Assembly: GCA_963760795.1 (NCBI GenBank) | Contig: CAVXEP010000002.1 | Coordinates: 64,001 to 128,000 of the forward strand | Origin: an uncultured delta proteobacterium | GTDB lineage: Bacteria; Desulfobacterota; Binatia; UBA9968 | DNA length: 64,000 bases | Direction: 5' to 3' | Translations under genes and position numbers: made by a program | Notes under the pieces: generated by a model | Database searches by the model: none | What the model was told of the DNA's origin: nothing | What the model saw: the letters and a program-made list of their open reading frames with translations, nothing else | Part shown: positions 1 to 64,000 of the stretch, piece by piece | Layout of the letters: every line of letters begins with the position of its first letter | Numbering within the stretch: position 1 is the first letter of the stretch

Positions 1-423
1 GCCCGCCCATTCTTCGAGCAGCCAGTCGTTGTAGGCTTGCACACAAGCGAGCTCCAATTCGCCATCTTCGATGCGGCCGAAATTTTGCCCGCCAATCCCG
101 GCCACGGTTGGATAGAGCACCGCATAGTCGATGCCCGCCGCGTCCATCGCTTTTATACGTTCCTTGGGATCGTAGACGACCGCGGGCACGTCGGTCCAAC
201 GCTGCGGGTTTTCCGTTCGCTGTGACATCAGCGCACCGCAATCGGCGACGCCAGCCAACGCAATCTCGCGCCCGTCGATCAACCACCGCTCCTTGCCGTT
301 AGAATTTTTTGCCACATGCGGAATACGCTCGCCCCACTTGGCCCGCGACAAGCGCCTGGTCCACACCTCGGGATGTTCCTGGACATGTTCGTCGACACTG
401 ATGAATTTATTGTTGGTTGGCAT
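1..423 (-). CDS. Amidohydrolase family protein (Amidohydro_2-like), runs off the window edge
   Basis: Manual translation from ATG 423: MPTNNKFISVDEHVQEHPEVWTRRLS...VYDPKERIKAMDAAGIDYAVLYP...ACVQAYNDWL; paralogous to 566-1717. Confidence 0.85.
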   Translation of the reverse strand, partial: MPTNNKFISVDEHVQEHPEVWTRRLSRAKWGERIPHVAKNSNGKERWLIDGREIALAGVADCGALMSQRTENPQRWTDVPAVVYDPKERIKAMDAAGIDYAVLYPTVAGIGGQNFGRIEDGELELACVQAYNDWLLEEWAG

Positions 424-466
424 GCAAGTGTTTCTTTCGCCTAAATAGGGTTCCGCAATTACCCGA

Positions 467-547
467 GTCATTCCGGCGTAAACCGGAATCCAGCATTCGA
501 ACCAACCCCGCAACAACAACCTGGATGTCGGTTTTCACCGGCATGAC
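467..547. repeat. REP-like palindromic element, family A (GTCATTCCGGCG..CCGGAATCCAG...CTGGAT..CCGGCATGAC)
   Basis: Two inverted hairpin halves; related copies at 30529-30606 and 44731-44757. Confidence 0.75.
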
Positions 548-565
548 GGAAAAGAACTAGATTAT

Positions 566-1717
566 TCAAGCCACCCCATACAGCCGCAGCGCGTTGCCGT
601 AACACATTTTCTTGCGCTCATCTTCCGGCACGCCGGCCAGCGAATCCTCGACAAAACTCCACGAGCGCGGATAAGTCGCGGCGATATGCGGATAGTCCGA
701 CTCCCACATGATATTGTCGACACCGACCCACTCGCGCAATTCGATACCGGCCTTCTCGTACCAGAAGTCGACGTAGATTTGCCGGCGAAACACTTCGCTG
801 GGCCGAGTGTTGATGCCTTCCTTCCACAGCTGCCGCGTCTCCCATTCGTGATCGCTGGCTTCGAGCACATAGCTCACCCAGCCAAAACCGGTTTCGGCGC
901 AGGCCCAGTTGAGGCGCGGATGGCGATCGAGGATGCCGGAAAATATTAAATTGGGGATCAGTTGCGCCGGCGTCGCGCACAAGCGCGAAGTCGATACCGT
1001 ATGCAATTCTTTTTTAGTGAAACCGTTCCACTTGGGCAGCGACAACTGCTCGACCAGACCCGACGAACCATGCCAGTGCATCGGTACGCCCAAGGCGGCG
1101 CAGCAAGCCCAGAGCGGCTCCCAAAACGGATCGTTCATGCGCTTGAGCCCTTTCTTGGTAAACGCCGGCTCGGCCAACATCACCACGCCGCGGTGGCCGC
1201 GCTTGACCGAGCGCTCGACCTCGGCGACGACCACGTCGATCTCGCTCATGTAAGGAATGATCGCCACCGGCACATAACGGTCGCTGACCTCGCGCCATTC
1301 CGCCAGGGCATCGTTATACGCCTGCACGCAGGCGAGCTCGAACTCGGCATCGGCCTGAAGAAACGCGAAGTTCGACACCGGCCCGTTCGGATAGAGCACC
1401 TCGCCGTCGACCCGATCTTCGTCCAGCGCGTTTAGCCGCGCGGCGGGATCGTAGACGATATCCGGCACTTCCTGCCAGCGCCGCGGATAATAGCCGCGCG
1501 CCACGCCGCCCGGCATCGCCGCCGGACAGTTGCACACCCACTCGCTGCGCACCTTGCCGTTGACCATCCAGCGGTCGACCTGCTTGCCGTCCTCGTCGAC
1601 CTCGACGATCTGCGGTATGCGTTCGCCCCATTTATGCTTGGACATTCTCTTCGTCCAAGCATCGCGGTCCAACTGCGCATGGGAATCACAGCTAAACAGA
1701 CCAAATTTAACTTCCAC
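566..1717 (-). CDS. Amidohydrolase family protein
   Basis: DSH N-terminal metal motif, AYND, WESDYPH motif. Confidence 0.9.
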   Translation of the reverse strand: MEVKFGLFSCDSHAQLDRDAWTKRMSKHKWGERIPQIVEVDEDGKQVDRWMVNGKVRSEWVCNCPAAMPGGVARGYYPRRWQEVPDIVYDPAARLNALDEDRVDGEVLYPNGPVSNFAFLQADAEFELACVQAYNDALAEWREVSDRYVPVAIIPYMSEIDVVVAEVERSVKRGHRGVVMLAEPAFTKKGLKRMNDPFWEPLWACCAALGVPMHWHGSSGLVEQLSLPKWNGFTKKELHTVSTSRLCATPAQLIPNLIFSGILDRHPRLNWACAETGFGWVSYVLEASDHEWETRQLWKEGINTRPSEVFRRQIYVDFWYEKAGIELREWVGVDNIMWESDYPHIAATYPRSWSFVEDSLAGVPEDERKKMCYGNALRLYGVA

Positions 1718-1740
1718 TGATCGCTCCCCCTATCCGAGGA

Positions 1741-1774
1741 TTTCAACGTTTTGAACGGCTTGAACGTTTTGAAC
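1741..1774. repeat. Short 9-bp tandem repeat (TTGAACGNN-like)
   Basis: tttcaacgttttgaacggcttgaacgttttgaac. Confidence 0.5.
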
Positions 1775-1785
1775 TGACCTATATT

Positions 1786-2794
1786 TCATCGTCCCAAAAA
1801 AATCTCGTTGAACTGTTTGATATGTTTCCCCGCGTCGCCCTCATACTTGATGACATGGGGCGCCTGCTCGATGAGTTCGGCGACGCGCTTGGAATCCGCC
1901 TCGACACCTTTGCGCAAAGGAATCTTGTCGATTTCCTTAAGTGCTCTTTGTCCTTCTTCCGATAGATAAAAGTCAACCAGTAGGCGCGCCGCGTTAGAAT
2001 GGGGCGCGTTCTTCGACACCGCCACCGAGGAGACTGTGGCGAACGACGGGTCCAGAGGGTATCCAATCCACCGGTCCGTTGCGCTCGCGGATTTTTTCCA
2101 GCTTGGTCACCTGCATGAACGCGACCAAGGAAAACTCACCAGCCGCCAGCAGCTGGGAAATTTTCGTATAACCGTTATGTAAGATCGGCCCCTGCTTCGA
2201 GAAGGCGCGCATGTAGGCGAGCGCTTTGTCTTCGCCGTTAAGCTCCGCCATGCCGATCAGCGGATTGTTGGTGCCGATGTGAAAGGCCATCTTGTTTTTG
2301 TATTCCGGCTTCAAGTAGTCGGCATAACGGCGCGGCGCCGCCTTGACGTTGATTTGCGAAGTGTTCACGCCGGTCACCAAAACATCCGTCGTGATCCCCG
2401 ACCAGAACCCTTTCGGGTCCATGAAACCCTTGTGAATGAACTTCGCTTCCGGACTGGTGTAGTTCGCCAGCACGCCAATATCGCGCAGATAGTTCATCGA
2501 GTCGGGGCTGACACCGTAAACATCGGCGAGATGCTTGCCGGCGCGAAACTCCGCCACCGCGCGGGAAACCAATGTCGCCGCGCCCAGACGCACATGATTC
2601 ACTTTCAAAAATGGATACCTTTTGACCAACGCCTTGTGAAATACCTGGAAGTCCGACACCACCATGGTGGTGTAGAGCACCACTTCGCCTTCCTTGCGGG
2701 CGTGATCGATCTCCGCCGCCGCGGAGCCCATTGCCCATGCGACAGAAGACATCAGCAGCATTGTAATGAATCGAATCATGACAATCCCCTTCAT
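1786..2794 (-). CDS. ABC transporter substrate-binding protein, Fe/thiamine/SBP_bac_6-like; frameshifted near 2030-2040
   Basis: ORFs 1994-2794 and 1786-2025 join; signal peptide, ARKEGEVVLYT, APHSNAARLLVDFYLSEEGQ. Confidence 0.8.
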
Positions 2795-2814
2795 CTAATG
2801 CTTCAAGACGTCAC

Positions 2815-3849
2815 TCACACGTAGTCCGCATGCTCGCCCTGGTGCGTCAGTGACAATCCCAGATTGTCCATCGCCAACCGCGTGTTGATGCCGAGGATGC
2901 GCAACGGCTCCGTGCCGGTGTTGAAATACTGGTGCCACTGAAACACCGGGATCGACAAGACATCGAGCGTATCGAAGTCGAAGGCTTTGTCCTCGACGAT
3001 CACCCTGCCCTTGCCGCCGACGATCAGATTGATCTCGTCGTAGAGATGCCGGTGCGCGCCGGAGCGTTTGCCCGGCGGAATCTCCGCCATCACCACACCG
3101 AGCGCTTTGGCGTGAAAACCGATGCGCGGATCGACGACGTAGGCGAGATTGCCCATCGCCGTCGGTTCGAAGACCAAGTCTTTCTGCTTGACCAACACTT
3201 TGCTGTCACGTCGCAGCTGCTCCTCATGCATGGCAAAGGCAACCTGCTCGGCATACATCTCTGCGGCACGGTTGCTGCCGACTTTGCCGTTATCGATGGA
3301 ACCGCCACCGCCGGGAATCAACGTCTTGCGTGCGTCTTCGCCCTCCTGCGCGTAGATCCAGAATTCCGGAAACCGTTCATCCTCGTAGACCGCTTGGCCC
3401 AGACCCAACGACAACGGTCCAGTGGTCGAGGCGATACGCAGCACCGGTTCGTCGCCGTCGTTGACATGGCGGTGCCAGGAGAACATCGGCACGCTAAGTA
3501 AATCCCCAGGGCCCCAGTCGTAGCGCACGCCATCGATGATGCTGTGGCCCTTGCCCTTGAGAAAATAAATGATCGCTTCCACCGTGTGGCGATGGCCGAG
3601 GCCGCGCCACTCTTGGCCCTCTTCGGTGTGCGGCGGAATCACATCGTACCACAGCCGGTGCGTGTGATTGTTCGAGCCCAACCGAGCGTCGACGACGTAA
3701 ATATGTTTGTGCTCGCCCAACTGCTTTTCGATATCGGGCCACTTGAAGAGAATCTCCTGCCCCTTGCGCCGCCCCTGTTCGTCCTTGGCGAACTTGACGC
3801 TATGCATCATCAGTTCGGTATGGGTTTCTTTAATCGACTTTACTTCCAT
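2815..3849 (-). CDS. Bicupin protein (gentisate 1,2-dioxygenase-like)
   Basis: Two cupin motifs: HRHTVEA...WHRH and HRHLYDE...WHQY. Confidence 0.8.
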   Translation of the reverse strand: MEVKSIKETHTELMMHSVKFAKDEQGRRKGQEILFKWPDIEKQLGEHKHIYVVDARLGSNNHTHRLWYDVIPPHTEEGQEWRGLGHRHTVEAIIYFLKGKGHSIIDGVRYDWGPGDLLSVPMFSWHRHVNDGDEPVLRIASTTGPLSLGLGQAVYEDERFPEFWIYAQEGEDARKTLIPGGGGSIDNGKVGSNRAAEMYAEQVAFAMHEEQLRRDSKVLVKQKDLVFEPTAMGNLAYVVDPRIGFHAKALGVVMAEIPPGKRSGAHRHLYDEINLIVGGKGRVIVEDKAFDFDTLDVLSIPVFQWHQYFNTGTEPLRILGINTRLAMDNLGLSLTHQGEHADYV

Positions 3850-4051
3850 CCAATCCTCCAGACTCCAATTGTTCGCTCGCTGCCGGTAACGCTAACCCGC
3901 CACCGACGCGGCTGACTGTATAACAACGATTAAACCATGCCAAGAATCCAGCGGCGCTCTCGGTGGCGGCACTGATCACGCGGAGAATCGATGGTCACGA
4001 AACTCGGTGGCGACGGTGAAGTTAAGGGAACAGCCGGCGGTGAAGCACGCT

Positions 4052-5132
4052 TTACCGTCCGGCCAGAAAAATCTGCCGGAACTCGCGGGCGCTTTCCTCT
4101 AGCAGCGGCGCAAGAAATTCCCCGTCGGCGACGAACAACTCTTTTTCCATCAGCTCGGGAAATCTTGGTTTTACCCCTTTGCGCAATACCACGCGGCCGA
4201 AGCTTGTGACCATATTCTGGCCTTCCTCCGAAAGCGACCAATCGATCAACAGCGCCGCGGCGTGGGGATGAACCGCGTGCTTGGCGAGCAGAATCGAATT
4301 GGACAGAGCGAGATAGGGATCCAGGATCGACATGTCCAGCGGCGCGCCCCTGGATTTATAATCCAACATGGTGTTGCCCGACTGCACGATGCCGATGGCG
4401 CGTTCGCCGGCAACCAGAAGCTGGGCTTGCGCCGTGCGCCCGCGCATCATCGTCGGTTCCTGTTTCGCCAACGCGCGCATATACTGCAGCCCTTTGTCCC
4501 GGCCAAAATGCTTGAGCAGCACCGCAAACCAGTCATAGGCCTCGTTGTCGAGGTACATCTGCCCTTTCCACTTGGGCTGCAAGCAGGTCGTCGTAACTTT
4601 TCGGCACGTCGGCGCGCTTGACCAAGTTGGTGTTATAGCCCAACACCATGGTGAGGAAGGACATCGCCGTGAAATAGCCATCTTTGTCTTTCGCCGACGG
4701 CGGGTAGAAATCCCGCTGCGGCGAGAAGTACGGGTCCAGGGTACCGACTTTTTTCAGCGCCGCGGCTTCCTCCCCCGAAACATTGATAACATCGACTAAA
4801 TTTTTGCCGGCGTTCATCTCGGATTGTATGCGCACGACCACCTTGCTGCCGGAGATGCGCGCGGCATTTACTTTGAGAAATGGGTAGCGTTTTTGAAATG
4901 CCCGGGTGAACGGCTCGACCTGCGGCGGCTGCAACGAACTGTAAAAAGTCACCTCCTTCTCCGCTCGCGCGCCTTCCACGAGCGCCTTCTGCCTGGCTTC
5001 TGGAGAGAGCTTGGCGAGCTTGGCGAGCAGCGCTCCGGCGCTCTCCTGCGCCAGCACCGGCACCGGCGCCATGAAAACCATGGCGCACAGAACTGCCGAA
5101 AGATTTCCGCCGACCGCAGTTTTCATTACCAT
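4052..5132 (-). CDS. ABC transporter substrate-binding protein; frameshifted near 4585
   Basis: RBS AAGGAG before ATG 5132; ORFs 4533-5246 and 4052-4681 join at PKSYDDLL/PKWKG; paralog of 1786-2794. Confidence 0.8.
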
Positions 5133-5259
5133 ACTCCTTACGGTTGCCAAACTTTGAAAGCTAGTAATTAAGGCAGAGAAAAATCGCGCCATCATCGGGC
5201 CTCTGGGCTCACTCACCTGGCAAACTTCTATGCCGCGTCCGGTCAACCTGTCAAGGCGA

Positions 5260-6277
5260 TCATTGCCAAAGCTTGGCGACTTCAGGCAGCTTGCTCAGCG
5301 CCTGGATCACCTCTGCTGGAGTCAGTTCGGCAAGACCAGCGCGGTTTGAAAAGGACTGCGATTGCGCGCCGTCACAGGGCGAACCGTTGAGCGTGCGGCG
5401 TAGAATCGTCACCCGCGGTCCGCGCGGCGCCCACTGCCGCTCATCCGACGGACCGAAGAGCGCCACCGTGCGGCAACCAACCGCAGCGGCGAGATGGGAC
5501 ACGCCGCTATCGTTGCCGATATAAAGATCGCCGCGCGCGAGCAATGCCGCCAACTGCGCCGAGGTCGAGACCGCTAGCGACGACGCAAGCAGACGACAAT
5601 TGCTCATATCCGCCGCGTTCCATCTCGACCGGGCCAACCACGACCACAGCGCTGCCACCAAGCCGATCGCGCCACCAGTGAACGATCTGGAGAAAATGGG
5701 ATTGCGGCCAATTCTTTTCTCTAGCGCCGCTCCCGGGAGCGACAATCAGCAGCGGCTCCCTGCCAATCCCTGCGCGCCGACAGAATGCGTCGCACCAAAG
5801 CCGCGCATCGGCACGCAGCGTCACTAGCGGCGCGAAATCGTCCTGCGCCCTGCTGTTGAGACAAGAAAGATAATAGTCCGCTTGGTGGACAGGACACTGG
5901 GCCGGGCGAAACGGAAAAATCTGTGCGCGCCCCTGCGCAACAGTCTGGAGTTGGTCAACGAACACCGGCTGCTGGCTGGCGAACCAAGAATAGATCGCGG
6001 CATAGGCCGCGAAGAATTGGCTCACGCGCTGGTCGCGAGCGCCGTCGCCCATGAATAATTGGCGTACTTCGAAGCGTTCCAACGAAAGCACGCGCACGCC
6101 ATCCGGCTCGATGGCGGCAAATTCACTGCGGGCTAAAAGATCGACGGAGTATGATTTAGTTAGTTCGTGAAGCGCCGGCAAGAAACAGATAAAGTCGCCC
6201 AGCGCGCCGGGAAATAGCACACAAACTCGCGGCAAAGTCATCTGTGCGGGTAAGGTTTCGAGTGAATTCATTGACAT
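5260..6277 (-). CDS. Glycosyltransferase family 9 (LPS heptosyltransferase-like); frameshifted near 5560
   Basis: GALGDF, APGSG..KNWP, and IGNDSGVSHLAAAVG..ALFGPS in the second frame. Confidence 0.8.
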
Positions 6278-6351
6278 TAACCGTCCAAGAATATAGCATT
6301 TTGCCATTAGCAAATCTAAATTCACTCCCTTCATGAAAGTCGAGACAATCC

Positions 6352-7305
6352 GTGGCTAGCTCCAATGGTGCGCGGTCGATATTGGATCTGATCGGCTCCA
6401 CCCCCGTCGTAAAACTCAGAAGCCTTCCCGGAAAAGACGACGCCGAAGTGTGGGCCAAAATGGAATCCTTCAATCCGGGCGGATCGGTCAAGGACCGCAT
6501 TTGCTTGCACATGATCGAGACCGCCGAGCGCCAAGGCAAGATCAAGCCCGGCGCGACCATTGTCGAGTCCACCAGCGGCAATACCGGTATCGGCCTCGCG
6601 TTAATCGCGGCGGTCAAGGGTTATAAATTGATCCTTACCATGCCCGATACCATGAGCGAGGAGCGCCGCAGCCTGCTTTCGGCCTATGGCGCGCATTTGG
6701 TTCTTACACCGGACACCAAGGGCATGGGCGGCGCGATTCACAAAGCTGAAGAGCTGCTCCAGGAAAACGGCGACTTCTACATGCCGCAGCAGTTTAACAA
6801 TCCGGCCAACCCGGAGATTCACCGCAAGACCACGGCGGTTGAACTGCTCAAGCAATTCAAGCGCATCGACGCCTTTGTCGCCGGTGTCGGCACCGGCGGC
6901 ACCATTACCGGTGTCGGTGAAGTGCTCAAAGAAAAAATGAAAGGCGTCAGAATCTGTGCCGTCGAACCGGCGTCCTCGCCGGTGATTTCCGGCGGCGAAC
7001 CGGGATATCACAAAATCCAGGGCATCGGTGCCGGCTTCATTCCAGCCGTGTTGAACCGGGATATTCTCGACGAAGTGATCCTGGTAACCGACGAGGAAGC
7101 AACCCATCACGCTCGCCGACTGGCTGCCGAGGAAGGCCTGCTGGTTGGGATCTCATCGGGCGCCGCCTGCTGCGCCGCGTTAAAAGTTGCGCAAAAACTC
7201 GGCAAAGGCCATGTGGTCGTCACCCTTTTCGCCGACAAGGGCGAGCATTACCTGAGCACCGATCTTTTTAGCGACAAACGATGGACGCAAAGTTCAGCCA
7301 GCTAA
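6352..7305 (+). CDS. cysK: Cysteine synthase A
   Basis: [17 protein letters not shown]-lysine motif, [22 protein letters not shown]. Confidence 0.95.
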
Positions 7306-8093
7306 CCGAGATCCTGCGGCAATCGGAGCGTGCGCTGGTGGCGTTCTCCGCCGGCGTCGATTCGACATTTTTGTTGAAAGCCGCGCATCTCGCCTTGGGC
7401 GATGGCGCCATCGCGTTGACCGCTTCATCGGCATCCGTGCCACCAGGCGAGCTTGACGCGGCCAAGCATTTCGCCGCCAGCTTAGGCTGCCGCCATATCA
7501 TCCTCGACTCACACGAAATCGACAATCCTGCCTACGCGCAGAATCCGGTCAATCGTTGCTTCTTCTGCAAAGACGAGCTCTATCGGATCTGCCGCGGGCA
7601 AGCGGACAGGATGGGGATCGCAACCATCGTCGATGGCACGAACTTGGATGACCTCAAGGATCATCGGCCAGGGCTGCAAGCGGCGGATCAATGGCGCGTG
7701 CGCCACCCACTGGTCGAAGCCGGCATGACCAAGGACGACATTCGCCGCTACAGCCGTGAACTGGCTTTGCCGACCTGGGACAAACCGTCAAGCCCCTGCC
7801 TGTCGTCGCGCTTTCCCTATGGCACCGCCATCGATCTGGAAAAACTCAAGAAGGTGGGCGCCTGCGAGGTGTTTTTGAAAGGATTGGGCTTCCGTGAGTT
7901 TCGCGTGCGCTATCACGGCGATCTGGCAAGAATTGAAGTCAACCAGAACGAAATCGACCGGCTCTTCGACAAGACGATCAGAGACGCGATCGTCACACGT
8001 TTCAAAGAGGTGGGATTTAGTTTCGTGAGTCTCGACCTACAGGGCTTCCGTAGCGGCAGCTTGAACGAAGGTCTCAAAGCGCCGGCACATTAA
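7281..8093 (+). CDS. larE: ATP-dependent sulfur transferase LarE (PP-loop)
   Basis: [10 protein letters not shown]-loop, [27 protein letters not shown]; overlaps the cysK stop. Confidence 0.9.
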
Positions 8094-8788
8094 GTAACCA
8101 CGCCGGCGCGGATCATTGCCTCGGCCAACAACAAATCTTCCGGCACGGTTATCTTAATATTCGTCCGCTCCCCTGGCACGACAAATACCGGTTTGTCCAT
8201 GCGCTCGACCACCATCGCGTCATCGGTCGCTTCGATACCTTCACGCGCCGCCCAATCATGGGCCGCGACGATCAACTCGCGCTGAAAAATCTGCGGCGTC
8301 TGAATTTCCCACAGGCCCGCTCTCTCCGGGGTGCTTTGAACGTAGCCGTCTGTGCTGACCTGTTTGATGGTGTCGCGGACAGCTAGGCCAACTACCGCCG
8401 CACCGTGCGCCACTGCCGCTGCGATACAAAGGTCGATGAGCGGCGCCGAAACAAACGGCCGGGCACCGTCGTGGATCATCACAACATCGGTGCTTGCACT
8501 GACCTTTTCCAGCCCATGCCTGACCGATTGCTGGCGCGTCGCGCCACCCGCGTGCAGAACATAGGGACGGCCTTTCAACGAAGAGTCGGCTTCAAGCAGC
8601 TGACGACAACGCTCGATCTCATCCGCGCTCACGACCAAGATTACCTCGGCGACCAACTGCGAGGAAAATACCCGATCCAGCGCGCGTAGGAGGAGCGGTC
8701 TCCCGGCTATTGGCAGATAACTCTTAGGAGTGGCGCCACCCATCCGGCGGCCGGCACCGGCGGCAACGATAATGGCGGTTACATGCAT
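8090..8788 (-). CDS. ispD: 2-C-methyl-D-erythritol 4-phosphate cytidylyltransferase
   Basis: AAGAGRRMG, GGATRQQSV, IHDGARP, IQTPQ, NIKIT. Confidence 0.95.
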   Translation of the reverse strand: MHVTAIIVAAGAGRRMGGATPKSYLPIAGRPLLLRALDRVFSSQLVAEVILVVSADEIERCRQLLEADSSLKGRPYVLHAGGATRQQSVRHGLEKVSASTDVVMIHDGARPFVSAPLIDLCIAAAVAHGAAVVGLAVRDTIKQVSTDGYVQSTPERAGLWEIQTPQIFQRELIVAAHDWAAREGIEATDDAMVVERMDKPVFVVPGERTNIKITVPEDLLLAEAMIRAGVVT

Positions 8789-8860
8789 CGCGGCTCCAAA
8801 ACAAAAGAGCCGAGAGGTAAGCTCTCGGCTCTTAGAAACATATTCGGTTTCGATTCGGGA

Positions 8861-9343
8861 CTAGTGCGTGAATATGTGGCGCAGCTCATCCATGATCTTC
8901 TCTTCGGAGTGGGAGCGCGCGATCGACAGCTCTTTGACCAGCAAGTTGCGTGCGGTATCGAGCATCTTTCTCTCGCCGAAAGAAAGCTCCTTATCGCCTT
9001 TGAGGACAAACAGATCGCGTAACACCTTGGCGATTTCCAAGATCGAACCGGTCTTGATCTTCTCGGTGTATTCACGATAACGTCGGTTCCAAGTCTGCTG
9101 GTCGGTTTCGACCTTCTTCGTACGCAAAACCTTATAGACCTTATTGACCATCGCCCGATCGATAATTTTGCGCAATCCCACGGAATCCACATTGTCGATG
9201 GGGATCATGATCTTCATATCGGTTTCCAAAATGCGCAGCATATAAAACTTTCGCTCCGACCCGGAGATCGTATGCGAGCGAATCGCTTCAATCTCGCCGA
9301 CACCATGGGCCGGATAAACAACCTTTTCACCTACCTTAAACAT
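8861..9343 (-). CDS. carD: CarD family RNA polymerase-binding regulator
   Basis: MFKVGEKVVYPAHGVG, WNRRYREY; RBS GGAGG before ATG 9343; carD-ispD linkage. Confidence 0.93.
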   Translation of the reverse strand: MFKVGEKVVYPAHGVGEIEAIRSHTISGSERKFYMLRILETDMKIMIPIDNVDSVGLRKIIDRAMVNKVYKVLRTKKVETDQQTWNRRYREYTEKIKTGSILEIAKVLRDLFVLKGDKELSFGERKMLDTARNLLVKELSIARSHSEEKIMDELRHIFTH

Positions 9344-9584
9344 GAGAACCTCCTCGTAAACCGAAACATTCCTGAAAACGAACCAGAGTCGATGATGGAT
9401 GGCTGAACCTAGGGGAACAATGAAAATAAGGCTGGGTGAGCTGATTACAGGAGCGACTGGCGAATCTGGCAACGGATAATTTATTTATTTGAGTCATGCC
9501 GCTCGTCGCCGTCCCTCGGTCGGGACTCCAAAAAAATAGCGGCCACCAACTTCGGACCGCCAATTAGCTGTAATCTACACGTAA

Positions 9585-9614
9585 CTTATACAACAGACGC
9601 AAACGGCGCGTCAA
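9585..9614 (-). promoter_or_regulatory. Putative sigma70 promoter of carD (TTGACG-N18-TATAAG)
   Basis: Near-consensus hexamers on the minus strand about 240 nt upstream of the carD ATG. Confidence 0.5.
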
Positions 9615-9723
9615 GCTTGGTGAGATTTTCGCCGAAAAAATAGTCGCGTCAATACTTTATGTTTGAAATATCAATGCATGGCGGGGTTAGCAAAATCGCA
9701 TCAAATTCGCTCAAAACTTCAAC

Positions 9724-10275
9724 TCATCTATCAAGTTCTAACGCCATCGTAAAAGCATCTTCGCCATCGTCGGCGTAATAGCCTTTGCGCAACCCCGTTT
9801 GGATGAAGCCTAACGACAGATAAAGCCTCTTGGCCGGCTCATTTGACTGCCGGACCTCAAGTGTCACGCGAGTCGCCGATTGGGCCCCGGCCGCGGCGAC
9901 GACTTGCTGCATTAACATGCGCGCAACGCCGAGCCGGCGGCAGTCAGAAGCGATAGCGATGTTGTGAACATCGATCGACCCTGGCAGCAGCCAAAAGAGT
10001 ACATAGCCGCAAATTTTGCCGTCGACTTCGGCGAGAATGGAGCGCGCGCAAGCCACCTGCAGCTCCTGCAAAAAGAAGCCCGAACTCCAGGGATAGCGAT
10101 ACGCCGATTGCTCAATCACCATCACCTCGTCCAAGTCATCCTTGGTCATCGGCCTGAGCAACACCGGCTGGCCGCGCACAAAAAAGCCACAGGAGTTTTC
10201 CTCATCCTGTGGCGTTGCGCTTGTCGCTAAAAATGTTTTTGTAGTTAAATCGATCGCCACACTATCCCGGTTCAA
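9724..10275 (-). CDS. rimI: Ribosomal-protein-alanine N-acetyltransferase; true start may be further downstream
   Basis: PWS, HNIAI..RRLGVA, LEVRQSNEPAKRLY..GLRKGYY..EDA. Confidence 0.85.
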   Translation of the reverse strand: MNRDSVAIDLTTKTFLATSATPQDEENSCGFFVRGQPVLLRPMTKDDLDEVMVIEQSAYRYPWSSGFFLQELQVACARSILAEVDGKICGYVLFWLLPGSIDVHNIAIASDCRRLGVARMLMQQVVAAAGAQSATRVTLEVRQSNEPAKRLYLSLGFIQTGLRKGYYADDGEDAFTMALELDR

Positions 10276-10278
10276 TCG

Positions 10279-11618
<1,340 letters not shown>

Positions 11619-11624
11619 TCAATT

Positions 11625-11653
11625 TAATTACTTGTTTCACCTCGGGAAGTCAA
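11625..11653 (-). promoter_or_regulatory. Putative sigma70 promoter of the ferredoxin fusion gene (TTGACT-N17-TAATTA)
   Basis: Hexamers with a 17-nt spacer upstream of RBS AAGGAG and ATG 11597. Confidence 0.4.
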
Positions 11654-11708
11654 TAATTTCAGCGCTTATTGCATGTCGCAAACAGAACATGTTACCTATT
11701 TCCGCTAG

Positions 11709-11784
11709 GGCGGCGTACCCAAGTGGTTAAGGGAGAGGTCTGCAAAACCTCGATGCAGCGGTTCGAATCCGCTCGCCGCCTCCA
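11709..11784 (+). tRNA. tRNA-Cys (GCA)
   Basis: Acceptor stem GGCGGCG/CGCCGCC, anticodon arm GAGGT-CTGCAAA-ACCTC, GTTCGAATCC T-loop, encoded CCA. Confidence 0.95.
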
Positions 11785-11832
11785 ATTTCCATTTGATATC
11801 GTTGACGAATCCTAGTCCTTGTCCTCATCTCA

Positions 11833-12009
11833 TTAAGAAACGTCCCGGTATTGGGCCAAGTTGAGCGGCAATACTGCGTTGATCGCCTGTTTCAATTCAT
11901 TCGATACGATAATTTCTTTGGCCTGGGCTGCGATGGCTGGTGGTTCGAACCGCTCGGTCAGCTTCGCCACCGCCAATACTTTGTGTTCTTGGGCCAGGTG
12001 GGTATAGCG
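11833..12009 (-). pseudogene. C-terminal remnant of a tyrosine integrase
   Basis: Translation RYTHLAQEHKVLAVAKL...DVS* resembles the catalytic-Tyr box of tyrosine recombinases; stop faces the tRNA 3' end. Confidence 0.5.
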
Positions 12010-12013
12010 GTTG

Positions 12014-12095
12014 ATGTGTCGCTTGGTAATGGGGCTTACCTAATTGCAGCCGTTGGCTTTAAGTATTTCTTTAAGTCGGGGCAAAAATCGCCCAT
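12014..12095 (-). pseudogene. Degenerate HicA-like toxin fragment
   Basis: Across indels it reads MGDF..PDLKK.LKANGC..SPITKRH, similar to HicA-family N-termini. Confidence 0.35.
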
Positions 12096-12679
12096 CAGTC
12101 AAGTGGGAAGCTTATAGCCCATGATCCTCCTCTACCCGCCTCTATCGCAGCACGACGACGACTGCATTCGATAGCATTGCAAGAGATTATCCACGCCCGG
12201 GACTAGGATTCGGCTTGGACTATCTAGATTTGGTGATGGGCACGGCTCGCAGGGAACTGGTAGTGATCGTCACTCGCAGCACCGGATCAGCTTGTCATGT
12301 TGTTTTTCTCAGCGATGCCGTGCCCATCAAATAAGTGGAACGACTTCTTTTCGAGCAATCAACATGCCGTCCGCCTGCAACGGTTCGCTTGTCCGCGAAA
12401 TTTCCGAAAAGTCAGCGCTAGGGATCAGGTATGGACGAATGCCACGAAGCCCTAGCAGGCATCCGTGCCATATTTTTCACTTACTTCATCGGCTACTCGT
12501 GCAGTTGCCTTGTCTGCGCGTGTGGACCGATTAGCATTCGGTTGACGACGTTTCTGTCCGTTGCAAGGATTGGGACTCAATCATCCGATTCTCTTGCAGC
12601 TGAACATCGAAGAGGGTCCAAACCGCAAGCAAAGCATTGGTGAGTCATTTCACGGGCGTTCTGTGCCGCACGACCATCT

Positions 12680-12943
12680 TCAGTTACCGGCAAGCCCCAA
12701 CAATCGATCGAGTTCACCGTTGGCATCTAGCCTTCTCGCGTCATCATATCCGCCGATCCCACGGCCGTCGATAAATATCTGCGGCACCGTGCGGCGCTGG
12801 GACAGGCGTTCCATTTCGGCGCGTTTTGCTGGATCATCGGTGACATCGATTTCTTCGAACTCGATTTCCTTAGAACGCAGCAGCGCTTTCGCGCGGTTAC
12901 AGTAGGGGCACCAGTTGGTGGTGTAAATTATTACTTGCGCCAT
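12680..12943 (-). CDS. grxC: Glutaredoxin 3
   Basis: CPYC, TVPQIFI, IGGYDD. Confidence 0.93.
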   Translation of the reverse strand: MAQVIIYTTNWCPYCNRAKALLRSKEIEFEEIDVTDDPAKRAEMERLSQRRTVPQIFIDGRGIGGYDDARRLDANGELDRLLGLAGN

Positions 12944-13026
12944 GTTGTTTGTCTCCGCACCGAAACTATTCAACCATTCTAGACCTTTTGCTTGAAAGCC
13001 TCTAGCGATTTTGTAATTACTGTGGC

Positions 13027-13623
13027 GTGAAACTCGTTGGCTTAACTGGCGGCATCGCGTCGGGCAAAAGCGCTGTGGCGAAAATCTTGGCGCGGCTTGG
13101 CGCGGCGATCGTCGACGCCGACGTACTGTCACGCGAAGTGGTAGCGCCAGGTCATGACGGCTGGAAAGAGATCGTCGCGACCTTCGGCGACGAAGTTCTG
13201 CAAGCCGACCAAAACCTTGATCGGCAAAAGCTCCGCACCCTCATCTTCAACAACCCCGACGCGCGCAAACAGCTCGAAGCGATCATCCATCCGCGCGTGC
13301 GAGCCCTGGCCGAACGACGCATTCGCGAGCATGGTGAAGCCGGCTACGCCGTCGTGGTTTACGAAGTACCGCTGCTGTTCGAAGGCAATTTGCAAGAATG
13401 GCTGCGCCCGGTGATTCTGGTGGCGTGCAATGTCGATATTCAACGCCAGCGGCTGCAGCAACGCGACGGTCTCGACGCCACGGCAGCGCAGAAGCATATC
13501 GACGCACAGATGAGTCTAGAAGATAAACGAAAGTTAGCCGACTACGTCATCGAGAACGACGGCAGCTTGGTGGATCTGGAATCCCAAGTGCGTGGCGTCT
13601 TAGCGAAGATCGAAGCTACTTGA
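13027..13623 (+). CDS. coaE: Dephospho-CoA kinase
   Basis: GLTGGIASGKS, DAD, IIHPRV, EVPLLFE. Confidence 0.95.
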   Translation: MKLVGLTGGIASGKSAVAKILARLGAAIVDADVLSREVVAPGHDGWKEIVATFGDEVLQADQNLDRQKLRTLIFNNPDARKQLEAIIHPRVRALAERRIREHGEAGYAVVVYEVPLLFEGNLQEWLRPVILVACNVDIQRQRLQQRDGLDATAAQKHIDAQMSLEDKRKLADYVIENDGSLVDLESQVRGVLAKIEAT

Positions 13624-14176
13624 CCCGCTCCTGATACGATCCATCGGTAGGATCGACGCGCACCTTATCGCCGACCTGAATGAACGGCGGCACCAGCACT
13701 GTGACCCCGGTCTCCAACTTCGCATGTTTGTAGGAAGCGCTCGCGGTGGCGCCTTTCATGGACGGTTCGGTGTCGACGACCGCCAGGTCGACGGTGGACG
13801 GCGGGTTGATGCCCACCGGCTTGCTGTCGTGGAATTCGATGCCGACCATGGAGTTGGGCAACAAGTAATTCAACAGGTCGCCGATGGTGTCAGCTGTCAG
13901 CGTGATCTGTTCATAGTTCTCGGTGTCCATGAAGGTATGCATGTCGCCTTCGGCGTAGAGGTACTGGAACTGGCGGTTGTCCAAGATCGCCTGGTCGACC
14001 CGGTCTTCCGAGCGAAATTTATATTCAGTCCCAATGCCGGTGCGCAGACTCTTCATCTTGGTCTGCATGAATCCGCGTTTGTTGCCGGGAGTTAGATGAT
14101 GCACGGCGGTGACGCGATAGAGATCGCCCGCGTGAACGATAATCATGCCCGGCCGCAGTTGAGTCGCCTGAACCAT
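13616..14176 (-). CDS. efp: Elongation factor P with PGNKRG loop
   Basis: QLRPGM, QYLY, DTENYEQ, ETG..V.VPPFI, YQERV. Confidence 0.92.
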   Translation of the reverse strand: MVQATQLRPGMIIVHAGDLYRVTAVHHLTPGNKRGFMQTKMKSLRTGIGTEYKFRSEDRVDQAILDNRQFQYLYAEGDMHTFMDTENYEQITLTADTIGDLLNYLLPNSMVGIEFHDSKPVGINPPSTVDLAVVDTEPSMKGATASASYKHAKLETGVTVLVPPFIQVGDKVRVDPTDGSYQERVK

Positions 14177-14250
14177 TTCTTCAATACCTTCCTATCGAGA
14201 GTTCAAAGTTGTTAACAGTTTCTTGCCGGCGCTTCAATGCAGGCGAACCA

Positions 14251-15510
14251 CTATGCGTAGAGTCCGCGCCAGAGCATAGCTCTTGTCACCCGTTCGATGC
14301 CGATCATCAGCGCGGCCATGCGCATGTCGACCTTTTGCTTCTGGCTCATGTCCAGCACTTCATGAAAAGCTTTGACGAGAATATCGCGCAATTTCTTAGT
14401 GACTTCGTCCTCGGTCCAGAAAAAATTCTGCAAGTCCTGCACCCATTCAAAGTACGACACGACGACTCCGCCGGCGTTGGCGAGAATATCCGGAATGACG
14501 AAAATCCCCCTGTCACGCAGGATTGTGTCGGCTTCCGGCGTGGTCGGACCATTGGCGCCCTCGGCCAGCAGCCGGCACTGAATGCGCGCGGCATTGTCTT
14601 TGGTGATCTGCATCTCCATCGCCGCCGGCACCAAGATGTCGCACTGCAGTTCTAAAAGCTCCGCGTTGCTGATCTTGTCGCCGTATGGGCAATCTTCGAG
14701 ACTATGGTTCTTGCTGGCGACCTCCAGCAACTTATCCACCGGCAAACCCCTGGTATCGACAAATCCGCCGGTACGGTCGGCGATGCCGATGACTTTGACG
14801 CCAATATTGGTGAGCTCTTCAGCCGCCACCGACCCGACATTGCCGAAACCCTGCACCACCGCCGTACACTTCGCCAAATCGATATTTAAATGCCTGGCCG
14901 CCTCTATGATTGTGTACACCACGCCCCGTCCGGTCGCTTCACGCCGGCCGAGAGTGCCGCCGATAGCCACCGGCTTGCCGGTAACGATCTCCGGCACAGC
15001 ATGGCCTTTATGCTGAGAGTAGGTATCCATCATCCACGCCATAACCTGCTCGTTGGTACCCATGTCCGGCGCAGCTATGTCCACTTCCGGGCCGATGAAG
15101 TTCAAGATCTCCGCGGTGAAGCGCCGGGTCATCGACTGCAGCTCGTGGCGCGATAGTTCCGCGGGATCGCAGGCGATGCCGCCCTTGGCGCCGCCGAGGG
15201 GCAAGCCGACCAGGGAACATTTCCAGGTCATCCACATGGCGAGGGCCGAGACCTCGCCGAGATTCACCGCCGGATGGTAGCGGATGCCGCCTTTGAACGG
15301 TCCCAGCACATCGTTGTGCTGCACGCGATAGCCGGTGAAGACATGAACGCGGCCATCGTCCATGCGCGTCGGCACGCTGACGATCATCGCCCGGTCGGGC
15401 CGACACAAGCGGCTCGCCAAGTTGGGATCGACGCCGAGTTTCTTGGCGGCGACATCGAACTGTTGCACCGCCATATCGTTGGTTTCGCTGCGCCATTCTA
15501 GAGTCGCCAT
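14251..15510 (-). CDS. gdhA: Glu/Leu/Phe/Val dehydrogenase (glutamate dehydrogenase)
   Basis: GPFKGGIRYHP, GGAKGG, APDMGT, QGFGNVG, EGANGP. Confidence 0.9.
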   Translation of the reverse strand: MATLEWRSETNDMAVQQFDVAAKKLGVDPNLASRLCRPDRAMIVSVPTRMDDGRVHVFTGYRVQHNDVLGPFKGGIRYHPAVNLGEVSALAMWMTWKCSLVGLPLGGAKGGIACDPAELSRHELQSMTRRFTAEILNFIGPEVDIAAPDMGTNEQVMAWMMDTYSQHKGHAVPEIVTGKPVAIGGTLGRREATGRGVVYTIIEAARHLNIDLAKCTAVVQGFGNVGSVAAEELTNIGVKVIGIADRTGGFVDTRGLPVDKLLEVASKNHSLEDCPYGDKISNAELLELQCDILVPAAMEMQITKDNAARIQCRLLAEGANGPTTPEADTILRDRGIFVIPDILANAGGVVVSYFEWVQDLQNFFWTEDEVTKKLRDILVKAFHEVLDMSQKQKVDMRMAALMIGIERVTRAMLWRGLYA

Positions 15511-15545
15511 AGTTTCCCTAATCGTTGTTCGGTCATGCGCCGGTG

Positions 15546-15890
15546 CTAGCCCGGCGGCCAGGTCATCTGCCGGCCACCGAGTAGGTGGTAATGAAGATGA
15601 AGCACGCTTTGACCGGCATCGGCGCCGGAATTGGCCACCACGCGAAAGCCGCTCTCTGCAATGCCCTGCTCGCGCGCCAGACGGCCGGCCACCTGAAAGA
15701 TCTGGCCGATCACGGCACCATCGTTCGCGCCGATGTCAAGCACGCTAACGATATGCTTGCGCGGAATGATAAGGATGTGCACCGGCGCCTTAGGGACGAT
15801 GTCTTTGAACGCCAGCACCGCCTCATCTTGATAGACTAAATTAGCGTTGATCTTGCCGTCGGCAATGCCACAGAACAAGCAATCGCTCAT
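15546..15890 (-). CDS. hinT: Histidine triad (HIT) nucleotide-binding protein
   Basis: DCLFC, AGQSVLHLHYHLLGGR, WPPG. Confidence 0.9.
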   Translation of the reverse strand: MSDCLFCGIADGKINANLVYQDEAVLAFKDIVPKAPVHILIIPRKHIVSVLDIGANDGAVIGQIFQVAGRLAREQGIAESGFRVVANSGADAGQSVLHLHYHLLGGRQMTWPPG

Positions 15891-15931
15891 CAGGAACTCC
15901 TTTAACCTATTTCAATTGCAAAAGCGGCTAT

Positions 15932-16303
15932 TTATTCGTCGGCCGCGCCGGGCAACTTCGCGTAGATTTGCCCCTCGCAGATTTCGATCGGCAGGCTTTG
16001 CAGCGACAATCCAACGCAGGGACCCCAGATGCATTCGCCGGTGGGCGGCTGAAAAACCGCGCCATGGGTGGCGCACATTAGATAACGGTTGTCCGAGCTA
16101 AAAAATTGATTGTTGACCCAGTCAAGGGTGATGCCGGTGTGCGGGCAGCGGTTGACATAGGCGAAGTGGGCGCCGTCGAAGTTGACCAGCAGCGCTTCGA
16201 ACTCGCGCCCAGCGCGCTTCATGGTGAACTTCTTGCTGTTACCATGCTCCAGTTCGCCCACCGATCCGACCAGTTTACCCGCCGGTTGTTTCTGTCCAGC
16301 CAT
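15932..16303 (-). CDS. Rieske [2Fe-2S] ferredoxin
   Basis: NRCPH...CATHGA, CIWGPC. Confidence 0.88.
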   Translation of the reverse strand: MAGQKQPAGKLVGSVGELEHGNSKKFTMKRAGREFEALLVNFDGAHFAYVNRCPHTGITLDWVNNQFFSSDNRYLMCATHGAVFQPPTGECIWGPCVGLSLQSLPIEICEGQIYAKLPGAADE

Positions 16304-16318
16304 TGCTGATCTCCTATC

Positions 16319-16798
16319 CTATTCTCCCATCGGCCTCAAATCGCCTTCGGGACAGCCCACCAACACTTCGCCGCGATCCACTTGCACCGGCAAGCGATAG
16401 AGCGACTCGCCCTTGCAGGGACCCGAGACACAGACGCCGCTGGCGAACTCATAGAGCGCGCCATGAGTGTAGCATTGCAAAAAGCGGCCGTCGTCGCTGA
16501 AAAACTCGTCGCGGACGAAATCCAATGGCGTCGGCATATGGCGGCAACGGTTGACGTAGGCGTAGTAGTTGCCGCGATCGTTGATGAGAATCGCGTCGAG
16601 CCGGTACTTCTGGCAGATCAGCCAGAATTTTTTGACCGCACCCGGCTGCACCTCGTCGACCCGCGCAACCACCCGGCCGCCACTGCGGCTCTCCGCCGCC
16701 ATGCGATTGCGGTCGCGGACAAAAATCCAGCGCCGGATCGCCAACCCAGCTAAATAGACCACGAGAAAAACCAGCGACAGATAAATCGTTAGGGCCAT
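16319..16798 (-). CDS. Rieske [2Fe-2S] ferredoxin with N-terminal TM anchor
   Basis: Hydrophobic N-terminus; NRCRH...CYTHGA, CVSGPC. Confidence 0.85.
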   Translation of the reverse strand: MALTIYLSLVFLVVYLAGLAIRRWIFVRDRNRMAAESRSGGRVVARVDEVQPGAVKKFWLICQKYRLDAILINDRGNYYAYVNRCRHMPTPLDFVRDEFFSDDGRFLQCYTHGALYEFASGVCVSGPCKGESLYRLPVQVDRGEVLVGCPEGDLRPMGE

Positions 16799-16818
16799 TG
16801 GCGAGATTACCCCAAGGA

Positions 16819-17142
16819 CTAGTCGGACTCTTTGTTGACGCTTTTGCGAATCCGCTTGACCTCCGGCGCGGTCTGGCGCCCGGCGATACCCATGACTTTC
16901 ATCAACTCGCTGGTCATCTCAGCGGTCACCTGATCCCGCACGCTGCCCTTGCCGTCGGGATCGGCATCGAGAAATTTGACAATCTTCTCCTTGTCAATGC
17001 CGGTCTCAGCCAAGCCGTCGAGAAATTGGCCGAAGCCCACATTGCCGCGCAGTTCGTCGACACGGGCGAGCAGCTTTTTGCACTCGCCACAGATTCTCCC
17101 AAACAATCCGGCACTCTCGCCGCAATAGACACATTGACGCAT
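16819..17142 (-). CDS. Hypothetical protein with N-terminal CxxC...CxxC zinc ribbon
   Basis: MRQCVYCGESAGLFGRICGEC; sits within a co-oriented operon. Confidence 0.65.
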   Translation of the reverse strand: MRQCVYCGESAGLFGRICGECKKLLARVDELRGNVGFGQFLDGLAETGIDKEKIVKFLDADPDGKGSVRDQVTAEMTSELMKVMGIAGRQTAPEVKRIRKSVNKESD

Positions 17143-17168
17143 AGCAATTATTTCTTTCGCGAATAAAG

Positions 17169-17972
17169 CTATTTTTTGCCATTCATCGCCGTGGCCCATA
17201 GGCCCTGCAACCCGGGTGTAAGCGCCGCGCCGGCGGCCACTACGCCACGATGTTTGGCCGGCAGGCGATTGAAACGCATCGCATGGCCATCGCCGTCGAC
17301 CACCTCGCCGCCCGCCGCTTCGACCATCAAAACGCCGGCGCAGATATCCCACTCGTGGATCGTACGGAAGGTCAGCGTGCCATCGCCGTCGCCGCCGGCC
17401 ACTTTAGCCAAGCGGTATGCGATGCTGCCCACCGGCTCGATGGCGCAGCGATCGACGAACACTTGAAATCTTTTCGCCGGCTCGGAACGGCTCACCAAAA
17501 GCCGCGCGCCGTCGATGGCCGTACGCTCGCTGGCGTGGATGGCATTATCGTTCAAGTACGCACCATGGCCAGCCGCGCCTTTGAAAAACTCCTCTTGCGC
17601 CGGGTTGTACACCACCGCCGCCTGCACCACACCGTCGACGACGAAACCGATGGAGATCGCGAATTGGGGCACCCCTTCGATAAACTCCTTGGTGCCATCG
17701 ATGGGATCGACGACCCAGACCCGCGATAGCGTCAAACGGCGCTCGCTATCGGCATCTTCCTCAGACAGCCAGCCGTCATTGGGAAAGGTCTTGGCGATAC
17801 GCTCGTGGATGATCCGGTTAGCTTCGAGGTCCGCCGTGGTCACCGGATTGTTTTTACTTTTTTCATGGACATCGTACTTGCCGCGAAACAGCGCCATGAT
17901 CGCGGCGCCGGCATCCCGCGCCGCTTGCTCAGCGGTGCCGAGCTCTTGGCTAAATTGAAAATCTGTCGTCAC
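17169..17972 (-). CDS. Inositol monophosphatase / CysQ family phosphatase
   Basis: PVTTAD, SEE, WVVDPIDGTKEF, EWDICAG. Confidence 0.88.
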   Translation of the reverse strand: MTTDFQFSQELGTAEQAARDAGAAIMALFRGKYDVHEKSKNNPVTTADLEANRIIHERIAKTFPNDGWLSEEDADSERRLTLSRVWVVDPIDGTKEFIEGVPQFAISIGFVVDGVVQAAVVYNPAQEEFFKGAAGHGAYLNDNAIHASERTAIDGARLLVSRSEPAKRFQVFVDRCAIEPVGSIAYRLAKVAGGDGDGTLTFRTIHEWDICAGVLMVEAAGGEVVDGDGHAMRFNRLPAKHRGVVAAGAALTPGLQGLWATAMNGKK

Positions 17973-18048
17973 AGGTATCCTTTCAACGAAAGCAAACGGA
18001 GTAATTAAACACTACAACTTGCACGTCGGCAAATGGGCCGACAACCAA

Positions 18049-18639
18049 TTAGAAACCGAGCTCTTCAATGCCGCCGATCGCCCGCGCCCCGGCATGGTGC
18101 ATTTCTTCCAGCGCCCGCGTCGAATCGCCGGGGGCCAGATCCACACCGCGAATCGCGTCCATCAGCAGCACCACAGCGAATCCATGCTTGACGCCGTCGA
18201 GCACCGTCTGTTTGACACAGTAATCGGTCGCCAAGCCGCCGACGAAAATTTGCTCGACGCCGCGCTCGCGCAACAGCACAGCCAAGGCGGTACCATGGGC
18301 ATCGAACGCGTCGAAGCCCGAGTAACTATCGACATCAGCCGCCGTCCCCTTAGAAACGACAATCGCGCTGGCGCCAAGCTGGAGTGACGGATGGAACTCA
18401 GCGCCGGGTGTATTCTGCACGCAATGCACCGGCCAGATGCCGCCGAAGTCTTTGAAATGGCTCGTCTGCGCCGGATGCCAGTCGCGAGTGGCGAAAATCG
18501 GCGCTCCGGCCGCAGCAAAACGCGAGACGTAACGATTGATCGCCAAAGCGGCCCGATCGCCTTCCGCCACGGCGAGCGACCCACCCGGACAAAAATCGTT
18601 CTGCACGTCGACAATGACTAAAGCGGCCTTTTTCTCCAT
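18049..18639 (-). CDS. pncA: Nicotinamidase/pyrazinamidase
   Basis: VDVQNDFCPGGSLAV, DWHP, WPVHC, GLATDYCV. Confidence 0.92.
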   Translation of the reverse strand: MEKKAALVIVDVQNDFCPGGSLAVAEGDRAALAINRYVSRFAAAGAPIFATRDWHPAQTSHFKDFGGIWPVHCVQNTPGAEFHPSLQLGASAIVVSKGTAADVDSYSGFDAFDAHGTALAVLLRERGVEQIFVGGLATDYCVKQTVLDGVKHGFAVVLLMDAIRGVDLAPGDSTRALEEMHHAGARAIGGIEELGF

Positions 18640-18732
18640 CGATTTCGATTATAAAGGATGGTACGGTCCATGCAATCGAGCGTGTCACTGAATGCCGCGT
18701 CGTACGCCTTGCCCGGCAGCAACCGCACGACA

Positions 18733-18777
18733 ATTTGCAATCTGCAATCCGCCATTTGAAATTTGCAATATGCCATC
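18733..18777. repeat. Degenerate 7-bp tandem repeat (ATYTGCA-like)
   Basis: aatttgcaatctgcaatccgccatttgaaatttgcaatatgccatctg. Confidence 0.45.
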
Positions 18778-19492
18778 TGAGACTCCGAGCAATGCGAGGA
18801 CCAAAGCGGTTTTCTTCGATGCCGCTGGCACACTGATCAAGCCGGCGCGCCGAGTCGGCGAAAGCTATGCCGCGATCGCCGCCAAGTACGGCAAGGAGGT
18901 GACGCCGGCGGAACTGTTCGAGCGCTTTCGCATTTGCTTCGACGGCGCGCCGCCACTCGCCTTCCCCGGCGCCGCCACAGCAGAGATCGAGGCGCTTGAA
19001 CGCCAATGGTGGAAGCGGCTAGTAGCGCAAGTCTTCGAGCCCTGGGGTGACTTCGCGAAATTCGACCCCTACTTCGACGAACTGTTCGCCTACTTCGCCC
19101 GTGCCGACGCCTGGCTGCTTTATCCGGAAGTCGTCGAGACTCTGGCGGCGCTCAAACAGCGCGGCTTGATCCTCGCGGTGATTTCCAACTTCGATTCACG
19201 TCTGGTGCGGATACTCGACGGGCTCAATGTCGGCGCGAGCTTCGAACATATCTTTGTCTCCAGCGCGGTCGGCTATGCCAAGCCGCAAGCAAGAATCTTC
19301 GATATCGCTTTGACGAGATTTGGTTTGACCCCTGGGCAAGCGCTCCATATCGGCGACAGCGAGTCCAACGATCTACAAGGGGCGCAAAACGCCGGCGTAC
19401 GCGTGCTTTTAGTCGACCGTGACCGCGCCGCCGGTGCTGTGCCGCCGGATCGCGTCCATAGCCTGCGGCAGATTCTCGACCATCTCGATTAA
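18770..19492 (+). CDS. HAD-superfamily hydrolase (REG-2-like)
   Basis: FFDAAGTL, ISNFD, KP, HIGDSESND. Confidence 0.88.
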   Translation: MPSETPSNARTKAVFFDAAGTLIKPARRVGESYAAIAAKYGKEVTPAELFERFRICFDGAPPLAFPGAATAEIEALERQWWKRLVAQVFEPWGDFAKFDPYFDELFAYFARADAWLLYPEVVETLAALKQRGLILAVISNFDSRLVRILDGLNVGASFEHIFVSSAVGYAKPQARIFDIALTRFGLTPGQALHIGDSESNDLQGAQNAGVRVLLVDRDRAAGAVPPDRVHSLRQILDHLD

Positions 19493-19567
19493 CACCCAGG
19501 CACCGAGGGTAGCTTGACTCCACGCCGTAGCTAAGCTACACGGCAACTACTTTCGAGGAACCGAATC

Positions 19568-20281
19568 ATGGTAACTTCCACTTGGCAACAGACTGAATCC
19601 GACAACAACCCGATGCCGCTCTACGTGAGCGTACCCGACGGCACCGGACCCTTTCCCGCCCTGGTCGTTGTGCAACATCAGACCGGCGTCGATGAATTCA
19701 TTCAGGGAATGGCGCAAAGACTCGCCGGCGCCGGTTACGTCGCCGCGGTGCCGAGCCTATACCATCGCGATGGTCCGGACTGCCAAGACGACCCACGTAG
19801 CCGGAGCCAGCGGCTGGGCGACCGGCGCGTAATAAACGATGTCGAGGCCACGGTCAGCTACCTTCAACGCGACAACGCCGTCGATGGCAAACGCATCGGC
19901 GTCATCGGCTTCTGCATGGGCGGCCGGGTCGCCTATCTGCTGGCGGCAACCAACCCGGCCTTCAAAGCGGCTGTAACCTTTTATCCCGGCAACACCGGCC
20001 GTGCCTGGGGCCGAGACATTCCGACCCCCTTCGAACGCAGCGCGGAAATCCATTGCCCGATCCAAGGCCACTTCGGCGATGACGACAAAAACCCCTCGCC
20101 GGAAGACCGCCGGAATCTCGCCGCCGAGCTGGCCAAGCATAACAAGACCCATGAGTTCTACGCCTACGCCGGCGCCGGCCATGCTTTCATGGACAACACG
20201 AAAGAGAGTTTTCGCGCCGACGCTGAAGCCGCCGCCTGGCCGCGCGCGCTGGAGTTTTTGCGCCGCCATCTGGGCGGGTGA
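19568..20281 (+). CDS. Dienelactone hydrolase family protein
   Basis: GFCMGG nucleophile motif, AGHAF. Confidence 0.9.
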   Translation: MVTSTWQQTESDNNPMPLYVSVPDGTGPFPALVVVQHQTGVDEFIQGMAQRLAGAGYVAAVPSLYHRDGPDCQDDPRSRSQRLGDRRVINDVEATVSYLQRDNAVDGKRIGVIGFCMGGRVAYLLAATNPAFKAAVTFYPGNTGRAWGRDIPTPFERSAEIHCPIQGHFGDDDKNPSPEDRRNLAAELAKHNKTHEFYAYAGAGHAFMDNTKESFRADAEAAAWPRALEFLRRHLGG

Positions 20282-20341
20282 GGGGAATCTGAACACAGTT
20301 TGCCAATGTGAAGACTGTTGGAGCACGAAGCACAGTCCAAC

Positions 20342-21004
20342 ATGAAGTCAAAAAACGCGGAAAAGAAAGACGCCGTCGCCGCAGCGATCGTGGAAGAGCG
20401 CCTAAGGCTATCCCGCGAGCTCCACGACCGCGCCTTACAGCTCCTCACCAGTGCCCGTTTGCGCCTGGAGAACTGTCACCACTATCAGCACAACGATGCG
20501 ACCGCTCTGGAAAAAGAACTCATTGGCATCGAAGACAACCTCGATCACGCTATTACTGAAATCCGCAATATTCTTGCCGAGAACCAAATCGCGGAACAAC
20601 TGCAGGCGGGCTCGTTGGAGCGCCGGCTCAAGGAAGAACTCAGTATATTTAGCGCCCGTAGCGGCTTTCAAATCGACCTTCATTGCGCTGTCGATACCCT
20701 TGACCTGCCGATCGCCATCGAAAAAGAACTCTATTTCACCCTGCGCGAGGGCGTGCTCAATGCCGTACGCCACGCGCGCGCGTCGGAGATCCATTTATCC
20801 CTGGCGCGTAGTCAGTCCGCCTATCGCGCTACTCTGAGCGACAACGGCGTCGGCTTCGTCGCCGCCGCTACCGAAGGCAGTAACCACTACGGACTCAAGG
20901 GAATGAAAGAACGGATTGAAAAGCTTGGCGGCACCCTCGATCTCCAAACCGCCCCGGGCAAAGGGACGCGCATCGAGATCGAGATTCCCTATTCCGGCGA
21001 TTAG
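20342..21004 (+). CDS. NarX/HisKA_3-type histidine kinase with no input domain
   Basis: ERLRLSRELHD H-box, EGVLNAVRHA N-box, DNGVGF, GLKGMKER, GKGT. Confidence 0.85.
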   Translation: MKSKNAEKKDAVAAAIVEERLRLSRELHDRALQLLTSARLRLENCHHYQHNDATALEKELIGIEDNLDHAITEIRNILAENQIAEQLQAGSLERRLKEELSIFSARSGFQIDLHCAVDTLDLPIAIEKELYFTLREGVLNAVRHARASEIHLSLARSQSAYRATLSDNGVGFVAAATEGSNHYGLKGMKERIEKLGGTLDLQTAPGKGTRIEIEIPYSGD

Positions 21005-21024
21005 AACATAGCACGCCGCCGGGC

Positions 21025-21531
21025 CTAACCCTGGCGCGCCGCGAGCTGTTTAAGTTTCTCTCCGGTGACGCGAAACACCGTCCACTCGTTCATCGGCATT
21101 GCGCCGAGCTTTTGGTAAAAATTCACCGCCGGTTCGTTCCAGTCCAACACCGACCACTCGAGCCGGCCGCAATCGCGCGCCACCGCCAGCTTGGCGATGT
21201 GAGCCAGCAACGCACCGCCGAAACCGCGCCGCCGATAGGATTCCTCGACAAACAGATCCTCGATGTAAATCCCCGGCCGACCGACAAACGTCGAGAAATT
21301 GTGAAAGAACAGGACGAACCCAACCGGCTCGTTATTATAATAACCGATCGCCACTTCCGCAGTGCGCCGCCGGCCGAACAGGGTGCGCCGCAACAGCTCG
21401 TCGGTCGCCACCACCTCGTGGGATAAGCGCTCGTAGTCCGCAAGTTTAGTGATAAACGAAAGGATCACCGGCACATCCTTCTTGGTAGCCGCCTTGATGG
21501 CAAAATCCGCAATGCCCGTCGAAGTGGTCAT
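21025..21531 (-). CDS. GNAT N-acetyltransferase (diamine acetyltransferase-like)
   Basis: LADYE, NFSTF.GRPGIYIEDLFV..YRRRGFG, EWSVLDWNEPA. Confidence 0.9.
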   Translation of the reverse strand: MTTSTGIADFAIKAATKKDVPVILSFITKLADYERLSHEVVATDELLRRTLFGRRRTAEVAIGYYNNEPVGFVLFFHNFSTFVGRPGIYIEDLFVEESYRRRGFGGALLAHIAKLAVARDCGRLEWSVLDWNEPAVNFYQKLGAMPMNEWTVFRVTGEKLKQLAARQG

Positions 21532-21613
21532 GGCTTGGTCCTCAAAGATAATATCCGTTCTGACTTCGAGATTCACCAAGGACGCCAAGGGTTCGGACAA
21601 ATGATTCTCCGAA

Positions 21614-21632
21614 CTTCGTGCCTTCGTGGTGA
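21614..21632. repeat. Half copy of repeat family B (CTTCGTGCCTTCGTGGTGA)
   Basis: Matches the 3' arm of 25908-25985. Confidence 0.6.
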
Positions 21633-21644
21633 AACTTTTCTTGA

Positions 21645-23861
21645 TCACTTGCCGGCGTCTTTGAGCGCACGCCAGACCCGTTCCGGCGTCAGCGGCAGAT
21701 CGCGAATGCGCACGCCGGTGGCCCGGTCGATGGCATTGCACACCGACGGCGCCACCGAGAGAATGCCGCCTTCGGCCATGCCGCGCACGCCGAAGGGTCC
21801 GGGACCGTCGCCGTTTTCGACAAGTTCGGTGTGAAACTCTGCCGGCACATCGGAAAAAGATGGAACCCGGTAATCGACCAGATTCGGATTGAGCAATTGT
21901 CCATTGTCGTAGATCAACTGCTCAAAAAAAGTATGGCCGATGCCCTGCATCGCCGCGCCCTCTTCCTGGGCGACGCAATGCTCGGGGTGAATCGCTTTGC
22001 CGACATCGGCGACGGAAATGAACTTTGTCAACTTCACTGCGCCGGTCTCGCGATCGATATCGACCTCGGCGGTGCCCATGCCGACTTCCCAGAATACCGG
22101 CAGTTTGTTGTCGGTGATCTCCGGGCCGGCTTCACCGCGGCCGATCAACTCGCCGCCCGAGCCTTTGCCGAAACGCTTTTCGAACGCTTCTTTGAACGAC
22201 AGCCGCGACTCGCCGCACACCAACGCGCCGTCGACGACGTGAATCTGTTTCGGCTTCGCCCCCATGGTCTGGGAAGCGATTTGGACGAATTGCTGGCGCA
22301 AATCCCGCGCCGCTTTCTGTACCGCCGTGCCCATGAGCGTCGTCGAACGACTCGATCCGGTCGAGCTATCGTAAGGCGTAACTTTGGTATCGGCGCCGAG
22401 CATGCGAAACTGCTCCATCGGCAACGTCAACTCCTCGGCGGCGATCTGCGTCAAGGTCGTGCGCACGCCCTGGCCCATCTCGGTGCTGCCGGCGGCGATG
22501 TTGGCGACGCCGTCGGACTGCATGCGAATCATCGCCACTGACACCGGCGTCGCGCCGGCGTTGGTGATGGCGCAGCCCATGCCAACCGCGGTGTTTTTGT
22601 GCTTGCGCGATCGCTTCCAGTGGCTTGCGCGCACCAAAGTTTTTAAGCTCGCCGAAAGATTGGCGTCGATTCCCTTCAATCCAGGGCGCAGCTCCTGGCC
22701 TTTCTTGAGCAAGTTCTTGGCCCGCAACTCGGCCGGGTCCATGCCCAGCTTGGCGGCAAGTATTTCGATTTGCGACTCGCCCGCAAAGATCACCTGCGGC
22801 GCACCGATGGCGCGGTAGGAGCCCGCCGAGCCGGTGTTGGTATAGACCTGGTAGGCGTTGGTGCGGATGTTGGGAATCCAATAGGGGCCGAGAATGCGCG
22901 TCGCCGAACGCGCCGTCACCTGCGGCCCATTGTCGTCGTAGCCGCCGGTGTCGAGATAAATCTCCGCCTCCCGCGCCATGATCGTGCCGTCGTTTTTCAC
23001 TCCGGTCTTGATCCGCACCCGCGCGCCGTGACGGCGCACCGTGACCATCGACTCGCCGACGGAATTGCAGATCCGCACCGGCTGTTTGGCCTTGCGCGCC
23101 AGCGCAACGACGAGCGGCTCGAACTTCGTGTACGACTTGCTGCCGTAGCCGCCGCCCAGGTAGTTGATAATCAAGCGTACCTTCGCCGTCGGCACTTTGA
23201 ATACTTTGGCAATGTCGCCGCGTACTTGAAACGGATGCTGCGCGCACGACCAGACGGTGATCTCGTCGTTGACATCATAGTGCGCGATCGCCGAGTGCGG
23301 CTCCATGGCATAGTGATAGACCATCGGGAAAGTGAAATTGTCCTCGGCGATGATGTCCGATTGGGCGAAGCCTTCGTCGGCATCGCCGCGATTGACCTTC
23401 TCATGGGTGCCGATGTTGCCGCTTTTATCTTCGTGCACCAACGGCGCGCCCGGTTTGATCGCGGCTTCGATGCCGGCCACTGTCGGCAGCTCGTCGTAGT
23501 CGACGTCAATCAACGCCAGCGCTTCCTCGGCAATTGCAATGTCCACCGCCGCCACTGCCGCCACCGGCTCGCCGACGTAGCGCACCTTATTGATAGCGAT
23601 CACCGGCCGGCCGTTATAGATCGGGTTCAGATCGGCGATATCCGCCGCCGTCAGCACCGCGATGACACCGGGCAGCGCCTCGGCTTGCGAGGCGTCAATG
23701 GAGCGGATCCGCGCATGGGGAAAAGTGCTGCGCAAGATTTTTCCATGAAGCATGCCGGGAACGGTGATATCACCGACAAATTTCGCCGCGCCGGTGACTT
23801 TCTCGACACCGTCGACGCGCTTGACGTTGTGCCCGACGAATTTGAACTCGCGCTTAGCCAT
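21645..23861 (-). CDS. Xanthine dehydrogenase-family molybdopterin-binding large subunit
   Basis: KVTGAAKF, HARIRSID, GGGYGSK, YRAIG, EMGQG, GPFGVRGMAE. Confidence 0.9.
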   Translation of the reverse strand: MAKREFKFVGHNVKRVDGVEKVTGAAKFVGDITVPGMLHGKILRSTFPHARIRSIDASQAEALPGVIAVLTAADIADLNPIYNGRPVIAINKVRYVGEPVAAVAAVDIAIAEEALALIDVDYDELPTVAGIEAAIKPGAPLVHEDKSGNIGTHEKVNRGDADEGFAQSDIIAEDNFTFPMVYHYAMEPHSAIAHYDVNDEITVWSCAQHPFQVRGDIAKVFKVPTAKVRLIINYLGGGYGSKSYTKFEPLVVALARKAKQPVRICNSVGESMVTVRRHGARVRIKTGVKNDGTIMAREAEIYLDTGGYDDNGPQVTARSATRILGPYWIPNIRTNAYQVYTNTGSAGSYRAIGAPQVIFAGESQIEILAAKLGMDPAELRAKNLLKKGQELRPGLKGIDANLSASLKTLVRASHWKRSRKHKNTAVGMGCAITNAGATPVSVAMIRMQSDGVANIAAGSTEMGQGVRTTLTQIAAEELTLPMEQFRMLGADTKVTPYDSSTGSSRSTTLMGTAVQKAARDLRQQFVQIASQTMGAKPKQIHVVDGALVCGESRLSFKEAFEKRFGKGSGGELIGRGEAGPEITDNKLPVFWEVGMGTAEVDIDRETGAVKLTKFISVADVGKAIHPEHCVAQEEGAAMQGIGHTFFEQLIYDNGQLLNPNLVDYRVPSFSDVPAEFHTELVENGDGPGPFGVRGMAEGGILSVAPSVCNAIDRATGVRIRDLPLTPERVWRALKDAGK

Positions 23862-24041
23862 GAACTCTCCCGAATCGAAAAATGATTAACGATTCCTAAC
23901 AAAGCGTTTTCGCTTGTTCAAGGAAGCGCCGCAAAGTCAGTCTGTCATTTCGACTCCTTCGGCTCTGCTCAGGATAAACTCCGTGAGAAATCTTTTCAGC
24001 GCTTCGGTGGGATTCGCCTACTTCTTCGGTTATAAAATCCC

Positions 24042-24737
24042 ATGCGCTTCAAGTCACGCCTGATCCGCGGCACGCTGATCCAACGCTACAAGCGATTTCT
24101 CGCCGATGTGCGTCTGGAAGACGGCGAAATCGTCACCGCCCACTGCACCAACACCGGCAGCATGATGGGCTGCAAAGAACCCGGCAGCGCGGTCTACATT
24201 TCACGCAGCGACAATTTGAACCGCAAACTCGCCTACACCTGGGAAATGATCGAGATCAATAATCGCTGGGTCGGCATCAATACCATGCACCCGAACAAAC
24301 TCGTGGCCGAAGCGGTTGAGTCGGGGGTGATCGAGGAGCTCAGCGGCTACCCAACCATTCGCCGCGAAGTCAAAGTCAGCGCCCATTCGAGGCTCGATTT
24401 GTGCCTGGAAGGAAGCCGCGGCAACTGTTTCGTCGAAGTGAAAAACGTCACCCTCGCCGTCGACGGCAGCGCGGCTTTTCCCGACGCCGTCAGCGAACGG
24501 GGCACCAAACATTTGCAAGAACTCATGCGCCTCAAGCGCCAAGGCCATCGCGCCGCCATCGTCTTCGTCATTCAAAGAGGTGATTGCGGCAACTTCCGAC
24601 CAGCCGACGAGATCGATCGAGAATACGGCCGCTGGCTGCGCAAAGCGGTCAAAGCCGGCGTCGAAGCCCTGCCCTACATTGCCAAGGTGACGCCCAAAGA
24701 AATCATACTGTCCGAACGAATTGCCATCCAATTGTAG
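24042..24737 (+). CDS. sfsA: Sugar fermentation stimulation protein A (nuclease)
   Basis: RYKRFLADV, HCTNTGSM, EVKNVT, FPDAVSERGTKHL. Confidence 0.93.
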   Translation: MRFKSRLIRGTLIQRYKRFLADVRLEDGEIVTAHCTNTGSMMGCKEPGSAVYISRSDNLNRKLAYTWEMIEINNRWVGINTMHPNKLVAEAVESGVIEELSGYPTIRREVKVSAHSRLDLCLEGSRGNCFVEVKNVTLAVDGSAAFPDAVSERGTKHLQELMRLKRQGHRAAIVFVIQRGDCGNFRPADEIDREYGRWLRKAVKAGVEALPYIAKVTPKEIILSERIAIQL

Positions 24738-24909
24738 GGGCGGACCGGGCCTGTCCTGAGTTGATCGAAGGATGTCCGCTCTCCGGAACAGGCGACCACT
24801 CGGTGCAACAGAATCACTTACCTGTGTTTGCCACAGCTTTACCGGACATGTTAAGAGGCAATCAAATCAATCAACGACAACGTGCTTAAACCGATCGGAG
24901 GAGGAATTT

Positions 24910-25878
24910 ATGATCACCGCTCAAGATTTGAAAGGCGCACTCGCCATCATGCCGACGCCGGCAAAACCGGGGGCCGAACGTTTGGATGCGACCAACACCG
25001 TCGACCTCGATGAAACCGCTCGCCTCGCCGAAGCGTTGGTGCGCGATGGCGCCAACGGCATCATGGCGCTCGGCACCATGGGCGAATGCGCCACGACATC
25101 CCAAGCCGACTACGAAGCCTATGTCGACTGCCTGCTTCGCACCGTGCGCGGCCGGATACCGACCTTCGTCGGCACCACGGCACTCGGCGGTCACGAGATC
25201 GCCCGCCGCATCAAGTTCGTAAAAGAACTCGGCGCCACCGGAACGTTGTTGGGAATACCTATGTGGCAGCCGGCCAACGTCGAGATGGCGGTGAAATTCT
25301 ACGCCGATGTCGCCGACACCTTTGGCGATTTTCCAATCATGGTCTACGCCAACCCGCGCGCCTTTCGCTTCGACTTCGGCGTCGAATTCTGGCGACAAGT
25401 AGTCGACAAAGCGCCGACGGTGATGTCGGCGAAATTTTCCAGCAAGGCGATTCTCAAACAATGCGTCGAAGTCTCCAAAGGCCGCGTCAACTTCGTGCCG
25501 CCCGTCGGCCTTGCCTACGAGTTCGCGCAGATATCCCCGGCGTCGCAAACCACTTGCTGGATTCCTTCTGTCGGCCCGCAGGTCGCCATCGCGCTGATGA
25601 AAGCGCTCGCCGACGGCGCCGCCGAACAAGCCAAAGCGGTCGCCGCCGACATCGCCTGGGCCAACGAACCGCACCACGCCATCACCGGTTCGCAAGAAAT
25701 ATTCGCCTCCTACAACATCCAGCTGGAAAAAGTCTTGATGGCGGCGTCCGGCTACTGCAAGACCGGCCCGATCCGCCCGCCCTATGACTATATGCCGGAG
25801 GATTTCCGCAAAGCCGCCACCGAAGGCGGCCAGCGCTACGCCAAGCTGCGCGAGAAATATTCGAAACTGCTCGGTTAA
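24910..25878 (+). CDS. DHDPS-family hydratase-aldolase, NahE-like (trans-o-hydroxybenzylidenepyruvate hydratase-aldolase)
   Basis: IMPTPA..TVDLDETAR, GTMGECAT, PMWQ, YANP.AFRFDF, GPIRPPY resemble NahE; RBS GGAGGA. Confidence 0.75.
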   Translation: MITAQDLKGALAIMPTPAKPGAERLDATNTVDLDETARLAEALVRDGANGIMALGTMGECATTSQADYEAYVDCLLRTVRGRIPTFVGTTALGGHEIARRIKFVKELGATGTLLGIPMWQPANVEMAVKFYADVADTFGDFPIMVYANPRAFRFDFGVEFWRQVVDKAPTVMSAKFSSKAILKQCVEVSKGRVNFVPPVGLAYEFAQISPASQTTCWIPSVGPQVAIALMKALADGAAEQAKAVAADIAWANEPHHAITGSQEIFASYNIQLEKVLMAASGYCKTGPIRPPYDYMPEDFRKAATEGGQRYAKLREKYSKLLG

Positions 25879-25907
25879 ACTGACGCGGCGGCGAAGACTT
25901 GGGGTAC

Positions 25908-25985
25908 TCACCACGAAGGCACGAAGGATACGAAGTTCGGAGATAAATTTTTCTTACCTTCGTGCTCTTCGTGCCTTCGTGGTGA
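25908..25985. repeat. Palindromic repeat family B (TCACCACGAAGGCACGAAG...CTTCGTGCCTTCGTGGTGA)
   Basis: Long inverted repeat built of 9-bp CACGAAG units; copies at 46981-47044, 21614-21632 and 53062-53076. Confidence 0.75.
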
Positions 25986-26038
25986 AAAGTCTTTTCCAAC
26001 TTTTCTCCCGTTGCGGCTATTCCACGGAGGCATCTTAA

Positions 26039-27100
26039 GTGACCATCGATCTAACCAAGGCGGCCGCTTATTCGGACAAGACGCCCTATGAACTTTGGCA
26101 GGAACAGGAAGGCATTCCGATCTACCACGGACTCGCCATCGATGATCTCAAAACCATCGAGCTCGGGCCGTGGCAGCGCAAAGCCGCCGCCGGCGCGTTT
26201 ATCAATATGCTCGGCGCCGGCAGAAGTTGCGATGCTTATGTCTGCGAGATCGCTGCGAAGAGGCAGACAGCCGCCGAGCGCTATCTCTTCGAAGAGCTGA
26301 TCTACGTTGTCAAAGGCCGGGGCGCGACCACCGTGTGGCAAGAAGGCGGTCGCAAGCAAACTTTTGAATGGCACGAAGGCAGCATGTTTTCCGCGCCGCT
26401 CAATTCCTGGCGCCAGCATTTCAACGCCCAGGGCGATGAGCCGGCGCGCTTCGTCGCGCTCACCGACGCGCCGGTCATGATCAACCGCTTTCGCAATCTC
26501 AACTTCGTGCTCAACAACAATTTCGCTTTCGCCGATCGCTTTAACGGCGAAGAGGGTTACTTCAGCGGCAAAGGCCGGGAAGTCACCGGCCATCGCACTT
26601 GGGATTCCAACTTCATCGCCGATATCCCAAATTTCGGGCTAATGGAACATAGCGCCCGCGGCCAGGGAGCGCGCGGCATCTTGCTGCATTTTGCCGCCAA
26701 CACGATGTCCGCCCATATCGAAGAGTACCCCGTCGGCACCTATCCGCGCGCCCATTGGCATGGTCCCGGCGCGCATATTTTGATTCTCTCCGGCGCAGGC
26801 TATTCGTTGCTCTGGGAACCTGGCAAAAAGCGCGAGCGCATTGACTGGAAGCCCGGCAGCCTGTTCGCGCCACCGGCCAAGTGGTTCCATCAACATTTCA
26901 ATCCCGGCAAAGAGCCGGCGCGCTATCTCGCGCTCAAGCCCTGGGGCTTCACCTATCAGGTCGAAGACTTGGTAAAGACACTGGAAGTCGAAGCCAGCGG
27001 CGGCACCCAGATCGACTACCAAGACCAAGACCCGGAGATTCATCAGACATTCGTCAGAGAGTGCGCCAAACGCGGCGTCGAAGTGCGGCTAAAATTGTGA
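26039..27100 (+). CDS. Bicupin protein (gentisate dioxygenase-like)
   Basis: FEELIYVVKGRG, AHWHGPGAH, WFHQHFN. Confidence 0.8.
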   Translation: MTIDLTKAAAYSDKTPYELWQEQEGIPIYHGLAIDDLKTIELGPWQRKAAAGAFINMLGAGRSCDAYVCEIAAKRQTAAERYLFEELIYVVKGRGATTVWQEGGRKQTFEWHEGSMFSAPLNSWRQHFNAQGDEPARFVALTDAPVMINRFRNLNFVLNNNFAFADRFNGEEGYFSGKGREVTGHRTWDSNFIADIPNFGLMEHSARGQGARGILLHFAANTMSAHIEEYPVGTYPRAHWHGPGAHILILSGAGYSLLWEPGKKRERIDWKPGSLFAPPAKWFHQHFNPGKEPARYLALKPWGFTYQVEDLVKTLEVEASGGTQIDYQDQDPEIHQTFVRECAKRGVEVRLKL

Positions 27101-27193
27101 AGTTTGTAAAGCAACCACAGCGCACGCTGACGTCCGCAGTTCAAGCAGCTTCACAAGCAACGTCAAGATGCTCAGCGTAAATGGATTGTCGTC

Positions 27194-28270
27194 ATGGATT
27201 TGAATGCATTTCCATTCCTCCTGGAGCCATCGAGGGACTCCGAACAATCGTTCAAATACTCTCCGAGTCCGTGGTTAATCGCGCAAGCTGTGCTTCTGCT
27301 CTGCGCTGTGATGACTCTTGCGGCACCGCGCGATTTGAACGCCCAGGAACAAATCCTCGTCGGCTACGACGGCCACGCCGGCTTCCAAGGCGCGATCTGG
27401 GCAACTAAAGATCTCGGCTTGTTCGAGAAGCATGGACTTGCCGGCGAGCTCATCCTGATTCCCGGCAGCGCCCGCGGCATGGCCGCGCTGCTCTCGGGCA
27501 GCGTGCCGTTCATCCAAGGTTCCGCCACCGCGCCGCTGGCGGCGTTCTTACGCGGCGGCGATGTCGCGGTGATCGCCGCGGCCTATAATAAACTGCCCTT
27601 GAGCGTGGTCGCGCGCAAAGAAATCCGCACCCCGGCTGATTTAATCGGCAAGAAGTTGGGCATTCTGAATTTTGGCGGTTCCAACGATCTCGGAGTCACC
27701 TTGGCGCTGAAAGAATGGAATATTCCGCGCAGCGCCGTGACCATACTGGCCGCCGGCGGCGCGCCGGAACGGTTCGCGGCATTGATGAGCGGCAATATCG
27801 ACGCCACGGTGTTGTCCCCGCCGGAAACCGTCGCCGCGACGCGCGCGGGCTTGCGCATTCTCGCCAACCTCGGCGATTTAAATGCAGCATTCCCGCAAAC
27901 CCTGATCATGGTGCGCCGCTCCTATCTCGCGAGTAAACGGGACACGGTCAAACGCTTTATCCGCGCCTATAGCGAAGGCATTTTTGAGTTTAAGACCAAC
28001 CGCGACAAGGCCATCAAGATTTACGCCCACCGGCTCAAGCAAAAAGATCTAACCGTTCTCGACGAGACGCACGGCTTTTACGGCCCGAATTTTTCCCTGC
28101 CGCCGCGCATCGATCGCAACGGCATCGCCAACACCCTCGATCTAGTGCGTCAAACCAGCGAGGTTAAGGGCGACGTGAATCTTGCATCGTTCGTCGATGA
28201 GTCGATCATTGACGAGTTGGAACGGGACGGCTTTTACAAAAAATTCGTCGATCCGAAAGCAAAGAAATAA
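27194..28270 (+). CDS. ABC substrate-binding protein (NMT1/SsuA-like)
   Basis: GLFEKHGL, DLIGKKLG, GNIDAT..PP, VDESIIDELE. Confidence 0.8.
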   Translation: MDLNAFPFLLEPSRDSEQSFKYSPSPWLIAQAVLLLCAVMTLAAPRDLNAQEQILVGYDGHAGFQGAIWATKDLGLFEKHGLAGELILIPGSARGMAALLSGSVPFIQGSATAPLAAFLRGGDVAVIAAAYNKLPLSVVARKEIRTPADLIGKKLGILNFGGSNDLGVTLALKEWNIPRSAVTILAAGGAPERFAALMSGNIDATVLSPPETVAATRAGLRILANLGDLNAAFPQTLIMVRRSYLASKRDTVKRFIRAYSEGIFEFKTNRDKAIKIYAHRLKQKDLTVLDETHGFYGPNFSLPPRIDRNGIANTLDLVRQTSEVKGDVNLASFVDESIIDELERDGFYKKFVDPKAKK

Positions 28271-28286
28271 GTCATAGAAAGAACAC

Positions 28287-29369
28287 ATGACCGAACCAAA
28301 AATTTCCACCGAATCGATTACGCCAAAAAGCAGCTCCTACAAAAAGTGGGTCGAGAGCGAAGGCATACCGCTGGTCGAGAGTTTCTTCATCGACGATATC
28401 GCCCAGGTACCGTTGGAACCCTGGAAACGCACCGGCGGCCTGGGCGTGCGCTTGTGTTTGGCCGGCACCGGCGAAACCAACGACGCCTATATCTGCGAGA
28501 TTCCTGCCCGGTAAATCCTTGGCGCCGGAAAAACATATGTACGAGGAGTTGATCTACGTCATCAGCGGCCGCGGCGCGGCGACGATTTGGAACGAAGGCG
28601 AGCCCAAGCGCACGTTTGAATGGCAGGAAGGCTCGCTATTCTCGCCGCCGCTCAATTCCTGGCACGAGATTTTTAATGGCAATGGCAGCGAGCCGGCGCG
28701 CTTTCTCGCCGTCACCAGCGCGCCCTGCATGATCAACCTGATTCACAACACCGATTTCATTTTCAATTGTCCGTACGTCTTCAGTGACCGTTACCACTCC
28801 CAGGAAGATTACTTCGGCAATCCCGGCACCTGGTATTCCGGCCGCACCTGGAACACCAACTTCGTCGCCGATGTGAAGAATTTGAAACTCTTAGAATGGA
28901 AGGAGCGCGGCGGCGGCGGCTCGCAGGTGCGCTTGGAACTGTCGGAGAACACCTCTGCGGCCATATCTCGCAGTTCGCCGTCGGCAGCTACAAGAAAGCC
29001 CACTTCCACGGCCCCGGCGCCCATGTGATCATCCTCGCCGGCAACGGCTATTCGCTACTCTGGCCGCGCGGACAAGAGATCAAACGCTTCGATTGGCACC
29101 CCGGCAGCCTGGTCGTGCCACCGGGCGGCTGGTTTCACCAACATTTTAATTCTGGCTCGGTTCCCGTGCGCTATTTGGCGCTGCGTTGGGGCAGCCAGAA
29201 ATATCACGAGATGTGGGGCGAAGGCCGCGGCAAAGCCGACGTCGACGTCAAACTCGGCGGCAATCAAATCGAGTATGAAGACGAAGATTTGCTCGTCCGT
29301 AAGATGTTCGGCGAAGCGTGCGAAAAGGCCGGCGTCGACAATTTGATGGCGCGATACTATCTGAAATAG
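28287..29369 (+). CDS. Bicupin paralog of 26039-27100; two frameshifts (near 28510 and 28955)
   Basis: Three consecutive ORFs align colinearly with the upstream paralog (YEELIYV, AHFHGPGAH, WFHQHFN). Confidence 0.75.
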
Positions 29370-29402
29370 CCGATAGAATCTTGCTAATGGGAGAAACACT
29401 CA

Positions 29403-30521
29403 ATGGCCGATCTCGCTGACCTGTTTCGCACCGGACCGAACACGCTTGGCGGGCGCTACATGCGCACGCTCTGGCATCCGATTTTCATCGCGGCGGAGCT
29501 GAAACCGGGCTGGGCCAAGCCGGTACAGATCCTCGGCGAAAAGTTTACGCTCTATCGCGGCGAGAGCGGCACGCCCCATCTGACCGCGTTTCGCTGCGCC
29601 CATCGCGGACTGCAACTGTCGGTCGGCTGGATCGAGGGCGACTGCATTCGCTGCCGCTTTCACGGCTGGAAATACGACGGCAGCGGTCAATGCGTCGAAG
29701 TGCCGACTGAAGATGAATCGACGGCGAAAACCGTGCGGTTGCGCACCTATCCGGTGCGCGAATACTTGGGGCTGATCTTCGCTTACATCGGCGAGGGTGA
29801 CGCGCCCGAATTTCCCCGCTACCCGGATTTCGAATCCGGCGGCGAGCTCTGGGTCGAGGCCTACACGCGCGCCTGTAATTTCGTCATCAACATGGAAAAC
29901 GATCCGGTGCATATCCCCTTCGCGCACCGCGAGTCCGAACTGTTCGCCAATAAGCCCGTCGAAATACCGGTGAAGGTCGACGCCGAAGAAACCGACTGGG
30001 GCATCGATATCCGCTCGACGTTTGCCAATGGCTGGGTGCACACCAATCAGCGCGGCTGGCCGAACATGACCTGCTTCAAATCGCCGCGCCAGCAACACCG
30101 CAGCCATTTGACCTGGCGCGTGCCGATCGACGATGACAATCACTGGAGCTTTCAAGTCGATATCATGTACGACACCGCCGGCCCGGAAAAGATGAAGCAA
30201 TATCGCCTGCGTCACGCCGCCCGCGGCGGCAAGGTCGGCCGGTCGTATATCGAACTCGGCGAAGCGATCCTGCGCGGCGAGCTGCGCATTCAAGACATCG
30301 ACGGCGACGATAAGGCGAACATGATCTGGATCCAAGATTACGTTACCCAGGTTGGTCAAGGGCCGTTGTCGGAGCGCAAGAGCGAACGCTTGATTCGCGC
30401 CGACGTGGGGCTGCTGCTCTATCGAAAACTCTGGGAACGAGAAGTCATGGCGCATGCCGAAGGGCGTCCGTTGAAGCAGTGGTATCGTTCGGAAGCGGTC
30501 ATCGACAGCGAAGATGAGTGA
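29403..30521 (+). CDS. Rieske non-heme iron oxygenase alpha subunit (phthalate/vanillate-type)
   Basis: CAHRG...CRFHGW Rieske motif; DPVHIPFAH mononuclear Fe motif; QD..QVGQG. Confidence 0.88.
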   Translation: MADLADLFRTGPNTLGGRYMRTLWHPIFIAAELKPGWAKPVQILGEKFTLYRGESGTPHLTAFRCAHRGLQLSVGWIEGDCIRCRFHGWKYDGSGQCVEVPTEDESTAKTVRLRTYPVREYLGLIFAYIGEGDAPEFPRYPDFESGGELWVEAYTRACNFVINMENDPVHIPFAHRESELFANKPVEIPVKVDAEETDWGIDIRSTFANGWVHTNQRGWPNMTCFKSPRQQHRSHLTWRVPIDDDNHWSFQVDIMYDTAGPEKMKQYRLRHAARGGKVGRSYIELGEAILRGELRIQDIDGDDKANMIWIQDYVTQVGQGPLSERKSERLIRADVGLLLYRKLWEREVMAHAEGRPLKQWYRSEAVIDSEDE

Positions 30522-30528
30522 CAAATAC

Positions 30529-30606
30529 GTCGTTCCCGCGCCCGCGGGAATCCAGATCTATGGGCACACGGAAACGAAGATGGATACCGGCCTGCGCCGG
30601 TATGAC
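30529..30606. repeat. REP-like element, family A
   Basis: GTCGTTCCCGCGCCCGCGGGAATCCAG...TGGATACCGGCCTGCGCCGGTATGAC; lies between convergent genes. Confidence 0.75.
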
Positions 30607-30715
30607 GGACGGAGATTGTCCCGAACACGGACAAGGAACGGGTAACGGAGAGTACTTTCCGACGAGGTGATATTCGGAGCCGGTTTGCGTAAATCTATTT
30701 CTCGGTAGAACAACG

Positions 30716-31313
30716 CTAACGCTTGAATCCACCGACGATGGCGCGCTTGCCGCCATCCCAGAAGCGCTGGACATCTGCGAATCCCGCCCGGCGCAGCCAT
30801 TGTCAACTGTTCAGCTACCGAGGGTGTCATGCGATCGAGATTCAAGAAGCAGCCGCCGGGCTTCACTAACGAAAAAGTCTCCGCATAAATCGACCGAATG
30901 ATGTCATGTTCGCGAACATTGTGAATGGCGATGGACGAGACTACAGCGTCGAATGGCCCTTTGAGCTTCTTGCTCCAGCCGGTTTTGCTCAGATCGCATT
31001 GCACGAACTTCACCCGTCCCTTTAACTTCGCCAAGCGCTTGCGTCCAAGGGCGAGCATCTCAGCCGAACCGTCGTGGCAGACCGCCTTGGCGTTGGGAAA
31101 TTCACCGAGAAGAAAACTAGTCAACGCGCCATAGCCGGCGCCGATATCCAAGATGGTGATCTTGGCGCTCGGCTCGAACGGCAAACTGTCGGCTAGTACT
31201 TTGAACGCATCCTGCCGATCGGCTTCTTTTGTATCCTGCCGATTGGCCCACTGCTCGACATAGTCGCGCGCCGCCCAATCGTGATGATCCCAAGGATCGG
31301 TGATTTTCGCCAT
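30716..31313 (-). CDS. Class I SAM-dependent methyltransferase; frameshift near 30800
   Basis: ILDIGAGYG, FDAVVSSIAIH, KPGGCF; alternative frame ends AGFADVQRFWDGGKRAIVGGFKR*. Confidence 0.8.
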
Positions 31314-31396
31314 GACGCAATCCATATCGAATCACTTGTGCGCCTGTCAAATTATTGTAGCATCGAACCCACATTCGCATTGAAGGAGTTGGCCTC

Positions 31397-32182
31397 ATGA
31401 AATTACAAAACCAAGTAGCCCTGATCATCGGCGGCGCGCGCGGCATCGGCGAAACCATCGCCCACACTTTTTCTAAGGAAGGCGCGAGCCTCGTCCTGGT
31501 CGATCTTGAAAAGATGAAAACCGAACTCGACGCGGTGGCGCAGGCGGTCAATCAAAACGGCGGCAAAGCCGTCGCCATCACCGCCGACTGCAGCGACGAC
31601 CGGCAGGTAAACAACTTGGTCGACGAAACCGTGCGCCGCTTCGGCAAGATCGATGTGCTGGTCAACAGCGCCGGTTTTCGCGGTCCATTGGTGGCGGTGA
31701 CCGAGATCAGCGACAAAGAATTCGACGACGTGATTCTTTACAATTTGAAGCTGGTATTTCTCTGCTGCCGCGCGGTCTTGAAACAAATGGTCAAGCAGAA
31801 GAGCGGCAGCATCGTCAGCATCTCCGGCACCGCCGGCCGCGAAGGCATGGCGATGCGCGGCTCGCTGTGCGCCGCCAAATGGGGCGTGGTCGGCCTGACG
31901 CAGACTATCGCCAAGGAGTACGGCCCGCACGGCATCCGCGCCAACATCATCTGCCCCGGCGGCATGGACGAACCCGACCTGCGCGAAATGTACGCCCAGC
32001 GCGCCAAAAACTTGGGCATGACGGTCGAAGCCCATGAGGCGCAAATCCTCGCCCTCACGCCGCTGCGCAAGTACGCCAAACATGAGGAAGTCGCCAACGC
32101 GGCACTGTTCTTGGCCTCGAGCGATTCGTCGCACACGACGGGAGAGTCATTGAATGTGTCGGGCGGCAGATTGATGAGCTGA
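31397..32182 (+). CDS. SDR family oxidoreductase with atypical active site
   Basis: GGARGIG, VNSAG, N.ICPG; the YxxxK position reads LCAAK. Confidence 0.85.
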   Translation: MKLQNQVALIIGGARGIGETIAHTFSKEGASLVLVDLEKMKTELDAVAQAVNQNGGKAVAITADCSDDRQVNNLVDETVRRFGKIDVLVNSAGFRGPLVAVTEISDKEFDDVILYNLKLVFLCCRAVLKQMVKQKSGSIVSISGTAGREGMAMRGSLCAAKWGVVGLTQTIAKEYGPHGIRANIICPGGMDEPDLREMYAQRAKNLGMTVEAHEAQILALTPLRKYAKHEEVANAALFLASSDSSHTTGESLNVSGGRLMS

Positions 32183-32199
32183 GCGTCCGCGGTTTTAGT

Positions 32200-33411
32200 T
32201 TACGACGGACTAGCCGCGGAGGCCGCGCCGACCGGCACGGCGTCGGTATTCTTCTCAAGAAACAGCGCCAGCCCGGAAGCCAGCAGCACCAGGCTCATCA
32301 CCACCAGGAAACCATCGTAGCTGCCGGTGCGGTCGTAAGTGATGCTCGCGATCATCGGTCCCGCGGCCGAGCCGATCTGGTGCACGATGAAACTCATGCC
32401 GAGGATCATCCCGGCCATACGCGGTCCGACCAGCTCGTAGAACAAAACATTGCCCACCGCCACCGTGCCGAACGTCGGCCCGATGGCCAGCGCGACTACG
32501 GCGTAGTAAACATAAACATTGCTGATATCGAGCGCCATAAGCAGCGTGCCGACGCCGCGCGTGAGATAGCTCAGGCCCAACATCGGCGCTCTTCCGTAGC
32601 GATCCGAGAGCCAGCCGAAGAGCAACGCCGACACCACCGCGCCGGCGCCAAAGACGCTCACCGCCTTGGCGCCGGTGGCGGCGTCAAAGCCTTTGCTCAT
32701 GGTCAATGCGACCAGATGGGCGATTTGAAAAAATGCCACGCCGCAGGAGAATCTTACGGCAAAGAGCACCAGCATCGAGCGATTGCGCAGATAAGGCACG
32801 CACGCGCTCCACGGAACACGCGGGCCACGGCCTGCCTGCGACCCAGCGGGGTCGCGCGCGCCGAACCAGGCTAGCGGGAGCGCGACGAAGAATAATATCG
32901 CGCCGGAAGCGAGCGCCGCCATGCGCCAATCGTAGGCGCGAATCAAAAAATAAATCACCGGCGCGAACAGCAAAGGACTCAAGGGCGATGCGATCTGAAC
33001 CACACTGACCGCGAGGCCGCGATTGGTCGCGGCAAAATGTTTGGAAACGATCAACGACAAGATTGCTTGACTGCACGCGCCCATCGCTAGACCCACCATC
33101 AAGCCGTAGGTCAGCGACAACTGCCAAAGGTTTCGCGACCAGCCCATGCCGACGTAGCCGCTGGCCATTAACAGGATACCGCCAATGATCACGGGCCGCG
33201 GCCCCAGATCGTCGGCCAACTTGCCGAACAGCAGCGCTCCCGCGCCCCACCCCAACATCGCCACCATGTAAGGCACCGTCGCCAACGAGCGCGATACGGC
33301 AAATTCGTGCTCAATCGGCGGTAGGAACAGACTGAATGTGTTCATGCTGATTGACGTTATCGTTCCAGCGGCCGTGCAGAGCAGCAAAATCGAAGTGCGC
33401 GAAAGTTTCAT
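32200..33411 (-). CDS. MFS transporter
   Basis: About 12 TM segments; GKLADDLGPR and GWLSDRYGR MFS motif A. Confidence 0.88.
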   Translation of the reverse strand: MKLSRTSILLLCTAAGTITSISMNTFSLFLPPIEHEFAVSRSLATVPYMVAMLGWGAGALLFGKLADDLGPRPVIIGGILLMASGYVGMGWSRNLWQLSLTYGLMVGLAMGACSQAILSLIVSKHFAATNRGLAVSVVQIASPLSPLLFAPVIYFLIRAYDWRMAALASGAILFFVALPLAWFGARDPAGSQAGRGPRVPWSACVPYLRNRSMLVLFAVRFSCGVAFFQIAHLVALTMSKGFDAATGAKAVSVFGAGAVVSALLFGWLSDRYGRAPMLGLSYLTRGVGTLLMALDISNVYVYYAVVALAIGPTFGTVAVGNVLFYELVGPRMAGMILGMSFIVHQIGSAAGPMIASITYDRTGSYDGFLVVMSLVLLASGLALFLEKNTDAVPVGAASAASPS

Positions 33412-33486
33412 AGCCCCGACTATGCCAGCGCCGCGGCGCGCTGGCAACGCGATTCGCAACTCAATTGCCATCCTAGCAAGTCAGAC

Positions 33487-33517
33487 GTAGGATGGGTGGA
33501 GCGCAGCCATACCCATC
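33487..33517. repeat. GTAG-type REP hairpin
   Basis: GTAGGATGGGTGGAGCGCAGCCATACCCATC; similar GTAG hairpins near 24734 and 40696. Confidence 0.55.
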
Positions 33518-33662
33518 GTTTCTAACCATAGGCATCGACGCGTTGTGCCTCCACCTACCGTGCAATTATTTACCGATCGTCGCTGCTTCGATTGGGATCG
33601 TTTCGCTTGGTTGCATGAGTCATTATCTTCGTAATACTTCTTGATCCACAGGAGCATCCAAT

Positions 33663-34691
33663 ATGAGCAACCAGAACAAAATCACCTTCGGCGTCCGCCT
33701 TCCCAACTCCGGCCCGCTGGCATCGCCGCAGTCGATGCTGCAGGTGGCCCGGGAAGCCGAGGCCCTCGGTTTCGACTCGGTCTGGGTGCACGATCATCTG
33801 ACCTGGTCCGACGAGATTCATCGCACGCATATTTCTTCAGGCTCCGACGACTCGCACACCGGCAATGCGAGCCCGGACTTTTTTGAAGCGATGACGTCGC
33901 TGGCCTTCATCGCCGGGCAAGTTGACAAAGTTCGCCTCGGCATCGCCTGCGTCGTCGTCCCTTGCCGCAATCCGCTTTTGGCCGCCAAACAGATCGCCAC
34001 CCTCGACGTGCTATGCAACGGCCGCCTCGACATCGGCGTCGGCATCGGCTCGCCGTCGACGATCAAGTCGCGCGAGTATGAAGTGCTCGGCGTGGATCGA
34101 AAACAGCGCGGCAAGATCGCCGACGATCACCTGCGCGCGATGAAAACCATCTGGACCGATCACCCGGCAAGCTACGACGGCCGGTTCGTCAAATTCGAAA
34201 ACGCCGAGATCTGTCCCAAACCGTTACAGAAACCCAACCCGCCACTGTGGGTCGGCGGCTGGACCGAAGCCGCGATGAAAAGAACAGCAGCCCTGGGCGA
34301 CGGTTGGCTGCCGGCATGGCTGCTGCCGCAAGACATCGGCAAACGCTTCGGCGAAGTAAAAGCAATGGCGGAAACCCACGGCAGAGATTCCGAAAAAATC
34401 CATCTCGGCATCGAGGTTTACGGCTGCATCGACCAAGACGGCGCCAAAGCCCGCCAAGACGGCTACGGCACGCTCGCCATCGGTCAGAGCACATTCGAAA
34501 GAATGATGAGCGTGGAACAGCTCGCCGCCGTCAGTCTGATCGGCTCACCGGAAGAAATCCGCCGCCAGGTCAAAGCCTACAGCGACGCCGGCGTGTCTCA
34601 CTTTGAAATCAAGTTTATTTATCCGAGTCTCGAACGGCACTCGGAAATGCTGCAACTATTCGCGCGGGAAGTTTTAGCGGAGTTTCGGTAA
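33663..34691 (+). CDS. LLM-class flavin/F420-dependent oxidoreductase
   Basis: AEALGFDSVWVHDH, RNPLLAAKQIATLD...GRL, PKPLQKP.PPLWVGG. Confidence 0.88.
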   Translation: MSNQNKITFGVRLPNSGPLASPQSMLQVAREAEALGFDSVWVHDHLTWSDEIHRTHISSGSDDSHTGNASPDFFEAMTSLAFIAGQVDKVRLGIACVVVPCRNPLLAAKQIATLDVLCNGRLDIGVGIGSPSTIKSREYEVLGVDRKQRGKIADDHLRAMKTIWTDHPASYDGRFVKFENAEICPKPLQKPNPPLWVGGWTEAAMKRTAALGDGWLPAWLLPQDIGKRFGEVKAMAETHGRDSEKIHLGIEVYGCIDQDGAKARQDGYGTLAIGQSTFERMMSVEQLAAVSLIGSPEEIRRQVKAYSDAGVSHFEIKFIYPSLERHSEMLQLFAREVLAEFR

Positions 34692-34795
34692 CGGAAGAAT
34701 GTACGCAGGTTAGGCAAGTTTGGTTTTCGTTCATCGATCGGTGCTCATGGACCAGATGCTCCTTGCAAACTAATTTATTAGAGGAGTTTCGCCGC

Positions 34796-35473
34796 TTACT
34801 TCACTGCGAAGCAATAAAAACGTCCCGCCCCTCCGCGCGGAGAGGTATCGGCGCAACTTTGATTTTCATGGGCGGAGTTCCACGAGGCCGAGGCTCCAGC
34901 CGTATTGCCGCCAAGTCCGATCCCGTCCAGGTGACCTATTTGCGCCTGCATGTCGGGAGATTCCGACGTCCAACTGTTGCAAGTTTTCCCAGCCATGACC
35001 GTCCCTTCGGCTGTCGAGCCAGTTAGAACGTCGTGCTCGGTGGGCTTGGGTGAGTTTGGCCAGTTACCCGGGACCATCTGGCCACGCTCGTCGACAAGGA
35101 GGATAGAATTCCCCCGGCGTGCATGAAGGTCGGCGAGATCGTTGCCGACCATTAGGCCGTTGGCGTTGAACCAGGGGCCGTTGCCGATCCGGTCGCGGGC
35201 ATTGGTCGGATTATTGTTGTTGGCAGGGTCCCGCTCCGCGCTCAAGTAGGCTCGCCACGTTTTATCTCCCTGCCCGGCAGCGGCGGCCAAGGTTTGACAG
35301 ATGCGGTCGGCGCCAACCAGGCCCCCAAGGTTTCCGGTCTTGCTCTTCGCGCTCGTGACAAAGAAGCCCATGCTAGGTGGCGGGGCGCTGGCGGCACCCA
35401 CGCTGCTGTCTTTGCGCCCAACGGCGACGATAATGAGCGCCCCAATCACGAGCAGAGATAGCCAAAGCTTCAT
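34796..35473 (-). CDS. Secreted endostatin/C-type-lectin-like hypothetical protein
   Basis: Signal peptide; FFVTS..GNLGGLVGADRICQTLA..TWRAYLS...RFYCFA. Confidence 0.65.
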   Translation of the reverse strand: MKLWLSLLVIGALIIVAVGRKDSSVGAASAPPPSMGFFVTSAKSKTGNLGGLVGADRICQTLAAAAGQGDKTWRAYLSAERDPANNNNPTNARDRIGNGPWFNANGLMVGNDLADLHARRGNSILLVDERGQMVPGNWPNSPKPTEHDVLTGSTAEGTVMAGKTCNSWTSESPDMQAQIGHLDGIGLGGNTAGASASWNSAHENQSCADTSPRGGAGRFYCFAVK

Positions 35474-35703
35474 AACTATCCTCCTGATTTTTATCGGTTC
35501 CATGCGTCACTTGCGGCGCGTCGAGCTAACGAATCGCTTTTTATTCGCCAAACCGTGAATGCAATCAAGGTGGAAAAATACCTGTCGTAGCGATGGCGGT
35601 AGAACGAGATGAATTGAACCGTAAATGATCGATCCGAATCGTTTCGGACGGCGACTGAATGAGTCGACATGGCGTGGTGCGTATCGAAAATATTTTTCAC
35701 CTG

Positions 35704-38103
35704 CTACGGCGCCGGTCGGACACGGCACAGAAACGATCGATGCGGCAGCGAGCCGCTGATCGGATCGGCGATATCTGAACCGATCAGCAGACTCGGATTG
35801 GCCGAACCGGCGCCGTAGGAATCGTAACCCGGCAGCTCCAACGCCTTGCACTCTTGCCACCAGCCATGCTGGCAGCACACTACGCCCGGCGCGATCGCGT
35901 CGGTGACGCGCGCTTTGGCGCGAATCGAATCGCGCGGGCTTTCGATGACCATCCAGCTTTTGTCCGTGATACCAAAACGCGCCGCGGTCTCGGGATGAAT
36001 GTCGGCGCTGGGATGGGGCGACACTTTGCGCAGACTCGGTCAAGCCGCGCAACTGGCTGTGAATGTAAGTGGTAAACTTGGCGTTGGTCAGCACCAGCGG
36101 ATATTCCTTGGCAACGTCGGGACGGCTGACGGGGCTGACCATCGGTTCGACATATTCGGGCAGCGCGCGCAAATCCATGCGCCGCGAAGGTGTGCGAGTA
36201 AACCGCGACTTTTTTATCCGGCGTGTTGAAACCGCGCGGCGTGGCGGATTTGTCCGGCGTGGCAAATTTCTGATAGCGCGGCGTGGCCGGAATCGGTAAT
36301 ACCGCCGGGCGAAGCCTTGAGTTGATTTAACGTGATACCGGCGGCAGCCAATTCCTGTTCATACGCCGCGTCGATGTCGCCCTGCCAAAAATCATCGGCG
36401 AACCCCAGTCGTTTCGCCAACTCGAAAACCATCCAAGTATCGGAACGCCGTTCGGCCAGCGGCGCGACGACCGCCGGCCGATATTGCACGTGGCGCCTTC
36501 CCTGCTCTCGATGCTTGAAATCATTCGACACCGTGGCCATCTCGAGAAAGCTCGTCGCCGGCAGAACGTAATCGCACAGCTCCGCGGTCGGCGTCATGAA
36601 TAGTTCCGCGGCGACGGCGAAATCCACCGCGCAAAATGCTTCGCGCGCTCTTTGCGAGTCGCCGGTGGACATGATCGTGTTCGAACCGAAATTGAGCAGT
36701 GCTTTCACCGGATAGGGCCGGCCTTCGAGCACCGCGGTGAAAATATCGTAGGCCGCGCAGTTGCCGGGTTTGGCCGGCGGGCCGAGCGGTTTGCGCTCGC
36801 GGCCAATCCGTTGCTGCGCCATTTCTTTGGGAAGAAACTCTTTTCCCGACATCGCATTGAGCGGCGCTTTAGGAAAAACCACGTTGCCGCCCTGCCGATC
36901 GATGTCGCCGAAGAGCGCATAGAACGTCGCGATCGCCCGGCTCGTTTGCGTCGCGTTGGTGTGCTGGCCGACACCGTTGTGCATGAACATACTGACCGGC
37001 CGATTCGCCGCCAGCAGGCGCACCGCTTGGCGAACTTTGTCGGGCGCTACCCAGGTAATCGACTGATGATTTCTCGGCAGTGAACTCCGCCGCCAGTGCG
37101 GCCAGGCGGGCAAACGCCGGCTCGCAGGCAAGCGCACCGCCATCTTTGCCCATAACCTTGCGCGCACCGGCAATTGACAGGCGGCCGGGCTGGCGTTCAA
37201 AGCCTCCGGTCAACGAATCGTAGAGAATCGGCGCATTGGCGATTTCATCCCAGGCAACAAATCGATTTACAGATCCGCTCTCGGTCAAATCGGCTTCGGT
37301 CAACGCCGCGCCGGTATCCAAACGAATCAAAAAAGATCCGTTGGTCCATTGGCGCACGAAGCCGTCATCGAAAAGCTTTTCTGTGATCGCCACGTCGATC
37401 ATCGCCAACGCCAGCGCGCCGTCGGTGCCCGGCCGCACTTGCAAGAGCACGTCCGCCTGCGCCGCGATGCCGACGCGCCGCGGGTCCACCGCGACGATTT
37501 TCATGCCGCGCTTTGCGCGCCGCGACGATGTCGTGGGCCAGGATCAACGAGGTCGAGCTCGGATTGTGGCCCCAGAGTAAAAAGGCGCCGCTGTGCGCGA
37601 CATCCGGCGTCGGGATTTCCACACCGAACGTGTAGGTGAAGCCGGTATCCTTGTGCCAATTGCAGACGTGAGTCGTCGACGTCCAGTTGGGACTGCCGAA
37701 GCGATTGAGCAAGCGCGCCAGCCAGCGCTCGGCATCGGAAACCGAAGTGCCGCCGCCGGTGCCTTTGGCGAGGGCGACCGCGCGCGCGCCGTCGCGTTCG
37801 CGAATGGCATTCAAACGCTGCGCGATGTCATCGAGCGCTTCGTCCCAGCTAACCCGTTGCCAGCCCGGATCGCTGTCGCCTTTCGGCCGGGTTCGTTTGA
37901 GCGGGTAATTGAGCCGATCTGGATGGTAAACTAGTTCCGGCGCGGCTTTACCCTTGAGGCAGAACACCCCGCCGTTGGGATGATCGGCATCGGCTTCGAG
38001 CCGGACGACTTTGCCATCGGTCACAGTCGCAATCGTCGCGCAGTGGGCCGTGCACAGGGCACAGAAACCGCGCACGGTGTGCGTGGACTCAGTAACATTC
38101 CAT
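35704..38103 (-). CDS. Molybdopterin (bis-MGD) oxidoreductase, DMSO reductase family; several frameshifts
   Basis: CALCTAHC..CLKG Fe-S motif, HPDRLNYPLKR, HVCNWH, VDPRR, TPTAELCDYVLPA, C-terminal HGWWQ dinucleotide-binding domain; spread over five ORFs. Confidence 0.8.
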
Positions 38104-38117
38104 AAAAGATTTCCCGT

Positions 38118-39110
38118 TTAGCCCAGATAACCCTGCCCGCGCCAAAATTTTTCCGCCGCCGGGTGAAGCGGAATCACCAACGGCCCGTCAGCGGTGTCAC
38201 GGCAGCCTCTTTCCAGCGGCAGCGGTCCCGGTTCCTGCCAGCCGATGCGCTCCTTGCGCGCTTCCAACGCAGCGCAGATCGACGTGATCACTTCGTCCGG
38301 CACATCGGCATGGGTGTAGACGGCGAAGCCGCTGAAATCCAATGTCGGCAGATCCTTGCCCAACTTGGGATAGCGCGCAACCGGCATGACCGCGCGTCGC
38401 AAGCCGAGCGTCTCCATCTTGGTTAGAATCTCTTCATCGAGCGGCAGCATGCGCATGCCGGCGTCGAGGGCCTGGTTGGCCCAGCCGCGCACCGCTTCGT
38501 CGACGATCATGTCGACCTCGCCGCGCTGCATGGCGCCGAAGCGGTTGCTCTTCATCGGCAGGCCGTCGTCATAGCGCACCTGCCCGCCCCAAGAAACGAT
38601 ATCGTCGAGGGTGAAACCTACCGCCTTCAAGACTTCGTCGGTGATCGGATGCAGCGCATGATCGCGCTGGCCGCGCACCGACACGCGCAAAGGCATGCGC
38701 CGCTCGCGAATCTCGTGCAGCGACTTCACGCCGGTCTTTTCGGTCACGGCGAAGGCGAGCTGGTCCGGCGAAGGAATGATCGTAATCGCGCGCAGCGGAA
38801 TCGGCTTTTTATACGGCCCAGTGCCGCGCACCGCCAGCGCCAGATACATCGCCGGATTGCTGATCGCCAGTTGCATCTCGCCGCGCGCCACCAACTCGAG
38901 CGCTGCCGGCCCATCGCTGGCGATCATGTTAACGGCCCATTCTGCCGCGCCCTGGGGCCGCAAGCTCACCCGCGCCTGGCGATTGGGCCAGTCCTCTTGC
39001 TCGATCATTTCGGATGCCACTTCGAGCACCAGACGCGAACGAATGGTATCGCGGGCAACCGAACGGGCGGCATTGTTATCAGCAGCTTTTGTCGTCATTT
39101 GTCGTTCCAT
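38118..39110 (-). CDS. TAXI-family TRAP solute-binding-like protein
   Basis: GVKSLHEI, HADVPDEVI, IPLHPAAEKFWRGQG C-terminal TAXI-like motif. Confidence 0.7.
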   Translation of the reverse strand: MERQMTTKAADNNAARSVARDTIRSRLVLEVASEMIEQEDWPNRQARVSLRPQGAAEWAVNMIASDGPAALELVARGEMQLAISNPAMYLALAVRGTGPYKKPIPLRAITIIPSPDQLAFAVTEKTGVKSLHEIRERRMPLRVSVRGQRDHALHPITDEVLKAVGFTLDDIVSWGGQVRYDDGLPMKSNRFGAMQRGEVDMIVDEAVRGWANQALDAGMRMLPLDEEILTKMETLGLRRAVMPVARYPKLGKDLPTLDFSGFAVYTHADVPDEVITSICAALEARKERIGWQEPGPLPLERGCRDTADGPLVIPLHPAAEKFWRGQGYLG

Positions 39111-39214
39111 TTTCGCCATCAATCAGTAGGCGAAATATTTTCACCCTAGATGCGAAATTTCCCCTGAGAATTTTTTGTCGCAGTTTGCGTTCTTTGCGGC
39201 CAACTCTTCTTCGA

Positions 39215-40309
39215 TCAATCGAACGTCAAAATGGCTCGCCCTAATATTCGACCATGTTCCAGGTCGTCGACCGCTTGGTTGATCTGCTCCAGTTTGTAAC
39301 GGTTGGTAATCAGCTCGTTCAGCTTCAGCTTGCCGTCGCGAAACCAGCGCAGGAAGATCGGAAAATCGCGCTCCGGTTTGCAATCGCCGCCGCTGGTGCG
39401 TTTGAACGAGCGATTGCCGATGAACAAGCTGGTGTCGATGAGCGCCTTCGCATCGGGCGGCGTGATGCCGACGAGCAGCGCGATACCGCCTTGATTGAGC
39501 CCGGAAAATCCTGGCCGGACCGAGCGCAGGATTTGCTCCTGCGTCAATGGCAAGCCGATGGCGTCGATCGCATAGTCGGCGCCGCCGCCGGTTATATCCT
39601 TGATCGCTTGCACCGCGTCGCCTTCCTTCGCGTTGACGCCATGGGTCGCGCCCATGCGCTGAGCGAAGGCTAACTTTTGTGAATCGATGTCGACGGCGAT
39701 AATCGGATAGGCATCGACCACCGCCGCCGCCGAGATTGCGCACAGGCCGATGCCGCCGGCGCCGAATACGGCGACCGATTGCCCGGGCCGCGTTTGCAGG
39801 GTGTTAATGATCGCGCCGGCGCCGGTCATGACGGCGCAACCGACGATCGAGGTAACATCGGTGGGCAGATCCTTTGGCATCGGTAGCACAACCCGCTCCT
39901 GGGCGATGGCGTACTCGGCCCAGGTGGCCGCCGAATGCATCACATTCTTGCCTTTCCAGTTGGCGTTGTACTGCGTGCGGTCGTTGAGCGCGTGCGACAC
40001 CATCGGCTGGTTGGTAGTCGCACTGTCGCGATCGACCCAGGTGGTGATCACATGATCGCCTTCCTTAACATGGGTAACATCCCGCCCCTTGGCGATGACG
40101 ACGCCAGTGGACTCATGGCCCAGCAAGGCCGGCAGACTTTGCCCCTTGCGCGCCGGCCGCTGCATGGTGTGCAGCTGTGAGTGGCAGACGCCGCTGGCAA
40201 AGAGCTTTACTAAAACCTGATCCGCTCCGGGATCGGCAAATTCAACCTCATCGACCACCAATGGTTTTTTCGCCTCTACATAAATCGCCGCCCGCCCCTT
40301 AGTGCTCAT
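39215..40309 (-). CDS. Zinc-binding alcohol dehydrogenase (MDR family)
   Basis: GVCHS, LGHE, GCAVMTG, GAGGIG. Confidence 0.9.
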   Translation of the reverse strand: MSTKGRAAIYVEAKKPLVVDEVEFADPGADQVLVKLFASGVCHSQLHTMQRPARKGQSLPALLGHESTGVVIAKGRDVTHVKEGDHVITTWVDRDSATTNQPMVSHALNDRTQYNANWKGKNVMHSAATWAEYAIAQERVVLPMPKDLPTDVTSIVGCAVMTGAGAIINTLQTRPGQSVAVFGAGGIGLCAISAAAVVDAYPIIAVDIDSQKLAFAQRMGATHGVNAKEGDAVQAIKDITGGGADYAIDAIGLPLTQEQILRSVRPGFSGLNQGGIALLVGITPPDAKALIDTSLFIGNRSFKRTSGGDCKPERDFPIFLRWFRDGKLKLNELITNRYKLEQINQAVDDLEHGRILGRAILTFD

Positions 40310-40424
40310 GCTCCCTCCGATCCGACAAACGAAATCCGCTGCGTTGAAAGAAATTTGCGGCGGCCATTCTCGTTCCTTGAACGGATATCTATGGTGAATG
40401 ACTGAGATTGTCTAGAGCTTTTGA

Positions 40425-40720
40425 TTTAGCCTGGCGAGCCGCAACCGAGAAAGGCCGGAAAGGTTCACCACAGAGGGCTCAGAGATCACAGAGAAAAAAG
40501 ATTGATTCGGACAAATAGCCGCAGAGAAGGCAAAAGGTCGCAAAAAAGACCCGAAATTGTCGGGGCAATTCCCTTTGGTTGCCGATCCGAATCAGTCATG
40601 GTCACCGGCGACGATCACCAGGAGAATTTGTCGATGCTACGAAGATTCTCAACGGTAGTAGCTCACGCAAAATAGATCCAAGCAGAATTCCGATCGTAGG
40701 GGCGCATGGCATACGCCCGG
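40425..40720. repeat. Nest of short intergenic repeat/REP-like motifs
   Basis: CACCACAGAG..CAGAG..CACAGAG, CCGCAGAGAAGGCAAAAGGTCGCAAA, TCGGGGCAATTCCCTTTGGTTGCCGA, GTAGGGGCGCATGGCATACGCCC. Confidence 0.5.
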
Positions 40721-40846
40721 TGGCGGCGGCGCGGCGTATCGACATCGCACCGAGAAGCGCTGCTCGCGCTGGCGTGATTATGGCTGAATTGCTACGAAAT
40801 CGACGCGGTACCTATTCGGCGCACCCATCACTTTATCTAGGCGCAC

Positions 40847-41182
40847 TCAAAGCAGCATTTTGAACGGCCGCAACCAAGAATTGCCCTTCTCGAGTTCGCG
40901 CAGTTCATCGGCCTGGAGCTTGCTCATTACCAGTTTCATCTCCAACAGCTCCGCAGTGAGGATCTGCTTATCCGCGGTTAACTTTTGGTTTTCGGCGCGA
41001 AGATTATCCAGGTCCGCGGTTAAATTGGCCAGCTGTGCTTTAAGGCGCTCGATCTCGGCCTCTGGACCCATCCTACGATCATCCAACGCTATGACCGGCC
41101 CCGGCGCGGCCCCGGCTCCATTGGCGTTGGCATCCTGCTGCTGCCGCAGTCGCTCCAGTATCTGGGTTTTTCGATCCATCAT
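40847..41182 (-). CDS. Hypothetical coiled-coil protein
   Basis: Heptad pattern EIERLKAQLANLTADLDNLRAENQKL; purine-rich RBS upstream. Confidence 0.6.
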   Translation of the reverse strand: MMDRKTQILERLRQQQDANANGAGAAPGPVIALDDRRMGPEAEIERLKAQLANLTADLDNLRAENQKLTADKQILTAELLEMKLVMSKLQADELRELEKGNSWLRPFKMLL

Positions 41183-41482
41183 AGCGCGATAATTCCTTTC
41201 CCTTTCGCTATCAGCAAGCCGCCGGCCAATGGCGCCGCCGAGTCTTGTCCATCGCGTCAAGCCATTTTGCGGTGGGTTTCCGAAACAATCAAGCAGCCGC
41301 GGCGCGCGGTCCGACCCCATCAGCGCAGAGATTGTAATGCTCCGGTCGACTTTGACAGTCGTACTAAAATGTCCGGGCGACGATCACAGCCCCTAAACGA
41401 CATTGTTTGCGCGATATCTGCTGGTGCCGGATTTCACGAAAGTTCCTCGGCTTTTGTTCAAAATTGGGTTAAGAAGTTAACC

Positions 41483-42241
41483 ATGATTCCCTATCGCGAT
41501 GAAAATGAAACCCAGCACCCCGCCCTAGTCACCGGCGCCATCGTCGTCTTGAACATCGCCAGTTGGTTGTTCGTGCAAGGCGCCGGCGCCGACTTATCTT
41601 TGGCCAGATCGGTCTGCAACCTCGGCCTGATTCCCGGTGAACTGACCGGGTTACTGCCACCGGGCCAGGCCTTTCCAATGGGGCCGGGCACTGTCTGTCT
41701 GACCGATCCCGGCCGTCAAGTATCTCATCTGATCACGTCGATGTTTCTCCATGGCGGCTGGATGCACCTGATCGGCAACATGTGGTTCCTGTGGCTATTC
41801 GGCAACAATGTCGAGGACTCCATGGGACATCTGCGCTTCATCGCATTTTATCTGCTCACAGGCTTGGCGGCGGCACTTGGCCAAGTGATTGTCAGTCCCG
41901 ACTCGATCATCCCCATGGTTGGCGCCTCGGGCGCGATCAGCGGAGTCATGGGCGCCTATCTGGTGCTCTATCCGCGTGTGAAAGTCTACACGCTGGTGCC
42001 GATCTTTATTTTCTTCACATCGATCGCCCTGCCCGCCTGGGCCATGCTCGGCTACTGGTTCGTCCTCCAGCTCTTGAGCGGCTTCTTCTCACCGGGCGAC
42101 ATGGGTGGCGTCGCCTTTTGGGCGCATATCGGCGGCTTCATCGCCGGCGTCGTGCTGATCAAACTATTCGCCCGCGCGGATTACATCGCAGCCCACCGCG
42201 CCCATCACTGGCGCCCGCAGCGGCTCATGCGGGACTATTGA
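41483..42241 (+). CDS. Rhomboid family intramembrane serine protease
   Basis: SMFLHGGWMHLIGNM, GASGA, AHIGGF. Confidence 0.92.
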   Translation: MIPYRDENETQHPALVTGAIVVLNIASWLFVQGAGADLSLARSVCNLGLIPGELTGLLPPGQAFPMGPGTVCLTDPGRQVSHLITSMFLHGGWMHLIGNMWFLWLFGNNVEDSMGHLRFIAFYLLTGLAAALGQVIVSPDSIIPMVGASGAISGVMGAYLVLYPRVKVYTLVPIFIFFTSIALPAWAMLGYWFVLQLLSGFFSPGDMGGVAFWAHIGGFIAGVVLIKLFARADYIAAHRAHHWRPQRLMRDY

Positions 42242-42322
42242 CGATCCGGTTTACAGTGCCGTTCGCGGCGACTGGAGCGCAGATGACTTCAAGCGGTAGA
42301 GTCGGCGTTAGAGTCGGCGGCG

Positions 42323-43324
42323 TCATCTCTTATAGACTTTGTCGATGAATCCGCTCTTGTCCAACTCACGGACGATGCTTTCGTCGACCATGTCTTCGAA
42401 GCGCAGTGGCGCGCCGGACTTGCGGCGGTCGCTTCGCCTCGCGGATCTGAATTTCGACCCCGGGCCGGGTCACCAGAGGCACAACATCGTAAAGTTTCGC
42501 GCTCGCCTGTAGGCGGACTCCAAGTAGTCCTCGTTGTTGGTCCTGGCGTACTTGGCCATGATTTTCTTGCTCTCGTCTTTACGGGTTTTGACAAAATGCA
42601 CCGCCTCGATATGCGCCATGATAACTTTCTTAACGGTTTCTCGGTTCTTCTGCAAATAAGCTTTCGTTGTCGCCGCGCAAATATACGGAAACTCGAAGCG
42701 CTGCTTGAAGTCCGCCGTGCTGATCAATATTCGATGCGGCATCCCTTTGGTCAGGTGAATGACTCCCGGCGGCGACGGGAATCCGGCGATGCGTCCCGCG
42801 CGAAAGGCCGCGGCCCGTTCCGACGATCCGCCGACTTGCATGATCGGCACCTGCTTGTCCGGTTCCAGGTTCAAACCGCGCAGTAGCGCCCGCGCCGCCA
42901 CGTCCGAAGCGCTGCCGAGGCGGCTGATGCCGAGACTTTTGCCCTTGAGTTCCTCCGCCGATCTTATCGACTCATTGACCACCAACTCGTATGGCAGTGA
43001 ATTGAGATAACACGCGACAATGGCGATCTGCGCGCCAGCCAAGACCGCGCTCGCCACCGCCCCTCCCGACACATTGGCGACATGCACATCCCCCGCCAGC
43101 AGACTCGTCAAACTGGTCGTGGTGCTGGGGATGAAAAGTAGTTCAGAGTCCAAGCCTTGTTTCTTGTAGAAGCCCAGCTCCTGGGCGATAAACCACACGG
43201 CATTGCTGGTTTCCAAGGCGCTATGGGATAGCCGAATCTTTTCCTGAGCTGAAGCAGCACCGACAATACTAGTGGCGACAAACAATAACCCGACGACAAC
43301 ATTGACCGCCCGTGAAACTTTCAT
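42323..43324 (-). CDS. ABC substrate-binding protein (NMT1-like); frameshifted near the 3' end
   Basis: Signal peptide, GFYKKQGL, ELKGKSLGISRLGS; other frame ends MVDESIVRELDKSGFIDKVYKR*. Confidence 0.8.
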
Positions 43325-43409
43325 ACGATCCTCCGGTTGGACTTTCCGCTGTGAAACCGGAACTAAGTTAGGTTTAAATATTTCTATGTGACACGCAGAT
43401 GCAAATCCA

Positions 43410-43721
43410 CTAACGCCATGCCGCGTCAGCTGGAATCAGATTCTTGCCGAAGCGGCGCTCCGGCGGCGCGGCCAGCCAAGGCTGAGTCTTCTCGGCGTAA
43501 TACTTGAAGTGCGGCGTCTCGCGGTGGGCCGCCAACGCCGCCTCATCGCGATAGATTTCATAGAAATAGAAACGATTGGCATCGTCGCGGTCTTGAATCA
43601 CGTCGAAGCGCAGGCAGCCGGCCTCATCCTTTTCCGAATGCTCGGCATCGTAGCGGACCACTTCCAAGAACTCCGCAACATGCTCCGGCTTCACTTGAAT
43701 CGTCACATGCAAAATAATCAT
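43410..43721 (-). CDS. Antibiotic biosynthesis monooxygenase / LsrG-like protein
   Basis: EAGCLRFDV, YEIYRDEAALAAHRETPHF. Confidence 0.85.
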   Translation of the reverse strand: MIILHVTIQVKPEHVAEFLEVVRYDAEHSEKDEAGCLRFDVIQDRDDANRFYFYEIYRDEAALAAHRETPHFKYYAEKTQPWLAAPPERRFGKNLIPADAAWR

Positions 43722-43915
43722 CGCAACCTCCCGCTAGAATCGATCAAGGAGTTAGGAATAAAGAATAGTAAACATTTCTGACATCTGACTGCCGAATGCC
43801 GCTTGCCCCCTTGCTATCTCAGCTACTCGATCTTGTCCAGTATCGCGCCGTTTGTTAAACCGACTGGACAACCACCCGCGACATGGAGTAAATGACAAGC
43901 GAAAGCGGGTTTCTC

Positions 43916-44119
43916 ATGATGATCGTACTGCTGATAATCCAGGGGCTTCTCGCCGTCGCTCTGCTCGGCGCTATCACGCACCAGGCCATCGGCGTCTGGC
44001 TGCCGGTTCGCCCAGGTCCCGAGTTTTTCAAATCCAAAGACGGTCGAAGCCATGAACTGGTACGGTTGGTCGCCAGCGCCGCCCTCGGCGCATGGGTCAT
44101 CGCGGCGGTGACTTCGTGA
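43916..44119 (+). pseudogene. Possible truncated membrane-protein gene
   Basis: Hydrophobic MMIVLLIIQGLLAVALLGAITHQAIGVW followed by an early stop. Confidence 0.3.
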
Positions 44120-44258
44120 CTACCGGGCGCTGTCAGCGCGCGCATCGGGCCGCTGTGGTCGTGGTTGATCCCGTCGCTCGTCATGATAAATTTCGCCTAT
44201 CTACTCAGGAGCTTTTTCTTGCGATAAGAACTTCGGGAGCTGCCAATAGAAAACGGGG

Positions 44259-44675
44259 ATGTTTATGAAATCACCTACCGCCCGCGCCAATCTTGCCGCC
44301 ACTCTTTTCGCCTATTTGCTTTTGGCTCTTTCCAGCGCGGCGTTCGCCGGCGGCGAAGCCGGCGCGGACGATCACGACCATGACGACGGGCCCAATTACT
44401 TTGGCTTCGTCAAGGATACCGCGGGCAAGACCATCCGTGACGCCAAAGTCACCGCCGATATCAAAGGCCGGCCTTCCATCGTCGCCCGTACCAACGCCGC
44501 CGGCGCCTATCGCATCCCCGGCTTCGGCAAAGATATCTCGCCCACCAACGTAACCATCTCCTGCGTCAAAGAAGGTTACAAACAAGCCAAGACGCTGCTC
44601 AAGACGCGCCCGAGCAAAACCCCGCCCACCGCCGTCGAGATCGAATGCACCATGCAGCGGATCGGCGCGAAGTAG
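44259..44675 (+). CDS. Secreted protein with carboxypeptidase-regulatory-like Ig domain
   Basis: Signal peptide, HDHDD patch, GFVKDTAGKTIRDAKV..TNAAGAYRI..KEGY. Confidence 0.65.
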   Translation: MFMKSPTARANLAATLFAYLLLALSSAAFAGGEAGADDHDHDDGPNYFGFVKDTAGKTIRDAKVTADIKGRPSIVARTNAAGAYRIPGFGKDISPTNVTISCVKEGYKQAKTLLKTRPSKTPPTAVEIECTMQRIGAK

Positions 44676-44712
44676 CCGCGATCACGATCAGACGCCGCGC
44701 TGAAACTCCGCC

Positions 44713-45761
44713 ATGCCACGGTTGCCATCCGTCATTCCCACGCTCGCGGGAATCCAGCTTCGCCGTGATTGGCAGTACGGGTTCATTGTCTCGCTCGTCT
44801 TACTTCTACGCTCAGTGTTCAAGCCGAAGCTGCCGCGCAATCCATTCCACTGCGCTACGGCCAGGCGATTTCCGCGGCTAAGAGCATCTTCTCGCTGCCG
44901 ATCTTCGTCGGCGAACGGGAAGGTTTCTTTCGCCGCGCAGGTTTGAACTTCAAAATTATCATTCCGCTCCCCGGCGGTTCGGACAAGATGATCGACGCGC
45001 TGCATGACGACACCGTCGATGTCACCCATGTCGCCGTGCCGTTTTTGATCCGCGCCGCGCTCAATGGCTCCGACGCGGTCGCCATCGCTGCCGAGTTCAC
45101 CAATCCGATCTACAGTCTGGTGGTCAAACCGGAAATCAAAAACTTCGCCGATCTCAAAGGCAAATTGATCGGCCTGGCCGACGAGGCTGGGACGATTTCA
45201 ATCTCGACACGCAGATTGCTGGCGTTGCATGGCGTGAACAACGGCGACTTTCGCGTCAAAATCATCGAAGGCACACCGACGCGCTGGAACTGTCTCAAAC
45301 GCGGCGAGTGTGACGCCGTGCCGCTCGGCCAGCCGCAGGACTTGATCGCCGAGAAAGAAGGATTTCGCGTCCTGGGAATTTCCAACGACGCCGTGCCCGA
45401 CTTTCTCTACACCGTGACGGCCGTGCGCCGCTCCTGGGCGGAGAAAAATCGCGACGCCGTGGTGCGCTACATCCGCGCGCTCGGCGCTACGTTCAAGTTC
45501 ATCCGCGATCCGGCCAACCGTAAATCGGTCGTGAAAACCATCGTCGAAACCACCGACACCCCAGCCGACATCGCCCAGCAAACCCTCGCGCTGTTTTTCG
45601 AACCTGAACGACATGTCCTGCCCGTGCAAGGCGAGATCAACGTCAATGGCCTCGGCCAAGTGATCGCATTCATGGCTGAAGCCGGGTTGTTGAAACAGCC
45701 CTTGCCCACTGCCGACCGTTTCGTCGAACTCAAGTATCTTCAAGCCGCTGGCGTAAAATAA
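44713..45761 (+). CDS. ABC substrate-binding protein (NMT1/SsuA-like); probable frameshift near 44805
   Basis: EGFFRRAGL, ADLKGKLIG; signal peptide reconstructed from ATG 44713. Confidence 0.75.
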
Positions 45762-45915
45762 TTTCTGCTCGCCAGACTTTGCGTGCTTTACGTCTTGACG
45801 CGGATAATTCGTGTCGAACCTTGCAGCGTTGCCAGAATACGCGACTCCAGTTCGACAATTTTCGGTTGCACGACGCGAAGCAGCTGTAGTAGACCTACGG
45901 CCAATCAAGATCGCC

Positions 45916-46968
45916 ATGATCATGCGGGAAATCTCCAAAAAGCAATCGTCGTCGCACTGCGGAGAGCGCGGTATTCGAAGTATCGTCCGATTGTTACCTC
46001 TAAGAAACCGCTGGCCTATCCACCTGATGGTTTGCGCCGCAATGATCGGCGCTACCTGGCCGAAAGTCGTGACGGCGGCGGTAAGCCGCCCGCTGCGCAT
46101 CACCTACTTGAGCAATTCGGTAACCATGGCGCCGCTCTGGATGGCCAAGGAAACCGGCGCCATCGCTAAAGAAGGTCTCGATGTCGAGATCTTGTCGATG
46201 ACCGCCAGCGTGGCGGTACCGGCGCTGCTCGCCAACGAACTCGATGCCGTGCAGATGTCCGCCGCGCCGGTGCTGACGGCAGCGCTGCGCGGCCATGATC
46301 TGGTGTTCATCTGTGGCCTGCTCAATACCATGATTTGGAATTTTTACGGCCGTCCCGGCATCGCCAACGCCGAGGCGCTGCGCGGCAAAATTGTCGGCAC
46401 CGACAGACCGGCAACGCCTGGCGGTTATGCCACTCTGGTTTCCCTGAAGAAGATCGGCCTTGGCGCCAAAGATGTTCAGCTGTTTCCGGTGGGCAGCAGC
46501 GTGTATGTGATCGCCGCGCTCCATGCCGGCCAGGTCATGGCCGGTATCGCCAGCCCGCCGGCGAGTTTCCAATTGGAAAAAATGGGCTATCACCAGCTGA
46601 CCAGCCTATTGGATGTGCCCTATCAAAACGTCGGCATCGTCATCCGCCGCAGTCGCTTCGACGAGTTGAGGGGCCGGCTACTGCCACTGTTGCGCAGCTT
46701 GCGCAGCGGTATCGATCGCTACAATGGCGACAAAAACTTCAGCCTCAAAGTGATCGCCAAATACAACAAGGAAACCGATCCCGATGCGCTGGACCGGTCC
46801 TATGAATTTTACCGCCGCGCCGGCTTTCGCCGCGAGCTGACGATCTCCGAGCCCGGCGTCCAGGGCATGCTCGACTTTTTATCCGAGACGATTCCCGAAG
46901 CGAAGAAAGCCAAACCGGCGCAGTTTTTCGACGACCGTTTGGTCAAGCAGCTGGACGCGGGCAAATGA
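45916..46968 (+). CDS. ABC substrate-binding protein (NMT1/SsuA-like); start uncertain
   Basis: PLWMAKETG..KEGLDVE, LRGKIVG, FFDDRLVKQL. Confidence 0.8.
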   Translation: MIMREISKKQSSSHCGERGIRSIVRLLPLRNRWPIHLMVCAAMIGATWPKVVTAAVSRPLRITYLSNSVTMAPLWMAKETGAIAKEGLDVEILSMTASVAVPALLANELDAVQMSAAPVLTAALRGHDLVFICGLLNTMIWNFYGRPGIANAEALRGKIVGTDRPATPGGYATLVSLKKIGLGAKDVQLFPVGSSVYVIAALHAGQVMAGIASPPASFQLEKMGYHQLTSLLDVPYQNVGIVIRRSRFDELRGRLLPLLRSLRSGIDRYNGDKNFSLKVIAKYNKETDPDALDRSYEFYRRAGFRRELTISEPGVQGMLDFLSETIPEAKKAKPAQFFDDRLVKQLDAGK

Positions 46969-46980
46969 GAAAGAATCCCT

Positions 46981-47044
46981 TCACCACGAAGAGCCCGAAG
47001 GCTTCGGCTATTAAGTATTCCGACCTTCGTGACCTTCGTGGTGA
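46981..47044. repeat. Palindromic repeat family B
   Basis: TCACCACGAAG...CTTCGTGACCTTCGTGGTGA. Confidence 0.7.
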
Positions 47045-47114
47045 GCTCGGAATTTTGTTGCCTGTACCGCGCAACTATCGGCTATGGTAAGGCAAATCAT
47101 CGGAGGGAAAAGCC

Positions 47115-48320
47115 ATGGACAATTTCGACAATGTGCTGGTGATCGACGCCGACGGCCATGTGTCTGAGGGCGAGATCGATTTCGCCAAACGATTGCCCGA
47201 CAAGTGGCGTTCTCAAGCGCCGATCAGAGTCAAAGACAACCTCGGCTACACGCGTAATCTCATCGAAGGGCGGATCTGGTCGCCCTCCCAGGGACCGGCG
47301 CCGGGAGTCACCGGGCCATTCACCGAGAAAGCCCGCAAGTCGCGCCCCGGCATGACGGACCCGCTCGCCCGGTTGAAAGACATGGACTTGGAAGGCATCG
47401 ACGTGGCGATTTTATTCGGCACACCGATCGCGCTCACCGTCAACGGACTGATGAACGGCGAGTTCGCCGCGGCGTTGTGCCGAGTGGTGAACGATTGGTT
47501 GCTGGAGTATTGCTCGGCGAACCCCCAACGGCTGCGCGCCGTCGGCTTGATTCCTTGCCAAGCACCGGAGCTGGCGGTTAAGGAATTGGACTATCTCGCC
47601 AGGGGCGGCGCCATCTCCGCCATGTTGCCGACCAACGTTTATGGTTGGAACCTGGGGGATCCGATGTTCATGCCGATCTATGAAGCAGCGGAAACACTCG
47701 GCATGACTCTGAGCGTCCATCCGCAGACGGGCCATGAAGGCATACCGGGTGTCTCCGGCGTGATGGCCGCCGGCAGCCCGCGCTTTTTCAAGTACCCTTA
47801 CGTGCACATGACCGCGTTCGTTTTCGAGCTGATGATCGCCATGATGCATATGATCGGTGAAGGGGTTTTCGATCGCTTCCCTAAACTCAGAGTCGGCTTC
47901 ATGGAAGGCGGCGCCGGCTGGCTGCCGTTCTGGATGGAGCGTTTCGACGAACATCTGGAAAAGCTCGCGCCGCAGATGCCCGACTTGAAGCGCCGGCCGA
48001 GCGAGATCATCAAGTGCGAGCAGTTAATCGTTACCTGTGAATCGGAAGAGAGCGGCCTCGACCGCGTGCTCCAAGCGCGCGGCGCCGGCACGGTGTGCTA
48101 CGCTTCCGATTATTGCCATTGGGATTGCAACTTCCCCGACTCGGTGAAGGATATCGTTGAAGCGCGCGATTTGAGCTTTGAACAGAAAGAAAGCATTCTC
48201 GGCGGCAACGCCAGCGTTTTTTTTCAAATGAAAAACCTCCCCCAACCGAGCGCCATAAAGATCGCCCGGCGGACTTGGGAGACGGCAACCGACAAAAGCG
48301 CGGCCTACGGCGGACGTTAG
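47115..48320 (+). CDS. Amidohydrolase family protein
   Basis: IDADGHV, DMDLEGID, FDRFPKLRVGFMEGG, ASDYCHWD. Confidence 0.9.
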   Translation: MDNFDNVLVIDADGHVSEGEIDFAKRLPDKWRSQAPIRVKDNLGYTRNLIEGRIWSPSQGPAPGVTGPFTEKARKSRPGMTDPLARLKDMDLEGIDVAILFGTPIALTVNGLMNGEFAAALCRVVNDWLLEYCSANPQRLRAVGLIPCQAPELAVKELDYLARGGAISAMLPTNVYGWNLGDPMFMPIYEAAETLGMTLSVHPQTGHEGIPGVSGVMAAGSPRFFKYPYVHMTAFVFELMIAMMHMIGEGVFDRFPKLRVGFMEGGAGWLPFWMERFDEHLEKLAPQMPDLKRRPSEIIKCEQLIVTCESEESGLDRVLQARGAGTVCYASDYCHWDCNFPDSVKDIVEARDLSFEQKESILGGNASVFFQMKNLPQPSAIKIARRTWETATDKSAAYGGR

Positions 48321-48415
48321 GGCCTGTGCCCTAGCGCGGCAAGCCGCCGAACTTCGCGTCTTTGCGACTTTGCGGGAGAAATATCCGAATCCGAAATTCC
48401 CAAAGGAGTGAAACC

Positions 48416-49459
48416 ATGAGCAAGATAACCGCCATCGATGCCGACGGCCATGTCATCGAGAGAGAAAGCGAAATCCGCAAACACTTAAAAGCGCCGTGGA
48501 ATCTGCGCACGACGGCGCTGCGGCCGGGCGACCAGCCCTGGGATAATTATATGTTCGGCCGCTTCGTCACCGAGCTGACCTGGAGCAAGCTGTCGGCGCG
48601 CGAGCAGGTCGGTAAGTGGCACGACATTCTCGACGAGCATGGCATCGAGACCGCGGTCTGTTTTCCCACCGGCTCGGGCAGCGTCGTCCGTCTTCAGGAG
48701 CTCCAGTTCCAGATCGCCGTGGCGCGCGCCTGCAACGATCACTTCGCCGCCGACTACAATGCGCTGTCCAAGCGCGTCAAATGCGTCGGCGTGTTACCGC
48801 TGCGCTCGCCCCAGGCGGCGGCGGAAGAATTAGAACGCGCGGTAAAAGTATTGGGCATCACCGCCTTCGAGATTCTCCCGGTCGGTTTACCGCTCGCACT
48901 CGGTGATTCCTTCTACGACCCGGTTTACGCGGCGGCGGAACGCTGCGGCGCGGTGCTCGGCATTCACGGCACCCGCAGTTGGTCGCGCGAGCTCGGCGCC
49001 GAGGGGTTGAACACGTTCGCCGAAGTGCATGCCTACGCGTTTACCGCCGGCATCCTGCTCCAGTTCACCAGCATGATCTGCCAAGGCGTGCCGGTGCGTT
49101 TTCCCAAGCTGCGCTTCGCCTTCCTGGAGATCGGCGCCACCTGGCTGCCCTACTATTTGGACCGTCTCGACGAGCACTGGGAGAAACGCGCCGAAGTCGA
49201 GATGCCGCTGCTGAAAGAAAAACCCAGCGACTTGGTGCGCAAGTCGGAAGTCTATTTCAGCATCGAGCCCGGCGAGTCGCAATTGCCCCAGACCATCGAC
49301 TACGTCGGCGCAGATCATTTTGTCTGGGCGTCGGATATTCCCCACTGGGACTGCGAGTTCCCCGGCAACTTAGAACATCTGCGCAACCACGCGGTGCTGT
49401 CCGAAGACGTGAAGGAGAAGATCCTGTACAAAAACGCCAAGCGGCTGTTCAATCTGTGA
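48416..49459 (+). CDS. Amidohydrolase family protein
   Basis: RBS AAGGAG; IDADGHV, RFPKLRFAFLE, ASDIPHWD. Confidence 0.9.
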   Translation: MSKITAIDADGHVIERESEIRKHLKAPWNLRTTALRPGDQPWDNYMFGRFVTELTWSKLSAREQVGKWHDILDEHGIETAVCFPTGSGSVVRLQELQFQIAVARACNDHFAADYNALSKRVKCVGVLPLRSPQAAAEELERAVKVLGITAFEILPVGLPLALGDSFYDPVYAAAERCGAVLGIHGTRSWSRELGAEGLNTFAEVHAYAFTAGILLQFTSMICQGVPVRFPKLRFAFLEIGATWLPYYLDRLDEHWEKRAEVEMPLLKEKPSDLVRKSEVYFSIEPGESQLPQTIDYVGADHFVWASDIPHWDCEFPGNLEHLRNHAVLSEDVKEKILYKNAKRLFNL

Positions 49460-49631
49460 CTTTTTAACCGCCCACGCCAATGTCAACAGTTTTTCGCTGT
49501 GGTAGACGACATCAGCGTATTTAAAATTTCTTGGATCACCGGGCGGCGATCGAAAGGGCGTGAAATAATTGTCGGCCCCCGATTTCTTGTGACATCTATC
49601 CTTTTGGGCTCCACTGCCAGGGGAGGCTGTA

Positions 49632-51794
49632 ATGTCCGAAAGATTATTTGAACGCTTGCGCAAATCGTTAACCACCGCGTTTGCAGTCGCAGCGGGGATT
49701 CTGGTTTGTGCTGCGCCGCTGACTGCGCGCATTACCAAAATCGTCATTGACGAAAAAATCTCGCCGGCTTTTTGCAAAGGCGCGGCGTGCGCCGCTTACG
49801 GCGACGCAGGTCAATACGAGCAAATCGCCGGCCGCGCATTCGGCGAGCTCGATCCCGGCGATCCGCTCAACAAAATTATTCAGGATATCGCGCTCGGCAA
49901 AGACCCGGACGGCAAGGTCCGCTACGTCGCAAGTTTTGTCATCACCAAGCCCGTTGACATGTCCAAAGCGAGCGGCCTGATGTGGCACGACGTGCCCAAT
50001 CGCGGCCGCCCGCTCACCATCACGCCGATGGAGCGCGGCTTCGGCGATGTCGGGCTCGCGAGCGCGTGGCAGGGCGACAACGCCAGCATGCGCGAAGGAC
50101 TCGGCACCGCCGTGCGCCCCACGATGAGCACGGAAGGCAATCACTGGTTGCAGGTTCCGGTCGCAAAAAATCCGGACGGCTCCCCCATTACTGGTCCGGT
50201 CATGGGCCGCATCGTCAACCGTTCCGGCCCCGGCGCGCAGCCGTTGATCATACAAACCAACCCCCTGCCCTATATGCCGGCGAGCCTCGATACGTCGAAA
50301 GCGACGCTCGTCACACGCGATCACGAATCGATGGAAGGCGTCGTCACCGGTGAAACATCGATCGCGGGCGCGGACTGGAAATTCTGCGGCGGCGGCACGT
50401 TCGATGCGCCGCTGCCGCTGACGAAACTGCCGGTGCAGATTTGTCTCAAGGGCGGCTTCAATCCGGCAAAGCTCTATCAAGTGGTGTACACCGCGAAAGA
50501 TCCGTACGTTCTCGGCATCGGTTTCGCTGCGTGGCGCGATGTCGCTTCGTTCTTCAAATTCGCGGAAAAGGACGATGCCGGCACCGTGAATCCGCTCGCA
50601 GGTCGCATCACGAAGAGCATCACGCGCGGCCGCTCGCAGTCCGGCAATTACCTGAGGGGCTGGCTGCATCTCGGTTTCAATCAGGACGAAGCGAAGCGTC
50701 AGGTGCACGACGGCATGTGGCCCATCATCGCGGGCCGCCGGATCGCGCTCAACTTCCGCTGGGCGCAGCCGGATGGCGCGCTCGCGCTCTATATGGCCGG
50801 CAGCGAAGGGCCGCAATGGTGGGTGCCCTACCCCGACGAGACGCGCGGCCTGCCGACGCGCAGCATCCTTGACCGCTGCAACGCGACCAAGACCTGCCCG
50901 AAAATTATCGAGCATTTCGGCGCTGCAGAAATCTGGGGCCTGAAGCTCAGCCCCGAATGGGTGGGCACGAATCCGAAGGAAGACATACCGCTGCCCGACA
51001 ACGTGCGCCGCTATTACATCGGCAGCACCATGCACGGTGGCGGCGTGGGCGGGTTCGACACCAGCCTGCCCGCCGTCGCGCTCGCGGCGAAGCCCGTCGA
51101 ATGCGAAGGCAACAACGCCGGCGTCGGCGCGCTGCCCACCAATCCGATGCCGCACACCGAGACGGTCAATGCGCTGACGGTGCATTTTCGCGACTGGGTC
51201 ATACGCAACATGCCGCCGCCCGCGAGCCGCTATCCGACACTACGCGAGCGCCAACTCGTGGACGGCAATAAAACCGCGATGGGTTTCCCGACGCTTCCGG
51301 GGTTGCGCGCGAGCATGCCCGAGCCGGGCTTCATCAATCCGGTGCTGGACTACGACTGGGGCCCCAGCTTCGATCCGAACGACGGATCGGGCGTGCCGAG
51401 CAATGCTGTGCCGCCCATTAAGCAGGTCATCAAATCGTTGGTGCCGAAAGTCGACGCCGACGGCAATGAAATCGGCGGCGTGCCGGTCGTGCTGCGCGAG
51501 GCGCCGCTCGGCACCTATCTCGGATGGAACATCATCGCCGACGGCACACGGCCGTTCCACAAGGGCAAGCTTTGCGGGAACGCCGGCAGCATTATCCCTT
51601 TCGCAAAAACCAAAGCCGAGCGCTTGGCCAACAGCGACCCGCGCTTGTCGCTCGAAGAGCGTTATATCGACCACGCGGGTTACGTCACCGCAGTCAGAAA
51701 AGCCGCGGCCAACGCGGTTGCGCAGAAGTTCCTGCTGCAGAAGGATGCCGATGCGCTGATCGCCGCGGCGGATGGGAGTAATGTTTTGAAGTAG
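49632..51794 (+). CDS. Secreted alpha/beta-hydrolase-domain protein
   Basis: Signal peptide; GELDP.DPLN.IIQD, DVPNRG, GRSQSG nucleophile elbow, PKVDADGNE, DPRLSLEERY. Confidence 0.75.
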   Translation: MSERLFERLRKSLTTAFAVAAGILVCAAPLTARITKIVIDEKISPAFCKGAACAAYGDAGQYEQIAGRAFGELDPGDPLNKIIQDIALGKDPDGKVRYVASFVITKPVDMSKASGLMWHDVPNRGRPLTITPMERGFGDVGLASAWQGDNASMREGLGTAVRPTMSTEGNHWLQVPVAKNPDGSPITGPVMGRIVNRSGPGAQPLIIQTNPLPYMPASLDTSKATLVTRDHESMEGVVTGETSIAGADWKFCGGGTFDAPLPLTKLPVQICLKGGFNPAKLYQVVYTAKDPYVLGIGFAAWRDVASFFKFAEKDDAGTVNPLAGRITKSITRGRSQSGNYLRGWLHLGFNQDEAKRQVHDGMWPIIAGRRIALNFRWAQPDGALALYMAGSEGPQWWVPYPDETRGLPTRSILDRCNATKTCPKIIEHFGAAEIWGLKLSPEWVGTNPKEDIPLPDNVRRYYIGSTMHGGGVGGFDTSLPAVALAAKPVECEGNNAGVGALPTNPMPHTETVNALTVHFRDWVIRNMPPPASRYPTLRERQLVDGNKTAMGFPTLPGLRASMPEPGFINPVLDYDWGPSFDPNDGSGVPSNAVPPIKQVIKSLVPKVDADGNEIGGVPVVLREAPLGTYLGWNIIADGTRPFHKGKLCGNAGSIIPFAKTKAERLANSDPRLSLEERYIDHAGYVTAVRKAAANAVAQKFLLQKDADALIAAADGSNVLK

Positions 51795-52045
51795 GCATCA
51801 GCTGGAAAGCCGCATGGGGGTTTCAGGCTTCGGGTCAGAGTACATTTTTATCGCCGGCGACCAACAAGGCTCGAAAGGATATCCCTGACGAAGATTTATT
51901 TGACCAGCCGGTGACCCAGTCGGCCGACAGTTTGTTGACGTCGGAACGGAGGAAAGCGAGCAGCGCCAAGAAAATAAATTTCATAGGTGAAGGGTGAAAT
52001 CGATTTAAATTCCCATCACTCGTCACCGCAAGGGAGGTAAATCCA

Positions 52046-53035
52046 ATGCGCCATTTATGTCGGATGATATTCCCTCTCGTGGCATTGATCGTCGCGATGC
52101 CAGGCGCGGGCGCCCACGCGCAGGACAATCCGTACCGTATCGAAGAGGGTTGGGCGAAATTCCCCGATGGCAGAAAGTGGGGATCCACGTCCGCGGTCGA
52201 CGTCGATCGGGACGGCAACATCTGGGTTTTTGAGAGATGCGGCGAGCGCACCTGTGCCGGTTCGAACCTTGCGCCGATATTCATGTTTGATCGGTCCGGC
52301 AAGCCGGTGAAATCGTTTGGCGCAGGATTGTTCGTGTTCCCTCACGGCATGCATGTCGACAAAGACGGCAACGTGTGGGTGACTGACGCAGAGGGAAAAG
52401 ACGGCAAGGGCCACCAGGTTGTCAAATTCAGCCCGGATGGAAAGGTCTTGCTGGCCCTCGGAAAAGCGGGTGTTACAGGAGACGGCCCGGACACCTTCAA
52501 TCGGCCCTCGGCTGTCGTCACCGCTCCGAATGGCGACATTTTCGTCGCCGACGGACATGGCGGTGATTCCAATGCGCGCATCGTTAAGTTCTCGAAGGAC
52601 GGAAAGTTCATCAAGGCGTGGGGAAGAAAAGGGTCGGCCCCGGGCGAGTTCGCCGATCTCCACGCCATTGCTCTCGATTCCACAGGGAGGGTGTTTGTCG
52701 GCGACCGCGGCAACGGCCGCATCCAGATTTTCGACCAGGACGGCAAATTTCTCGGGGAGTGGAAGCAATTCGGCCGGCCGAGCGGGATCTTTATAGACCG
52801 GAACGACATAATTTATGTGGCCGATTCCCAGTCGGATGCGAAGCGAAACCCCGGGTTCAAGCGGGGCATTAGGATCGGCAGCGCCAAAGACGGTTCAGTG
52901 CACGCGCTGATTCCAGGCGTCGGAACGGAGCCGGACAAAGAGTCCGTGCCGGAAGGCGTGGCGGCGGATACCATGGGCAACGTATACGGCGCGGAAACCA
53001 GCGCCAACGATTTGAGGAAGTACGTCAAGAAGTAG
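52046..53035 (+). CDS. NHL-repeat beta-propeller (peptidyl-alpha-hydroxyglycine amidating lyase-like), secreted
   Basis: Repeated PHG/PS..D..GNVWVTD, FVADG, VGDRGNGRIQIFD motifs. Confidence 0.85.
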   Translation: MRHLCRMIFPLVALIVAMPGAGAHAQDNPYRIEEGWAKFPDGRKWGSTSAVDVDRDGNIWVFERCGERTCAGSNLAPIFMFDRSGKPVKSFGAGLFVFPHGMHVDKDGNVWVTDAEGKDGKGHQVVKFSPDGKVLLALGKAGVTGDGPDTFNRPSAVVTAPNGDIFVADGHGGDSNARIVKFSKDGKFIKAWGRKGSAPGEFADLHAIALDSTGRVFVGDRGNGRIQIFDQDGKFLGEWKQFGRPSGIFIDRNDIIYVADSQSDAKRNPGFKRGIRIGSAKDGSVHALIPGVGTEPDKESVPEGVAADTMGNVYGAETSANDLRKYVKK

Positions 53036-53129
53036 GCGGGGAACTCCTTACTATTTGCTCCTGACCTTCGTAGTGAAATCTTTCATTCTCAAGTTTTTGC
53101 GGCTTCGCCGCGATGGGATCTTCCGGCTA

Positions 53130-53305
53130 TTTCTATTGTGCCAGCATTTTTTCTGGGCTCGATGACCTCCGGCGGAGAATCGAAGATTTCTTTGACCAGC
53201 GCTTCAAGCTCTTCGCCGGAGGTCACCTTGACCTCCATCCGGCCTTTTTTCGCTTCGGCCAACGCCTCAGGGTCGCTCATGGTCTTGAGAAAGGCGTCCC
53301 GTAAG
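53130..53305 (-). pseudogene. 3' fragment of a Bug/TctC tripartite tricarboxylate transporter SBP
   Basis: LRDAFLKTMSDPEALAEAKKGRMEVKVTSGEELEALVKEIFDSPPEVIE; 5' part absent. Confidence 0.6.
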
Positions 53306-53309
53306 ATTC

Positions 53310-53468
53310 ATGCCACGACCGACTTGTCCAGCGTAACCTCCTTTGACGGCAGCGACTGGCGGGATTCCCTCTATCAGTTTACGCGATCTCTTGGCTTTGA
53401 GCCGCCCGGCCTGTTCCGTTGCGAGCATCCACCCATTCGGAAGGAAGGCGAGGTCCCACGGGTTGTTC
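53310..53468 (-). pseudogene. Internal fragment of a PQQ-dependent sugar dehydrogenase (GSDH-like)
   Basis: Manual translation NNPWDLAFLPNGWMLATEQAGRLK..IEGIPPVAAVKGG; no start or full ORF. Confidence 0.5.
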
Positions 53469-53512
53469 GTGCTCGTAGTTTAGACACACCGATTTTTCCG
53501 ATTATTTAAATA

Positions 53513-53525
53513 AATCAAAAGCTTG
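53513..53525 (+). promoter_or_regulatory. IHF consensus site with upstream AT tract
   Basis: AATCAAAAGCTTG matches WATCAANNNNTTR exactly; preceded by ATTATTTAAATA. Confidence 0.5.
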
Positions 53526-53545
53526 CGTACCCAGATTTCTACTTT

Positions 53546-53687
53546 ACAGCTCTTGAGGTTTGGGTAGACAGCTGTTTTTGCAGGCCTGGGTAAGCTGTAT
53601 TAAATTCATAAATCAGCTCTACATCTATTGCGACCCAGCTGAATCGCTGATAGAAAGACAGCTCTAACGCAGGATGTTTAGAGCTGA
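53546..53687. repeat. Helically phased array of seven WSAGCTSW boxes (22-23 bp period)
   Basis: AGCT at 53548, 53570, 53593, 53615, 53637, 53660, 53682; spacings 22,23,22,22,23,22. Confidence 0.85.
53628..53656 (+). promoter_or_regulatory. Putative dndB-like promoter TTGCGA-N17-TAGAAA with extended -10 TG
   Basis: 17-nt spacer contains box 5; box 6 overlaps the predicted transcription start. Confidence 0.4.
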
Positions 53688-53703
53688 CGAGTAAAGAAGG
53701 ATC

Positions 53704-54812
53704 ATGAAACTTACTTTTCCTGTCATAAGAGGAAGCATGGGTAGGCGACAGTATTATTCGCTCCTGGTTCCGCTTTCAGAGATTCCTCATTTATTCAAAT
53801 TTAACGATTGGGCAGGCTGTACTCCGGAATTGCAGGCGCAAAGGATTCTGAATAAGGCAAGGGTTCCGGATATCACGAGCTACATACTCGAAAATGATGA
53901 TGGGTTCCTGTTTTCATCTATCACCGCATCCTACTCTTGTCCGGTAAAGTTCACTTCTTCAGCAGAGAACGCTGACGTTGGCACTTTAGAGATGGAGCTC
54001 GAAAACCTGGAGTTTATTATCAACGATGGCCAGCATCGGTGCGCGGCGATTGCTGCGGCACTCAAAGAAAATCCTGCGCTTGGGAAGGAAAAAATCTCGG
54101 TGCTTCTCTTTGAGACGGAAAGTATGGAACGGCTTCAGCAGATGTTCTCAGATTTAAATCGATTCGTGCAGCAGACGTCAAAATCGCTAGGGATGCTCTA
54201 TGATCGTCGAGATAACCTTTCCGCGCTCACAATGGAGCTGGCCGAGCAGGTCGACGTATTCCGACACATGGTGGAGAAAGAGAAAGTAACGATTCCGCGG
54301 AGGTCCCCAAGCTTTTTACCATCTCGGCTTTATACGAAGCGAACGAAGAATTGCTGGGTAAAAAAATCGCTGAACAGGGATCACCGGTGTACGGAGAGAT
54401 TCTCAAGACGGCTGTCGAATACTGGACAGAGCTTTCGCAGATCATTGGTGACTGGCAAAAAGTCAAAAATGGCGAACTTAGCGCTTCCGAACTCCGCCAA
54501 GAGAAGATCAATACCCATGCGGTTGTTTTGCGTGCGCTGGGAGGCGTTGGCAAAACGTTACTCGAAAAATATCCTGGGGACTGGCGGGGAAAACTCAAAC
54601 TTCTCGAAAGGCTTGATTGGCGGAAAACCGTAGATAGTAGCGCGAATCCTCTGTGGGATGCGGTATGTATCACCGCGGGCTCAGTCGTCTCCAACAGACA
54701 GGCACGAGCAGCTACTTTGGCGGTCTTGTTACGAGAAATCGGCGAATCGCCAAACGGAAAAATGACACACAAAGAATCTGCGGAGGTGACTAGTGCGCAG
54801 GCGACTGAATAA
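53704..54812 (+). CDS. dndB: DndB-like DGQHR-domain protein (about 369 aa after correcting one frameshift near 54308)
   Basis: FPVIRG.MG.RQYY, AQRILNKARVP.I..YI, FSSITAS, INDGQHR, QQMFSDLN; adding one C in the CCCC run restores SPKLFTISALY and continues to DWRK..PLW. Confidence 0.85.
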
Positions 54813-56711
54813 TCGAAACCACCGTAAAAATCCTACCGTTGCCGATCGGCAGGGAGCTGCCGGGGGCGCTCTCAGCGTGGTTAGTGCCGATGCTGCGGAG
54901 GATCGATCTACAACTCGCCTGTGGCAGTTACTTCCAACTGCATGGAACATAATCCGGCCCTACTGGTCCTCGGAGGACCGCTGGGCGGCGTGGGGGCTGC
55001 TCGTTGTCGTGGTCGCGCTCACCCTCGGGATGGTTCATATCAATGTGCTCTTTAGTTATTGGAATAACGACTTCTTTAGCGCTCTTCAGAATAAAGACCA
55101 ATCATCCTTTCTCCACCAGTTGCTTCGCGTTTCGTGGCTAGTAGGTCTGTATATCTTCGTCGCCGTCTACCAGCTTTACCTTAACCAGATGCTCGACATC
55201 CGCTGGCGGCGCTGGCTTACCGAGCGATACCTCCGCGCTTGGATGGCCGATGGCGCTTATTATCGAATGCAGCTCGAGGCGCGTGAGACCGACAATCCCG
55301 ACCAGCGCATCGCCGAAGACGTTCACCTGCTTGTTTCCCATACCCTCACCCTCCTACTGGGAGGGTTGCGGGCGGTGGTGACGATGATTGCCTTTGTGGG
55401 GATTCTCTGGGCGCTCTCCGGAACGCTCACGGTCCCGCTTGGCTGGTTCTCTCTCACTTTGCCCGGCTACTTGGTATGGGCGGCCATCTTGTACGCTGTC
55501 GGCGGCACGTGGCTCACCGACCGGATCGGCCGCCCGCTCGTGCGGCTGAACTTCGACAAGCAACGTTGTGAAGCCGACTTCCGGTTCGGCCTGGTGCGCT
55601 TTCGCGAGAACACCGAGGGGGTAGCGCTCTACCGCGGCGAGGCGGACGAGTTACGTTCTTTCCGCGAACGGTTCGAAGCGGTAGTGGCCAATTGGTGGAA
55701 CATCATGCGCCGACAGAAGCGATTGACCTACTTCACCGCTGGCTACGGCCAAGGGGCGTGGATTTTCCCGTCCGTCATGGCGGCGCCGCGCTACTTCCGA
55801 GGCGAGATTGCACTCGGAGGGCTCATGCAGACGATCGGGGCTTTCGGCCAGCTACAGGCTTCGCTTAGCTTTTTTATCGACTCGTATAAGACGATTGCTG
55901 AATGGTGCTCGGTAGTCGAGAGGCTCTCCGGGTTCGAGCGCGCGCTAGAACGCGTGCGCATCCAGGCGGCGACTGAAGGAGGCGTCCGGCGTGTCGATGG
56001 CGGCACTGCTCACATAACAGTGGAGGGGGTGGATCTCCATCGCCCCGATGGTCAGCCGCTCATCGCGAATGTGAATCTCTCGCTCCAGCGCGGCGACACA
56101 GTTCTTCTGGGGGGCTCTTCCGGGTCGGGCAAGAGTACGCTCGTTCGTGCCATCGCGGGAATCTGGCCTTTTGGCCAAGGTGAGATCCGCCGATCGCGCG
56201 ACGCTCGGGTTCTCTTTCTTCCGCAGAAGCCTTACCTGCCGATCGGTACGCTCCGGGAAGTGGTGAGTTACCCGATGCCAACGGGTGGGTTTGATGACGC
56301 GACACTGCGCGAGGCGCTGGACTGGCAGTCGGGCTCCCTGGGTTCGCCGAACGGCTCAGCGAGGCTGGCCATTGGGCGCTCCAACTTTCCCCCGGCGAAC
56401 AGCAGCGCATCGCCTTTGCCCGCGCGCTGGTGCAGAAGCCCGAGTGGCTCTTCCTTGATGAGGCGACCTCGGCAGTGGACGAGGCTACGGAGGCGCGTCT
56501 GTATCGACTGCTGCGCGAGCGGCTTGCCGACACGACTGTGTTCAGCATCGGTCATCGAGCGACCCTGCGCGCCTTCCACGCTCGCCAACTTTTGGTGCGG
56601 GCCAATGGGACGGGACCTTCCTCTATCGTAGAGGTGACCGCGGTACCGGAATCGGCTCGAGGCAATGTGGCCATTCCACTGCATGCGAAAGTCGCTGCAC
56701 TGGCTGGGTAA
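54793..56711 (+). CDS. Fused ABC permease/ATPase of YddA/BacA-like (ABCD-related) type; frameshift near 56320; start uncertain
   Basis: PYWSSE, DNPDQRIAED, EADFRFGLVR.RE, GSSGSGKS, PQKPYLP; LSPGEQQR and FLDEATS in the second frame. Confidence 0.85.
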
Positions 56712-56834
56712 TCGTACGTTCCACTGGCCTAGCGGCGCAAAATGTGCTTTCCAAATCGCTCCGGCCAGGCGACACCACACCGCCGCGTCGAGCAAGAAAA
56801 ATTGCATCAAACAACCAGCGCGAACCGAGACAAA

Positions 56835-58542
56835 TTAGAGCGGACGCTCGATCCCTGCCTTGGCGTAAGTTTCTTCTAATTGCACTAATCCCTCAGGATC
56901 GTCGGTAAGATCGAAGACAAAGATAGAGTAGCCGATCTTCGCTATGGGTTGTCGTAGCCTTAGCCAGCCGAAGAGCGGAATGTGTGGGATCGAAGCGTCT
57001 TGCAGATTACGGACGCTGATTGCGAGAATTTTGCGCGGGGCTGTGGCCGGAACTCTGTCCGCCGGCGGCGGCCATTCTAAAGGCCAGCTTCCCGGCACAT
57101 ATTGGTAACGGATATTGTAGTACGAGGGCGGAGCGGTGCCGAAGTAAGATAAGTAAATAATCGGCAGTTTTTCTTTTTCCATGTATGCCTTGACGCCTTC
57201 CAGGTCCTGGCCCCAGTCAATATTCGAATCGCTTAAGTAACGATAACCTTCTTCGGGTCCCCCAACGAGTTCGTTAAAATAAGCAAGTTGATGTGGGGCA
57301 ACCCGGAGCGAAGAGACAGCGGTAAACGCGAGTGGCGCGCCGATAACCAAGTATTTTAACCACCGGCGGCGCGGTTCAAGAGTTGCCAAACGCGCGGCGA
57401 GAACGAATAACAAAGGGTAGACGGACAATATATGGCGCAGGCCGATATTCACCTTCGACTGGCTTATGGCCAGGAAAAAAACCCCGACGGGTAAGAGCAA
57501 CAACAGTCCTTCGCGGGGTCCGAGAGGTTTGCCGAAGCGATACAAAAGAAGGGTGGCCGAGATCAGAAACAGAGTCCCAATTGGTGTTTTAACAAGAAAT
57601 ACAAACACGAAATAGTTCCACCAGCCGTGATAGGAAATTTGACCTAAGAAGAAAGCCCGCTGCCCTTCTTGCGCCAGCGTGATAAATCGTCGTAACCCGA
57701 AAAGCCAGGGTTCAAATCCTTGAAAGAAGTAGAAGATAGGTATTGTCGCTACGGCAAAGAGAAATATGACGACGAGCAACACGATGGCTTCAAAAACTTT
57801 GCGCCGATTTGGATTTGGAGGCTTTCTTAACGGAAGGAGGGCACATTCCGCACGGTCGATGAAAAGGTAAACTGTAACGATGAGCCCGATTATTGGGAAG
57901 AGAAGAACCGTCGAAAATTTTGAGACCAGGGCCATGCCTGCGGCAATACCCGTGGCGGACAATAGCCACCATCTAGGGAATCGGAGATATTCCCAAAGAA
58001 GATAGACGGTGAGAAAGATGAACAGAGTGGCCCCGGTATCAGTCGTGACGAGCGAGGAGTGTGCGACCAAGTTCGGCTCAAAGCATGCAAGAGCGCTAGC
58101 CAACAGCGCTGCATAGTTTCCCCACAAGCGATAAGCCCACCAACCGACAAGCGCGACCAACAACGTCCCGAGAAATAAGTTGACGACGCGGCTTAAAAGT
58201 AGCATTTGATCGGCGCGAAGAGCCGATTGGTAGAGGAAGTCTTGGCCGACATAAAAATCATCTCCATCGCGCCAGCGTTTTGGATCAGGATCGAATGGGA
58301 GGCGATGAAGCAAAAATAGGGGCAGCGCCAACAGTTCTTTGACGAGTGGCGGATTTTGCGGCTCGAGCCGGAAATCTCTCGTGGCAAGATAGGAATAACC
58401 TGCGGCGAGATGCTGCGCTTCATCATACGTCGGCGCGTTGGCGCGGATAAAAAAAGACGCCCTGCGCGACAAACACAAGGACCAAGAAAAGTCCAGCAGA
58501 GAGAGTCGTGCCGGCTCGAATGGTTGCGCTTACCAGCCGCAT
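56835..58542 (-). CDS. GT-C fold membrane glycosyltransferase (PMT/ArnT-like); one extra T near 58450
   Basis: TYDE motif, PPLVK, HSSLVTTD, DSNIDWGQDL; removing one T from a 7-T run gives a start at ATG 58542 overlapping the upstream stop. Confidence 0.8.
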
Positions 58543-59700
58543 GCGGTGAGCATGGCCGGCAGTGATTTTTCGGCGTTGAGATATTCTTCGGCCAGTTCAC
58601 GGGCGGCGCGCGCGTGCCGCGGATAATTGCCATCGATCTCGGCCACCCCTGCCTGGGCCTCGTCCAAATCGTCAAAAGATAATCAAACCACTGCCCGTGG
58701 GCAGATGGTCTTTGAAGCCTGTGTTTTCAGCAAGGACCGGCCTTCCGCTTGCGAGATACGCAGCGCTTCGGTCGCTGAACCAACCGGTCTTAAGCTCCCG
58801 GTAAATTGGCTTGGAGCAGGCAAACTCCGCGCGCGATTGCTGGATATATTGCTTGATAGATCGAGGGTGACCTCGCGACTAGATGCGGATTTACCAGTTT
58901 CCAACCCATGCTTAGCAGTAGTTCGCGATCGCCGGTCGTATCTTTAGGATGAATGTTGGCTGCAAGCTCAAAGGTTCGGCCTGTTCTTCGAGGCATCTCA
59001 AGATAGCGAAGAAAAGCGTCGCGCTTGGACGTGCTGAGCACTCGCTTGCCATGCCAAATTTCATCCCAGGTCCATTGGGTGATGGAAGCTGAAAGCCGCC
59101 GATTCTCCTGGATCGGGTGCCGTTTTCCAAAGTGGAAGATAGATAAACGGCATAAAGCGATGCCATGTACCGGCCCAAGTGTAGGAACTTGGCAATCCGG
59201 TTCGCCCATTTTGCTGCCAACCGTTAAGAGGATCTCATGATCGGACAGTCCGAGATCGGTGTCTAATGCGGGAATCTGGAGCATCCCCGGATCAAGATCG
59301 ATCAGAGCACGCCGTCTGAACAGAGACAAAAAGGGCTGTCTTAGCGTGCCGCAGAAATTCCATAAGAGATCCGCCCGACGAATTTTTTCTTGAATTTGAC
59401 ACTTGCTCGCGCCGTAGGTCTCGGCTCATATCCAAGGTAGCGTCGGCATAATCAGTGTGAACCAAGAGCAAAGCGCAGCGCGCGCCAAAGCCGTAGTGTA
59501 GAAAACGAGTGAGAAATATTCTGATCAGTTTTTGATCGCGCGAGTTATCGCCGGTGGTTTTGAGTAACTCCAGCCAGAACACGTCGTGTCCCAGGGCATT
59601 GAGGCCGAGACAAATATTGCAGAAAGACCGACCAGTGTCCGCCGCCTTGGGGATATTTGGCAAGCGAACCGTTCGCCAATACGATGCGAAGTTTAGACAT
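58530..59700 (-). CDS. Glycosyltransferase-like protein, paralog of 60927-62114; multiple frameshifts
   Basis: MSKLRIVLANGSLAKYPQGGGHWSVFLQY..GLNALGHDVFWLE, DLDPG..Q, AYLASGR, RHARAARELAEEYL. Confidence 0.7.
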
Positions 59701-59846
59701 CGATTTGAAGTCTCAATGGACAACGTAATTTCAGTTGCGGGCCAGACGGAACATAATCTCACGTGTTGCACACAGTCATGGCTGTCGCGGCGACAAAACA
59801 GCTCTCCCCGATCCCTTGCAGTCACGTTAAAAGAGAGCGATATGGC

Positions 59847-60701
59847 TCAGGATTTCTGAAAGAGCTGGTGTCCCCACAGCCACTTATCCGCCCATATTTC
59901 GACCAACCCTAGCTCGTCCATCCGCTCAAATGTTGGGCGAAAGTCCGTAACAATATGTTGAGGACGATCGGGGTCATTTTCCGCGTGTATACGGGCAAAG
60001 AGAAGGCCGCCGGGTTTCAATGCTGTCGACAAATGATCCACTGTGTCAACGGGATTGCTCATGTGCTCGAACACGTCCATTGCCAGGATCATGTCAAACT
60101 CACCGTCGGGTAATGATTCGTGCTTCAAGTCTACGAAATGAGCCTGCACTCCACGCGTGGCAACCCGCCAGCGGGCAAAAGAAAGAAGAGTGGTGGAAAT
60201 GTCAGCGAGAGTCATTTCAATCCCGGCGCGAATGAAAAGCAGGGCGCCAGCGCCGACTCCGGAGCCGAAATCCAGGCAGTGCTGCACACCGTGCGATCTT
60301 GCTATATCGAGACCGAGAACATAGGCGAGCGGTCCTGTGTCGTCTCGGAGAGAATGCCATTCCATTAGCTCATATACAGTCGCCGGGCTCTCGTAAAAAT
60401 TCTCTATGCTGGCGCGATAATTAGCATTAACGTTGGCCTGCCATTCTCTTTGGAGCGTCATGACTGCATTGCTGAAGTAACGTTCGACGGCGGCCAGGTC
60501 CGAAATCTCATAGTAGGAGGCTGCCTCACGCACGAGACTGCTTCGTAAATCGGTCACGCCATCACTGAGAACGGCGTTGCACCACTCTGAGCGGTAAATT
60601 TCCAATAATCGCGCTTGCTCGCGAGCGAAATTTTCCTGGCTTAGGTGCCCTGATTTAACCTTTTCCCATAATTCTTGTATATGGTCGGGAAGGAGTACCA
60701 T
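59847..60701 (-). CDS. Class I SAM-dependent methyltransferase
   Basis: LDFGSGVG, DVFEH, LKPGGLL; RBS GGAGG. Confidence 0.85.
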   Translation of the reverse strand: MVLLPDHIQELWEKVKSGHLSQENFAREQARLLEIYRSEWCNAVLSDGVTDLRSSLVREAASYYEISDLAAVERYFSNAVMTLQREWQANVNANYRASIENFYESPATVYELMEWHSLRDDTGPLAYVLGLDIARSHGVQHCLDFGSGVGAGALLFIRAGIEMTLADISTTLLSFARWRVATRGVQAHFVDLKHESLPDGEFDMILAMDVFEHMSNPVDTVDHLSTALKPGGLLFARIHAENDPDRPQHIVTDFRPTFERMDELGLVEIWADKWLWGHQLFQKS

Positions 60702-60926
60702 GGAACCTCCGTCAAATTCGCCAGCGCATCTCGATGAACAAGTGCCAATTTACCGATCAGTGTTCGGTCGCTTTCGACGCTCATATTTTTGTACGCTCAG
60801 TACCATCGGTCTTTCTTTTCGCCCCTCGCCCTGGAAAGTTGAACGGCATCTAAGGAAGCAAACGCTAGTCACCCGTTACGGTTCAATAATGTATCGAGAA
60901 GAAGATCGATAGCGCACGACGCCATG

Positions 60927-62114
60927 TTACGCGGTACCGTCATGACTAAGCCCAGCGTCCCTGAGTAAACGGCCTAATACCATTTCGGAATTGAATTGTT
61001 TTTCGGCAATCGCGCGCGCAGCTTCGCAGTGCCGACGATAGTCTGCTTCAATGCTTTCGATAGCTGAAACCGCTTCATCGAGCGTAGTGAATGCGATAAG
61101 TCCTTCGCCCATAGGATAATACGGGCGAAAACCAGTATCTTGAACCACCACCGGTTTTCCCAAGGCAAGATAGACGGCACTGCGTGTGCTGAACCAGCCG
61201 CTCATTGGAGCCACATAGGCATTTTTGGCGATACTCCACTCCCCGCGCGAGCCACCGACATAGCTTCGATAAGCGTCCATCGTCGAAGACTTCTCGTAAC
61301 CGTCGACAACTTCCCAACCATTTTGCCGCAGCTGATCGAAAGGAGCGGCTCCTGATAAAGCAATCTCCATGACTGCAGAAACTCGCGAGGGAAGGTTCAT
61401 AAACTTCATGAACTCGACATCCTTACCGCCGTAGCTTTTGCCCGCAATTGATGGGAGTGTGACATCGTTTTTCCATGACATCACCGTGGTGAAAGCCTTG
61501 GCCTTCGGGCTAAAGATGAAGGGCCAATCTTCTAGAACAATCGGCTGGCGTGTCGTGTGCCAGGTTAGCCCGCAAGATGGAATGCAGCACGAAGGGTCGG
61601 CAATGTTCTCAGCAAAGGTAAAAAAAAGATCATGCTTCAGTATTAAATCTACTGAATAGGTTTGATCTGTGGTAGCTATCCCTCGCCTCATTGCCTCAAG
61701 CTTATACTGCGTGTAAAGCGGATCGGTGTCCATATATAGCTTCCTGGCACAGCCTTGGTAACGCTCTCTTAACCAGCAACAGCCGGAAACGTTGATGAAG
61801 AGATCAGCTTCGTTACAAACTCTTTCTATTTCATGCTCGGCAAGTCCGAAATATTCTCCTCGCGGGCTGCGGAAGGACCAACGAGTCGTCGCTATGGGTT
61901 CTAGAAAGGCGAGTACCTTTTCCAAGTAACGCAAGTTAAATGAGCAGTCTTCAGTGAAACTCTTCAGGTCGGGGTTGTACACCCACTGTCCTGTATCCTC
62001 CAGGTAGATTACGTCGTGTCCGAGCAGCTGCAGGCCCTGAATGTATTGAACATAATCCCAACTCACTCCGCCCAGCGGGTAGGAAGCAATCAGTCCCGTC
62101 ACGACAATTCGCAT
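60927..62114 (-). CDS. Glycosyltransferase-like (GT-B) protein
   Basis: MRIVVTGLIASYPLGGVSWDYVQY..GHDVIYLED, SRGEWSIAKN.YV..SGWFS.RSAVYLA.GKPVVVQDTGF. Confidence 0.75.
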   Translation of the reverse strand: MRIVVTGLIASYPLGGVSWDYVQYIQGLQLLGHDVIYLEDTGQWVYNPDLKSFTEDCSFNLRYLEKVLAFLEPIATTRWSFRSPRGEYFGLAEHEIERVCNEADLFINVSGCCWLRERYQGCARKLYMDTDPLYTQYKLEAMRRGIATTDQTYSVDLILKHDLFFTFAENIADPSCCIPSCGLTWHTTRQPIVLEDWPFIFSPKAKAFTTVMSWKNDVTLPSIAGKSYGGKDVEFMKFMNLPSRVSAVMEIALSGAAPFDQLRQNGWEVVDGYEKSSTMDAYRSYVGGSRGEWSIAKNAYVAPMSGWFSTRSAVYLALGKPVVVQDTGFRPYYPMGEGLIAFTTLDEAVSAIESIEADYRRHCEAARAIAEKQFNSEMVLGRLLRDAGLSHDGTA

Positions 62115-62123
62115 ATCTCATCC

Positions 62124-62186
62124 ATTTTACTAGCCGAAACTTTCGCTCTTCTTCGCGAAGCCCGAACTGAGTCCGATAAAGTGAGG
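62124..62186. repeat. Direct repeat copy of the 3' end of the ABC transporter gene
   Basis: 58/63 nt identical to 63069-63131 (offset 945 bp). Confidence 0.9.
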
Positions 62187-62274
62187 ACGACCAGTCGCGG
62201 CCGTCCATCCACTTTGGCTTTGCTTCTTGGCTGGTTTATAGCTTCGGTTTCCATTGACCCAGCTGCATTCATGG

Positions 62275-63018
62275 TCACGCACTTTTGCGTGATTGGTCCG
62301 TCTCTTCGGTTAAGGTGGCTTCGTAGGCATGCAGAATGTTCGTCTTATTAATTCGTTGACGCGCTCGCGGCCTTTTTCGCGCCAGAGCTCTCAAACTGCA
62401 GACCCGGCCGACGCTATGCGGCGGGTAATTGTCGTCGAGTCTAACGATTTTGAACTCCTGTTCCAGCAGTGGGCGAAGACTATCCACTGAGAATACGGTT
62501 GGCTCGTCCGGAGTGGGAAATCCGCCGATATCGACGCTGACGAACAAGGCGCCGTCATCAATGAGAATCCTCGACATTTCTTTCAATGCGACTTGCGGAT
62601 CCGGCATATGATCGAGAGCGTTGCGGCAGATAACCAGATCCGCGCAGTCGTCCAACAAAGGGAGACTCTCGGCCGCGAGAGACAGATAGACGGTTCGACT
62701 GCCCGCTTCATCCGCGACTAACATTTCGAGTTGTTGGTAAATGTAGAGAAGCGGGTCGATGGCGATCTTGACACCAGCAGGAAAGGCGGCAAGGTCCCCT
62801 GTGCAGCCACAGCCGATGCTCACGACGGTCTTGCGCTCCAACCAGCTTGCGTCCGTATCTAAATAACCGGCGACCTCGTCGCGTAAGAGACGGGAGTATG
62901 CAAGGCGTTCGGCATTGTACGAGCCGCCAAATTGACCGCGGCGATATTTTTCGTGGTAAAGAAACCAGCCAATCTCGTCTAAATAACGCGGATCGGTCAA
63001 ATCTGGGATTTGTGGCAT
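62275..63018 (-). CDS. SAM-dependent methyltransferase (Methyltransf_11-like)
   Basis: VSIGCGC, IDP, AESLPL..DLVICRNALDH. Confidence 0.8.
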   Translation of the reverse strand: MPQIPDLTDPRYLDEIGWFLYHEKYRRGQFGGSYNAERLAYSRLLRDEVAGYLDTDASWLERKTVVSIGCGCTGDLAAFPAGVKIAIDPLLYIYQQLEMLVADEAGSRTVYLSLAAESLPLLDDCADLVICRNALDHMPDPQVALKEMSRILIDDGALFVSVDIGGFPTPDEPTVFSVDSLRPLLEQEFKIVRLDDNYPPHSVGRVCSLRALARKRPRARQRINKTNILHAYEATLTEETDQSRKSA

Positions 63019-63066
63019 ATGATGATCCTTGCTTTGCTTGTTCAGAGCGTCAGGGTTGTCACCATG

Positions 63067-64000
63067 TTATTTTACTAGCCGAAACTTTCGCTCTTCTTCG
63101 TGAAGTCCGAACTGAGTTTGATAAAGCGAGGCGAACGGGCCACGCTTGCGCAGCAACTCGGTAAAACTTCCTTGTTCAACAATCTGGCCGTCACGGATAA
63201 CCAGGATCAGGTCGGCTTGCCGTACGGTGGAGAGACGGTGGGCGATAATGAAGGTCGTCCGGCCAGCCATTAAATGCTCCAGACCCTCCATTATGAGCGC
63301 CTCGGTCTCCGAATCGACGGACGATGTGGGCTCGTCGAGAATTAGGATCGGAGCATTGAGCAAGATCCCGCGCGCGATAGTGAGGCGTAATTTCTGTCCC
63401 TCCGACAAAGTGGTTCCTTGCTCGCTCACCACAGTGTCATATTTGTCGGGGAGTTGTTGGACAAAGTCGTGAACCTGAGCCACCTGTGCTGCAGAGACGA
63501 TTTCTTCGAAAGAAGCGTCGGGCCGACCATAGGCGATGTTTTCGCGAATGGTGAGAGGAAACACGACAGGTGGCTGAAGAATCATAGCGATTTCGCGTCG
63601 TAGGGACTTCAGCTGGAACTCGCGAATATCGACGCCGTCGATCTTCACGCGGCCCGATTGCGGGTCGTAGAAGCGCGGCAGGAGACCCACTAACGTCGAC
63701 TTTCCCGCACCGGTCGGACCGACGATTGCAATCTTCTTTCCCGCCGCTACGCGAAGGTTAATCTTCTTTAGAACGGGCCGTGATCCGTCATAACCAAATG
63801 AAACGTCTTCGAACGAAATCTGTCCTCGTGCTCCTAGCGGCCGGAAGACTCTAGAACCGTCCGGCAAGCTCTCCTCGGACTCTAAAATCTCAAATGCCCT
63901 GCGCACGCCCACCTTTGCGCTCTGAACCAAACCGTAAGTTTGGAAGATACTGTTGAGCGGGCCATAGAGGGAGGCAAGATAGGAAGTGAAGATGACGATT
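63067..64000 (-). CDS. Type IV ABC exporter (MsbA/MdlB-like), C-terminal part; 5' end outside the window
   Basis: GPTGAGKST, LSEGQ signature, ILDEPTS, IAHRLST. Confidence 0.9.
   Translation of the reverse strand, partial: IVIFTSYLASLYGPLNSIFQTYGLVQSAKVGVRRAFEILESEESLPDGSRVFRPLGARGQISFEDVSFGYDGSRPVLKKINLRVAAGKKIAIVGPTGAGKSTLVGLLPRFYDPQSGRVKIDGVDIREFQLKSLRREIAMILQPPVVFPLTIRENIAYGRPDASFEEIVSAAQVAQVHDFVQQLPDKYDTVVSEQGTTLSEGQKLRLTIARGILLNAPILILDEPTSSVDSETEALIMEGLEHLMAGRTTFIIAHRLSTVRQADLILVIRDGQIVEQGSFTELLRKRGPFASLYQTQFGLHEEERKFRLVK

Follow-up and report, generated by a model that had tools for sequence, protein, structure and literature searches.

To the best of our knowledge DndB is the sole Dnd protein with a regulatory role, and the way in which it recognises DNA is known from one footprint only, obtained in Salmonella. 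In Salmonella enterica Cerro 87, DndB is reported as an autorepressor whose footprint falls on the promoter of its own gene (He et al. 2015, PMC4507180), which documents for this organism the statement of an earlier note on the present DNA that DndB binds its own promoter region. In the same paper dndB heads the dndBCDE operon, and its operator consists of two TACG-N10-CGTA palindromes in ~70 bp that are bound by a DGQHR/ParB-superfamily repressor of its own operon (PMC4507180). Between them, two further reports call DndB a repressor that depends on ATP and state that a DndB-like protein binds both ATP and GTP (bioRxiv 10.1101/2025.10.10.680097; PMC10853773).

The locus described here lies in the window, by which we mean the whole 64-kb stretch of DNA that was analysed. 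Like the Salmonella operator (PMC4507180), it is a cis element, at what is probably dndB's own promoter, with short palindromic 4-bp cores that are inverted in arrangement and present in more than one copy. In contrast to the two Salmonella palindromes, it belongs to a family of arrays with up to seven AGCT boxes on a 22-bp lattice of ~140 bp, its dndB is not followed by dndCDE, and DndB is a binder that we infer. The published site, TACGN10CGTA, has 0 matches in the 64-kb window, and the Salmonella mode of recognition is therefore not transferable to it.

Layout and conservation of the AGCT array

A recount of the sequence returned the seven AGCT cores and spacings that the earlier note had given (53548, 53570, 53593, 53615, 53637, 53660 and 53682, with steps of 22, 23, 22, 22, 23 and 22 bp), and all seven 8-mers that it quoted are correct. 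From the most distal to the proximal these are box 6 (ACAGCTCT, 53546..53553), box 5 (ACAGCTGT, 53568..53575), box 4 (TAAGCTGT, 53591..53598), box 3 (TCAGCTCT, 53613..53620, ~10 bp 5' of the putative -35), box 2 (CCAGCTGA, 53635..53642, within the 17-nt promoter spacer), box 1 (ACAGCTCT, 53658..53665, at the expected transcription start) and box 0 (AGAGCTGA, 53680..53687, of the reverse-complement type to box 1). An extra AGCT (53520..53523) lies out of register 28 bp before the array and recurs, at 27-28 bp, in two relatives only (L001 and L002). About 30 bp 5' of the first box is a conserved AATCAA motif (53513..53518, + strand), in which positions A50, T52, C53 and A54 of alignment A4 show no or almost no variation across 14 Binatia-group upstream regions.

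Across 33 arrays the 137 adjacent spacings were 22 bp in 116 cases, 23 bp in 15 and 21 bp in 6, with a mean of 22.07 bp. The description of the boxes as helically phased thus stands for the near-regular step, and only approximately for the helix, as the mean corresponds to ~2.1 turns of 10.5-bp DNA. That the ATG falls exactly one further period on is a coincidence of the window, since in relatives anything from 15 to 99 bp separates the last box from the start codon. Only 6-8 of every 22 bp are conserved per box. The flanks tend to make CAGCTC alternate with its reverse complement GAGCTG (46 oriented adjacent pairs opposite, 17 the same and 74 ambiguous, in rows that are kin to one another), and two loci, L016 and L018, carry five or six consecutive boxes of one type. 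As alternation is a tendency and such runs of one type exist, a picture of one half-site per monomer is insecure.

Chance can be excluded as the origin of the array. There are 202 AGCT in the window, and the richest 140-bp stretch is the array with 7, followed by a runner-up with 4. The genome as a whole holds 22,495 AGCT in 6,581,560 bases, which at steps of 21-23 bp fall into 21,942 singletons, 267 pairs, 4 triples and one chain of seven, the array, making it the sole chain of four or more in 6.58 Mb. Under a random model one would expect 231 pairs, 2.4 triples and 2.6e-8 chains of seven; the observed pairs and triples are near these values, indicating that the background is random and the array is not.

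The array is likewise neither a tandem duplication nor a CRISPR array, in agreement with the earlier note. Tandem Repeats Finder reported nothing there at a minimum score of 30, which argues against tandem duplication, and a CRISPR array needs repeats of at least 23 bp with unique spacers, as against a core of 4-8 bp and a period of 22 bp here. Plasmid iterons, taken as direct repeats conserved across a 17-22-bp unit beside a rep gene, were rejected together with tandem repeats in general because the whole unit is not conserved, spacer identity being 0.24-0.38 in related arrays and no lower than 0.45 in the 133 true tandem repeats. An RNA element was also considered; Rfam (E <= 1, 52900-54000) returned nothing but a C/D-box snoRNA model, whose 18.7 bits fall short of the gathering score of 36, and the idea was rejected because the array encloses a promoter consensus and its spacers are unconserved.

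Periodic AGCT, which the earlier note had looked to find upstream of the closest DndB homologues, is indeed conserved there. Among 32 DndB relatives with upstream DNA, 28 have 3-7 boxes in 22-bp register when skipped periods are allowed, and 22 have at least three boxes at strict 21-23 bp spacing directly 5' of dndB; no other strict chain was found in the loci of the 32 (4.5-8.6 kb each). The bearers include Binatia-type, Acidobacteriota, Chloroflexota and Alphaproteobacteria MAGs; a complete plasmid of a cultured Neorhizobium likewise has boxes, at -172, -150, -129, -107, -62, -40 and -17. The four relatives that lack a clear array show none (L017, L027) or two boxes each (L023, L028). Columns without variation in the 14 upstream regions of the Binatia group are the AGCT of boxes 3, 1 and 0, the GCTGT of box 5 and the TTG of the -35, and the spacers between boxes vary.

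The array is also a single-copy element. In five of five other genomes every 4-box match fell at the dndB upstream site (a control pattern gave 0), and with the window's own genome included there was no second array in 6/6, leading us to reject a regulon. A scan of metagenome and viral contigs for five AGCT at exactly 22 bp returned at least 143 loci. Among the matches listed, 133 were tandem repeats of 11- or 22-bp period (spacer identity >=0.45) and 10 had unlike adjacent spacers; 4 of these proved to be 44- or 66-bp tandem repeats, and 5 of the 6 then remaining adjoin a DndB gene. A 692-nt metagenome contig (L126) has AGCT six times in steps of 22 bp, with spacers that differ from one another but AAGCTT-like flanks; it has no ORF of 60 aa or more and is too short to be placed.

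Sigma-70-like -35/-10 pairs fall inside the array in a loose consensus scan of the 33 arrays, with the -35 beginning 52-54 bp ahead of box 0 at 12 loci and 59-63 bp ahead of it at another 8 (e.g. AGCTcTTGACA-17-TAGTAT and TTGACA-18-TATTAT). In the window the consensus points to a putative -35 hexamer TTGCGA (53628..53633, + strand; TTGACA in most relatives) and a putative extended -10 TGaTAGAAA (53648..53656, + strand), and a Shine-Dalgarno-like AAGGA (53697..53701, + strand) can be read before the gene. A stricter sigma-70 and terminator scan of 53000-54000 returned 0 promoter-like sites and 0 terminators. Both hexamers match the consensus at 4/6 positions and the Binatia-type -10 (TAGAAA) is without the usually invariant final T of TATAAT, so that conservation is what places the promoter in this lineage. 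An RNA-library contig (X15, 340 nt, 33 differences) covers 53543-53878, and a contig from a DNA run ends at nearly the same place; DNA may occur in RNA libraries, and the sequencing-run material consisted of contigs throughout.

The orphan DndB clade and its neighbours

The dndB gene (53704..54812, + strand) lacks one base near 54305/54306 and is therefore split between two reading frames, its N part matching PF14072 positions 1-201 and its C part positions 228-336. The gap is of 1 nt against three relatives (L001-L003) and the extra base is present in short-read contigs; the frameshift is probably an assembly error. The window's two pieces score 218.9 and 81.5 bits against the DndB profile (TIGR03233 / PF14072; cut-off 328), which the intact orthologues L001 and L018 pass at 332.5 and 334.3 bits. 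The DGQHR pentapeptide (D108, G109, Q110, H111, R112) is invariant in 27 orphan-clade sequences. The 28 orphan-clade DndBs group together (support 100/99), separate from 7 canonical DndBs, and 24 of the 28 have three boxes or more. No AGCT chain was found at the 7 canonical genes, two of which have TACGTA-type palindromes like the published Salmonella site. DndC (TIGR03183) was not found in any of six array genomes (the window's own, 89% complete, and G401-G405), whereas dndC directly adjoins dndB in 5/5 canonical genomes checked. The orphan clade has left the dndCDE phosphorothioation operon. A DndB search of 401 genomes sampled from the phylum matched the window's genome alone, and three distant plasmid DGQHR/DndB proteins (L180, L181 and L182; 27-32% identity, some fused) were set outside the clade; the upstream regions of L180 and L181 carry no array. 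Members of the orphan clade also include forms of 450-560 aa at 47-55% identity.

DndB has no sequence relatives among solved PDB structures; an AF2 model has pLDDT 92.7. Comparison of the modelled N-domain with the ParB-like PadC gave Z 8.2 (rmsd 3.0, 101 residues), with the ParB-family repressor KorB Z 6.2 (rmsd 4.7, 175 residues), with pNOB8 ParB-N Z 6.2 and with sulfiredoxin Z 5.7, all of which are moderate values. The nearest solved folds include KorB, ParB and Noc, and Foldseek matches to ParB are weak (E 4.6e-3 and above). The relation of the DGQHR domain to the ParB/Srx fold, which the earlier note had named, is supported by these fold matches, and in the model the N-domain of DndB has the ParB/Srx fold and a helical domain comes after it. 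A predicted DndB homodimer scored 0.76 against 0.00 for the best of 3 controls, a mark reached by 20/30 proteins solved as one-chain pairs and 1/23 solved as single chains, counts that hold only roughly as our own alignment was used. The runs agreed in at least 50% of contacts, with a partner pLDDT of at least 77. DndB is thus predicted to dimerise via its N-domain; as ParB-family dimers have already been solved, this pass may reflect likeness to them.

The array stays with dndB whatever lies downstream, be it an SbmA/BacA-type ABC transporter as here or a GHKL-fold ATPase or other genes elsewhere, and the genes upstream of it also vary among loci (SnoaL, resolvase, TIR and others). In the window the flanking ORFs scanned were an NHL-repeat protein, a 123-aa ORF and the ABC transporter (54793..56631, + strand; frame broken after about residue 509, near 56320), the last of which overlaps the end of dndB by 20 nt and so belongs to the same operon. 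In non-Binatia loci (Acidobacteriota, Chloroflexota and others) the genes after dndB encode a GHKL-fold protein and, in convergent orientation, a DNA methylase of the N6_N4 type, a trio that recurs. The PF01555 match holds at E <= 1e-5 in L016, L017, L018 and L024, and not at that threshold in L026 and L030; in L028 the methylase lies upstream of dndB and aligns with solved N4/N6 methylases over ~50 residues only (E about 1e-6). The GHKL-fold ATPase (~790 aa) has >2,000 homologues, and among the 120 matches listed every one named by its source is a 'hypothetical protein'. On the Neorhizobium plasmid two genes for N-6 methylases lie downstream, and there is, separately, a pair annotated as an AAA family ATPase and a ribbon-helix-helix protein, which we take to be a partition-type pair.

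What the array may do

We favour, at a probability of roughly 70%, the reading that the array is a multi-site autoregulatory operator coated cooperatively by DndB. The earlier note had suggested a cooperative array for the adjacent DndB, and the operator part of this is supported: the array is unique in each of 6 genomes, moves with dndB and has a putative -35/-10 pair inside, DndB is a reported autorepressor in Salmonella, and the fold agrees with a ParB/Srx relation. The identity of the binder, its stoichiometry and the sign of the regulation are what we infer. Array and dndB would then form a self-contained regulator-plus-operator module, in which up to seven boxes of 6-8 bp, 22 bp apart and with an AGCT core, mostly as CAGCTC or its complement GAGCTG, make a lattice around the dndB promoter. 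DndB dimers joined via their N-domains would touch boxes lying on roughly one face of the DNA, and neighbouring dimers would bind cooperatively, such that 3-4 of them might cover ~140 bp including the -35, the -10 and the transcription start. This coat would shut off dndB together with the fused downstream gene (the ABC transporter here, the GHKL-fold ATPase in other phyla), and release would presumably be nucleotide-dependent, as reported for canonical DndB.

The boxes might instead report methylation, AGCT (or SAGCTS) being a methyltransferase target through which the array times the operon, either alone or via methylation-sensitive DndB binding. We consider this unlikely, and it could coexist with an operator. 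Four-base palindromes like the box core are of the kind that methyltransferases recognise, and a DNA methylase is linked to dndB in non-Binatia loci and on the Neorhizobium plasmid. Modification of sites close to the dndB promoter of S. lividans reportedly affects expression of the gene (PMC6186775). However, the fullest arrays, of seven boxes, occur in the Binatia-type group with no methylase adjacent, and the frequency of AGCT in the genome is near that expected (0.0034 per base), so there is no sign of restriction avoidance. Searches with the L018 methylase and its GHKL partner found neither in the window's 89%-complete genome, and a modification sensor is thus not required here.

DNA organisation or segregation, rather than promoter control, would be the role of the boxes if they were a parS-like nucleation site on which a nucleotide-gated ParB-fold clamp loads, then slides or spreads. 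The fold, with KorB, ParB and Noc among its nearest neighbours, is in keeping with this, as are the predicted dimer via the N-domain, the part that gates ParB clamps, and the reported nucleotide binding of DndB-like proteins; the Foldseek E values to ParB, on the other hand, are weak. The array is also chromosomal and single-copy in 6/6 genomes and always lies exactly on the putative dndB promoter, and the Neorhizobium plasmid has its separate ATPase and ribbon-helix-helix pair. No ParA-type partner occurs among the flanking ORFs scanned, and as the boxes moreover conserve 6-8 bp only we rejected a parS/ParB partition site. A centromere-like element, as the earlier note had offered, is accordingly improbable. 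In a last alternative a nucleoid protein or global regulator of the host binds the boxes, or overlapping promoter-like units trap RNA polymerase, with DndB only regulated. TT tends to follow CAGCTC-type boxes and TA GAGCTG-type boxes, such that a box pair with its flanks makes a promoter in several phyla (AGCTcTTGACA ... AGCTgtTAnnnT), and the 22-bp step is near the 23-bp step from -35 to -10. Yet at most loci good hexamers are lacking at boxes 4-6 upstream and at box 0 downstream, at least 4 phyla and a plasmid would need to have the host factor in common, and one array per genome searched is a poor fit with a global regulator. We regard this alternative as similarly improbable.

Although speculative, the operator reading might be carried further, with the array as a defined-length assembly lattice of nucleotide-gated DndB. 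Three to four dimers, their dyads alternating at each 22-bp step, would build up a short nucleoprotein filament and so turn a portable promoter on and off. The original setting would be dndB with the GHKL-fold ATPase and the DNA methylase, where methylation-sensitive AGCT would let the switch read the cell's DNA modification state and license an undescribed defence module; in the lineage of the window the switch would since have been put to use for an ABC transporter of the peptide-uptake type. We regard this extension as doubtful.

Significance and comparison with known systems

No paper on a periodic AGCT array or an orphan DndB clade was found in the literature on DndB and DGQHR proteins, as searched outside subscription papers. 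What appears to be new is a whole DndB clade outside phosphorothioation systems, a probable operator of that clade that is much more elaborate (up to seven boxes, a strict 22-bp step, one copy per genome), and a regulator-plus-operator pair that behaves as a portable cassette on differing cargo genes. The trio of dndB, GHKL-fold ATPase and DNA methylase is flagged as widespread. Research on the ParB-CTPase fold now extends past chromosome segregation, and the array would offer a natural, sequence-defined platform for ParB-fold oligomerisation on DNA and its nucleotide gating; with a cultured carrier in the 15.4-kb plasmid of Neorhizobium sp. SOG26, NZ_CP025514.1, whose dndB is the CDS at 6839-7912, it is directly testable.

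Among known systems, the C-protein operators of restriction-modification systems are small regulator-operator cassettes that time a defence-type operon and move by horizontal transfer. Each C-box operator has two palindromes side by side, to which a pair of helix-turn-helix dimers binds, and in contrast to the present module there is neither a ParB fold nor a seven-site lattice. In parC of plasmid R1 with its ParR, and in plasmid iterons, many short sites stand at a fixed helical step around the promoter of the binder's gene, an arrangement that serves as cooperative assembly platform and autoregulatory operator at once. ParR has a ribbon-helix-helix fold, the parC sites are 11-bp direct repeats conserved over their full length, and their role is plasmid partition; the array differs in conserving 6-8 bp per 22 bp, in its tendency to alternate and in having no partition or replication gene adjacent. 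In KorB-OB and ParB-parS the protein has an N-domain of the ParB/Srx fold ahead of a helical part that binds DNA, dimerises via the N-domain and is switched by a nucleotide, all of which would hold for the modelled DndB too. Their sites, parS and OB, are single 13-16-bp palindromes and in this differ from the phased multi-box lattice. KorB, called a 'transcriptional repressor' in the title of PDB 8qa8, represses promoters from specific sites, as we propose for DndB.

A conserved array of phased AGCT boxes

The earlier note had described seven AGCT cores upstream of dndB, and we recovered them at exactly the positions claimed (53548, 53570, 53593, 53615, 53637, 53660 and 53682), with its quoted 8-mers reading correctly as well. 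Successive cores are 22, 23, 22, 22, 23 and 22 bp apart, and an eighth AGCT at 53520, 28 bp off, is out of register. The intergenic region (53510-53703) has a G+C content of 42% versus 57% window-wide, and Tandem Repeats Finder detected no repeat at the array, indicating that the recurrence is confined to the short cores. No other 140-bp stretch of the window holds more than 4 AGCT. Across the 6.58-Mb genome, AGCT chains with 21-23 bp spacing comprised 21,942 singletons, 267 pairs, 4 triples and a sole 7-chain, the array before dndB, where a random model expects 231 pairs, 2.4 triples and 2.6e-8 chains of seven. A chance origin of the seven-box array is excluded.

A scan of species-representative genomes yielded 33 loci with DndB relatives (48-96% identity over the N-terminal 205 residues), from sources labelled as Binatia or 'delta proteobacterium' MAGs, Acidobacteriota, Anaerolineales, Rhizobium, Bradyrhizobium and others. 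Among the 32 with upstream DNA, 22 carry at least three AGCT at a strict 21-23 bp directly 5' of dndB, and none of these loci, each 4.5-8.6 kb long, contains another such chain. Permitting skipped periods, at least three boxes share a single register in 28 of the 32, a count that allows for a small extra ORF preceding dndB in two loci (L021 and L032); L023 and L028 each show a pair of boxes separated by about 65 bp, and no boxes in register precede dndB in L017 and L027. The complete 15.4-kb plasmid of a cultured Neorhizobium, whose DndB is 46% identical, has boxes at -172, -150, -129, -107, -62, -40 and -17. Over 33 arrays, 13 of them with 7 boxes, the adjacent step is 22 bp in 116 of 137 cases, 23 bp in 15 and 21 bp in 6 (mean 22.07). 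Numbering boxes from 0 (ATG-proximal) to 6, the columns invariant in 14 aligned Binatia-group upstream regions are the AGCT of boxes 3, 1 and 0, the GCTGT of box 5, the TTG of a putative -35 hexamer and an AATCA motif further upstream, while the spacers between boxes drift. The AGCT array is real and conserved.

In these 14 loci an AATCAA motif (53513-53518 in the window; consensus about TAAATCAATAnCTTA) lies some 30 bp 5' of the first box in surroundings that are not conserved, and might mark the left end of a mobile cassette or a further protein-binding site. In the two Acidobacteriota with the small ORF (MSKQQV..., about 120-130 aa by position), this ORF separates dndB from an array about 400 bp upstream, so that the array is kept at the operon promoter and does not adjoin dndB.

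Most copies of box 0 read gAGCTg (the core is preceded by G in 29 of 34 arrays and followed by G in 24 of 34) and most of box 1 cAGCTc (25 of 32 on either side); box 2 is gAGCTg (17 of 28 before, 20 of 28 after) and box 3 cAGCTc (21 of 27 before, 17 of 27 after). Since CAGCTC and GAGCTG are reverse complements, box orientation tends to alternate: adjacent pairs with both boxes oriented are opposite in 46 cases and the same in 17, with 74 more including a symmetric or odd box. Runs of same-type boxes occur in L016 and L018, and the alternation, observed in sequences that are related, amounts to no more than a tendency. The oriented consensus is about wwACAGCTCTt.

By consensus scan the best -35/-10 pair falls inside the array, with a putative -35 TTGCGA at 53628-53633, a 17-nt spacer containing box 2, and a putative -10 TGaTAGAAA at 53648-53656, the Binatia-type -10 being without the final T; a stricter scan of 53000-54000 returned no promoter. 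In 12 loci, the window included, the distance from the start of the -35 down to box 0 is 52-54 bp; in 8 loci of other phyla, where the hexamers abut boxes (e.g. AGCTcTTGACA-17-TAGTAT), it is 59-63 bp. Box 1 would lie at, and box 0 after, the putative start site.

The dndB gene and its clade

The gene is split between ORF 53704-54633, matching Pfam DndB positions 1-201, and ORF 54351-54812 in another frame, matching positions 228-336. One base is missing near 54305/54306 relative to three close relatives. The extra base is present in contigs of four public soil runs, one contig differing from the window at one position over 376 nt, so the frameshift probably arose in assembly or else very recently. 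Frames are interrupted in 4 of the 31 relatives with the dndB start present (L002, L025, L032 and L033). The SbmA/BacA-type ABC transporter at 54793-56631 overlaps dndB by 20 nt and is 94% identical to its orthologue in the Binatia-type locus L001 up to about residue 509, after which the frame is lost and the ATP-binding domain cut. This second break within 2 kb suggests indel errors in the assembly.

A maximum-likelihood tree joins 28 orphan-type (stand-alone) DndBs in one clade (support 100/99) apart from 7 canonical proteins; it excludes L002, L025, L032 and L033 for their interrupted frames, L015 because it runs past the contig edge, and L011, which lacks its 5' end. Neither the window's genome (89% complete) nor any of five others carrying the array yielded a DndC match, and the array-linked clade has left phosphorothioation systems. 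DndB at E <= 1e-20 occurs in 10 of 401 sampled Pseudomonadota genomes, one being the array-bearing G404. Seven strong canonical loci, 34-43% identical to the clade, contain no AGCT chain; dndC directly adjoins canonical dndB in all five checked, and two canonical loci carry TTACGTAA or TACGTA palindromes. These fit the Salmonella operator, for which PMC4507180 describes two TACG-N10-CGTA palindromes footprinted by DndB. Operator type accordingly co-varies with the protein at clade level.

Further representative proteins (P0003-P0011 and P0015), 47-55% identical to the window's DndB, are 448-558 aa long, so that they extend 100-200 residues further at the C terminus. Distant DGQHR/DndB-like proteins (24-32% identity) appear in 974 plasmid records, of which 829 are classed as conjugative and most come from Klebsiella, Enterobacter and Escherichia; among the matches listed, many are lone genes with no annotation beyond 'DGQHR domain-containing protein'.

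An AlphaFold2 model of the intact L001 orthologue (87-sequence alignment; pLDDT 92.7, pTM 0.83) predicts a ParB/Srx fold for residues 13-158. Structural matches include PadC (Z 8.2, rmsd 3.0, 101 aligned), pNOB8 ParB-N (Z 6.2) and sulfiredoxin (Z 5.7), and the ParB-family transcriptional repressor KorB aligns over residues 18-289 (Z 6.2, rmsd 4.7, 175 aligned). ParB, Noc and KorB top the Foldseek ranks at weak E-values of 4.6e-3 and above; no solved sequence relative was found. Prediction with two copies supports a symmetric dimer held by the N-domain, with the DGQHR region in the interface: it scored 0.76 (best of three controls 0.00), no less than 50% of contacts recur between runs and the pLDDT of the partner is 77 or more. 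Of 30 proteins solved as one-chain pairs 20 scored as high, as did 1 of 23 solved as single chains, counts that are only rough because our own alignment was used, and the score may reflect the model's memory of solved ParB-family dimers. Earlier studies describe DndB as a ParB-superfamily protein and ATP-dependent negative regulator (PMC10853773; PMC6435447), report that a DndB-like protein binds ATP and GTP (bioRxiv 10.1101/2025.10.10.680097) and propose the DGQHR-ParB/Srx relation (PMC4619093).

Association of the array with dndB and its neighbours

A gene-blind scan for five AGCT at exactly 22 bp returned at least 114 metagenome and 29 viral-contig stretches. Among the 143 loci listed, 133 have a spacer identity of at least 0.45 and are tandem repeats of 11- or 22-bp period, and four of the ten with unlike adjacent spacers are 44- or 66-bp tandem repeats. 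Five of the six left among the matches listed adjoin a DndB gene; these are not all independent, as L097 equals L024 over the compared stretch and L058 is close to L002. The sixth, L126, is an ORF-less 692-nt metagenome fragment. In five further array-bearing genomes, no 4-box match lies away from the dndB site, and reversing the pattern as a control produced 0 matches.

L126 has six AGCT at about 280-400 with 22-bp steps, unlike spacers and AAGCTT-like flanks; no ORF of at least 60 aa and no DndB was found on it, and it may represent another type of phased AGCT array or be a chance match.

Across the loci dndB is the sole constant gene: the genes upstream of it are of SnoaL, carboxypeptidase-regulatory-like, NMT1, resolvase or TIR type, and downstream there is an ABC transporter in the Binatia-type group. 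In most non-Binatia relatives (L016-L031), dndB is followed by a protein of about 790 aa (e.g. L018:5139-7484), which had no Pfam, NCBIfam or PADLOC match. It has more than 2,260 homologues, every source-named one among the 120 listed being a 'hypothetical protein', and its AF2 model (pLDDT 79) matches GHKL ATPases such as Hsp90, GyrB and topoisomerase VI-B (Foldseek E from 6e-10). A convergent N6_N4-type DNA methylase comes next in several loci, and these two genes and dndB suggest an undescribed defence trio of RM- or MORC-like type. On the Neorhizobium plasmid (NZ_CP025514.1), the array sits in the 277 bp that separate dndB from a divergent TIR-domain gene, with CopG and two N-6 DNA methylase genes downstream; this segment (5866-13355) is a small plasmid defence island. 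The plasmid is typed non-mobilizable, yet its record annotates a MobQ relaxase.

A proposed DndB operator and its known counterparts

We favour, at a probability of about 0.7, the reading that array and DndB form a portable repressor-operator cassette, DndB binding being proposed. DndB dimers would bind boxes 22 bp apart, a step of about 2.1 helical turns that would set the boxes roughly on one face with a slow twist. Cooperative binding would coat the promoter and start site, repressing dndB and the downstream cargo, and nucleotide presumably modulates DndB release. Each monomer might read one oriented box, or each dimer a palindromic core.

A methylation sensor, in which modification of the boxes would be the signal, is an improbable alternative, though one compatible with the operator reading. 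Less probable again is a parS-like loading site, for all the ParB-type fold predicted for the protein, and a shade further down comes a site for a foreign factor or a promoter-like decoy.

Returning to the operator reading, the array is probably an autoregulatory operator of DndB with an unusual multi-site phased architecture, on a clade outside phosphorothioation. In the literature searched, neither a periodic AGCT array nor the orphan DndB clade was described, and the array does not qualify as a parS site, an iteron set or a CRISPR array. The AGCT array would resemble the Salmonella DndB operator in function but is not a member of that type, because the defining TACG-N10-CGTA palindrome is absent from the window. 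KorB operators and ParR-parC arrays are a looser functional parallel. Autoregulatory operators of DndB are already known; it is the phased AGCT array that has no precedent in the literature searched.
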